IMG/VR virus record: IMGVR_UViG_3300048579_000420
Location: 1-41,848 of that record
Origin: a virus
Lineage: Duplodnaviria; Caudoviricetes
Strand: one strand, 5' to 3'
Length of the DNA stretch: 41,848 bases
Program-made: the position numbers and the translations under genes
Notes under the pieces: generated by a model
Database searches by the model: none
What the model saw: the letters and a program-made list of their open reading frames with translations, nothing else
Told to the model about the DNA's origin: nothing
Part shown: piece after piece, positions 1 to 41,848 of the stretch
Layout of the letters: every line of letters begins with the position of its first letter
How positions within the stretch are numbered: position 1 is the first letter of the stretch

Positions 1-324
1 TCAAGATAATCTGGTAAATAACGCAATCAATAGAAAGATAGCACCGACTAAGACCACCTTGATAAGTATGCCATTTTCTTTACTCATTCGCTGCTGTTCG
101 AGATTAGCTCTATGTTCAGAACTGCTAAGCGAGGAGGCTCCCCCGATCTTCTCCCTGTACGACAACCCGGAGCCAGGGATGCCGACGTTTACATGAACGT
201 CTTTCTTCCCGACATTCGCCGACAGACCTCGTTTGCCGACCGAAACGCTTGTCAGTCCACTCTTCCCGAAATTCGCTCTCACGCCGGGCAGTATCTTGAT
301 ACTCTTGCGAAACCTAAAACCCAT
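1..324 (-). CDS. DUF4236 domain membrane protein
   Basis: N-terminal MGFRFRKSIKILPGVRxNxGKSG..S.S.G..IPGSGLSY signature; C-terminal TM helix. Confidence 0.85.
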   Translation of the reverse strand: MGFRFRKSIKILPGVRANFGKSGLTSVSVGKRGLSANVGKKDVHVNVGIPGSGLSYREKIGGASSLSSSEHRANLEQQRMSKENGILIKVVLVGAIFLLIALFTRLS

Positions 325-339
325 ATCAACACACCTCCG

Positions 340-801
340 TTAAAAATTCTGGACCTCGACAGGTAAAAAAACAGGGCCATTGCCCAGCACCATGCAAAGC
401 CGCCGGTGAACCATTGCCACCGACACCTCACAGGCTTCCGCAAGCTGGTAGTACTCCCAGCCCTCACGCCGTGCGCGGTCGAGGATGGCATGAGGAATCA
501 AGTAGCGAGCTGCCCAATGCCGAGCCTGGGAGTCCTCGTGACATTTCCATGGCCCAAGGGCGTCAAGGAAGCTGAACCCGCCATGCTCTAGCTCCAGGTG
601 TCCGAACTGAAAACCAATCGTCTCGTTGCGCTCGACAGGCGATAGGGAGCGCTCCACGAAGATAATCGCCCCCATGGGCATCACCGTAAGCATGCTCCGA
701 GCCCCATACAAGGATCGAGGCACCACCGCCACGTTATGTCGCCTGGCGAGCAATTCGAAGCGCTCAAGCGCCCCTAGTTCGCGTCCTGCTCTTCCGACCA
801 T
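340..801 (-). CDS. ImmA/IrrE-family protein with degenerate active site
   Basis: Directly downstream of the XRE repressor; ERNETIGFQFGH..H and QA..WAARYLIP..LAEACEVS..MV.RRL pattern; HExxH replaced by FQFGH. Confidence 0.75.
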   Translation of the reverse strand: MVGRAGRELGALERFELLARRHNVAVVPRSLYGARSMLTVMPMGAIIFVERSLSPVERNETIGFQFGHLELEHGGFSFLDALGPWKCHEDSQARHWAARYLIPHAILDRARREGWEYYQLAEACEVSVAMVHRRLCMVLGNGPVFLPVEVQNF

Positions 802-1247
802 CGCCGCAACCTCTCCGACTGCTTGACTGCTTCTGCGATCCCCCAGAACAACTCCCTCCGCATGGGGTGGTCAGGCGGCACGTCCAGGATGCCGGGCATC
901 CCGTCGAGGTGGACCGAGATCCCCATGCGCGTCGCCTGCTCAATGATCCCCCACTCCAGATCGGTAACCGGATGCTCGCCGTGGGTGGGGCGCTCGATGG
1001 TTGGAGGGGCCGCTACCGATGGTTCCTTCCCCTCCGCAAGGTCGTAAAGTGTCTGCGCTGGAATCTGCAGGCCTTTAGCAAGTTTTTTTAGCGTTTCTCG
1101 CTTCGGCGGATTTGCAAGCTGACCTGACTCCAGCATGCTTACAGTCCCCTTAGCCACCCCTGCAGCATCGGCGAGCTCTACCTGACTAAGTTTTAGCTGT
1201 CCTCTCCGGGAGGCTACAAATTCACGCAGGCGATCAATAGGAAGCAT
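774..1247 (-). CDS. XRE-family phage repressor (CI/ImmR-like)
   Basis: LSQVELADAAGVAKGTVSMLESG HTH; divergent from cro-like gene. Confidence 0.9.
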   Translation of the reverse strand: MLPIDRLREFVASRRGQLKLSQVELADAAGVAKGTVSMLESGQLANPPKRETLKKLAKGLQIPAQTLYDLAEGKEPSVAAPPTIERPTHGEHPVTDLEWGIIEQATRMGISVHLDGMPGILDVPPDHPMRRELFWGIAEAVKQSERLRRWSEEQDAN

Positions 1248-1259
1248 GGCAACCTCTCA

Positions 1260-1371
1260 GACAATATCTTGTCCACAAAGTTTAACAATTTGACCGGACA
1301 AATAATTGTCTTAATGTCTTGACTTCGGACAATAAATTGTCTTAAGGTAAGGGCGTGGACAATAAATTGTC
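1260..1371. promoter_or_regulatory. Four palindromic operators GACAA-N4-TTGTC
   Basis: Copies at 1260-1273, 1297-1310, 1328-1341 and 1358-1371 between divergent HTH genes. Confidence 0.9.
1319..1348 (+). promoter_or_regulatory. Putative rightward (lytic) sigma70-type promoter
   Basis: TTGACT (1319-1324), 18 nt, TAAGGT (1343-1348); operator 3 lies in the spacer. Confidence 0.55.
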
Positions 1372-1392
1372 CGGCTAAATTGCAAGGAGGGC

Positions 1393-1623
1393 GTGATGAA
1401 ATTCAACGGAGCAAGGCTGCGTCAGCTCCGAGAAGAGCGGAAACTGTCGCAAGAAGAGTTAGCCAGGCTGGCTAAGGTCGCCTTGGGGTCTATCAAGAAC
1501 TGGGAAACGGGAAAGACCAACCCCCGCGATCCAGAAGCAGTCTCCAGGGTTGCAAGTGTTTTAGGTGCGAACGCTTCTACTTTTTTTGATTTCGATGGAC
1601 GAAAAAATGACCGCGCCTCCTGA
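1393..1623 (+). CDS. Cro-like XRE HTH regulator
   Basis: LSQEELARLAKVALGSIKNWETGKTNP HTH; AAGGAGG RBS. Confidence 0.9.
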   Translation: MMKFNGARLRQLREERKLSQEELARLAKVALGSIKNWETGKTNPRDPEAVSRVASVLGANASTFFDFDGRKNDRAS

Positions 1624-1753
1624 CCCCTTCGCCCCCGTCTTCGCCATCCTCTCCAACCCCGACAGCTACCTCCCCGAAGCCGTGGCCTTCGCTCGGCAGC
1701 ATGGCCGCTGGCCGACCGGGGCCGAGATGCGGGAGATGCCCAAAACCGCCTAG
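1607..1753 (+). CDS. Hypothetical protein (48 aa)
   Basis: ATG overlapping the cro 3' end; fills gap in operon. Confidence 0.5.
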   Translation: MTAPPDPFAPVFAILSNPDSYLPEAVAFARQHGRWPTGAEMREMPKTA

Positions 1754-1766
1754 CAAGGAGCCCACC

Positions 1767-1916
1767 ATGCACTCCCTCGCCACCTTCGACCACCTCCCCA
1801 TCCACGAAGTCACCGCCTACGACCACGAGGCCGGCATCGTCTTCGTCCGCCTCTGCGCCCGAGGGCCCGTGTACCAACTCCCGATGCGCGAGATCGTCGT
1901 CAGCCTGACCGCCTAA
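1767..1916 (+). CDS. Hypothetical protein (49 aa)
   Basis: AAGGAG RBS, ATG at 1767. Confidence 0.6.
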   Translation: MHSLATFDHLPIHEVTAYDHEAGIVFVRLCARGPVYQLPMREIVVSLTA

Positions 1917-1935
1917 CGCCAGAAAGGACGCCACC

Positions 1936-2166
1936 ATGATCCGCTCCATCGTCGGATACGTCTCTAACCTCGACCTCCGTTTCTATTGCTCGGCCGCCTG
2001 CGCTGGCACTGACGACCTCGATCCCGTCTTCGCTGGCGAGCAGTGGGACAGCATCCCCTCTTGCTCTTGCGGCAAGCAGCCCGAAGGTCTGGTTGACTTC
2101 TCGGCCCTCCCTCTCCGGGCCCGCCGCCTCTTCATTGACAGGCCAGTTCACCGCCTAGCCCAGTAA
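1936..2166 (+). CDS. Cys-rich hypothetical protein
   Basis: AAAGGA RBS; CxxxC and CxC motifs. Confidence 0.6.
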   Translation: MIRSIVGYVSNLDLRFYCSAACAGTDDLDPVFAGEQWDSIPSCSCGKQPEGLVDFSALPLRARRLFIDRPVHRLAQ

Positions 2167-2206
2167 CCAGGCTGGCCGGGGAGCATCGAGGCTCCCCTTA
2201 GGACTC

Positions 2207-2264
2207 GCCCGACCATCCCCCACCTACCAAGCGCGGGATGGCCGGGCTCCCAGAACCTTGAAAA
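2207..2264 (+). promoter_or_regulatory. Putative nut-like antitermination site (hairpin plus boxA)
   Basis: 13-bp stem 2207-2219/2235-2247 (one mismatch) followed by GAACCTTGAAAA (2253-2264), matching the rrn boxA form familiar from cyanobacterial ITS. Confidence 0.6.
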
Positions 2265-2562
2265 CTCCATCCCTCGCAAGAGGGCCTATGGCACCGGGGG
2301 GAGTACCGGGACCAAGGGGGATGCGACGTGTGACCGGCACAGAGCACGTCGGCAGCGGTCGGTAGGACGACCGAGGCTTAAGTCCCCGTGCTATCGGCAA
2401 GCCTTCTGGTGGCACAGGGGGCTCGCCGGGGGAATCGGGGCCGGCGGTTATGAGACGCCCGCCCCGGTCGGTTCCCCACCCGGTCTTGAGGGGCCTGGTG
2501 GAGAGCCGACTTTTTCAGCCTAACCCACGCTTGCTTGGTTGAACCCAGGTTAAGGAGAAACG

Positions 2563-2907
2563 ATGACCAACGACGACGCAAAGATGGTCGAAACCCTGCG
2601 CCAATACGTGCTTTTGACGAATGCGGACTACGGCCACAACGGGCCCCAAAACCTCACCCAGCTTAACCTCATCGGCGAGGGCCGGAAGACCTTGGACGAC
2701 CTGATGGACCGGCTCCCCTACGGCTCCTACGAGTACGGGCTTTGCCGGGGGCTCACCCGGATCCTCACCGCACTCCAGCTTCACGAGGAGGCGGAGAAGG
2801 GCCGCCACGGGAAGGTGATCGCCGTCCAGGATAAGCACCTGCTGGACCTCAAGGCAGCGGTGAAGCGCTTTGAGGGGTTGGCGACGTTGCACGCGAAGGA
2901 GGACTAG
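2563..2907 (+). CDS. Hypothetical protein
   Basis: TAAGGAG RBS; 114-aa ORF. Confidence 0.7.
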   Translation: MTNDDAKMVETLRQYVLLTNADYGHNGPQNLTQLNLIGEGRKTLDDLMDRLPYGSYEYGLCRGLTRILTALQLHEEAEKGRHGKVIAVQDKHLLDLKAAVKRFEGLATLHAKED

Positions 2908-3090
2908 ATGCAGCACCGAGAGATTTACCCCGGCATCTTCGTCCTCGAAGGCAAGGCCCGCCCCACCCTCATCGAGCGCGTGGAGGCCTTCTTCGGGACC
3001 GCCCTGGGGACCGCGATCGGGTTGGGGATCTTCGGGATCCTCTACGTGATCGCCGGGACGATGGATTACGCCGCCCTGGTGGGGCGGTAG
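2908..3090 (+). CDS. Small membrane protein
   Basis: AGGAGG RBS; single hydrophobic helix. Confidence 0.65.
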   Translation: MQHREIYPGIFVLEGKARPTLIERVEAFFGTALGTAIGLGIFGILYVIAGTMDYAALVGR

Positions 3091-3110
3091 CAGCAAGGAA
3101 AGGACGAGAG

Positions 3111-3869
3111 ATGCAGTTCACCGACGAAGAATGGAAAGAGAAGGTCCAACTCCATAAGAAATGGCGACTGGGCGACCCGACCGGCGCCCGCTTGGTCCTT
3201 CCTTGGGGCGCTGACCTCCGGGACGCTGACCTCCAGGGCGCTGACCTCCGGGGCGCTGTCCTCCAGGGCGCTGTCCTCCAGGACGCTGTCCTCCAGGGCG
3301 CTGTCCTCCAGGACGCTGACCTCCAGGGCGCTGACCTCCAGGGCGCTGACCTCCGGGGCGCTGTCCTCCAGGGCGCTGACCTCCGGGACGCTGACCTCCA
3401 GGGCGCTGACCTCCGGGGCGCTGTCCTCCAGGGCGCTGTCCTCCAGGACGCTGACCTCCAGGGCGCTGTCCTCCGGGGCGCTGTCCTCCAGGACGCTGAC
3501 CTCCAGGGCGCTGTCCTCCAGGGCGCTGGATCACTCCCCCATCACCAGCTCTGCCCCGAGGAGGGCGCTTTCATCGCCTACAAAAAGGCCGGAAACCACG
3601 TCCTGACGCTCCTCATCCCCGAGGACGCCAAGCGCGTCTCCTCGCTCATCGGTCGCAAGTGCCGCGCCTCCAAGGTCCAGGTCATCAAGGCGGAGACGGT
3701 GGAGGGCCACGTCACCGATCAGCTGGAGTTCCGCAGCCGTCACGATTACACCTTCGTCTACCGCGTCGGCGAGACGGCCGAGTGCACGGATTTCAACGAC
3801 GACATCCGGATCGAGTGCGCCCCCGGCATTCATTTCTGGATGAGCAAGCGCGAAGCCCAGGAATGGTGA
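3111..3869 (+). CDS. Pentapeptide-repeat protein with DUF5758-like C-terminal domain
   Basis: 21 (G/D)A(D/V)L(Q/R) units; C-terminal LLIPEDAKR..RKCRAS..ECAPGIHF motif. Confidence 0.9.
   Translation: MQFTDEEWKEKVQLHKKWRLGDPTGARLVLPWGADLRDADLQGADLRGAVLQGAVLQDAVLQGAVLQDADLQGADLQGADLRGAVLQGADLRDADLQGADLRGAVLQGAVLQDADLQGAVLRGAVLQDADLQGAVLQGAGSLPHHQLCPEEGAFIAYKKAGNHVLTLLIPEDAKRVSSLIGRKCRASKVQVIKAETVEGHVTDQLEFRSRHDYTFVYRVGETAECTDFNDDIRIECAPGIHFWMSKREAQEW
3207..3527 (+). repeat. 15-bp tandem repeat x21
   Basis: G(G/A)CGCTG(A/T)CCTCC(A/G)G, 21 full copies plus a partial copy. Confidence 0.97.
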
Positions 3870-3881
3870 GAGGAGAGAAGG

Positions 3882-4226
3882 ATGCAACAAGAAAAGCGGC
3901 CCTCCGTCGTTGGCGCGACGGAAGGCCAGGAGAGCGGCGGTCAAACTGCTCGCATGGATTATAGCACGCTCACGGCTGCGCAAGCCGCCCTCCGGCGTTT
4001 CTACCGGCAGGCGGAGCACGCCAACCACGACGGCTTGCTGGATGCCTACCTCGTCCAGCTCGGGGAGGAGCTGGTGGCCGTCGGCAGTGAGATCCGCCGG
4101 GCCGAGGTCGAGGCCCTGGACGCTTGGCGCAAGAGCAGCGGACACGAGTTCATCACCCAAACCGAGGCCTATGCCCGAGCAAACGAGCGCCATCAAGAGC
4201 AGATGCGCGAGAGGGAGGCGAGCTGA
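3882..4226 (+). CDS. Hypothetical protein
   Basis: Purine-rich RBS; TGATG coupling to next ORF. Confidence 0.65.
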   Translation: MQQEKRPSVVGATEGQESGGQTARMDYSTLTAAQAALRRFYRQAEHANHDGLLDAYLVQLGEELVAVGSEIRRAEVEALDAWRKSSGHEFITQTEAYARANERHQEQMREREAS

Positions 4227-4441
4227 TGAATGCGCGAATCACCCTCGACGGCGATCCCACCTGCCCTCACTGCATCAACGGCATCCGCCAGGTCGAAGAT
4301 GAGCGGCGGTGCTGCGACGGCTACGCCTGCGGCTGCTACGGCCAGCCCATCGTCGACGTCATCGGCCAGGACTTCTGCGAGTGCCCGGTGGGGCGCGAGC
4401 GCGCCGAGCACGAAGCCAAGCGTATGGAGGTGGCGCGATGA
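4226..4441 (+). CDS. Cys-rich (zinc-finger-like) hypothetical protein
   Basis: ATG 4226 after GGAGG; CPHC, CC..CGC, CEC. Confidence 0.65.
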   Translation: MNARITLDGDPTCPHCINGIRQVEDERRCCDGYACGCYGQPIVDVIGQDFCECPVGRERAEHEAKRMEVAR

Positions 4442-4614
4442 GGCGCTGCGAACGCTGCGGGATATCCGCAACCGGGCCTTACCAACTGCTCGACTACTGC
4501 GCGACCTGCGCCAAGAACCTTTGCACCATCTGCATGACTCGCGGATGTTGCGGCAAGGTCCCGGCAGAAAGCGGCAGCGAGGCCGACGCTGAGCCCCTTG
4601 AGAACGAGGAGTAG
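4438..4614 (+). CDS. Cys-rich hypothetical protein
   Basis: ATGA overlap, GGAGG RBS; three CxxC plus CC. Confidence 0.65.
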   Translation: MRRCERCGISATGPYQLLDYCATCAKNLCTICMTRGCCGKVPAESGSEADAEPLENEE

Positions 4615-4616
4615 CG

Positions 4617-4694
4617 ATGCACGCCTACACCCACTGCCCCTACTGCGGAAACGATTACCGGGGGCCTGCGTGCCCCTGTGGAGAGAAGCTATGA
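4617..4694 (+). CDS. 25-aa zinc-ribbon microprotein
   Basis: GAGGAG RBS; MHAYTHCPYCGNDYRGPACPCGEKL; ATGA overlap with next gene. Confidence 0.55.
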   Translation: MHAYTHCPYCGNDYRGPACPCGEKL

Positions 4695-5077
4695 ATCGAA
4701 TCGAAGAGATTGAGGCGCGGCTGAACGCCATTCCTGACGACAGTTGGCAGCTCTACGAAGGGGACTGGGTTGTCAGTCTCAAAGACTCTCAGGGCAAGCA
4801 GATGTTTGCCGGCGCAGCAAGCCGACTGCCTGAAGCTCGCCTTGCGGTCAACGCCCCCACCGACCTGCGCTACCTGCTCGACTTCGCCAAGGTAGCGCTC
4901 GTGGTCTTCAGGGCCTGGGAGCAGTGGGAAGCCAGCTGGATCCTCTGTGGAGAGGCCTGGGATACACCCAGCGGACTCCCGAGGCTCACCCAAGAGCTTT
5001 ACGACGCCTATGTTCCGAAGATCCAGCAGGCCCGGAATCAAGCCCTCGCCCTCCTGGAAGGTGGTGGCCATGCCTAA
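4691..5077 (+). CDS. Hypothetical phage protein
   Basis: MNRIEEIEARL..W..AxxAPxDLxxLL pattern common in phage early genes. Confidence 0.7.
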   Translation: MNRIEEIEARLNAIPDDSWQLYEGDWVVSLKDSQGKQMFAGAASRLPEARLAVNAPTDLRYLLDFAKVALVVFRAWEQWEASWILCGEAWDTPSGLPRLTQELYDAYVPKIQQARNQALALLEGGGHA

Positions 5078-5432
5078 CTTCGAGCACGACTGCATGGAAA
5101 GCGATTGCCCTGAGTGCGGCTACGGAAGCCAAACAGGCGGCCCCATTCCCTCAGAGAAGCCCCCGATGATCGTTGACGGCATCCGCGCCCACTGCCATCA
5201 CTGCGCCACCGCCCCCGACCGGGTGATCCAGGACGACGAGGCCGGGAAGGTCACGAGTTGCGAGTGCGGGAAGTACAAGCTGCTCGACTTCCGGGACCGC
5301 GGCGACGTGATCCGGGAGGCGCTGGAGCGGGCACCGCGCAACACCTTCACCGACTCCCTCCGCGCGCAATTCGAGGCGCGGGGGGATTTGAGCGTCAAGC
5401 AGTATGAGGCCCTGATGCGGGCCGTGAAGTAG
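5070..5432 (+). CDS. Cys-rich hypothetical protein
   Basis: Overlapping start; CxxC motifs; C-terminal F..SL..QF..RG.LS.KQ motif. Confidence 0.65.
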   Translation: MPNFEHDCMESDCPECGYGSQTGGPIPSEKPPMIVDGIRAHCHHCATAPDRVIQDDEAGKVTSCECGKYKLLDFRDRGDVIREALERAPRNTFTDSLRAQFEARGDLSVKQYEALMRAVK

Positions 5433-5440
5433 AGGTAAGC

Positions 5441-6055
5441 ATGACGATTGAGAAGCTTGGCGCGAGATTTGAAGCCAGCGCCCACAAGAAGCACCCCACC
5501 AAGGGCTACACCTACGTCTCCATTGACCTGATGATCGGCCGGCTCAACGAGGTCTTCGGAGTCGACTACTCGACCGAGATCATTGAGACCAAGATCGGCG
5601 CGGACTTCGTGATGGTCCAATGCCGCATCTCCTACGCCGACTCTAAAGGGGAGCGCCATTTCAAGGATGGAATCGGAGCCTGTCCTTATCCCAAGAAGGG
5701 CATGGACATTGACGACGTGTGCAAGACCGCATACGCCGAGGCCATCAAGAAGGCCTGCAACCAGCTCGGTATTGCCCTCTACCTCTGGGACGAGGACGAA
5801 CGGAAGGAGGTGGAGCAGGAGATGCGGAAACCGAAGCCCAAGGATGCGCCCAAGGGCTCGCCGGAAGACGAGATAAAGAAGCTCATGGACGCCACGCTCG
5901 CCGAGATTCGGCGCTCGAATTGCCCGCAAGAGCTTTTCGAGGACTGGGCCAAGAGCAAGGGCTATCCCACCATCCGAGCCAAGATGAACGCCGAGCAACT
6001 GCGGGACGCCTTGGACTACCTCAAGGCCCTTCCGAACGCAAGCAAGACCGCATAA
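5441..6055 (+). CDS. Rad52/Rad22-like single-strand annealing protein (Sak-type)
   Basis: YV....RLNEVFG and K.A..EA.KKA..QLGIALYLW motifs; next to ssb. Confidence 0.85.
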   Translation: MTIEKLGARFEASAHKKHPTKGYTYVSIDLMIGRLNEVFGVDYSTEIIETKIGADFVMVQCRISYADSKGERHFKDGIGACPYPKKGMDIDDVCKTAYAEAIKKACNQLGIALYLWDEDERKEVEQEMRKPKPKDAPKGSPEDEIKKLMDATLAEIRRSNCPQELFEDWAKSKGYPTIRAKMNAEQLRDALDYLKALPNASKTA

Positions 6056-6064
6056 GGAGACACC

Positions 6065-6439
6065 ATGCACGCACAGATCACCGGGATCGGCCGCCTGATC
6101 ACCGATCCCGACACCAAGTTTTTCGATGGCGGCAAGAGCAAGACCACGCTCCGAGTCGCCATCAATCACTCTGGCAAGAAGCCCGAGGGCCAGCAATACC
6201 CCAACAGCGATATTTACTATGTCGAGGTCTGGGGCCCCAAGGGCGAGGCCGCAGCCAACAAGCTCTCGAAGGGCGATTCGGTGTTCTTTACTGGCCGCCT
6301 GGAGACGAGCAAGGGCAAGGAGGGCGGCACCTTCCTGACCGTCAAGTTTGCGGAGTGGAGCTTCACGGGCGGGGCGCCCAGGCCGAAGCAGGATGGCGGC
6401 TACGAGGAAGGAGGTTGGGATGCAGACGTACCCTTCTAA
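6065..6439 (+). CDS. ssb: Single-stranded DNA-binding protein
   Basis: GRL..DP, VEVWG, L.KG..V...GRL OB-fold motifs; acidic DVPF C-terminus. Confidence 0.92.
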   Translation: MHAQITGIGRLITDPDTKFFDGGKSKTTLRVAINHSGKKPEGQQYPNSDIYYVEVWGPKGEAAANKLSKGDSVFFTGRLETSKGKEGGTFLTVKFAEWSFTGGAPRPKQDGGYEEGGWDADVPF

Positions 6440-7411
6440 CGAACCCCTGACCCCGCCGAGCTGGCCGAGGCGAGGGAGCTGTGCGAGAGAGCGGTTGAAG
6501 GGCCGTGGGCCGTAGAGGATGGCGTGATTGCGAACGCCGAATGGCTCGACCTGCATGGCCCCAAGAAGGTCGCGGCCGTCGCTGTTGTTGAGCCCGGGGA
6601 AGGCGCAAGCGGAGACTTCATCGTCGCCGCCCGCACCCTCGTCCCCCGCCTCCTCGCCACCCTGGACGCCCTTACGGCCGAGGGGCGCCACTGCCCCGGC
6701 TGCGGATGCGCCACGGTGCGCGACCCTGATTACTGCTGGGTCTGCAACTTGCTGCATGAGCGCGATGTCCTCGCCGAGGATCTGCGGCTTGCCGCCGGTG
6801 ACCTGCCGATCGTCCTACCTGAACCCGGCACGGACCTGGCCCGCCTGGTGACCGCCAATCGGCTCCTGCGGCGAGAGCGCGACACTTACGCCGCCCAGCT
6901 CGCGGAGGCCCTGGCACTCCTGGCAGAGACGCGGCGGAAGGCGGCACGGATCCACTCGATGGCTCAAGCGTCATGGCTGGCGAGAGACGATCAGCAATGG
7001 CACTCGGACCTTCACGCCATCCTCCAGGAGATCGCCAGCCTCCCCGCCCCCGAGGCCCTTCGCCAGCAGCAGGAGCGCGAGGCGGAGATCATCGCCGACA
7101 ACGCCAAGCTCGCCGACGAAATCAACATCAAGGATGCGCTGATCGAGCACTACCGGGAGGCGCTGCTCTACATCGCCAGCAGCCGAGGATCCGGCCTGAC
7201 GGGTGTCTTTCGTCGGGTGGCCGAGTCGGCACTTAAACTCACCCCGCCCCAGGCCCTGCGCGAGCGGGAGGAGCGGATGGGGGCGCTGGAGCAGGTGGTT
7301 GAGATTGCTCGGTATACTCATTTCCTTCAATCGCCAGCAATGCTATCCCGGCAACTTGGGGCTATGAAAGATGCCATCGCAGCCCTTGATTCCGTGAAGG
7401 GAGGCGTCTGA
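6420..7411 (+). pseudogene. Ead/Ea22-like protein interrupted by a frameshift near 6451-6454
   Basis: AGGAGG+ATG 6420 gives MQTYPSNEPLT; the continuation PAELAEARELCERAVEGPW is in the -1 frame and runs on into ORF 6524-7411. Confidence 0.55.
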
Positions 7412-7569
7412 TGTTTGGCGATCTGACGTGCGCTCAATGCGATGAAGCCATAGCAGGAAAGCCGCTCTACATGGACGGCTGGTTTTACTGCGGGCAGACG
7501 TGCTTCCGGGCGCATCTCAAGGCCTTCCGTGAGGCCCTCGACGCCAAGAAGGGAGGCCAGCATGCCTAG
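7411..7569 (+). CDS. Small zinc-finger protein (52 aa)
   Basis: GGAGG RBS, TGATG coupling; CxxC and FYCxxxC. Confidence 0.6.
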   Translation: MFGDLTCAQCDEAIAGKPLYMDGWFYCGQTCFRAHLKAFREALDAKKGGQHA

Positions 7570-7846
7570 GCACGAGCTAAAGATCTGGCCGACTTTCTTT
7601 GACGCCGTGCAGGATGGTCGCAAGACGTTTGAGGCTCGCCTGGACGATCGCGGCTACCAAGCTGGAGACACGCTGATCTTGCAGGAGTATCAGCCGTCCA
7701 TTGATGACGACCCAGGCGGCTACACTGGGCGGGCGCTGGAGCGTGAGGTTACGTACATCCTTCGGGGGCCTGGCTTCGGAATCAAAGAGGGCTATGTCGT
7801 GATGGCAATCGCAGCCCTGAAGGCGCTGGAAGGGGGAGAGGGATGA
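7562..7846 (+). CDS. DUF3850/ASCH (PUA-like) domain protein
   Basis: HELKIWP.FF.AV..G.KTFE.R.DDRGYQ.GD.L.L.EY signature. Confidence 0.88.
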   Translation: MPRHELKIWPTFFDAVQDGRKTFEARLDDRGYQAGDTLILQEYQPSIDDDPGGYTGRALEREVTYILRGPGFGIKEGYVVMAIAALKALEGGEG

Positions 7847-8358
7847 AAGACCTGACTTGGATTGATGACGTCCACTGGATCGAGGCCTTTTGCTCCGATA
7901 CCTCGGGGCCACTCGAAAAGCCCTTCCTGGTCGAGCTAGGCGGCAAGCTCTGGACGGTGGCCACGGACGGATGCCGCGTCCTCGCGCTCAAGGGAGAGCA
8001 AGAGGGCTACGACTTCAAGCCTCCAGCGCCCGAGGACGCGAAGCTGGCGGCCGTCATGACCGATCTCCTGCACGCGCCTGGAGAGTGGAGGCCCGTTTCG
8101 GCGGAGGGCTTCCGGAGCTTCTTTCAGCCCTCCTTCACCCAGGTCGGATGGGTCGGCCCCGCACTCATCAACCGCCAGCCCATCATAGATGCGGGCGTGA
8201 TCGGCTTGCTGAAGCTGTCCACCGTCGCCGTGAGTACCGATGGCGAGCTAAAGCCAGTTCGCTTCCGGGGTAAGGACTGGAAACTCGTCATCATGCCGCT
8301 TATGCCTAGTACGGACTACGATCCGCCGGGGCTGGAGATCGGGGAGGTGGCGGTGTGA
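7843..8358 (+). CDS. Truncated beta sliding-clamp-like protein
   Basis: VATDGCRV (cf. DnaN VATDGHRL) and terminal LVIMPL; only 171 aa. Confidence 0.55.
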   Translation: MKDLTWIDDVHWIEAFCSDTSGPLEKPFLVELGGKLWTVATDGCRVLALKGEQEGYDFKPPAPEDAKLAAVMTDLLHAPGEWRPVSAEGFRSFFQPSFTQVGWVGPALINRQPIIDAGVIGLLKLSTVAVSTDGELKPVRFRGKDWKLVIMPLMPSTDYDPPGLEIGEVAV

Positions 8359-8627
8359 GCGTCGCTACCTACCGCCCGCCCTGCAACCACTGCGCCGGAA
8401 CGGGCAATTACGCCCTCTGGGACTTCGGAGAGTACCAAGGCCAGGCCAACTGTCCATACTGCAAAGGCTCTGGCAAAGGCCCAGCCCCCGACGACTGCAA
8501 GGCTTGTCGAGGGGAGGGGCAGTGGAATACGCAGGCACACCCTGACGCAGAGGTCGATACGGAATACTGCGAGGCTTGCCACGGCACCGGCCAAGCCCCA
8601 GACTTCGACGGAGCCGGAATCGCATAA
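8355..8627 (+). CDS. DnaJ-type zinc-finger protein
   Basis: Four CxxCxGxG repeats. Confidence 0.8.
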   Translation: MSVATYRPPCNHCAGTGNYALWDFGEYQGQANCPYCKGSGKGPAPDDCKACRGEGQWNTQAHPDAEVDTEYCEACHGTGQAPDFDGAGIA

Positions 8628-8632
8628 CCCCG

Positions 8633-8651
8633 AGCGCTTCGGCGCTTTTTT
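8633..8651 (+). terminator. Intrinsic terminator
   Basis: AGCGC-TTCG-GCGCT followed by T tract. Confidence 0.65.
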
Positions 8652-8667
8652 GTTGAGGAGATGGACC

Positions 8668-9138
8668 ATGAAACACGAAATCGAACGCCTCTTGCAGATG
8701 CTCGCACACCTTCAAGGTATCGAAGCTGACGCCAAGGCTGACCTGGAAGCCTCGGATGCATACAAGGCTGTGACGGCGGCTCAGAGATCGATCGCAGACA
8801 CCCGTGAAGCCATCCGCGCCCTGCTCACCGAACCCAGCAAGGTCGAAACCTCGGCCGGCACGGTTACCCTCGTCGCCGCCCGCTCGGTCGAGTACCCGGT
8901 GGACGCGGTGAGGCTCTACGCCCCCGAGGTCGCCGCCCTGGTCATCAAGACCATCCCCGCCCGCGAGGAAGTGGACCGGACGGCCTTGGAGAAGGCGGTC
9001 AAGGCCGGGATGAAGGCGGGGACGCTGGCCCCGGACACGCTGGAGAAGCTGGAGAGCAAGGCGACGGTGAAGGAGCTGACGCCGCGGTTCACCATCAAGC
9101 TCGCGGATCCGGTCGCGCAGGAATTGACGCCCTTCTAA
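8668..9138 (+). CDS. Hypothetical coiled-coil phage protein (possibly Gam/Gp157-like)
   Basis: GAGGAG RBS; helical N-terminus; EEVDRTALEKAVK segment. Confidence 0.6.
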   Translation: MKHEIERLLQMLAHLQGIEADAKADLEASDAYKAVTAAQRSIADTREAIRALLTEPSKVETSAGTVTLVAARSVEYPVDAVRLYAPEVAALVIKTIPAREEVDRTALEKAVKAGMKAGTLAPDTLEKLESKATVKELTPRFTIKLADPVAQELTPF

Positions 9139-9205
9139 CACCCCCACGGGCCGCCTTCGGGTGGCCCTTCCCCTACGAGAGCAGACCAACAGAAGGATAG
9201 AGGCG

Positions 9206-10195
9206 ATGAGGAAGCCATGGACCAAGATCCCAAACCGAATGAATGACCATGTCTACCTCTCGCTGTCGATGGAGGCGAGAGGGATCCTGACGGGCCTTGA
9301 GATCCTGATGGACAAAGGCCCGATCGAAGGCAACCTGACTCACCTCTCCATCTGGCTCGGCCTCGACCGGAAGGAGTGCCGTCTGAAGCCCCACCTCACA
9401 CGCTTGCTTGATGCCGGATACATCGTCGGCACCGTCGAGGACCGGGGCAAGCAAGGCCTCTGGTACACCCTGGATCTTCCCGAGAAGCACCCCGAAAGAG
9501 AGCCAGAAAAGCCCAAGAAAAGCTCCGGAAAAGCCCGAGAAAAGGGAGAGAAAGCCGAAAGAAAGCCGAAAGAAAAGCCCCAGAACGCCGAAAGAACGCC
9601 CCCAGAAAAGGGGGAAGATAAATCTAGTAATGATGCGGGTTTCGGCGATTCCTCTCTTAATAAGATATATCCTTCGGATATAGAGATCCTTCCTTCGGAA
9701 GGAGAGAATAGATCCTCCTTGCAGGAGGAGAAGGAGATGCGCGCGCGCGTCGCTCCTCCCGCTCTCCCCGAGTCCGCTTCCGACCTCGAAGAGCTGGAGG
9801 CATGGTGGGCGGCGAAGAAGGGACGCAACCCCCCGCTCCCATCGCAGGAGATCGCCGACATGCGGACGGCCATGGCCCTGCCCGGCATGACGGTCCCACA
9901 CATCAAGGCGTTCATCGAGCGGCGGATGGCAGCCCGAGCCGCCAAGGGACAAGACCCCCCGAGCACCTTCGGGTACTTCCTGTTCGGGCTCCAGGACGAG
10001 GCGACGCGAGCGAAGCTCCTGGCCGAGCCCGTTCCGACCACGCCCGCTCCCTCGGCGAGCACGGAGCCCCCGCCGCCGAAGAAGGCCCGGATCACCAGCC
10101 AGGCGCACTACCTGGCCATCCTGGACGACGGGCTAGATCTGTCCGACTACGAGAACCCCGACGAATTTAGACCCCGAGAGGAGGTGGCATCGTGA
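9206..10195 (+). CDS. Phage replication initiator
   Basis: N-terminal W.KIP..LS.EARG winged-helix-like region; repeat-encoded linker; position in replication module. Confidence 0.7.
   Translation: MRKPWTKIPNRMNDHVYLSLSMEARGILTGLEILMDKGPIEGNLTHLSIWLGLDRKECRLKPHLTRLLDAGYIVGTVEDRGKQGLWYTLDLPEKHPEREPEKPKKSSGKAREKGEKAERKPKEKPQNAERTPPEKGEDKSSNDAGFGDSSLNKIYPSDIEILPSEGENRSSLQEEKEMRARVAPPALPESASDLEELEAWWAAKKGRNPPLPSQEIADMRTAMALPGMTVPHIKAFIERRMAARAAKGQDPPSTFGYFLFGLQDEATRAKLLAEPVPTTPAPSASTEPPPPKKARITSQAHYLAILDDGLDLSDYENPDEFRPREEVAS
9491..9703. other. Putative replication origin inside the initiator gene
   Basis: Strand-biased GAAA(A)GCC/CCGAAAGA repeats, then an AT-rich patch and two CCTTCGG-centred palindromes (9666-9682, 9687-9703). 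Confidence 0.55.
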
Positions 10196-10716
10196 GCTTC
10201 GAGGAGCGCGGCGGCGGACCGTCGCCCATGCGGTCGCTGCTGCACCGGTACACGGAGCGCGGCGGTGGGATGATCGAGCTGGAGCAGGCGGATCTCGAGA
10301 CTCGGACGGTCCGTGTCGTGCGGACCGAGGCGAGCACGAACGCCCCGGCAAGGCCCCTGGATCGGGGCTCGTCCTGCTGGCGGTGCTGGGATAGGGGGGT
10401 GATCAGCTACACGGTGCTCGCGCCCTTCCGGGAGCGGGAGATCGCTTACCCCTTCGTCGCTCGCTGCCTGTGCAGGGCAGCGGCCAAGGTTTCCCAGAGC
10501 ATCCCGACCTTCGAGCAGATCTTCGGGGCGTGGGAGAGGCGACCGGGCGATCACCCAGTCACGATCCAGCCACCCCGAGGCTACGAAGAGCCCGAATACC
10601 ACCCCCCAGCCCCCGAGCCCTTGCCGGGGGTTTCTGCTGGTCCTGGATGGGGTCAGGCAGAGCAGACGAGGACGGGGAGCGTGGTGGTGGAGTACACGGA
10701 CGAGGAGGACGAGTGA
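10192..10716 (+). CDS. Zinc-binding replication-associated protein
   Basis: CxxCxDxG..CxC like helicase-loader N-termini; no Walker A motif. Confidence 0.6.
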   Translation: MSFEERGGGPSPMRSLLHRYTERGGGMIELEQADLETRTVRVVRTEASTNAPARPLDRGSSCWRCWDRGVISYTVLAPFREREIAYPFVARCLCRAAAKVSQSIPTFEQIFGAWERRPGDHPVTIQPPRGYEEPEYHPPAPEPLPGVSAGPGWGQAEQTRTGSVVVEYTDEEDE

Positions 10717-11042
10717 GCGAGATTGGGATGCGGGCCTGCCAGCACAAAGCCCTGGAACGCTTCATCGCTCAGCACGGGGCTGACTGGAAGGGGCTCTTGC
10801 TGGGGCTCTGGAAGACGGGCAACGGCGTGCAATACCTGTCGCTCCAGGAGATCCTCAGCGACGACCAACTCACCGACGAGTATTTCCTGGTGAGCCTGCG
10901 GCGGACTCACGGGGCTACGTGGCTGCGTGGGGCGAGCGATGAGGACCCGATCGGGCATATGGCCTGGCTTCGAGCGAGGCAGAGTAGACCGAAGAGGGCT
11001 TGGCAAAGGGCGCTGGAGCGGTGGAGACGGGACGAGGATTGA
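10713..11042 (+). CDS. Hypothetical phage protein
   Basis: GTGA overlap; WK..L...W..G..LR..HG..WL motif. Confidence 0.65.
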   Translation: MSEIGMRACQHKALERFIAQHGADWKGLLLGLWKTGNGVQYLSLQEILSDDQLTDEYFLVSLRRTHGATWLRGASDEDPIGHMAWLRARQSRPKRAWQRALERWRRDED

Positions 11043-11055
11043 GAGGAGACGAGGG

Positions 11056-11436
11056 ATGGCAAAGAAAAAATGGACTGTCATGGCGCTGGTCGATGCGTCG
11101 TACATCGTGGGCGAGTTCGAGGCGGAGACGGGGGAGAAAGCTGCGGAGCTGGCTTGGGGCGAGGCGCATAGCCCATCCCTCTGCCACCAATGCTCGAAAG
11201 ACCTCGATACGGGCGATGTGTACGACCTTCGGGCCTGGACTGACGACGGCGACAGCTACGAGGGCGAGGTGACTGCCAGGATGGCCGCCCTGAAAGCTGA
11301 GCGCGACGAAGCGCGGGCAGAGGTGGATCGGTTGCGTGAGGCGCTGGAAGCCTTCCTCCAGGCCGATAGCCAGGACGGGGTACATCTAGCCGCCAACATG
11401 GCTCACGAGGCCCTGAATACCACCCCCAGCCGGTAG
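11056..11436 (+). CDS. Hypothetical protein
   Basis: RBS, CxxC, coiled-coil C-terminus. Confidence 0.65.
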   Translation: MAKKKWTVMALVDASYIVGEFEAETGEKAAELAWGEAHSPSLCHQCSKDLDTGDVYDLRAWTDDGDSYEGEVTARMAALKAERDEARAEVDRLREALEAFLQADSQDGVHLAANMAHEALNTTPSR

Positions 11437-11451
11437 CAATGCCGGCTTTTT
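11428..11451 (+). terminator. Intrinsic terminator
   Basis: AGCCGGTA-GCAA-TGCCGGCT followed by TTTT. Confidence 0.65.
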
Positions 11452-11466
11452 GATGGGAGAGAGACG

Positions 11467-11640
11467 ATGCAGGAAAAGACGATCGCAAAGCCCGCCGACT
11501 GGTGGGACCGGATTAGCAGCGAGATCGAGGCGGTGCTAGACCAGCACGGGATCTACGACGCGACCATGCGGCTTTCGGCGGGCTGGCTGGACATCACGAC
11601 AGCCAGGGACCGAGAGGGCCGCGAACTGATTGGAGGGTGA
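11467..11640 (+). CDS. Hypothetical protein (57 aa)
   Basis: GGGAG RBS; MQEKTIAKPADWWDRISSEIEAVLD; fills gap. Confidence 0.55.
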   Translation: MQEKTIAKPADWWDRISSEIEAVLDQHGIYDATMRLSAGWLDITTARDREGRELIGG

Positions 11641-11644
11641 GGCG

Positions 11645-11788
11645 ATGTGCTACTACGAGCGGGTCTACCCCGTCTGGCTGCTGGCCCTCCTCAAGTCCGC
11701 CCGGTGCTGCCGGTGCTGTCGACCCAGGGGCGTCTACGGGCTGGGCGGGGCGGAGTGCGGGGAGTGCGTGGGGGGAGGGGGAGCGTGA
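11645..11788 (+). CDS. Cys-rich microprotein (47 aa)
   Basis: ATG 11645; GTGA overlap with the methyltransferase start. Confidence 0.4.
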   Translation: MCYYERVYPVWLLALLKSARCCRCCRPRGVYGLGGAECGECVGGGGA

Positions 11789-13221
11789 GGTACGGTAGCG
11801 TCTGCTCGGGCATCGAGGCCGCATCCGTCGCCTGGGAGTCACTCGGCTGGGAGGCTAGGTGGTTCTCGGAGATCGAGGCCTTCCCCAGTGCGGTCCTCGC
11901 CCACCACTACCCACACGTCCCCAACCTCGGGGACATGACCAAGATCCACGAAAGCGAGGTGTTTCGTGATTCAGCTATCGATCTTCTCGTCGGGGGCACT
12001 CCCTGCCAGAGCTTCAGCGTCGCCGGACTCCGAAAGGGACTGGAGGATCCTCGTGGCAACCTGGCGCTCGTCTTTCTTGCGCTTGTTGACCGAGCACGCC
12101 CCCGCTGGGTGGTCTGGGAGAACGTCCCCGGCGTCCTTTCGTCATGGTCCGGGCCTGACGCGCCGAGCGATCTGGAGCCTGGACGAGGATGGGAATCCGA
12201 GGAAACGAGTGATTTCGGATGCTTCCTCGCAGGCCTGGGGGAACTCGGGTATGGGTGGGCCTACCGAGTGCTTGACGCTCAATACTTCGGAGTGGCCCAG
12301 CGCCGCCGTCGTGTGTTCGTTGTCGGATACCTTGGAGACTGGCGACGTGCCGCAGCGGTACTTTTTGAGCGCGACAGCCTGTCGGGGAATCCTGCGCCGA
12401 GCCGAGAAGCGGGGGCGGGAGTTGCCGCTCTCACTGCGACTGGCGTTGGAACGAGTGGCGCAGACGACAACCAGGCGCAAGCAGGCCATTTAGTCGTCCC
12501 TCTTCAAGAAGTCACTTCACCGCGCGAAGGCAAGCAAAACGGCCTTGGCATCGGCCAGCCTGGCGATCCGATGTTCACGCTCTTGACCTACGGACAGCAT
12601 GCGGTTGCTCACACCCTGCGGGGCGAAGGCTTCGACGCCAGTGAGGACGGGACCGGGAGAGGGATTCCGCTGGTGGCGTCCACCCTCACGGCCAGGGAGC
12701 ACAAAGACCCTGATTCCGATTGCACCTCGACGCTGATCGCCTTCGACCTGGCGCAACTCACTAGCGCTGAGAATCGTAGCAATCCGCAGCCAGGCGACCC
12801 GGCCCCTACTCTCAACACGAAGGGGCGGCATCACGTCGCCTTCAACCCCCAGGCGGCCGGCAAGCAAACCTCGCTGGGCTTCGACCCTGGCAGCGAGCAA
12901 ACCGGAGCCCTCGTGTCACACCAGATACCCGCCGTCGTCGGAGCTGGCGTCCGGCGCCTCACCCCTCGGGAGTGCGAGCGGCTACAGGGATTCCCCGACG
13001 ACTACACCCTGATCCCCACCCACAAGCGGAACTGGAGCGCCGAAGAGGCCGAGATGCGGGCCTACTTCAAGCGGACGCTCCAAGACCTCAGCGACGAAGA
13101 GATCGAGCGCCTAGCCGCCGATGGCCCCCGCTACAAGGCCATCGGGAACTCGATGGCGATCCCCGTGATGCGGTGGATCGGCGAGCGCATTCAAGCAGTA
13201 GAGAAGGAGACAAGACCATGA
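11785..13221 (+). CDS. DNA (cytosine-5)-methyltransferase
   Basis: Motif I CSGIEA, catalytic GTPCQSFS, ENV, Q.R.R.F, RRLTPRECERLQGFPD, GNS. Confidence 0.95.
   Translation: MRYGSVCSGIEAASVAWESLGWEARWFSEIEAFPSAVLAHHYPHVPNLGDMTKIHESEVFRDSAIDLLVGGTPCQSFSVAGLRKGLEDPRGNLALVFLALVDRARPRWVVWENVPGVLSSWSGPDAPSDLEPGRGWESEETSDFGCFLAGLGELGYGWAYRVLDAQYFGVAQRRRRVFVVGYLGDWRRAAAVLFERDSLSGNPAPSREAGAGVAALTATGVGTSGADDNQAQAGHLVVPLQEVTSPREGKQNGLGIGQPGDPMFTLLTYGQHAVAHTLRGEGFDASEDGTGRGIPLVASTLTAREHKDPDSDCTSTLIAFDLAQLTSAENRSNPQPGDPAPTLNTKGRHHVAFNPQAAGKQTSLGFDPGSEQTGALVSHQIPAVVGAGVRRLTPRECERLQGFPDDYTLIPTHKRNWSAEEAEMRAYFKRTLQDLSDEEIERLAADGPRYKAIGNSMAIPVMRWIGERIQAVEKETRP
11966..12493 (+). CDS. Nested +1-frame protein, putative methyltransferase beta subunit (EcoHK31I-type)
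   Basis: GAGGTG RBS then GTG; 175 open codons; SLSDTLETGDVPQRYFLSATACRGILRRAEKRG. Confidence 0.7.
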   Translation: MIQLSIFSSGALPARASASPDSERDWRILVATWRSSFLRLLTEHAPAGWSGRTSPASFRHGPGLTRRAIWSLDEDGNPRKRVISDASSQAWGNSGMGGPTECLTLNTSEWPSAAVVCSLSDTLETGDVPQRYFLSATACRGILRRAEKRGRELPLSLRLALERVAQTTTRRKQAI

Positions 13222-13409
13222 CCAACCCCACCGCGGCCCGCGCCCTGAGCCTGGCCGCCGACATCCGCCAGCAAATCACCCTGGGGCGCCGGGTTTACAT
13301 CGCAGATCCTGCCGAAGAGCTGGCGGGGCTGCTGGAGGGCCTGGCGGGGGAGATCGGGAAGAGGCGCCGCAGCTCACGGGAGCGGCTTGTCGAGAGGCTG
13401 AGGAGGTGA
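13218..13409 (+). CDS. Hypothetical protein
   Basis: AAGGAG RBS, ATGA overlap. Confidence 0.6.
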   Translation: MTNPTAARALSLAADIRQQITLGRRVYIADPAEELAGLLEGLAGEIGKRRRSSRERLVERLRR

Positions 13410-13413
13410 GCGA

Positions 13414-13935
13414 ATGACCCATGCGAACCTCGGCAAGGCCTTCGAGGCGGCCGTTGAGGCTATTAACCTCGAATACCGCATGGAGGGCCTGGCCGACATC
13501 GAGAAGTCGCATCCCGAGTGGGTGATCGTCCGGCGGGGGCGCGAGATCGTGAGCGCCTTCCCCAGGAGCAAGGGAGGCGTGGACTTCTACGGGGAGTTTT
13601 GGGCCGGGGGGAGGGTCCATCGGATCTACTTCGACGCCAAGGAAACCCGCTTCAAGACCCGCTTCCCCTTCGCAAACATCAAGGATGGTCAAATCGACTT
13701 CCTCAAGCGCAAGGCCGCCTTTGGGGCAGTGGTCTTCCTGCTCGTTCACTTCGAGCCGGTCGGCCGGTGTTTTCTGGTCGATTGGGAGGCGGTCGAGCGA
13801 GCGATGGCGGCCGGTCGAGCCTCCCTTTCCTTCGCTGAATGCACCTCTGGGGTCGAAGTCCCATGGCGCGGCCAATCCCCCGATTACCTGGAGCCCATCC
13901 TCAGCATGATCAATCAGAGCACGGAGGCCTCATGA
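13414..13935 (+). CDS. recU: RecU-family Holliday junction resolvase
   Basis: G..FE....N..Y, VDFYG, FDAKET, FP..NI...Q..FL motifs. Confidence 0.85.
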   Translation: MTHANLGKAFEAAVEAINLEYRMEGLADIEKSHPEWVIVRRGREIVSAFPRSKGGVDFYGEFWAGGRVHRIYFDAKETRFKTRFPFANIKDGQIDFLKRKAAFGAVVFLLVHFEPVGRCFLVDWEAVERAMAAGRASLSFAECTSGVEVPWRGQSPDYLEPILSMINQSTEAS

Positions 13936-14570
13936 CCAAGCAGTACCAGATCATCTACGCGGACCCGCCATGGTGGTATTCGAGCCGGATCAGCCGGGGG
14001 CCGGGGACCCGGACGCGCTTCGGCAGCGGAGCTGAGGGACATTACCCCCTAATGAAGGACCGGGAGCTGCGGGACATGGCTCCGAAGATCAAGGAGATCT
14101 CGGCCAAGGATGCGGTTTGCCTGATGTGGGCCACGGGGCCGCGGTTGGACTTCGCCATGGAGTTGATGCAGCTCTGGGGCTTCAAGTACAGCACGATCGC
14201 TTACCTCTGGGTCAAGACGACGAAGGCGGCGGAGTCGGAGTTCCGGTCGCCCAAGCTGATAGCGTCGTGGGATGACTTCACGAGGCTGCTACCCGCCAAG
14301 GGACCGGGAGGCTACACGCAATCCAACGTCGAGCCAGTGTTGCTCGGGCGGCGAGGGAAGTCGCTCACGGTCAAGAACTTACCCCACTCGCAGGTGATCT
14401 TCGCCCCACGGGCCGAGCACAGCCGGAAGCCGGTCGAGGTGAGGGAGAGGATCGAGGAGCTATTCGGGGACCGGCCGCGCGTGGAGCTTTTCTGTCGCTA
14501 CCCGGCTCCGGGGTGGGATGCCCATGGGCATGGCGTGGACGGACGGGATATCAGGGAGGCATTGGCATGA
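13932..14570 (+). CDS. MT-A70 family N6-adenine methyltransferase
   Basis: IIYADPPW, LMWAT, WGF.Y, HSRKP, ELF.R motifs. Confidence 0.92.
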   Translation: MTKQYQIIYADPPWWYSSRISRGPGTRTRFGSGAEGHYPLMKDRELRDMAPKIKEISAKDAVCLMWATGPRLDFAMELMQLWGFKYSTIAYLWVKTTKAAESEFRSPKLIASWDDFTRLLPAKGPGGYTQSNVEPVLLGRRGKSLTVKNLPHSQVIFAPRAEHSRKPVEVRERIEELFGDRPRVELFCRYPAPGWDAHGHGVDGRDIREALA

Positions 14571-14968
14571 GACTCGGACTCGACATCGACGGCACCATCT
14601 GCGCTAACCCCGCCTTCTACGCCTTCCTGGCGATGGCTTGGGTGGCTCAGGGTGGCGAGGTGCATATCGTCTCGGCCAGGGCAGAGAGCGATCGGAGCTT
14701 CACGGTGGGCCAGCTCCTGGAGTGGGGCTTCGGCCCCACCCCGCATTTCCTCCACCTCTACCCCCACCCCTACGACTACCGGGACCTGGAGGAGATGGAG
14801 CGCCACTACCAGAGCCATGCCGCATGGAAGGCGGCGGTCTGCCGGGAGAGGGGGATCGCCGTCCTGATCGATGACGACCCACGCAACCTGCTCGCGGTGC
14901 GCGAAGCTGGGATTTACTCGCTATCGGCGGGCTTCGTCGGGGCGGGGGAAGGGAAGGTGAGGGGATGA
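14567..14968 (+). CDS. HAD-superfamily phosphatase
   Basis: DIDGT motif I, SAR motif II, K, IDDD motif IV. Confidence 0.8.
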   Translation: MRLGLDIDGTICANPAFYAFLAMAWVAQGGEVHIVSARAESDRSFTVGQLLEWGFGPTPHFLHLYPHPYDYRDLEEMERHYQSHAAWKAAVCRERGIAVLIDDDPRNLLAVREAGIYSLSAGFVGAGEGKVRG

Positions 14969-15336
14969 GGTCGGTCTACAAATTCAAGCTGGATCCACGC
15001 TACCCGAGCGAGGTCGCGATCCAGCCGGGCTACAAGGTGCTCTCGGTTAAGGCGCAGGGCGATGACGTCGTGCTCTACGCCTTGGTGGGCCCCAAGCGCG
15101 AGCCTACCGCCACGCTCATGGCCTACGTCCTGCCAACCGGGGCGATGGTCGAGCTTCCCAAGGCCGCGCACTTCGTGGATACGGTGATGTTCGGGGACGG
15201 GGCGCTGGTGTTTCACGTCTTCGTCTCGGAGGTGCTGTTCCGCGGCGGGCGATGCACCTGCGGAATCCCGATCGCTTTCGGGGCTCTCCTTTGCGATGAG
15301 TGCTGGGCAGATGCGAAGAAGGGCGGTGAAGCATGA
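14965..15336 (+). CDS. Conserved hypothetical phage protein
   Basis: VYKF.L..VLSV..Q...LYA.V..TG..LVFHVF pattern; Cys-rich tail. Confidence 0.7.
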   Translation: MRSVYKFKLDPRYPSEVAIQPGYKVLSVKAQGDDVVLYALVGPKREPTATLMAYVLPTGAMVELPKAAHFVDTVMFGDGALVFHVFVSEVLFRGGRCTCGIPIAFGALLCDECWADAKKGGEA

Positions 15337-15695
15337 CCCCCGCCACCCAGCAGCAACCCGAGCCCAGGCCGGGCGGGGTGAGTGTGACTGCGCTTGTTTT
15401 GCGTGACGTAGCCCGCGGCAATCGAGGGTTCGGCGGAAGCTTGATCGCTAACGCCTTCCGCGATCGCCGGGAACTTGGGATCGAGCGCTACGACACCGAG
15501 CTTCAGACCAACAACGGGCGCGACGCCCTCACCGACGCTTTCCAAGAGGGCTTAGACAAGGCCCTCTATTTGCGTCAGGCCATCCAAGAGGCGGCGGACG
15601 CGGGGGAGCGGCGACGGCTGGACCGGCTGTACCGGATGGAGCTGATCGCCCTGGAGGAGATGGCGGAGATGCTGCACGAGAGGGGGGAGGGATGA
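15333..15695 (+). CDS. Hypothetical protein, possibly MazG-like nucleotide pyrophosphatase
   Basis: R..G..RY.T.L...NGRD.L.DA.QE.LD..LY acidic helical motif. Confidence 0.55.
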   Translation: MTPATQQQPEPRPGGVSVTALVLRDVARGNRGFGGSLIANAFRDRRELGIERYDTELQTNNGRDALTDAFQEGLDKALYLRQAIQEAADAGERRRLDRLYRMELIALEEMAEMLHERGEG

Positions 15696-16243
15696 GCTAC
15701 CACCACACCACCTACGACACGCCCGCCTGCCGGGCCGCTAGGCAGGATTGCATAGACCGCCAGGGGGACTGCTCGGGATGCCTCCACGCGGTCCCCAGCC
15801 TGGGCACCTGCATGATCCGGTACTCTCCCCAGGTCATCGCGGCACTGGGGGAGGCGGGGCCCAAGCCCCCTGTCGTCTCTGAGGGCATCGATACGATCTG
15901 CCAGGAGTGCGGCGGGGACTTCGAGGCCAAGCTGAGTCACGCCCGATACTGCGCGCCCTGCCGGCGCCTGCGAGGGATCAGAGCAAAGCAAGGGGCCCGA
16001 GACGCCCAGAAGCTCATCAATAGGGCTCGGGTGGTGAATCCGTCGGGGAAGGGCCGCCCGCAAGCCTTGAGCCCCCAAAGCGTCTGGGAGATCCTGGAGT
16101 CCCTGGAGGCAGGCAGGGAGACGCAAGCCGAGATCGCCGCCCGATACGGGATCCACTCCTCGCTGGTCTCCAAGATCGGGAGAGGTGTGCGGTACGAGGG
16201 TGACGTGCAGGCGTGGCACGAGCGGCGGAAGCAGGCGGGATAG
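15692..16243 (+). CDS. Zinc-finger plus HTH protein
   Basis: Several CxxC; TQAEIAARYGIHSSLVSKI HTH. Confidence 0.7.
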   Translation: MSYHHTTYDTPACRAARQDCIDRQGDCSGCLHAVPSLGTCMIRYSPQVIAALGEAGPKPPVVSEGIDTICQECGGDFEAKLSHARYCAPCRRLRGIRAKQGARDAQKLINRARVVNPSGKGRPQALSPQSVWEILESLEAGRETQAEIAARYGIHSSLVSKIGRGVRYEGDVQAWHERRKQAG

Positions 16244-16252
16244 GGAGGCACC

Positions 16253-16750
16253 ATGGCAAGCAATGCAGAAAAACGCTTCTGGACCTGGACCTTTGCCGAG
16301 CTGGAGGTTTACTTCGGGATCCGGCGGGGCGGGGTGAGCCACTACCTGAAGAGACGGGAGTTCTCTCCGGAGATCCTCGGACGCGTGCAGCCCAAGCAAC
16401 TTGTCGAAACGGCGACGCACCCGGGCTTTGTCCCGGTCAAGATGGGCGAGGACGGGAAGCGACCAATCACGCGAGAGGTCGAGCAGGCATGCGGAAGCAT
16501 CCCGTGGGCGGCGATGGACAAGGCGGTCAAGGCACTTGAGGCGGCAGATCGCGAGCATGCGGAAGAGGCTTACCGGACCTTCATGGCCGTCCAGCGCCGC
16601 TCCTACACGGACACGCTCGAAGGGATCGCCAGTCGTCTCGACATCGGGATCGCCACGCTCTACCGGCATCTTCGCTGGGCTTTGGATTTCGTGGACTGGT
16701 ATCTCGGCAAAGAGGCGGCAGGGTGGCCGGAAGGGACTGAGGTAAGCTGA
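16253..16750 (+). CDS. Putative late transcriptional regulator (sigma region 4-like HTH)
   Basis: TLEGIASRLDIGIATLYRHL HTH; last early gene before a repeat-bearing promoter. Confidence 0.65.
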   Translation: MASNAEKRFWTWTFAELEVYFGIRRGGVSHYLKRREFSPEILGRVQPKQLVETATHPGFVPVKMGEDGKRPITREVEQACGSIPWAAMDKAVKALEAADREHAEEAYRTFMAVQRRSYTDTLEGIASRLDIGIATLYRHLRWALDFVDWYLGKEAAGWPEGTEVS

Positions 16751-16817
16751 TAGATTAAGTGATAGGTTAAGTGATAGGAAGGATGATAGATTATGTGATA
16801 GGTCAAGGTGTTATATT
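16748..16817 (+). promoter_or_regulatory. Five 12-bp direct repeats plus extended -10 (putative late promoter)
   Basis: TGATAG at 16748, 16760, 16772, 16784, 16796; TG-T-TATATT at 16809-16817. Confidence 0.75.
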
Positions 16818-16880
16818 AGGCATTGTGAGCCGTCGTGCGTAGCGCCGCCCTCACTGGTCCGTCATTCTCCTTCCTCAAAG

Positions 16881-16916
16881 CAAAGGCCCTCGGGAAACCG
16901 GGGGCTTTTGTCTTTT
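16881..16916 (+). terminator. Terminator-like hairpin in the late leader
   Basis: AAAGGCCCTCGG-GAAA-CCGGGGGCTTTT followed by a T-rich tail. Confidence 0.6.
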
Positions 16917-16929
16917 CTCCGAGGTGCCT

Positions 16930-17040
16930 ATGCAGCCGATCGCCTACGACAAGCCCTGCCCCGAGTGCTCTGAGGCCTTCCGGGTGCCACGCCATGCCTG
17001 CGTGCGGTGCAACGGGACGGGGAAGGTGAGGGCGGTATGA
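16930..17040 (+). CDS. 36-aa zinc-ribbon microprotein
   Basis: GAGGTG RBS; CPEC..CVRCNGTG. Confidence 0.55.
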   Translation: MQPIAYDKPCPECSEAFRVPRHACVRCNGTGKVRAV

Positions 17041-17120
17041 GCCTGAAGGATCGCGTCTTGTGGTGCATCGCCTTCGCGGTGGTGTTCCTGTGGCCGCTGC
17101 TACCAGGGGTGACGAGGTGA
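17037..17120 (+). CDS. 27-aa hydrophobic peptide
   Basis: ATGA overlap; MSLKDRVLWCIAFAVVFLWPLLPGVTR. Confidence 0.45.
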   Translation: MSLKDRVLWCIAFAVVFLWPLLPGVTR

Positions 17121-17224
17121 CCTGCGCCGCCTGCGGCCAACTCGGCATCCTCCTGCCGCTGGTCATCAAGCGGAAGCGGGTCCACGTCTGCATGCCCTGC
17201 GTGACGAGCGGGGCGAAGGTCTAG
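17117..17224 (+). CDS. 35-aa zinc-ribbon microprotein
   Basis: GTGA overlap; CAAC..CMPC. Confidence 0.45.
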   Translation: MTCAACGQLGILLPLVIKRKRVHVCMPCVTSGAKV

Positions 17225-17282
17225 TCTCCCCGGTGCATCGCGGGGGACGGGCGGCGGGGGCGGCAACCCTGCGCCGTCATTT

Positions 17283-17355
17283 TGTGGGATGGAGAAGTGG
17301 TCAACTCACCGGGCTCATACCCCGGAGATCGCCCGTTCGAGTCGGGCTCCCGCAA
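17283..17355 (+). tRNA. tRNA-Met(CAT), initiator-like
   Basis: Full cloverleaf: acceptor TGTGGGA/TCCCGCA, A11:U24, anticodon stem CCGGG/CCCGG with CAT at 17316-17318, T arm GCCCG-TTCGAGT-CGGGC; CCA not encoded. Confidence 0.92.
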
Positions 17356-17523
17356 CTGAGTCCGAGAGCCGCTAGACGGTCGGGTAGGACTCCACCGGCC
17401 TCTGTCCGCTCAGCTCCTACTAGCGTGGGAGTAAGGTGGATGGAGGTCTTTGGCGAGCTGGCGCAAGCCCTGGTCATTCTTAATCGGTCGGCCCCCGAAG
17501 CGACGGGGGAGTTATCGCCACAC

Positions 17524-17651
17524 GGCATGGCGGCGTGGTGGGAACACGCGCTACGGAAGCGGCGAACTAGCTTGATGTCGCAACCGACGCTCTCGAAAAG
17601 TCCACCGGGGGCTAGCCCAAAGGACAGCCGGTTCAAATCCGGCCCATGCCA
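17524..17651 (+). ncRNA. tRNA-like RNA with a 76-nt structured insert replacing the anticodon and variable arms
   Basis: Acceptor GGCATGG/CCATGCC+A, D stem GCGT/ACGC, T arm GCCGG-TTCAAAT-CCGGC. Confidence 0.7.
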
Positions 17652-17686
17652 CTGTCACGATACGCAGCAACGAAAGAGGTAACGCA

Positions 17687-17962
17687 ATGAACAACGAAAT
17701 CACCCAGCCCTTCCGGGTCTCGGCCAAGTCCAGCCCCGCCTCCCTGGCAGGAGCCATCACCGGCGTGATTCGGGAGACCGGACGCTGCGAGGTGCAGGCC
17801 ATCGGAGCGGGGGCAGTGAATCAGGCAGTCAAGGCCATCGCAATCGCTCGGGGCTATGTGGCTCCGGCAGGGATGGACCTGGTCATCACTCCCGGCTTCC
17901 TGGACGTGGAGGTAGGGGGCGAGGAGCGGACGGCGATCCGGTTTGTCATCGAGCCTCGGTAG
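17687..17962 (+). CDS. spoVS: Stage V sporulation protein S family protein
   Basis: VSAKSSP.S.AGAI..QAIGAGAVNQAVKAIAIARG..P.G..P.F..ERTAI signature. Confidence 0.95.
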   Translation: MNNEITQPFRVSAKSSPASLAGAITGVIRETGRCEVQAIGAGAVNQAVKAIAIARGYVAPAGMDLVITPGFLDVEVGGEERTAIRFVIEPR

Positions 17963-18047
17963 GACACAGATAGCCCCGGGTGCTCCGGGGTGTACCGCGC
18001 CTGCCCTCGACAAGCAGGCGCGGGAGCACACTGGGGAGTGTGCGATG

Positions 18048-18073
18048 AGGGCCGTCCGAGTGGCGGCCCTTTT
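18048..18073 (+). terminator. Intrinsic terminator-like hairpin
   Basis: AGGGCCGTC-CGAGT-GGCGGCCCT followed by TTT. Confidence 0.55.
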
Positions 18074-18106
18074 ACTTTGCTCTCCGCCTGGACGTGCAGG
18101 CAGGGG

Positions 18107-18160
18107 GCCGGGCGATGCCCTGGGATGGGGGATGGGCGGGTTCGAGTCCCGCGCCCGGTT
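18107..18160 (+). ncRNA. Minimal tRNA-like element (acceptor plus T arm, no anticodon arm)
   Basis: GCCGGGC/GCCCGGT stem stacked on GCGGG-TTCGAGT-CCCGC; only 22 nt between them. Confidence 0.6.
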
Positions 18161-18176
18161 ATTTTGGGGGTGAGTG

Positions 18177-18365
18177 ATGGACAGCGAGCAGATTCAAGCG
18201 ATCGCGACCAGGACTCCGTATCGGTACGAGTGGGTAGCCGAGGCGGCGCAATACCTGGAGGCTGTCAATCCCAGCATCACCCCCGAAGAGGTCGAGGCCT
18301 TGGCGCCGATCGCTCGTAGGGTCTGGGAGATGGCAGGGCGGCCGCCGATGTTGGGTGCTCGGTAG
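18177..18365 (+). CDS. Hypothetical protein
   Basis: Fills gap before the metallopeptidase gene. Confidence 0.55.
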   Translation: MDSEQIQAIATRTPYRYEWVAEAAQYLEAVNPSITPEEVEALAPIARRVWEMAGRPPMLGAR

Positions 18366-18389
18366 GGCGGTAGGTGAGGGGGGTGGGGG

Positions 18390-18779
18390 ATGGCGATGTG
18401 GGAGATATCGCACGAGCTTGAGCAGCTTGCCAAGAAGGTCATTGCCAAGCGCCCCGAGGTCGCCCACGTCGAGCCGTCGTCCGTCCTATTCATCAAGGAG
18501 CTTGAAACCCGGCCAAAGGCTATCGCGCGGTGCTACCGCCTGGCTGATCACCCCATCGGCCTCTTCACAGCAAAGCCATGGGCGGTCGTCTTCTACTGGT
18601 CGAACTGCGACTACATGAGCGAGGCCCAGCTCGCCCTCCTGATGATGCACGAGCTGATGCACATCCCGCCGCGCGGCAACAAGCTGGTCGATCACGACGT
18701 TAAAGACTTCCGGGCGGTGCTCGGCTTCGACCTGGATTGGGCCCAGCCCGGTAGCGAGGTGCCAGACATCCTAGAGTGA
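18390..18779 (+). CDS. Putative phage metallopeptidase
   Basis: HELMH motif followed by HDV..F; typical position before terminase. Confidence 0.8.
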   Translation: MAMWEISHELEQLAKKVIAKRPEVAHVEPSSVLFIKELETRPKAIARCYRLADHPIGLFTAKPWAVVFYWSNCDYMSEAQLALLMMHELMHIPPRGNKLVDHDVKDFRAVLGFDLDWAQPGSEVPDILE

Positions 18780-18786
18780 GGCGGCC

Positions 18787-19164
18787 ATGGGTGAACAAAA
18801 GCGAACAAATTACAGCCCTACGCCGACCGAAAAAAAACTGCTGGAAGCCTTGCTAGACCCGGATAACCGCCTCAAGACCGTCACCGAGATCTGTCAGATC
18901 GCAAAGTGCAGCCGGACCACCTACTACCAGGCCTTCGATAAAGAGGAGTTCGTCGCCCACTACACCAAGCTCGCCAAGGATCTGAGCCGCAAGCACATTG
19001 CTCAGGTGATGAACGCCTTTGTGCGCGAGGCGGTGCGAGGCTCCTTCCAGCACGGCAAGGTGCTCCTTGAGATGGCGGGCCTAATCGTGGATGAGGATCA
19101 GCCCGACCCGAACGCCGACGCCCGCACCGTCAAGATCGAGATGCCGCCCGGGAGGTCGCTCTGA
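18787..19164 (+). CDS. Terminase small subunit-like HTH protein (phBC6A51-like)
   Basis: TVTEICQIAKCSRTTYY HTH; coupled to terminase large subunit. Confidence 0.75.
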   Translation: MGEQKRTNYSPTPTEKKLLEALLDPDNRLKTVTEICQIAKCSRTTYYQAFDKEEFVAHYTKLAKDLSRKHIAQVMNAFVREAVRGSFQHGKVLLEMAGLIVDEDQPDPNADARTVKIEMPPGRSL

Positions 19165-20657
19165 TGGCTGTCGAACTCAACATCAACTACGGCGAGTGGG
19201 TGCCGGACCCGACGAAGCCCGGGGCGATGATCTGGACCGGCTACTTCCTGCCCAAGCAGCATGACTTTCTCTGGACGCCCGACGACGGCCGCCCGATGGA
19301 TATCGCGTGCTACCTGGGAGGCGTCGGGTCCGGCAAGACCTTCTCCAGCGCGCGCAAGGGTTTCCTCATCGCCCAGAACTACCCCGGCTCGGTCGGGCTG
19401 GTAGGGGCCGAGGATTACCCGCTCGTTCGGGACACGACCCTTGAAGGCCCTGGCGGCTGGCTGGACTTCATGGAGGGGGAGCTGGAGATGCGGGAGGGGG
19501 TGCATTTCACCCTCAACCGCACGGAGCATAAGCTGGTCTTCCCGAATAGCTCAGTAGTCCTCTTCCGGGGGCTCCGGCAAGCCAAGAAGATCAAGTCCCT
19601 CAACCTGACGTGGGCACACGTCGAGGAGGCGTCGGATATCGGGCTGGATGCCTTCCTGATGCTCCTGGGGCGTCTCCGCCAGGCGGCTCCCCCGGGATGG
19701 AAAGGCGTCTGGAGAAAGTTCCTCTTCCTGTCGACCAACCCCGAGGAGTCGCCGGGCTGGATCGATGACATCTTCGTCGAGCAGGAGGACAACCCCGACT
19801 GGACGGACAAGGTGCGCGAGCAGATGGCGAAGATTCGCCAGTACATCCGCCTCATCCACGCACCGACGACCGAGAACACTCGCCTGCCGGAGGGCTACGT
19901 CGAGTCGATGATCGCCCTCGGCGACGAGGACTGGGTAGATACCTACGTGCTCGGGAAGACGGGGGCGAAGGGGAAGGGGAGGGTCTACAAGCCGTTTTCC
20001 CGTGAGGTCCACGTAGACAAGAAAGGGGAGCGCTGCTTCTACCGACCCGAGCTGCCGCTTTGTCTGTCGCTGGACTTCAACGTCAACCCCATGACCGGGG
20101 GCATCCACCAGATCCTCCCGGACAAGACCATGATCTCGCTGGATGAGATCAGTATTCCGCACTCGGGGACCGAGCAGCTTTGCCAGGAGTTCTTGAGGCG
20201 CTACGGCCCCGAGGGAGCCACCCCCCACAAGGGGCGCTTGCAGGTCTACGGCGATGCCGCGGGCAATTCGCGGTCCACCAAGACCAGCGAATCGGATTAT
20301 GACATCGTGCGCCGCGAGCTACGCCCCGCCTTCAAGGCGGGGTTTTCGCTTAGGGTGCCTGATGCCAACGGGGCGGTAAAGGACCGCGTGAACGCCGTCA
20401 ACGCCAAGCTCCGGAACGGCAAGGGCGAGGTGGGGTGGTACATCCACCCCCGTTGCCGGACGCTGATCAAAGACCTGGACAACGTGAAGTGGAAGCCGGG
20501 AACCACGGACATCGACAAGAAGGCCGATCCGAAACTCACTCACATGAGCGACAACGCGGGCTACTTGGTGGTCTGGGAGTTCCCGATGAAGGTCCAAACC
20601 CCGATGGCCTACGGCTCAACCGGCGTCCAGCGCCAGGCCCAGAACATGAGGATGTGA
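19164..20657 (+). CDS. terL: Terminase large subunit
   Basis: Walker A GGVGSGKT, Walker B HVEEA, STNP, nuclease LDFNVNPM and YGDAAG, H..D...Y. Confidence 0.95.
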   Translation: MAVELNINYGEWVPDPTKPGAMIWTGYFLPKQHDFLWTPDDGRPMDIACYLGGVGSGKTFSSARKGFLIAQNYPGSVGLVGAEDYPLVRDTTLEGPGGWLDFMEGELEMREGVHFTLNRTEHKLVFPNSSVVLFRGLRQAKKIKSLNLTWAHVEEASDIGLDAFLMLLGRLRQAAPPGWKGVWRKFLFLSTNPEESPGWIDDIFVEQEDNPDWTDKVREQMAKIRQYIRLIHAPTTENTRLPEGYVESMIALGDEDWVDTYVLGKTGAKGKGRVYKPFSREVHVDKKGERCFYRPELPLCLSLDFNVNPMTGGIHQILPDKTMISLDEISIPHSGTEQLCQEFLRRYGPEGATPHKGRLQVYGDAAGNSRSTKTSESDYDIVRRELRPAFKAGFSLRVPDANGAVKDRVNAVNAKLRNGKGEVGWYIHPRCRTLIKDLDNVKWKPGTTDIDKKADPKLTHMSDNAGYLVVWEFPMKVQTPMAYGSTGVQRQAQNMRM

Positions 20658-20659
20658 CC

Positions 20660-22837
20660 ATGGCAGCAAAGCCCCCTATCGGCTTCACGGTGGACCGCGA
20701 GGCCCGCACGGTGACGGCCGAGATCCGGTATGACCGGCAATACGGCAGCAACGTGCCCACCAACGGACTGATCGCGCCGGAGGATACCCTCAGCGTCGGC
20801 ACGTACAAGCAGATGATGCGCGACGAGACAATCCGTCAAAACCACGAGTTCATCGCGTTCTCGGTCCTGAGCCGGATCGGTGAGTACCACCACGACGATA
20901 AGCGGGTCAAGGAGTTCGTCCTCAAGAACTTCGAGGACATGCGGGGCTCCATCTACGACGCCTTCCGAGAGCAGCTCCAAGGCATCCCTTACGGCTACTC
21001 GATTGGCGAGCCCGTGTATCGCCTCGACGGCCGCGCCACGATGTTGACCAAGGTGGACTACTACGACCCCGAAGGCATCGAGTTCCGGGTCATCACGAAG
21101 AAGGAGGCGGAGGAGGGGTTGGGGCTGTCCGGCGACCTGCACCCGGAGTTCGGAATCAAGCAGCAGGGGAATGGCTCGACCAACTACATCCCGCCCGCTA
21201 AGGCCCTCGTCTACGTCCCGGACAAGCGCTGGGGGAACTGGTACGGTAACCCGACCTTACGGGGCGCTTACAAGTGGTGGAGTTTCACTGAGAACGTGCC
21301 GAAGTGGTACGCCATCTCGCTTGAGCGGTACTCCATCCCCATCCTCAAGGCCACGGTGAGCAAGGAGCTTTACGACCAGACGATTACGGTCGGCGGAGTG
21401 ACCTACGGACCGAGCGAGGAGCGCACGATCCTTGAGCTGGCCGTAAAGATCTTGGACGACATCTACGGCGGTCGCTCGGTGGCGGTCCCGGTGGGGATGG
21501 AGATCGATCAGATCACCTCCAACGCCCAGATATCTGCGGACTTCCGGGGGGCGATCGACTTCGCCAACAAGAATAAGAACCGTGCGCAGCTCGTCCCCGA
21601 TCTCCTGGCCAGCCAGGGGCAGGGCACGGGCACTTACGCCATGGCCAATGCTCACCAAGACTTCTACTTTCAGCTCATCGACTGGCGGGTTACGCAGGTC
21701 ACGGAGCTGATGCTGGACGGCCCGGTGCGCTTCCTGATCGAAACCAACTTCGGCCAGCTCGGGGACTGGGGCGTCTTCCAGCGCCGCAAGCCCGGTCAGA
21801 AGCAGGTCGAGGTCGAGGCCAGTGTGGTCGAGATGTTGACCGACAAGGGCTACCTCGATCCTGCGGTGCATGGGGAGTTGGTTCGTCAACGCCTGGAGTT
21901 CGAGGAGGCCACCGCCAAGCCGGACTCCAAGCCCGAGCCGGTCTTACCTCGTGCGCGCCAGGAGGAGCCGGAGGACGAGGATACCGACGAGGACGAACGC
22001 GAGACGCCGAAGCTCGCCGACGACGATGCGGGTGACGACCTACCGGAAGAGGTCAAGCCTCTCCTCAAGCTCCACAAGACGCTTGAGGAGAAGGCCGTGG
22101 CTGACTTCATGACCATCACCCGCAAGCAGGCGGAGGCGCTGGTGAGGCTGGCGGCCCGGATCAACCCTGGAGACATCCCGGATCTCCAGATGCCGAATGC
22201 CCGGGAGTTCCGGCGGGCCTGGGTGGATCACCTGTTGGAGGTCTATCGGGCCTTCCGCAGGCAGGGGATCGCCTCGCTGCCGGCCAAGGAGCGCCCCCCG
22301 GTGACGGAGGTTGCTCGCCCCTTGGCGGAGACCCTCAAGCGGAAGGGCTACGTCATCGCGGATGGCATCTCGGACGACCTGAAGCAGATGGCCAAGGAGA
22401 CGCTCCTGCGGGGCTTCGAGCAGGGCAAGTCGACGGCCGAGATGGTCTTTGACCTGCAACAAGGCTTCAAGCCCTACACCGACCGCCCAGACGTGCAGGA
22501 GGCTGGATTCCAGCAGGCCTCACGCCTTACCGAGCGGGTACGCACCGCCTTCACGGACGTGGCGAACGATGCTCGGCTAGACGTGAGCAAGGAGGCGTCC
22601 AACGTCGTCGCCTACCGCTACCGGACGATCGATGACAACCGGCGTTCCAGGATCTGCGCGGGGCTCAGCGGGATGGTGGTGGCGGTGGACGACCCGATCG
22701 TCAAGACCATCAAGCCGCCGAATCATCACAACTGCCGGTCGATGCTGACCTACGTCCTTCGGGGCGAGGAGTTCGAGTTGACGCCGCGGGATCAGGTACT
22801 ACGGGCGGCCGCGCGCATCCCGGATGCATTCAGGTAA
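20660..22837 (+). CDS. Portal protein (Mu gp29/DUF935-like) fused to a MuF-like minor head domain
   Basis: Follows terL; GNWYGNP.LR.AY..W..LERY..P; C-terminal DNRRSRIC..PPNHHNCRS. Confidence 0.85.
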   Translation: MAAKPPIGFTVDREARTVTAEIRYDRQYGSNVPTNGLIAPEDTLSVGTYKQMMRDETIRQNHEFIAFSVLSRIGEYHHDDKRVKEFVLKNFEDMRGSIYDAFREQLQGIPYGYSIGEPVYRLDGRATMLTKVDYYDPEGIEFRVITKKEAEEGLGLSGDLHPEFGIKQQGNGSTNYIPPAKALVYVPDKRWGNWYGNPTLRGAYKWWSFTENVPKWYAISLERYSIPILKATVSKELYDQTITVGGVTYGPSEERTILELAVKILDDIYGGRSVAVPVGMEIDQITSNAQISADFRGAIDFANKNKNRAQLVPDLLASQGQGTGTYAMANAHQDFYFQLIDWRVTQVTELMLDGPVRFLIETNFGQLGDWGVFQRRKPGQKQVEVEASVVEMLTDKGYLDPAVHGELVRQRLEFEEATAKPDSKPEPVLPRARQEEPEDEDTDEDERETPKLADDDAGDDLPEEVKPLLKLHKTLEEKAVADFMTITRKQAEALVRLAARINPGDIPDLQMPNAREFRRAWVDHLLEVYRAFRRQGIASLPAKERPPVTEVARPLAETLKRKGYVIADGISDDLKQMAKETLLRGFEQGKSTAEMVFDLQQGFKPYTDRPDVQEAGFQQASRLTERVRTAFTDVANDARLDVSKEASNVVAYRYRTIDDNRRSRICAGLSGMVVAVDDPIVKTIKPPNHHNCRSMLTYVLRGEEFELTPRDQVLRAAARIPDAFR

Positions 22838-22846
22838 GGAGGTGCC

Positions 22847-23863
22847 ATGCTCAAGATCCCAGTGCACAAGCTGGGGCGGTGGGTCCATCCCAAGTACGGG
22901 GTGATCGAGGGGACGCAAAAACTCTTCGACGAGATGATCCAGAACTTCCGGAACGGGGTGCTGGGGCGCGAACCCTACGCCGAGTTCGGTCACAGCGAGA
23001 AGGCGAGTCAGGCCGTCGCACAGGCCTGGGTGAAGGACTTCGTCCAGGAGGGCGGCATCCTGTACGCCCTGGCCGAGCCCACTGACCCCGCCGTCGAAAG
23101 CCTCATCCGCTCCAAGAAGATCCGCTACAGCTCACCCGAGTACGAGCCCAACTTCACCAACCGGGAGACCGGCAAGAAGGTAGGGGCGGTGCTCAAGGCC
23201 GTGGGGCTGCTCAACAACCCCTTCCTCACGAAGCTGGGGGAGGTCGTCGCACTATCCGAGGACGAGGAGGTTACCTTCGTCCTTGATGCAGGGGAGGAAC
23301 CTAAGCGTATGGAAATCAAAGACCTTGTGGCCGGCATCCAGACCGGCCTCTCGGGGCTGTTTCAGAAGCAGACCGAAGACCTCAAGGGCATGCTAGGCAC
23401 CCAGCAGCAACCCGCCGCTGTCAAGCTCTCGGAAGAGGATCAGAGGACCCTTGACGAGGCCAAGGCCATCAAGGCCCGGGAGCTGAAGCTCTCCGAGCAA
23501 GAGAAGCAGTTCGCTCAGCGGGAGCGCAAGCTCGCGGTGGACGAGATGCTTGAAAAGCACGCGAAGGCCGGTATCCCTAAGGCCGTCCTGGACGCCGCCG
23601 AGCCCATCTTGCTCTCCGACCTGAAGGCCGATCAGACGGTCCAGCTCTCGGACGAGAAGGGCAACCCGACCACCAAGATCTCCCTCTCGGACGCCCTGGA
23701 AAAGGTCTTTGAGGCCTTCCCCGCGGCGGCCCGCGTGGAGCACGGCAAGTCCCACGGCACCCACCAGCCCCCCAAGAAGGACGCCGAGAGCACGCAGCTT
23801 TCGGACGACGAGGCGCGCGCCGAGGCCGATCGCATCCTCGGCAAGTCGAAGAAGGAGGCGTAA
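22847..23863 (+). CDS. Mu I-like prohead protease/scaffold
   Basis: GH..A.AW..RYSSPEY..G.VL..VGL.N.PF; helical C-terminal half; possible internal start at 23309. Confidence 0.85.
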   Translation: MLKIPVHKLGRWVHPKYGVIEGTQKLFDEMIQNFRNGVLGREPYAEFGHSEKASQAVAQAWVKDFVQEGGILYALAEPTDPAVESLIRSKKIRYSSPEYEPNFTNRETGKKVGAVLKAVGLLNNPFLTKLGEVVALSEDEEVTFVLDAGEEPKRMEIKDLVAGIQTGLSGLFQKQTEDLKGMLGTQQQPAAVKLSEEDQRTLDEAKAIKARELKLSEQEKQFAQRERKLAVDEMLEKHAKAGIPKAVLDAAEPILLSDLKADQTVQLSDEKGNPTTKISLSDALEKVFEAFPAAARVEHGKSHGTHQPPKKDAESTQLSDDEARAEADRILGKSKKEA

Positions 23864-23866
23864 GCC

Positions 23867-24397
23867 ATGCCCATCACCCCCAAGTTCAGCTCGCAGACGA
23901 GCACTCCCACCAACATCCACGTCAACCAGCACGGCATGGAGGCCATCTTCGGCGCCACCTTCCTGACCGGCCAAGGCGTGCTCCCCAAGGGCCAGGTAAT
24001 CGGCAAGATCACCGCCAGCGGCAAGTACGGCAAGTTCAAGAACACGACCGTCGCCGAGAATGCCTTGGAGGCCGCAACCACCGTGACGCTCACCGATGCC
24101 TCGGGCTTCCAGGTGGGCGACTCCATCGTCATCGGCACCGAGGCCGCCAAGGTGATCAGCAACATCAACGGCAACGTTGTCACCGTCACCGCCCTCGCCG
24201 CCAACCAGAACGCGGGCGTGGCGGCCAAGGCCAACAACGGGCTCGAGAAGGCGGTCGGCATCCTCGCGGATGACGTGGACACCACCCAGGGCGATGCCCT
24301 CGGCCAATACTACGTCCACGGCTTCTTCATCGCCTCGGCGATCAAGAACCTCAACGCCGCCGCGAGGACCGATCTGCCCCTCGCTGCTTTCCTGTAA
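23867..24397 (+). CDS. Head decoration protein
   Basis: L.KGQVIGKITASGKY..AVGILADDVD..G.F; precedes capsid gene. Confidence 0.8.
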   Translation: MPITPKFSSQTSTPTNIHVNQHGMEAIFGATFLTGQGVLPKGQVIGKITASGKYGKFKNTTVAENALEAATTVTLTDASGFQVGDSIVIGTEAAKVISNINGNVVTVTALAANQNAGVAAKANNGLEKAVGILADDVDTTQGDALGQYYVHGFFIASAIKNLNAAARTDLPLAAFL

Positions 24398-24406
24398 GGA
24401 GGAACC

Positions 24407-25396
24407 ATGGGACTCGAACAATACAAGGTACTCCAGCACAAGGTCATGACCGCCATGGTCCAGGCCTTCACCCAACCGATCTTGCGCGGCAAGACCATGT
24501 TCCCGGACCAGCCGATCCTGACCAACACGGCCGAATGGGACGTGGTTCGCTCCTCGCGGACGCTCGCTCAGTTCTCGGTGCCTGGCACGGCCGCCAAGAT
24601 CGTCGCCCTGATGAGCCAGGAGAAGAAGACCTCGACGACCGCCCACATCTTCCAGAAGAAGATCATCCCGGGCGCCGTCATGGCCTGGCTCCGTCAGCCC
24701 GGCACCGAGCATCAGCAGATGGGCGAGCGCAAGGTGGCGGACGAGATCCAGGATCTCGATCTCACCGTCGAGCATCTGAAGGAGTGGGCCCGCTGGCAGG
24801 TGCTCACTACCGGCAAGCTGATCATCAACCAGCCGGACATCAAAGCCAACGTGGACTTCCAAGTGGCCAACAGCCATCTGCCGCAGCCGGACGTGAGCTG
24901 GGACGATGAGGACCACGACGCGCCGATCATCGAGAACCTCCGTGCCTGGCGTACGCTGGTCAACGAGGATTGTGGCGAGGTCGTCACCCGCATGATCGTC
25001 TCCGAGGACGTCATGAGCGCGATGATCAGCAACAACGGCGTTTATCGCCTGATGGGCGATCAGCTCAAGACACAGATCCTCAAGACGGGCTACATCACCC
25101 AGATGCTCGGCATGGAGATCGAACTCTACACGGCCACCTACAAAGACTCCAACAACGCCACCCAGACCTACCTCCCGAAGTCCAAGATCCTGCTCACCGC
25201 CGGCACGGGCTTCGCCGAGGAGCAGACCGCGCCCTCGACGGATCCCAAGTCGGGATTCCGCCCCGGGAAGTTCTCAAAGTCCTGGGAGCAGGAGGATCCC
25301 CCGCAGGTCATGGCGTCGATCGAGGACAACCTTCTCCCGGTCCTCAAGAAGCCCGACAACATCCTCTGCGCCAACGTCATCTTCGGCGAAGGCTAG
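24407..25396 (+). CDS. Major capsid protein (lambda E-like)
   Basis: 329 aa; EW...QVL.TGK, VDF, DP....S..LPV motifs; synteny. Confidence 0.88.
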   Translation: MGLEQYKVLQHKVMTAMVQAFTQPILRGKTMFPDQPILTNTAEWDVVRSSRTLAQFSVPGTAAKIVALMSQEKKTSTTAHIFQKKIIPGAVMAWLRQPGTEHQQMGERKVADEIQDLDLTVEHLKEWARWQVLTTGKLIINQPDIKANVDFQVANSHLPQPDVSWDDEDHDAPIIENLRAWRTLVNEDCGEVVTRMIVSEDVMSAMISNNGVYRLMGDQLKTQILKTGYITQMLGMEIELYTATYKDSNNATQTYLPKSKILLTAGTGFAEEQTAPSTDPKSGFRPGKFSKSWEQEDPPQVMASIEDNLLPVLKKPDNILCANVIFGEG

Positions 25397-25403
25397 GGGC
25401 CGC

Positions 25404-25808
25404 ATGGCAGTCAAGATCATGCGCGGCGGCCTCACGATCGGCCTGAGGGTGTACCAGGAGGGGGAAGTGATCGACAACCCGAGCGATCGCCTCCTCGCCG
25501 TCGCCCGAAACCCCAGGCGAGACGAGGCCGAGGAGATACCCGACGAAACCCCGGAAGATCCGGCGCCCCCCGCAGCGGTGGCGCCGGTTTCGCTCTCCGT
25601 GGGTAGTGACGAGGATCTCCCGGAGGGCAGGACGGAGGACGCGCCCGACGACCCGCCGCGCTACACAGCGGAAGCGCTCGGAGAGCTGACTCGGGATCAG
25701 CTCAGGGAGATCGCCAAGGGGCTCGGAGCGGACGTGGCGGGCAACGCCGCGAAGGCGGTCTTCATCGACGCCATCTTGGCCAAGCAGGCCCAGGAGGGGG
25801 AGGGGTAG
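25404..25808 (+). CDS. Capsid-adjacent protein with Rho-N/HeH-like C-terminus
   Basis: LT..QLREIAK.LG..AK...IDAIL. Confidence 0.7.
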   Translation: MAVKIMRGGLTIGLRVYQEGEVIDNPSDRLLAVARNPRRDEAEEIPDETPEDPAPPAAVAPVSLSVGSDEDLPEGRTEDAPDDPPRYTAEALGELTRDQLREIAKGLGADVAGNAAKAVFIDAILAKQAQEGEG

Positions 25809-25838
25809 CGCCCTCCCTCGCTTTTCTCGGAGGTGGAC

Positions 25839-26279
25839 ATGGGAAACGCCTATACGACTCAGCAAAAGGTGCTGGACGAGGGGCTTAAGGACGTTCCGAA
25901 CAGCTCGAAGGCCCTCATACCGGGCTGGATCGAGGACTCCTCGCGCATCGTGGATACCGCGCTCGCGAGGGTCTACCGAGTGCCCTTCAGGGACATCACC
26001 GCATCCCCCGGCACCCCGTCCCTGATCGAGCAGATCGCCCGATACCTGACGGTGGACCGGCTACTTCGGAAGCTGGGGCTCCTGCGCTACGACGAGAACA
26101 ACCGCCTCGTCGACAGCTACGAGCAGAAGGCCTGGGACCTGCTCGACAAGCTCAAGTCGGGCGAGTTGGCTATCCCGGCCGATCAGCTTCCCGGCGAGCC
26201 TCTCCCGGTCGTCATGCCCGGCGCCACGTCCCAGAGGCCGCCCAAGGTCTTCCACGAGGGAGCATTTCGCGAATGGTAG
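25839..26279 (+). CDS. Head-tail connector (Mu gp36-like)
   Basis: AY.T..VD..L...Y.VP..IA..L..Y..A...L..L..G.L pattern. Confidence 0.75.
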   Translation: MGNAYTTQQKVLDEGLKDVPNSSKALIPGWIEDSSRIVDTALARVYRVPFRDITASPGTPSLIEQIARYLTVDRLLRKLGLLRYDENNRLVDSYEQKAWDLLDKLKSGELAIPADQLPGEPLPVVMPGATSQRPPKVFHEGAFREW

Positions 26280-26896
26280 GCCTGGGGTTATCGGTCGATA
26301 ACCGGGCGCTCACCATCCTCTCGGGGCTTGAGGAAGCGATCTCCGATTGGTCGGTGCCTCTCGCCAACTTCCACGCCTACATGATCCGCGAGGTGGACGA
26401 GCAGTTCAAGGTCGCAGGGGATGGCACCCGAAGCACCTTCGCCCGCGGCGTCTGGTGGCCCGGCTTCGCCCCGCAGTACACCCGGAAGACGGATGGCGTG
26501 GTGGTCCCGGCCTGGGGCGGCGTGCCGAACATCGGGCAGTACTCCTGGATCAACCAGCGCCGCAGGGAGAGCCAGAAGGCCCGCGGCGAGAAGGCCGACC
26601 GGACGAACCGCAACCGCAAGGTCAAGGGTCGCAAGCGTCCGAGCGGCCAGCGCATCACCCCATCCTCGAAGCTCATGCAGGACACCGGGGCGACGCGCGC
26701 GACCGCGATGACCGGGTTTGTCGAGGAGACGCCCACCAGCATCACCATGGGGCCGGGAACGCCCTATGCCGCCCGCCAGAACGCCATGCGTCAATTCGTG
26801 TTCTTCCAGACCCCGAAGGACCAAGAGGAGCTGGAACGCCAGGCCATGCGCTGGCTGAGAACCGAGGTAAAGGGCCTGGAAGCCCGAGGAGCTTAG
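26273..26896 (+). CDS. Virion morphogenesis protein (Mu gpG-like)
   Basis: F..G..W..LMQDTG..PYAA.QN..R.F pattern. Confidence 0.7.
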   Translation: MVGLGLSVDNRALTILSGLEEAISDWSVPLANFHAYMIREVDEQFKVAGDGTRSTFARGVWWPGFAPQYTRKTDGVVVPAWGGVPNIGQYSWINQRRRESQKARGEKADRTNRNRKVKGRKRPSGQRITPSSKLMQDTGATRATAMTGFVEETPTSITMGPGTPYAARQNAMRQFVFFQTPKDQEELERQAMRWLRTEVKGLEARGA

Positions 26897-27466
26897 ATGG
26901 CAGCACCCACGGAAGACTTTTTGAATCAGGCGGTTGGCGAGGTGATCGCCACCCTCAAGGCCTCGGCCGACTTCGTATCACCAGACTTCATCGACCAGGA
27001 GGGCGACGAAGAAGACGAGGGCGGGGGCGAGGAAGAGGGGGAGGTCGAGCCCTACGCTGTCCCCGAGGACGCCTGCGGCGTCATCGTCTACATCGAGGAC
27101 CGCCTCCCTCCGTGTGAGGAGATCCCCGACCATCGCCTCCCCCATTGCGGCGTGGCCTACCTGGGGGACGATCCCAACATCGCGGACAGTGCGGCCAGCG
27201 ACACCGCCTACACCATCAACCTCGGGCTCAGGCTCTACCACCGCGGCACCAACCGCCGCAAGGTCTGGCGCGAGCTCATGAGAGCCTGCGCGGTGATCGC
27301 CAAGATTGTCGCGTACGAGATGAGCCCCGAGGGCAGTAACTTCAACGGCTTTGCCGAAAACGCCCGCTACATTGGCGGCGTAGCCATCGACACCCGCGAG
27401 CAAAGCGGCTTCGGGGCGCTGCTACCCGTGCGGATCGCGCTCGAAATCAGCCGCCCCGATTACTAG
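26897..27466 (+). CDS. Putative tail terminator/neck protein
   Basis: Synteny between neck and tail tube genes; acidic insertion. Confidence 0.55.
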   Translation: MAAPTEDFLNQAVGEVIATLKASADFVSPDFIDQEGDEEDEGGGEEEGEVEPYAVPEDACGVIVYIEDRLPPCEEIPDHRLPHCGVAYLGDDPNIADSAASDTAYTINLGLRLYHRGTNRRKVWRELMRACAVIAKIVAYEMSPEGSNFNGFAENARYIGGVAIDTREQSGFGALLPVRIALEISRPDY

Positions 27467-27475
27467 GAGGCCCCA

Positions 27476-27724
27476 GTGAAGAAGAAACCGACCACCACCC
27501 CCCGGGCCGTCCGCATGGACCCGCCCCGAGGCTCCGAATCCTTCCCCGCCGACGACCCCCGCGCAGGTTACTACCAGCCGGGGGTTTCTTACGTCGTGGG
27601 TCACGCCCTGAGCCCCGAGAAGGCCGCCACCCTCGTCCAGGGGGGCGGTTACACCTACTGCGATCCCCCCGAGGCTCCTGCGGCCTCTGAGAGCGAGCCG
27701 GACGCCCCGGCCGAGGAGGAATAG
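27476..27724 (+). CDS. Hypothetical protein
   Basis: AGGAGG RBS plus GTG start. Confidence 0.65.
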   Translation: MKKKPTTTPRAVRMDPPRGSESFPADDPRAGYYQPGVSYVVGHALSPEKAATLVQGGGYTYCDPPEAPAASESEPDAPAEEE

Positions 27725-28699
27725 ATGGCTGTCGGAACAAAGGACCTGATCGGCTTCGCGATCGAGTCGGCATACGGGACCGCTCCCGCCGCCCCACTCA
27801 AGGCGTGGCCCTTCCGAGGCGATCGCCCCACGCCTCGCATGGAGGCCGCCAACGACGAGGACACGAAGACCGGGAGTCAGATCCTGGGCTCGGAGTCCGT
27901 CGTGGTCCGCCGCTGGCTGGAGGCGTCCGGGCTCGAGATGGATGCCCGGGTGGATAACCTGGCCTTCTGGCTCTACGTGACGCTCGGCACGATCGCGACC
28001 ACGGGCTCCAGCCCCACCTACACGCACGTCATCACGAACAACGGTGGCGAGAAGCCCAGCATGACGGCGTTCTACCGGAATGCGCTCGTGGACTCCGGCA
28101 AGCTCGAAGCCTACCCCGGACTCAAGGTCCAGTCCCTGACGATCCGGAGCCAGGAGGGAGCCAAGGTGATCGTGCTCCCCGACCTGATCGGTAAGGGCGT
28201 GGACTCCGCAGGCGGCTTCTCCGAGGTGACGGCGAGCATGGCGGCCCTCAACCGCGACAACCCGATCACCCACGGGAAGATCGACAAGATCTTGCTCGGT
28301 GGGACTGACTTCAAGGGCGCGCTCCGCTCCTTTGAGCTTGTCATCGCCCCTCAGTACAGCATCCAGGATGAGCGCGGCGCGGACGGCGTTTTGATCCAGC
28401 AGCTCGAATGCACGGGCGTCCAGATCACTGTCAGCGTCGAGTTCAACCACAACGCCGCCTCGAAGACCCTGATCGAGCGCGTCTTGGCCCAGACCGCCGC
28501 CGCCCTGGAGCTGAACATCGCCATGGGCACGCACTCCTGCAACATCAAGCTCCCTGCCGTCTTCCTGGACGATACGGCCGTCACCGGCGGCAAGGCCAAG
28601 CTCCGCAAGGCCTTCTCTGGCCGGGCTTACGAGGATCTGTCCACCGCCAAGGCGATCGAGGCGACCGTCATCAACGCCACCGCCAGCTATACCGCATAA
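27725..28699 (+). CDS. Tail tube (major tail) protein
   Basis: IGFAIESAYGTAP..YTH.I..PS.T..Y.G.KV..L motifs; no sheath gene present. Confidence 0.85.
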   Translation: MAVGTKDLIGFAIESAYGTAPAAPLKAWPFRGDRPTPRMEAANDEDTKTGSQILGSESVVVRRWLEASGLEMDARVDNLAFWLYVTLGTIATTGSSPTYTHVITNNGGEKPSMTAFYRNALVDSGKLEAYPGLKVQSLTIRSQEGAKVIVLPDLIGKGVDSAGGFSEVTASMAALNRDNPITHGKIDKILLGGTDFKGALRSFELVIAPQYSIQDERGADGVLIQQLECTGVQITVSVEFNHNAASKTLIERVLAQTAAALELNIAMGTHSCNIKLPAVFLDDTAVTGGKAKLRKAFSGRAYEDLSTAKAIEATVINATASYTA

Positions 28700-28709
28700 G
28701 GAGAGCGCC

Positions 28710-29159
28710 ATGGCCTTCATCTTGACCGACAAGCCCCGCCTTCATCGCCTGGAGTGCGACACCCCCGCCGGATCCACGTTCTACCTGACCTTCCGCGAGA
28801 TGACTGAGGACGAGCGCGGGAAGTTCGACCTGGAGCATGCGAAGTGCCGGAGCCGCCCCGGGGACAAGCCCGAGGACGCCACCCGGCGCTTCGACCTCCT
28901 GATCTCCCAGACCGCAGCAGCCCTGCTCGCCGACTGGGAGGGTGTCGAGGACGATGGCGGGAATCCCATCGAACTGACGGACGAGGTCCGGCGCGTCTTC
29001 GTAAAGGACGACGAAAGCCGGAAATACTGGCGGCCGTACATCTTCCGCTACCTCTGGCCCTCGACCCGGGAGGTGGGCCTGAAGAAGGACCGAGACGTGC
29101 AGATCGCGCCGCTCGACCTCTCGGAGGGTGAGGAGCGCCTGGACCCTCAGTTCTTCTAG
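28710..29159 (+). CDS. Tail assembly chaperone
   Basis: L.DWEGV.D..G.PI motif; lies between tube and tape-measure genes. Confidence 0.8.
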   Translation: MAFILTDKPRLHRLECDTPAGSTFYLTFREMTEDERGKFDLEHAKCRSRPGDKPEDATRRFDLLISQTAAALLADWEGVEDDGGNPIELTDEVRRVFVKDDESRKYWRPYIFRYLWPSTREVGLKKDRDVQIAPLDLSEGEERLDPQFF

Positions 29160-29515
29160 AGCAGGCGGAGCTACTCCACGACAAGCAAAAGGCCATCCGG
29201 GCGGGTGGCCTTGATTGCTCCGACTGCCCCTACCGGGCCGACCTGAAGCTCCAGGGGCGACGGTGGGGTAAGCAGGCCATCCGGGAGTTCTGCCATGACG
29301 GCAAGCGCCCGGAGAAGAAGGGGCCGCGCGACGGCTGTGCGGCCCTCTGGCCCGCCTGGGGTGTGGTCGCGGAGTACGCCGAGACGGTAGCCCTGTGCAA
29401 GGAAGGCATGCCCGCCCCCACCTACTGGACCCGCGACGACTGGCGCAACGCCGTCATGATCGCCAATCGCATGGAGCGGCTGGCGCATGAGGAGCTGCCC
29501 CGCAAGGAGATTTGA
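29132..29515 (+). CDS. Tail chaperone extension (G-T-like) in the -1 frame, with no start codon in its 5' portion
   Basis: Open frame LEQAELLHDKQKAIRAGGLDCSDCPY..ELPRKEI* ending 2 nt before the tape-measure ATG. Confidence 0.65.
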   Translation, partial: GAPGPSVLLEQAELLHDKQKAIRAGGLDCSDCPYRADLKLQGRRWGKQAIREFCHDGKRPEKKGPRDGCAALWPAWGVVAEYAETVALCKEGMPAPTYWTRDDWRNAVMIANRMERLAHEELPRKEI

Positions 29516-29517
29516 CC

Positions 29518-32166
29518 ATGGCACAGCAAGGCACCGTCACGATCACGGCGAAAGTCAACGCCGCCCAAGCCGAGCAGGCCTTGAAGTCCCTTGGTGGGGC
29601 GGCTCAGCGGATCGCCGTGGACTACCAGCGCTCCTCCGAGATCCAGGCGAAGGCAGCCCGTGGCACCACACAGCTCTATGAGCAGCAGGCCAAGGCCGCT
29701 ACCCAGGTGGCTGAGATCCGACGGCGCCTGGATGATCAGATGGCGCGCTCCACTATGACGAGCGTCGAGTACCGGATCCACGCCATCAAGCGCGAGGCCC
29801 AGGAGGTAGACAAGACGATCCGGCAGATGGCGATCAGTCGGAGGCAGCAAGAGGAACTGATCTACCGTAACGTCGCGGCGATGGAGGCCCAGATCACGGC
29901 CGTAACGAAGGCGGAGGCCGAGAAGCGGAAGGCGATCAGCAGCGAGCAGGCCGGATCCGCCGGTGGGCTCTCCGGGATGGCCTCGCGGATCGGGCGCGCC
30001 AGCCTCGTCGCTGGTACGGTTTCGGTCGGCGCGGGCATGGCCTGGAGTCAGATACAGCCTGCCATCGACGCGGCCGCCAAGTTCGAAGAGCGCATGGAGG
30101 CGCTCCAGATCATCACCCAGAAGACCGGGCGCTCCTTCGCGGATGCCTTGGCGATGATCAAGGAGTTTGACGACGGCATTACCTCGTCCGGAGCGGTTGC
30201 CGAGGCGGTTGGCTACCTCTCTACGATGAACGTGACCATGGACGAGCAGCGAAAGCTTATCGGCCTGATTCGAGATGGCCTTACGGCGGCCGGCCGGGAC
30301 GTGGACACCTACTTGCCTCAGATGGTCCTAGCCGTCAAGAACATGAACTCCACCATGTTCAACCACATGATGGTCACGAAAAACGCTGACGTGATGCTCA
30401 AGGAATACGCGCGTTCCATCGGGACCACCACGGAAAAACTGACGGAGAACCAGCGCCAGACGGCGGTTCTCATAGGAGTGACGCAGGAGCTCACGACCTA
30501 CCAAGGGCTGGCGGAGTCCTCCTCTCAGGACTACACCGGCAGCGTCAACCGCCTTGCTACCGCAAAAAAGAAGCTCGCCGAGAACATCGGCGCCGAATTC
30601 CTTCCTGCCATGAAGGGCGTGAACACCTGGCTTGAGCGGAATATCACCAGCTTCAACGAGTGGCTTGAGAAATCCCGCGCCGTGCGTGATCGGCAGTTCG
30701 AGATCGGGGCGGCTCGCTCCGCCCTGTACCGCGGCGAAGCTCTGACGTTTGGCCCTGGCTTCGGAGCGGATGCAGACCAGCGCGCCAAGGAAGCTGAGGC
30801 AAGGGAGGCCAACGAGCGGAAAGCGGCCGCAGAAGCGGCGGCAGAGCAACAGCGCGAAGCCGCCGAGAAGGCCAGAAAGGAGGCTGAAACCCAGGCGAAG
30901 AGGGCTGCTGACGATCAGAAGCGGCTCCGGGAGCAACTCAACAAGGATCTCCTCCTGATCGACACCACTGGGGCTGAGCAGCAACGCGTCCAGGCCAAGA
31001 TCCACCTCGGCGCCATGATCGCTCAGGCCCATGGCAGTGCCCAACTCGAGGCCGATGCCCGCAAGCTCTATTGGAAGCGCGTGAGCCAGATCGACCGCGA
31101 GGAGTCCGATCGCATCCAGGCGGAGAATACCCGCACTCGGATGAAGTACGGCGATGGCGGACTGTGGTTTGATGACACGATCAGCCGCGTAAATACCGAC
31201 GACGCCAATCTCCGCAAGCAGGAGACGCAAGGCGTCCATGACCTCTTCCGGCAGCACTTCTCCGAGCGCGAGCGCAAGGAGCAGGAGCTGATCGAGAAGC
31301 GCAAGCGCGCCGAGGAAGAGATCGGACGGACGCGGCAGCGGCTCGCAGAGGATGCGGCCCGCATGGTAGGCAGCTTCGCAGCCCAAGCCATCCGCACCGG
31401 AGAAGGTCCGTCAGGCGGCGATATGGCGCGGGGATCCGGAGCCATAATCGGCGGGGTGATCGGCAGCGCTTTTCCGGTCATCGGTACGGCCATCGGAGCC
31501 ACGGCAGGCGGGATCATCGGGGATATCGTCGGCGCGGAGTTCGATCGCCAAGACGCCGCAGCCGAGAAGCAACGCAAGGCCGCCGAGGACCAGCGCAAGG
31601 CCGCCGAGGACCAGCTAAAGGCTGTCAGCGATCGTCGGTATCGGGATCGGGTAGGGAACGAGTGGGGCGCGATCGATCAGCGCCAATCCAACGCTATGAC
31701 TCAGATCGACATTGACGAGCGATCCGGCAAGATCACGTCAGAGGAGGCGGACAAGCGCCGAACCGACCTGACCTACTCCGCCGGGATGGTGGACCTCCGC
31801 CAGGACGTGATCAAGCAGTTTGGAGGGGATCGTCTCGGAGGCTATGAGGATCAGATGGCCCAGGAGGTGATCGCGGCCATCCAGAGCGGCCGGGACATCT
31901 ACGACATCGCCAACAACCCGCCAGTCCAGGGCGTCCCCTTGGATATCAGCATGCTTGAGTTGATCGCCGAGCGCCTGAAGGGACTCGATCTTAGCAAGCA
32001 GCTCGCGGGTATTCTGCCGGGGTCTACCCCCCAGAATCCCAATTACACCATTGTCCTGAACCAGAAGGATATCTGGGCCTTCATGCCCAAGGATGCCTTC
32101 TTCCGCTCCGGCGGCCCCGGCACGCGGCGGGATGACGGGGCGAGGGGGGTAGGCGTCGGGGGGTGA
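29518..32166 (+). CDS. Tape measure protein
   Basis: About 880 aa, Ala-rich helical; GAIIGG..IGTAIGA..GG hydrophobic segment; synteny. Confidence 0.9.
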   Translation: MAQQGTVTITAKVNAAQAEQALKSLGGAAQRIAVDYQRSSEIQAKAARGTTQLYEQQAKAATQVAEIRRRLDDQMARSTMTSVEYRIHAIKREAQEVDKTIRQMAISRRQQEELIYRNVAAMEAQITAVTKAEAEKRKAISSEQAGSAGGLSGMASRIGRASLVAGTVSVGAGMAWSQIQPAIDAAAKFEERMEALQIITQKTGRSFADALAMIKEFDDGITSSGAVAEAVGYLSTMNVTMDEQRKLIGLIRDGLTAAGRDVDTYLPQMVLAVKNMNSTMFNHMMVTKNADVMLKEYARSIGTTTEKLTENQRQTAVLIGVTQELTTYQGLAESSSQDYTGSVNRLATAKKKLAENIGAEFLPAMKGVNTWLERNITSFNEWLEKSRAVRDRQFEIGAARSALYRGEALTFGPGFGADADQRAKEAEAREANERKAAAEAAAEQQREAAEKARKEAETQAKRAADDQKRLREQLNKDLLLIDTTGAEQQRVQAKIHLGAMIAQAHGSAQLEADARKLYWKRVSQIDREESDRIQAENTRTRMKYGDGGLWFDDTISRVNTDDANLRKQETQGVHDLFRQHFSERERKEQELIEKRKRAEEEIGRTRQRLAEDAARMVGSFAAQAIRTGEGPSGGDMARGSGAIIGGVIGSAFPVIGTAIGATAGGIIGDIVGAEFDRQDAAAEKQRKAAEDQRKAAEDQLKAVSDRRYRDRVGNEWGAIDQRQSNAMTQIDIDERSGKITSEEADKRRTDLTYSAGMVDLRQDVIKQFGGDRLGGYEDQMAQEVIAAIQSGRDIYDIANNPPVQGVPLDISMLELIAERLKGLDLSKQLAGILPGSTPQNPNYTIVLNQKDIWAFMPKDAFFRSGGPGTRRDDGARGVGVGG
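31573..31614 (+). repeat. 21-bp perfect tandem duplication in tape-measure gene
   Basis: CGCAAGGCCGCCGAGGACCAG x2 (RKAAEDQ x2). Confidence 0.9.
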
Positions 32167-32247
32167 TAGCGCTCACCCCCTTGCCTGCCTTTCCAATATG
32201 GGGCATGATGCTGCAATCGGATGCTCGTATGTCATAGGAGGTGCGCC

Positions 32248-32874
32248 ATGATCCGCCGCTTGCCGATAGCCCTGGTGTCCAGCGCCATCGCCCTCGGGGT
32301 GGTGAGTGGATGCGACATGGAGGTCTTCATGGGTGGGGTGAATATCTCTCCCAACTTGGGTGATAACCCAGCTACGACAGCCTCTCCCACCCCGACACCT
32401 CACCCTGACCATCTGAAGTATGTACAGGGAGTGGCGATGGAGCTGCGGAAAGATAACGGAACGCTATTAACCACCTACACAAGTGATTACTTTGACCTGT
32501 TCCAGTACAAAATCAGCGAATTGCCTGAATTTGGCCATTTCCGGATCTACTTCCAAGAAAAAAGCCTTGATGCTGGCGCAAACGGGTTTTTTATCTGGAA
32601 CAACAAGAAAGAATCCCAGCAAATCGAGTATATTAATCGAGGGTTTTTCGATTTCTTAGACTTTGATGAGGCTCCAGAGAGGGGGTGGGAAGTCGATTCC
32701 TACCTTGATCGAAAAATCCAAAAAGCTAAAATTGATGAGCTAATACTTTTCCGGATAACAGACACAGCTTCTAGCTCCATGTATTACGGAAAAATTAAAT
32801 TCAAGGAATTATATAAAGAAAAGGTCATTTTCGATTATATTTTGAACACAAGTCCCGGCGACCGGGCACTCTAA
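32248..32874 (+). CDS. Lipoprotein moron
   Basis: AGGAGG RBS; signal peptide with lipobox VSG-C; Pro/Thr linker; AT-rich body. Confidence 0.75.
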   Translation: MIRRLPIALVSSAIALGVVSGCDMEVFMGGVNISPNLGDNPATTASPTPTPHPDHLKYVQGVAMELRKDNGTLLTTYTSDYFDLFQYKISELPEFGHFRIYFQEKSLDAGANGFFIWNNKKESQQIEYINRGFFDFLDFDEAPERGWEVDSYLDRKIQKAKIDELILFRITDTASSSMYYGKIKFKELYKEKVIFDYILNTSPGDRAL

Positions 32875-32897
32875 GTTTTCACACAAACCACTCTCAT

Positions 32898-32926
32898 TCC
32901 CTGGCTTCGGCCGGGGATTTTCTTTT
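32898..32926 (+). terminator. Intrinsic terminator after the lipoprotein gene
   Basis: TCCCTGGC-TTCG-GCCGGGGA followed by TTTTCTTTT. Confidence 0.7.
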
Positions 32927-32935
32927 GGAGGTCCC

Positions 32936-35374
32936 ATGCGTCACGTCGATTCCGCGTACCTCAATATGATCGCCAGAATGCACTACCAGGCCGACTACCT
33001 ATTCCGCTTGGTCACCCAGGACGGTAAGGTCTACCCTATCCCCTCTCGGGCTGTCCTGAGCGCCCCGGCAAGCGCCTCGGTCAACTCCCCGGCCACATGG
33101 GAAATGCCCGTCAGTATCATGGCCTCGATGCTGCCTCGGGGCGTAGCCCCCCAGCAATACCATGGCATCGAGGTCGATCGCCTCATGAAGGGCAACCGCA
33201 TGCCGTACTTCCGTGGGCTGATCGATGAGGTGCGGCGGGGATGGGGGGTCGAGAACGGTGTCAGGGTCCAGACGATGGAGATGCAGGCCTTTGGCGTACT
33301 CCAGCGGACCAAGGGCTATCGTGTGGACAGCTTGCAGTTGAATCCCGTGACCCAGGATGGCGACAGGCAGATGATGGGCCTCGGGAAGTGGATTACCTGG
33401 GCTCCAGGAACCTTGAAGTCACCTGGCGGCACCGATCAGATACCCTATGGAGGTGCAACGCTGGGTGAAGTCTTCATTTTGCCAGCCCCTGCTACTGGAC
33501 CGGCCTACCAGGAGGGGACCGACTACACGGTCGATCGCACCAAGATACCGATCGTGATTACCTGGATTACGACTCCCGCCACCACCAGACAAATTTGGTA
33601 TGACAAGTTGGAGCGCTTCGTGGTGCCGTATCTGACGGCGACAAGGTACTTGACTCTCCCGCCAGGCCGGGACTACAACGACCTCTATCACACCTATGTG
33701 CTAGATTTCCTGCCCGGCTCCCCGGACAAGATCCGCGTAGCTGATCGGACGGGGTATGGCACTGAGTACGCCATCCCGCAGGATGATTACCTGATCATCA
33801 CGACCTCAGACGGAACCGAGCATATCATTGAGCGGGGGGCGGCGGCGGATCTCGATGGATGGATGGATCTCCAAGATCCACTTCCTTCAGGTATCGCGAA
33901 GGGTGATCCGGTCAGGCTCCCGACGACGGAGGCCTTCAGCGCGTGGGCAGATAATCGGTACCTGAGCTTCGCCAAGACAAGTGATCCGAATAACCCAGTT
34001 CTCGTCTGGAACTCGCGACTTTTCAAGGCGTATCCCCAGCTCGGGTATGCCGTGCCTACCCCTAGGGTCTGGAGCGATAACGAAGACGTCTATATCGGGT
34101 CATTTCTGCTGGGTAATGGCATTGGCTCTGGATTCGGCTACATCCGGGAAGATGTGGACGCTAATCGAATCGAGGAGGTGGTGAAGTATATCTTGACAAC
34201 CGAGACAGGGTTATTCGATCCGAGTGAGATTGTCACCGAGCCCACTGGAGTTTACGTCAAGAATCGCACGTGGAGCGGGATTCAGCTTCCAGACCTTCTG
34301 TCGGAGTTCAAGGATCAGGCGATGAGCCCAAACACCTTCGTCCACGACACTCAGGACGGCAAGGTCACGATCAAGCCGTACCGGCAAAAACCAAAGCCGG
34401 ATTGGGTGATGCGGGGGATCCAGCGCGTCGAGGAGACGGAGGTGCCGGAGCCGATCACAGCGGTGACGGTGATTGCCGAGGCCGCGGAGCCAGTAAATCT
34501 AGCTGGTGAGTGGATTTTCACCGTGGAGGGGGCGGAATTTCCGGAGCGAATCACGGATCAGATCACCTCTGGTGGGCCAGATGTACCTACGGGATCCGAT
34601 ACCCCAGATGGACATATAGGCGCCATCTTTCAGATCCCCCGCCCCGAGCCATCAACTGCCCACCCTCTGATCAGCGAGATCAGGATCACTGCTACCGGCC
34701 AAGTCACCATGTTCTTTTCCGAAGACCTGAGCTTCGCCAATGTGTGGATCCTCCCGGGAATGAGCTCCCGGCAGATCGACTCCGGGACGGTTACGATCGG
34801 ATCAGAGGAAATTGCGCGCGCCATCACAACTGATGCGGGATATCTGGTCGTAATCATTGAGTCTGTGGTAGATGGCGACACGATGGCGGGCTCCGTTGAG
34901 ATCCCCGCCACCTGCTCCGAGATCGAAATCCTCACCAAAAAAGCCGGCTACTGGCGGGCCGCCCTCACCGACGACACCGACCTCGCCCCCGCCGACCAGG
35001 GGCCCAATCGCTTCGGTACGATCTGGCGTCAGCCCGACCCAACCAAGCGCATGAGCTACCGCTACGCCCCGACGAGCTACCTCAAGCGGGTGCAAGTGCT
35101 CTACCCGGACAAGGCGAGGGATGAGGTCAAGAGCATGGCGGGGATCAGCCAGCAGGACACCAGAGACTACGCCGAGCGGTGGCAGGATGAGCGGGTGAGG
35201 GCAGGCAACGCCTATACCGTCATCGCCCCCTACGATGACCGTGCAGAGCTGGGAGACACGGTACACGTGGCATGGGAGGGGTTCAGCAAGAATCTCTTGC
35301 TCTGGGGCATCCAGGGGCCAGCCAATCCCAGAGAGGTGATGGCGACGTACACCTTCCACGACTACGGACTATGA
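32936..35374 (+). CDS. Tail tip/baseplate hub-like protein
   Basis: 812 aa after TMP; YFRGLIDEV, DGKVTIKP and ELGDTV.V motifs typical of hub/Tal folds. Confidence 0.65.
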   Translation: MRHVDSAYLNMIARMHYQADYLFRLVTQDGKVYPIPSRAVLSAPASASVNSPATWEMPVSIMASMLPRGVAPQQYHGIEVDRLMKGNRMPYFRGLIDEVRRGWGVENGVRVQTMEMQAFGVLQRTKGYRVDSLQLNPVTQDGDRQMMGLGKWITWAPGTLKSPGGTDQIPYGGATLGEVFILPAPATGPAYQEGTDYTVDRTKIPIVITWITTPATTRQIWYDKLERFVVPYLTATRYLTLPPGRDYNDLYHTYVLDFLPGSPDKIRVADRTGYGTEYAIPQDDYLIITTSDGTEHIIERGAAADLDGWMDLQDPLPSGIAKGDPVRLPTTEAFSAWADNRYLSFAKTSDPNNPVLVWNSRLFKAYPQLGYAVPTPRVWSDNEDVYIGSFLLGNGIGSGFGYIREDVDANRIEEVVKYILTTETGLFDPSEIVTEPTGVYVKNRTWSGIQLPDLLSEFKDQAMSPNTFVHDTQDGKVTIKPYRQKPKPDWVMRGIQRVEETEVPEPITAVTVIAEAAEPVNLAGEWIFTVEGAEFPERITDQITSGGPDVPTGSDTPDGHIGAIFQIPRPEPSTAHPLISEIRITATGQVTMFFSEDLSFANVWILPGMSSRQIDSGTVTIGSEEIARAITTDAGYLVVIIESVVDGDTMAGSVEIPATCSEIEILTKKAGYWRAALTDDTDLAPADQGPNRFGTIWRQPDPTKRMSYRYAPTSYLKRVQVLYPDKARDEVKSMAGISQQDTRDYAERWQDERVRAGNAYTVIAPYDDRAELGDTVHVAWEGFSKNLLLWGIQGPANPREVMATYTFHDYGL

Positions 35375-35413
35375 CCCCCGGCACCGCGCCGGGGGTTTCT
35401 CATTGGAGGCACC

Positions 35414-38290
35414 ATGGCAAGGCAACCTTCCGTCAAAGTCAATGGCTACGAGGTGGGCGACCACCCTGCGCGCCGCATCGTCTGGGCGGAGACGGAGGGG
35501 CTCCTGGAGCCCACCAAGCCCTCCCCCTGGGCCTCCTTCGAGACCTTCGCGGGGCCTGGGGCGAACGACGGCGGGGACATGGACTATCCCGTCCGCCGTC
35601 TCTCGATCGTCGTCCGGATCACCAGGCAAAGCGGCTTCCTGAGCAAGCACGAGGCCTTGGCCACGCTCGCCAGCATCTTCTCCGGCAAGCCCGCGATCGT
35701 CCAGGTGGGGAGCCTCTACCTGGAGGCCGAGTTCAGCCCCCCGCAGGTGATCGCCGACGCCTGGAAGCTCGGCTCGGGCTACCTGACGGTCCGCTTCGAG
35801 GGCGAGGCCATCCCCGGCACCTACTGGGGCTCTTACGGCTACGAGAAGGGTCGGGCGCAGGGGATCGTGGTCCAGGACGATCGCCCCGACCACCCGTCGC
35901 TCATCGCCTCGGGCAACTCCTTCGTCATCCAGGGACTGGGGACCGCTCCCTCGGAGGCCGTGATCCAGGTCACGAATACCTCGCTGCCCGACACGACGGT
36001 CTACCTGCGGGGGGCTCAGGGGCAGATCGTACCGGTGAATCTCGACGCTACGGGCTACGGACGGATTGACGAGGGGTACGGCTTCCTGCTCTACCCCGGA
36101 GCCAATACCGTGCGGATCGTGGACGCTGCGGGGGCGCTGATCAGCACAGGCACCTTCGCGACCTGCTTCTACGGGACGCGCTGGAGGCACATCGGCAACA
36201 CAGGCAACCGCCTTGCGGACGGGCCGACCTTCCAGTTTGCCCGCACCGGCTCCGCCACCTACCTCTCCCTCGACGGCCAGCTCCGGACGGCTGGGGATGG
36301 GGAGGCGCGGATCGGCTTTCCGGGGGCGGTGGGGCGGCGGAACTACGTCTCCAACTCCAACAACTTCCAGACGGCTCAAAACAGCTTCTTCGGCGGCGCT
36401 GGGAGCGTGACGGCGGGCTACAGCACCTTCGAGGGTGATCCTACCAGCAAGGTCTCGCTTGCGGCCGGGGCCACGTTCCGTACCACGGTGAGCGGCTTAA
36501 CCACGGGTGTGGCCTATGTCGTGAGCTTCTGGGCTCGCGTCCTCACTACCGGCTCGGTTCGCCTCACCCTCGATCTCAAGGACGGCGCCACGCAAAACCT
36601 CGACCTGACGACGACCCTCACCCGTCACAGCCTGACCCTCACGGCTGGATCGTCTGCCGGCGTGGATATGTGGGCCTCGGCGGGGGCGCTGGACTTCGAG
36701 ATCCGCGGCCTGCAAGTCTCCGACACCCTCTCCGCCTACCAGCCGACGAAGGACGGCGCGATCGACTACTCCCACCCCCTGCTCGGGGGCGGGGTGGTGC
36801 TGGAGGGAGGGGCCACCAACCTCCTCAGCAGCAACCAGGCCACAGGCACCGACGCTCTCGGAGACACCACCGGATTCTCAAAAAATAATGGCATCGAGAC
36901 GCTATCTAGCGACACAGGGACGTATTATCAGGGCGCCCGCTCGCTGAAATGTACGGTCAGCGGGACGACAGCTTATCAAGGGATCTTCCTGGCGACCGCA
37001 CCAGTCACGGCGGGAAAGACTTACACCTTCCAGGCTGTGATAAAGGGGGCAGGCGCAGGGTTAGGCTATATCGTCTTGACTGACAATGGATCGACCCCCC
37101 AAACGGTCACAAAAACAGTCAGCGTCACCACCGACTGGCAGTTTGTTTCCGTGACCATCACAGCAAGCGCTGGATCTACCACCGTCAAACCCGCGTTTTA
37201 CTTCCCGAACAGCGCCCCGGTAAGCTTCTGGATTGACGCCTTGATGGTCGCGGAAGGCCCCTTTTCAACCTCTTGGGTAGACGGCGCCCGCGCTGCCGAC
37301 CTCCTCGGCATCGTCCCGCTTCACAACCTGCTCCGCTGGAGCGAGGATCTGACGCAAGCGAGCGCCTGGGTTACAGGCTCCTCTATGGCAATCACAAAAG
37401 CAGGGGGCGACAACACGCTAACCCTCGTAAGTGCAAACTCTGAGGTAATACAGGCCTCTGGGGCCACCAACGTAGCAGGCAAGACCTACACGGCAGCGGT
37501 TCGGGTGAAGCTCGGCACCTTGTCTGGCAACATCCGAATTCAGCTGATCGACCAATCCAACCTGATCGCTCAAACGCAGATTTTCACCTCAGCGCTATCT
37601 GCGAGCGAATATCGGACATTCTACGTAACGGGCACAATGGGCTCCTCGGCTACTCAGGCACGGGTAAAGCTCATCGGGCAATCCGGCTCAGGGACGGTCT
37701 TAGTGGAATCAGTGAGACTGCTCGAAGGCTCCCACCCCGGCATCTACGTCCCGACCACCGACGCCCCGATCCTCCCCCCGCCCAGCCCGGTACTGGATCC
37801 GGCGTGGAGCCAGAATGGGCGGGTTCGGTTCACCGGAATTTTTCCCGATGTCAACGTGAACGGTAGAAACTTTGGGCTTTTCGGTGGCTTCGGTGGCTTC
37901 GGTGCTACTCCAGATCTTTGTCTCTGGAAATACGACACATGGGGGCAGTATAGAAACATTTCTTTTTCGAGGCGCGATAGTTCCGGGGTGCTGCGTCACC
38001 TACAACCTGCGCCTACAACTGACTTGGCTGACGGCACACCTCACGACGTTGAGCTTGAGTGGACCAACGAGATCAGCGAGGCTACGGGCGTCCGTCAGAT
38101 GTGGATGCGCATCTACATCGACGGCGTGAAGGTAGCGGAGCAGGACGTAGCCGCTCTCTACGGCGCTACGGCCTGGGCTCCCCTTGATGCAAGCCGCCTG
38201 ATCAGCGACGGCTCCGTGCATGCGGTGCTCTCGCGGATCGCCCTCGACTACCCCACCCCCCGCGCCGGATGGCGTCAGGTCACGCAATAG
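35414..38290 (+). CDS. Distal tail (Dit-like) protein fused to repeated carbohydrate-binding-like modules (receptor-binding)
   Basis: LYPGANTVRI Dit-type motif; modules beginning RNYV/TNLL/HNLL with G..Y..S.W and FWID.LMV.EG patterns. Confidence 0.7.
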   Translation: MARQPSVKVNGYEVGDHPARRIVWAETEGLLEPTKPSPWASFETFAGPGANDGGDMDYPVRRLSIVVRITRQSGFLSKHEALATLASIFSGKPAIVQVGSLYLEAEFSPPQVIADAWKLGSGYLTVRFEGEAIPGTYWGSYGYEKGRAQGIVVQDDRPDHPSLIASGNSFVIQGLGTAPSEAVIQVTNTSLPDTTVYLRGAQGQIVPVNLDATGYGRIDEGYGFLLYPGANTVRIVDAAGALISTGTFATCFYGTRWRHIGNTGNRLADGPTFQFARTGSATYLSLDGQLRTAGDGEARIGFPGAVGRRNYVSNSNNFQTAQNSFFGGAGSVTAGYSTFEGDPTSKVSLAAGATFRTTVSGLTTGVAYVVSFWARVLTTGSVRLTLDLKDGATQNLDLTTTLTRHSLTLTAGSSAGVDMWASAGALDFEIRGLQVSDTLSAYQPTKDGAIDYSHPLLGGGVVLEGGATNLLSSNQATGTDALGDTTGFSKNNGIETLSSDTGTYYQGARSLKCTVSGTTAYQGIFLATAPVTAGKTYTFQAVIKGAGAGLGYIVLTDNGSTPQTVTKTVSVTTDWQFVSVTITASAGSTTVKPAFYFPNSAPVSFWIDALMVAEGPFSTSWVDGARAADLLGIVPLHNLLRWSEDLTQASAWVTGSSMAITKAGGDNTLTLVSANSEVIQASGATNVAGKTYTAAVRVKLGTLSGNIRIQLIDQSNLIAQTQIFTSALSASEYRTFYVTGTMGSSATQARVKLIGQSGSGTVLVESVRLLEGSHPGIYVPTTDAPILPPPSPVLDPAWSQNGRVRFTGIFPDVNVNGRNFGLFGGFGGFGATPDLCLWKYDTWGQYRNISFSRRDSSGVLRHLQPAPTTDLADGTPHDVELEWTNEISEATGVRQMWMRIYIDGVKVAEQDVAALYGATAWAPLDASRLISDGSVHAVLSRIALDYPTPRAGWRQVTQ

Positions 38291-38298
38291 GAGGCCCC

Positions 38299-38451
38299 AT
38301 GGACAAGCAACAGCTCCTCGACAAGCTCTGGCAGATCCTCGACGGCATCGACCGGACGGAGACGGACCGGGACGGCTGGTGGGAGACTTCCACCGGAGCG
38401 ACCTTCGGAGCCGGAGTCCTCAGGCAGATCGAGGATGCCTTCCGCGAATAA
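38299..38451 (+). CDS. Hypothetical protein (50 aa)
   Basis: AGGAGG RBS; GWWETSTGA.FG motif. Confidence 0.65.
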   Translation: MDKQQLLDKLWQILDGIDRTETDRDGWWETSTGATFGAGVLRQIEDAFRE

Positions 38452-38464
38452 CCCGACACCCACC

Positions 38465-38491
38465 GCCCCCGCCTCGCGCGGGGGCTTTCTT
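38465..38491 (+). terminator. Terminator-like hairpin
   Basis: GCCCCCGC-CTCGC-GCGGGGGC followed by TTTCTT. Confidence 0.55.
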
Positions 38492-38506
38492 CATGGAGGA
38501 CACCCC

Positions 38507-38779
38507 ATGGCCCAGCCCATCACCCCCTTGCACACCCACCGCGAGATCGAGGCCTTCGCCGCTGATCTTCGCGCCGAGACGATCACCCTCTCCTGCACGG
38601 AGGGGACTGCGGACGAAGGCGGCACCTACCAGCCCGCCCGGCCCTTCGAACGCGTCATAGACGGCGAGGCCTTCGCAGCGATTGCCTCGACCGTCATCAC
38701 CATCCAGACGCCGCACCAGACCGAGCAGATCACCGTGCGCGAGCTGCTCAAGCGCCTGCTCTACCCGCACGTCCTGTAG
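38507..38779 (+). CDS. Hypothetical protein
   Basis: GGAGG RBS; ATG 38507. Confidence 0.65.
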   Translation: MAQPITPLHTHREIEAFAADLRAETITLSCTEGTADEGGTYQPARPFERVIDGEAFAAIASTVITIQTPHQTEQITVRELLKRLLYPHVL

Positions 38780-39013
38780 GTGGCGCCCGTGATCGCCCGC
38801 GACAAGTTCGGCCATGCCGCAGCCGGCGCCGTGATCGCCTGCCTGGCCTGCCTGCTCACCCGATCCACGTCCTTCGCCGCCCTGGCCGTCCTCATGGCCG
38901 CCGTGGGCAAGGAGGCCTGGGACGCGATGGGGCACGGCACCCCGGACCCCTGGGACGTGCTGGCGACCATGGCAGGCGGGGCTCCCGTCATCCTGATCGC
39001 CCTCACTCTCTAG
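38780..39013 (+). CDS. Small membrane protein (VanZ/YfiM-like)
   Basis: DK..H...G, KE.WD..G..D..D..AT..G motif; hydrophobic. Confidence 0.65.
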   Translation: MAPVIARDKFGHAAAGAVIACLACLLTRSTSFAALAVLMAAVGKEAWDAMGHGTPDPWDVLATMAGGAPVILIALTL

Positions 39014-39030
39014 CCTGAAAGGACCGCTCC

Positions 39031-39546
39031 ATGAGCACACGCTCCATCCTCGCCACCATCCCGCACGTCATGGGCCAGCTCCTGGACGCGGCCCCCCTCA
39101 AGATCGCCGTCGCCCTGGTCGTCACCATCGGCGGCTGGCTTACCTCTCCCGGCCTCTACCAGGTCGCCGTATGGGCCCTCATCCTCGACTGGGTGACGGG
39201 CACCAGCAAGGCCATGCTCCTGCGCCAGGTCCACTCGGACGCGGGCGTGAGGGGCGCCATCAAGACCACGATCTACCTCGCGCTCCTGGGCTGCGGCTAT
39301 GCCATGACCCACGCTGGCCCGATCGCATCTCAGGCCGGGGAGTGGGTCGCGCTCCTGATCCTCTACACCGAGGCCGTGAGCAATCTGGAAAACACCGACT
39401 CGATCACCCGCCGCCTGGGGTACGACGTGCCGCTCCTGCGCCGCCTGATCGGGCTTCTCAGGATGCGCGCCGAGGAGATCGCCCCCGAGGAGCCTGCCGA
39501 CAAGCCTACCGACAAGCCCGAGAAGGAGGAAACCCATGCGCCTTAG
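39031..39546 (+). CDS. Phage holin (holin_4-like)
   Basis: LDWVTG..KA..S..G..G..K..EA.S.LEN; several TM helices. Confidence 0.85.
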   Translation: MSTRSILATIPHVMGQLLDAAPLKIAVALVVTIGGWLTSPGLYQVAVWALILDWVTGTSKAMLLRQVHSDAGVRGAIKTTIYLALLGCGYAMTHAGPIASQAGEWVALLILYTEAVSNLENTDSITRRLGYDVPLLRRLIGLLRMRAEEIAPEEPADKPTDKPEKEETHAP

Positions 39547-39907
39547 TCCCAATTTCAACCTCATCGAATTCGCGTGCCGCTGTGGCTGCGGCGGCGAGCA
39601 AGCCCCCGAGATCGTCGCCAACCTCATGCGCGTCGCGGCCATGCTAGAGAAGGTCCGGCAGGCCTGCGGCGGCAAGCCTCTGCACGTTACATCGGGCTAC
39701 CGCTGCCCCAAGCACAACGCCAACGTGGGCGGCGCCAAGGCGTCGCTCCACCTGACAGGGAAGGCGGCGGACGTGACCTGCGCCACCCTCTCCCCCGTCG
39801 AGGTCCAACGGATCGCCCGCGGCGTCCCCGAAGTCCACGGCCTGGGCCTGGGCAAGACCTTCACGCATCTCGACGTGCGGGGCCACCGCGTCGAGTTTCC
39901 GTACTGA
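39536..39907 (+). CDS. Endolysin, peptidase M15A family
   Basis: NF.L.EF.C.C, SGYRC..HN..VGGA..S.H..G.AAD, FTHLDVR. Confidence 0.92.
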   Translation: MRLSPNFNLIEFACRCGCGGEQAPEIVANLMRVAAMLEKVRQACGGKPLHVTSGYRCPKHNANVGGAKASLHLTGKAADVTCATLSPVEVQRIARGVPEVHGLGLGKTFTHLDVRGHRVEFPY

Positions 39908-39916
39908 GGAGGGGAC

Positions 39917-40606
39917 ATGGACAGCCTTGACCCCACCGAGGGACGACTCCCCGCCGCCATCGCCGCCGTCGCCCTGGTCGTCGGGGCGATCGTCGCGCTG
40001 CTCGTCGTCGGCTCCCTCATGGCTCGATGCTCGATGCCTGCGGAATCACCACCGAATGACGCAATGGAACAGCCGAATGGAACACAATCAACCGCCCAAG
40101 CCACCGCAACCGCCTCTCAGGCCGTCCGGGTCACGATCACCCGAAAACCGGCCTCGCAGGACGCCCCACAAGCGACGAGGCGGGGCGAGCCGGGGGGATT
40201 GGGCCTATCAGGCGGGGATGGCGGCTCCACGGCCCCCACGGACGGCGAGAGCATCACCATTGAGGTTTCTCAGGCTGTCGGAGTGGCTGCGGGGGCTTCG
40301 GCGAGCGTTTCGGCTCCAACTTTCGGCAATCTGCCGAAGGTTGACCATGCCCGCCTCGGCCTCGTCGCCATCACCGCCCCCGGCATCCTCGCCGCCGACT
40401 ACCAGCTCCTGCGCCTCGACGCATCGCCCCTCTCGCGGCCCGCCCTCGGCGTGGACCTGGAGCTAGGCCTGGACGTGGCTGGCAATGCCCAGGTTGGGGC
40501 GCTGGGCGTGACGGCGGGGGGCAAAGCGTTTTCAGGGGCTTGGGCGTGGTCCAGGTGGGACCTGGGAGAGCAGGGGGTGGCGATGGGGGTTGGGTTGAGG
40601 TTCTAG
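39917..40606 (+). CDS. Membrane protein at the spanin position
   Basis: N-terminal TM helix, low-complexity linker, amphipathic beta strands ending GVGLRF. Confidence 0.6.
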   Translation: MDSLDPTEGRLPAAIAAVALVVGAIVALLVVGSLMARCSMPAESPPNDAMEQPNGTQSTAQATATASQAVRVTITRKPASQDAPQATRRGEPGGLGLSGGDGGSTAPTDGESITIEVSQAVGVAAGASASVSAPTFGNLPKVDHARLGLVAITAPGILAADYQLLRLDASPLSRPALGVDLELGLDVAGNAQVGALGVTAGGKAFSGAWAWSRWDLGEQGVAMGVGLRF

Positions 40607-40615
40607 GAGGGGCGG

Positions 40616-40645
40616 TTGACGTCGGTCTCATGTTTTGATTACAAT
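40616..40645 (+). promoter_or_regulatory. Sigma70-type promoter for a small RNA
   Basis: TTGACG (40616-40621), 18 nt, TACAAT (40640-40645). Confidence 0.7.
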
Positions 40646-40647
40646 CA

Positions 40648-40677
40648 ATCATCCTCACAGCACGTGGGGGTGGACCG
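40648..40677 (+). CRISPR. Solitary type I-E-like CRISPR repeat unit (not an array)
   Basis: ATCATCCTCACAGCACGTGGGGGTGGACCG: stem CCTCAC/GTGGGG plus 8-nt 3' tag GTGGACCG. Confidence 0.7.
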
Positions 40678-40701
40678 CAAAAAACGAGGAGCTTCCTCGT
40701 C

Positions 40702-40731
40702 GCCCCGCCAGCTTCGGTTGGCGGGGCTTTT
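40702..40731 (+). terminator. Intrinsic terminator closing the repeat transcript
   Basis: GCCCCGCCAGC-TTCG-GTTGGCGGGGC followed by TTTT. Confidence 0.8.
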
Positions 40732-40764
40732 CGCGTTTCTCCGGGAATTTTTTTGGGAGAGGGG

Positions 40765-40793
40765 TTGACAGTATGATTTATTCGCGATAATAT
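40765..40793 (+). promoter_or_regulatory. Strong sigma70-type promoter
   Basis: TTGACA (40765-40770), 17 nt, TAATAT (40788-40793); overlapping imperfect inverted repeat. Confidence 0.75.
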
Positions 40794-40856
40794 CAATATA
40801 TCGGGTGAGCGGTTCATCCGAGCGCACCGGGGAAACCCGAGAAAAGGAGAAACACC

Positions 40857-41168
40857 ATGGCCAGCAAGATCGATCAGATGATGGCTTCCTATCGCGAGGT
40901 CTTCGAGGTCTACAAGACCTTCCAGGCAGAGCATGAGCGCCTGGAGTCCGAGTATTCGAAGGGGTACTACGAGGCGGAGGTCGGTCCCCACAAGAACATT
41001 TGGAATGACGCCGCAACGGCGGCGAATTCTGCCCGCCTTGATGCCGCCGACGCGGCCCGCGCCGCAGTTGCCGCCGTGCTGAACCGCCTTGGCGACGCTA
41101 TCAACGAGGCAGAGGGTCGCCATGATGTCGAGGGGGCCGAGATGGTGGTCTACCAGAACTGGACCTAA
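40857..41168 (+). CDS. Small acidic hypothetical protein (anti-defence candidate)
   Basis: AAAGGAG RBS; 103 aa with 18 D/E against 10 K/R. Confidence 0.75.
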   Translation: MASKIDQMMASYREVFEVYKTFQAEHERLESEYSKGYYEAEVGPHKNIWNDAATAANSARLDAADAARAAVAAVLNRLGDAINEAEGRHDVEGAEMVVYQNWT

Positions 41169-41269
41169 CTCCACCTCATGGGCCCGGAGCGCCTTGCTCC
41201 GGGCACCCCCTAAGCCCCTACGGTGGGGCTGAGCACACCCGGCATCCGCCGGAGATAGGAGCTACCCCC

Positions 41270-41848
41270 ATGCCAACCATCACCCGCGTCCTCTATGCCT
41301 CCAAGGAGGGTCACCAGGGCCTCATGAGGGTCCAGGTAGACCCTTCCCAGATCCAAACCGCCCTCGGCCGCTGGCTCGCGGAGACGGTCGAGACGACAGA
41401 CCGCACAGACGAGGCATCCATCGTGCGAATCCTCCTGCCTGCCACGGAGATCGGCATGAGCGTCCGCGAGATGGGCGAGCGCCTGATCCGCCGCACCGAG
41501 ATCCTGAGCGCGCGCGAACTGGAGGGACTACTCCAGGAGGTCGAGGTCTGGGCGACCAAGCTCCGCGCCGAGTCGAGGGTCTACGGCCGCAGCCTCTACG
41601 GGCGCCGGATCTACGAGTACCGCTGGCCCGTCTACCGGCCTGACCAGCAGACCCCGGAGAGCTACTGGGACGAGGCGGCGGGCGAGATCCGCGGGACAGG
41701 TGGGGCGATCCTCTATGCTGGCCTCAGTGAGCGCCGCCCGCCTACCAGCCTAGTGCGCACGATGGCCGGGGGGCGTGGCGCTCAACTGATCGAGTCGTGG
41801 AGCCGCCTCGGAGAGGCAGAGAGGAGTGATCATGGCCGAGGAGCATAA
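41270..41848 (+). CDS. Hypothetical protein
   Basis: AGGAG RBS; 192-aa ORF reaching the window end. Confidence 0.7.
   Translation: MPTITRVLYASKEGHQGLMRVQVDPSQIQTALGRWLAETVETTDRTDEASIVRILLPATEIGMSVREMGERLIRRTEILSARELEGLLQEVEVWATKLRAESRVYGRSLYGRRIYEYRWPVYRPDQQTPESYWDEAAGEIRGTGGAILYAGLSERRPPTSLVRTMAGGRGAQLIESWSRLGEAERSDHGRGA

Follow-up and report, generated by a model that had tools for sequence, protein, structure and literature searches.

RNA anti-CRISPRs that imitate CRISPR repeats are already in print, for type I-E both as Racrs and as Cracrs. According to the report that describes Cracrs (bioRxiv 10.1101/2024.10.29.618823), these RNAs vie with crRNAs for Cas proteins, which they direct to cas or creT promoters, and their spacer mutants are inactive; its 219 candidates come from Pseudomonadota, Bacillota and Actinomycetota. 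Racrs (RacrIF1, RacrIE1 and RacrIE2; Camara-Wilpert et al. 2023, PMC10651486) are described as solitary intergenic repeat mimics in prophages, adjoining small orphan genes, and RacrIF1 is reported to act via a handle-less RNA of 70–76 nt upstream of the cut, with a Cas7 filament. The host counterparts, I-E CreR (bioRxiv 10.1101/2023.03.10.532045) and mini-array I-E regulators (bioRxiv 10.1101/2023.03.03.530964), conserve the 8-nt handle in the first repeat, carry a degraded second repeat and a short spacer and, as these preprints describe them, lie inside cas loci beside their target. Viral mini-arrays resembling host regulators have been published as well (bioRxiv 10.1101/2023.03.03.530964).

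The window analyzed here is the whole of one viral record, 41,848 nt long, classed as a provirus and 62% complete. Its lysis cassette is followed, 9 bp past the stop codon of the last gene, by an element that is laid out like a Cracr (Table 1): it lies in a prophage, outside any cas locus, has its own promoter, and combines a pseudo-repeat with an intact 5′ handle, a short pseudo-spacer within the 20–24 nt range and a degenerate second repeat or terminator. Unlike published Cracrs, it has a changed loop in the first repeat and a self-folding guide, and its probable host, Ca. Sericytochromatia, is outside the phyla of the 219 candidates; the likeness rests on layout, the searches described below having returned no target. 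With Racrs it shares the solitary intergenic repeat mimic, the prophage setting and the adjoining small orphan genes, but its transcript would begin at the repeat stem, and the long upstream arm of RacrIF1 would therefore be absent (~19 against 70–76 nt). The handle, the degraded second repeat and the short spacer also recall the host CreR and mini-array regulators, from which the element differs by its location in a cas-less prophage.

An earlier, sequence-only reading of this DNA had proposed a candidate RNA anti-CRISPR at this site and put its novelty too high: type I-E already had published Racrs as well as Cracrs with 21–24-nt spacers. What the element adds is a clean candidate for a class of phage RNA anti-CRISPRs that is still young, and we found no report of one from its probable host class: the literature on CRISPR or phage topics, searched by title, returned no RNA anti-CRISPR in Sericytochromatia, a name that the text of nine Racr supplements (PMC10651486) does not mention either.

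Anatomy and repeat family of the element

Table 1. Features of the element and of the genes discussed in the text (window coordinates).
Feature	Position	Strand	Details
SpoVS, phage-borne	17687–17962		Nested among Sericytochromatia proteins
Lysis cassette	39031–40606	+	Holin, M15 endolysin, 229-aa membrane protein (last gene, 39917–40606)
σ70-type promoter	40616–40645	+	−35 TTGACG 40616–40621; 18-nt spacing; −10 TACAAT 40640–40645
Pseudo-repeat 1, type I-E	40648–40677	+	T at 40655, extra A at 40659; stem-loop 40651–40671
Intact 8-nt 5′ handle	40670–40677	+	GTGGACCG; same as last 8 nt of nearest array repeats
20-nt pseudo-spacer	40678–40697	+	12 nt below array spacers; 6 unpaired nt, then 7-bp hairpin 40684–40700
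Predicted terminator	40698–40731	+	5-nt leader; 11-bp hairpin 40702–40727, CCCC opening and GGGG closing; T4
Accessory operon	40765–41848	+	Separate promoter at 40765; 103-aa and 192-aa ORFs
103-aa acidic orphan	40857–41168		pI 4.74; first gene behind the 40765 promoter; adjoins the RNA unit
192-aa protein of unnamed family	41270–41848		83 matches

All parts named in the sequence-only reading, i.e., the promoter TTGACG-18-TACAAT, a solitary type I-E-like repeat, a spacer and a hairpin, are present where it had placed them. The promoter scores 10/12 and is one of only two sites of at least 10/12 on both strands of the 41.8-kb window, the other one being located at 40765. From the usual σ70 spacing, we take transcription to start at 40651–40652. 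A start at this place, the base of the repeat stem, is predicted to lie ~19 nt upstream of the Cas6e cut, itself predicted between 40669 and 40670. The RNA expected from the unit is 81 nt long and folds into three hairpins; for the 92-nt stretch, the fold has a z-score of −5.76, and none of 200 shuffles was equally stable. The immunity-region operator occurs in four copies at 1260–1358 and in none near the element promoter; since the promoter has no repressor operator, transcription of the element in the lysogen is likely. Rfam models run over positions 38000–41848 gave nothing above the gathering score.

Relatives of the repeat were fetched from bacterial genomes (51 of the 64 parts of the collection) with a pattern made from the element's own 3′ part, a choice whose bias favours the element. 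The 131 loci retrieved are mostly arrays with a 61-bp period and come from Nocardiopsis, Thermus, Chloroflexota, Armatimonadota, Bacillota and others. In one of them (L048), a complete cas8e-cas11-cas7-cas5e-cas6e-cas1e operon precedes the array of this repeat family and is oriented the same way. Pseudo-repeat 1 is two edits away from the array repeat of Thermalbibacter longus (L096), three from that of L078 and four from that of L050. The nearest other site in the window is 7–9 edits off, and in 30 simulated windows, the closest approach to any of 27 array repeats was five edits. The 5′ stem arm is not an automatic companion of the 3′ end, since 71 of the 82 viral loci with the same 15-nt 3′ end are without it; the other 11 are repeat copies that have the arm, and it is present in the window. 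Edit distances, simulated windows and the 5′ stem arm together rule out a chance origin. The type I-E resemblance claimed at first sight thus stands, and membership of pseudo-repeat 1 in this type I-E CRISPR repeat family is supported by sequence comparison.

The two edits that separate pseudo-repeat 1 from the T. longus repeat are a C-to-T change at 40655, which keeps a G-U pair, and the added A at 40659, which makes a loop of 5 nt where type I-E repeats have 4 nt. The sequence-only reading had overlooked this inserted A, which is unseen in natural repeats: a 5-nt loop occurs in none of 1585 genomic repeats, a set biased towards 4-nt loops by the fetch pattern, and in none of the matches listed for 46 viral loci, for which the pattern allowed 3–7 nt. 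A literature search on the loop-length tolerance of Cas6e found nothing relevant. For a Salmonella Cracr repeat, a 1-nt loop deletion is reported to have impaired cutting (bioRxiv 10.1101/2024.10.29.618823).

The pseudo-repeat is solitary: it is intergenic, lies on a mobile element, and has no second repeat of at least 70% identity within 100 bp and no cas genes in a record that is 62% complete. In agreement with the earlier claim, neither another repeat nor cas6e nor homology to the type I-E operon of L048 was found in the window. When the element was compared by BLAST with 37 repeats from other organisms, the match covered 18 nt at 36.2 bits. SRUFinder thresholds are given as 90% identity and coverage and 41.1 bits (PMC10651486), and because the match falls below the coverage and bit-score limits, such a screen would probably miss the element. 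The locus thus shows a form that published BLAST thresholds would probably pass over.

A handle of 8 nt has been demonstrated for CracrIE1 (bioRxiv 10.1101/2024.10.29.618823). Behind the handle, the sequence-only reading had measured a spacer of 21 nt; the spacer is indeed short, and in register with the array repeats, it is 20 nt long. The same reading saw in the next segment both a terminator and the 5′ end of a repeat. As to the former, the 11-bp hairpin and a T4 run are there; the terminator scan made no call, as it requires five T and finds four. As to the latter, the second hairpin and the repeat agree at no more than about half of the positions. The element does not have the make-up of a viral mini-CRISPR array, with two near-identical repeats and a full-length 32-nt spacer; here the half-identical hairpin begins 25 nt off the handle instead of 37. 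We predict that the hairpin is a terminator substituting for the 3′ handle, and it probably doubles as the end of the late operon; a 3′ end made by a terminator is reported to work on an I-E crRNA (PMC4499155). The working product is more likely the 62 nt that would comprise handle, 20-nt pseudo-spacer and hairpin.

Distance from the handle to the downstream hairpin

In the window, the CCCC stem of the second hairpin starts 25 nt past the handle. In arrays, this distance is 37 nt, and the difference is exactly −12. Among 1525 genomic repeat units, 1295 show 37 nt and none shows 25 nt. The 104 viral units (including the window) comprise 71 with a distance of 37–40 nt, one with 52 nt, 27 without such a stem and five below 35 nt. 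These five are a 16-nt case within an array, a terminator at 32 nt, and three units at 25 nt, i.e., the window, L168 and L254.

L168 and L254 are unrelated phage records of 92 kb and 67 kb without cas6e. Each carries a repeat, a 20-nt spacer and a degenerate second repeat (at about 1440–1530 on the minus strand of L168 and about 1494–1565 on the plus strand of L254), and L168 additionally has a terminator-like hairpin. Judged by this layout, both are candidate I-E Cracrs. The L168 guide had five matches in five actinobacterial genomes, none near cas genes, and no informative BLAST match. In the published Salmonella pair of I-E Cracrs, the spacers are given as 24 and 21 nt, not 20 (bioRxiv 10.1101/2024.10.29.618823). 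With three cases, spotted after the fact, the recurrence of 25 nt is suggestive of a −12 class and not proof of one.

Spacers 12 nt below wild type are known from engineered Cascades (PMC6859484, PMC5159557). The −12 complex has two fewer Cas7 and one fewer Cas11 subunits, is stable and homogeneous and forms R-loops; in Streptococcus thermophilus, it is reported neither to lock nor to cleave (PMC6859484), and in E. coli, cleavage with a spacer shortened by 12 nt is described as much weaker (PMC5159557). Those complexes are laboratory constructs with matching targets, whereas assembly with the window RNA is only predicted. Through the recurring 25-nt distance, guides of natural phages connect with the periodicity of 6 and 12 nt known for Cascade, and the prediction from it is a complex minus two Cas7 and one Cas11 that would bind without cutting.

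Further lone or two-repeat I-E units were noticed near position 1500 of other viral contigs. In L229, a promoter-like site abuts the repeat and a hairpin lies in the spacer; in L231, a promoter scoring 11/12 is accompanied by a T-run; in L248, a terminator comes straight after the handle; L251 and L260 hold additional units of this kind.

Possible modes of action

That the element has the anatomy of an RNA gene and belongs to type I-E is supported, and an anti-CRISPR role is plausible from its sequence. Our preferred reading, held tentatively and with somewhat less than even confidence, is that the element encodes a Cracr-like RNA, a Cas6e-cut crRNA mimic that would load a short, non-cutting Cascade and repress a cas or CreT-type promoter. 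From the observed anatomy, repeat family, solitariness and recurring −12 register, we infer transcription, cutting, assembly and targeting of the following kind. The promoter would give the 81-nt RNA from the lone, slightly altered type I-E repeat, and host Cas6e would cut it to the 62-nt crRNA mimic. The mimic would load Cascade in a shortened, non-cutting form minus two Cas7 and one Cas11, which would be drained from real crRNAs, and the mimic would probably guide the loaded complex to a cas or CreT-type promoter of the host, which it would repress. The sequence-only reading had left a choice between jamming and redirecting Cascade. Redirecting or loading, as Cracrs do, fits the element better; the RacrIF1 mechanism fits less well because it uses 70–76 nt upstream of the cut and the element promoter gives ~19. 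Features that count against a guide are the enlarged loop, the self-folding of the pseudo-spacer and the target searches that came back empty (see below). If the preferred reading is true, such units would be compact templates for gene repression by native type I-E systems.

A target of the pseudo-spacer, for which a search had been suggested at the outset, was found neither in the window and the 131 loci, where no CreR homologue was found either, nor in a metagenome scan nor in 853 genome searches; all of these sets lie outside the likely host class Sericytochromatia. The handle-plus-seed search for a CreR homologue in the metagenome scan gave two chance matches, apparently intragenic and without a hairpin, and in the 853 genome searches (401, 301 and 151 genomes around loci of Chloroflexota, Armatimonadota and Bacillota), it gave 11 matches, none of them after a repeat stem. 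The seed had no match in the five genomes with the nearest repeats. In these sets, no CreR/CreA spacer and no PAM-flanked cas or creT promoter agreed with the guide over nine or more PAM-proximal bases.

These empty searches are consistent with a reading that we regard as possible though unlikely, in which the RNA is a decoy, a Racr in the broad sense: it would be cut and would build a −12 Cascade, and with a targetless, self-folding pseudo-spacer, it would inhibit only by using up Cas subunits. Two I-E Racrs are reported to inhibit the I-E system of Pseudomonas aeruginosa (PMC10651486). The fold of the guide also speaks for a decoy, since few natural spacers (12 of 1267) have a perfect 7-bp hairpin such as the one over guide positions 7–23; spacers that fold as stably overall number 110 of the 1267. 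However, the guide is unpaired at its seed end, and the target search covered sets outside Sericytochromatia. Moreover, mutation of the spacer abolished protection by CracrVA1 and CracrIE1 in the published experiments (bioRxiv 10.1101/2024.10.29.618823), because titration alone relieves Cas autorepression.

A more speculative reading, which appears distinctly unlikely to us, is that unrelated phages converged on a −12 I-E crRNA mimic. The 20-nt guide and the in-register 3′ hairpin would then be sized for a stable Cascade unable to lock or to call Cas3. Here, the self-folding guide and the enlarged first loop would make a sponge for the whole Cascade with tuned processing, and Sericytochromatia, a cyanobacterial class without photosynthesis, would have its first RNA anti-CRISPR.

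It is improbable that the element is a relic, left from a crRNA-like unit or from the captured end of an array, with a twice-mutated repeat that would go uncut and hairpins that would serve as plus- and minus-strand terminators of the late operon. The inserted loop A would suit such an origin. Read on the minus strand, the pseudo-spacer is a terminator-like hairpin with a T-run, and a terminator would in any case be required at this place by the lysis operon. The element was also found in no other viral contig, annotated phage or plasmid: two exact patterns had no match in viral contigs, and BLAST against annotated phages and plasmids gave short chance matches only. The 229-aa protein alone retrieved no relatives as a query; the holin and a two-sequence alignment led to one related provirus (L134/G006; holin 82%), whose record breaks off at the stop codon that precedes the element and contains no repeat pattern. 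The capsid alignment retrieved 26 loci, all at 43% identity or less. Against a relic stand the substitution that preserves pairing, the intact handle, the intact promoter positioned at the stem base and the 25-nt register common to L168 and L254.

Two related possibilities, taken together as highly improbable, start from the repeat itself. In one, the 5-nt loop would turn the RNA into a Cas6e trap that is bound and slowly cut; in the other, lytic read-through late mRNA would be cut to a RacrIF1-like product, a handle-less arm with a Cas7 filament. The changed loop speaks for them, as does the terminator scan, which called nothing terminator-like from the lysis genes up to the repeat; RacrIF1 itself is reported to work through the upstream product (PMC10651486). 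With the dedicated promoter, however, the cut has only ~19 nt upstream of it, and an intact handle with an in-register 3′ hairpin would be superfluous. That the guide is aimed at a rival phage or plasmid, or at a promoter of the phage itself, with host Cascade as the repressor, seems far-fetched: viral mini-arrays are known in interviral conflict (PMC6858448), but the prophage part (record 62% complete) holds no seed match of at least eight positions, annotated phages and plasmids gave no BLAST match, and a 20-nt guide, judging from the engineered complexes (PMC6859484), would not trigger cutting.

Gene neighbourhood and probable host

Two genes lie downstream of the RNA unit under their own promoter. 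No homologue of the 103-aa orphan was found; its predicted structure is a two-helix hairpin, and it is a possible protein anti-CRISPR (Acr). The model of the 192-aa protein has a pLDDT of 96. Foldseek gave no match for it in PDB or BFVD at E 0.001 or better, and all that a wide structure search gave was a match to a helical hairpin (best Z 6.3, 49 residues); these null results do not show a new fold. PHROG, Pfam and PADLOC had no match for either ORF, including in a 53-member scan.

The window encodes ImmA, CI, Cro, replication, methyltransferase, head, tail and lysis proteins, as expected of a temperate tailed phage, and the 229-aa membrane protein of the lysis cassette is a putative spanin. 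A 429,747-bp contig also carries the capsid protein and three other window proteins that were looked up.

Judged from the tree of one gene, that of SpoVS, the host is probably Ca. Sericytochromatia. At E 1e-30 or better, 86 relatives of the phage SpoVS were found, with identity of up to 78%. Out of 10 clusters looked up, seven are labelled, where a lineage is given, as Ca. Sericytochromatia or cyanobacterial MAGs, two are nameless, and one is Mesoaciditoga. In a tree of 32 rows, chosen from named and top matches, the phage protein falls inside a 17-row clade (support 99/96) that contains eight Sericytochromatia, four cyanobacterial MAG and four nameless rows. Searches for the capsid or holin in candidate host genomes gave 0/5 and 0/101.

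When the host was sought by CRISPR spacers, only one of 1323 matched well. This spacer (L048:6632–6663, also in L102), from an I-E array of a MAG labelled Propionibacterium sp., matches the minus strand of the window at 12283–12314, in the methyltransferase gene, at 29 of 32 bases; AAC precedes, the mismatches are at spacer positions 6, 12 and 30, and the next-best spacer has seven mismatches. The match probably reflects a mobile methyltransferase common to another phage, and because the matched gene is mobile, the source of the spacer was not taken as the host; the Propionibacterium sp. MAG was rejected as a candidate.

Several other features of the window were noted. A lipoprotein-like low-GC gene without a family match lies between tail genes (32221–32874), and 15-nt tandem repeats, of a pentapeptide-type protein, occupy positions 3146–3588. 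Upstream of the late region, positions 16740–16810 contain four to five 12-nt repeats with TGATAG, possible binding sites of a late regulator. A-rich 11-nt repeats within the replication initiator gene (9483–9615) are likely origin iterons. The region between cI and cro (1260–1371) carries four GACA-N6-TGTC palindromes, likely repressor operators, and an ImmA-type protease gene comes after cI.
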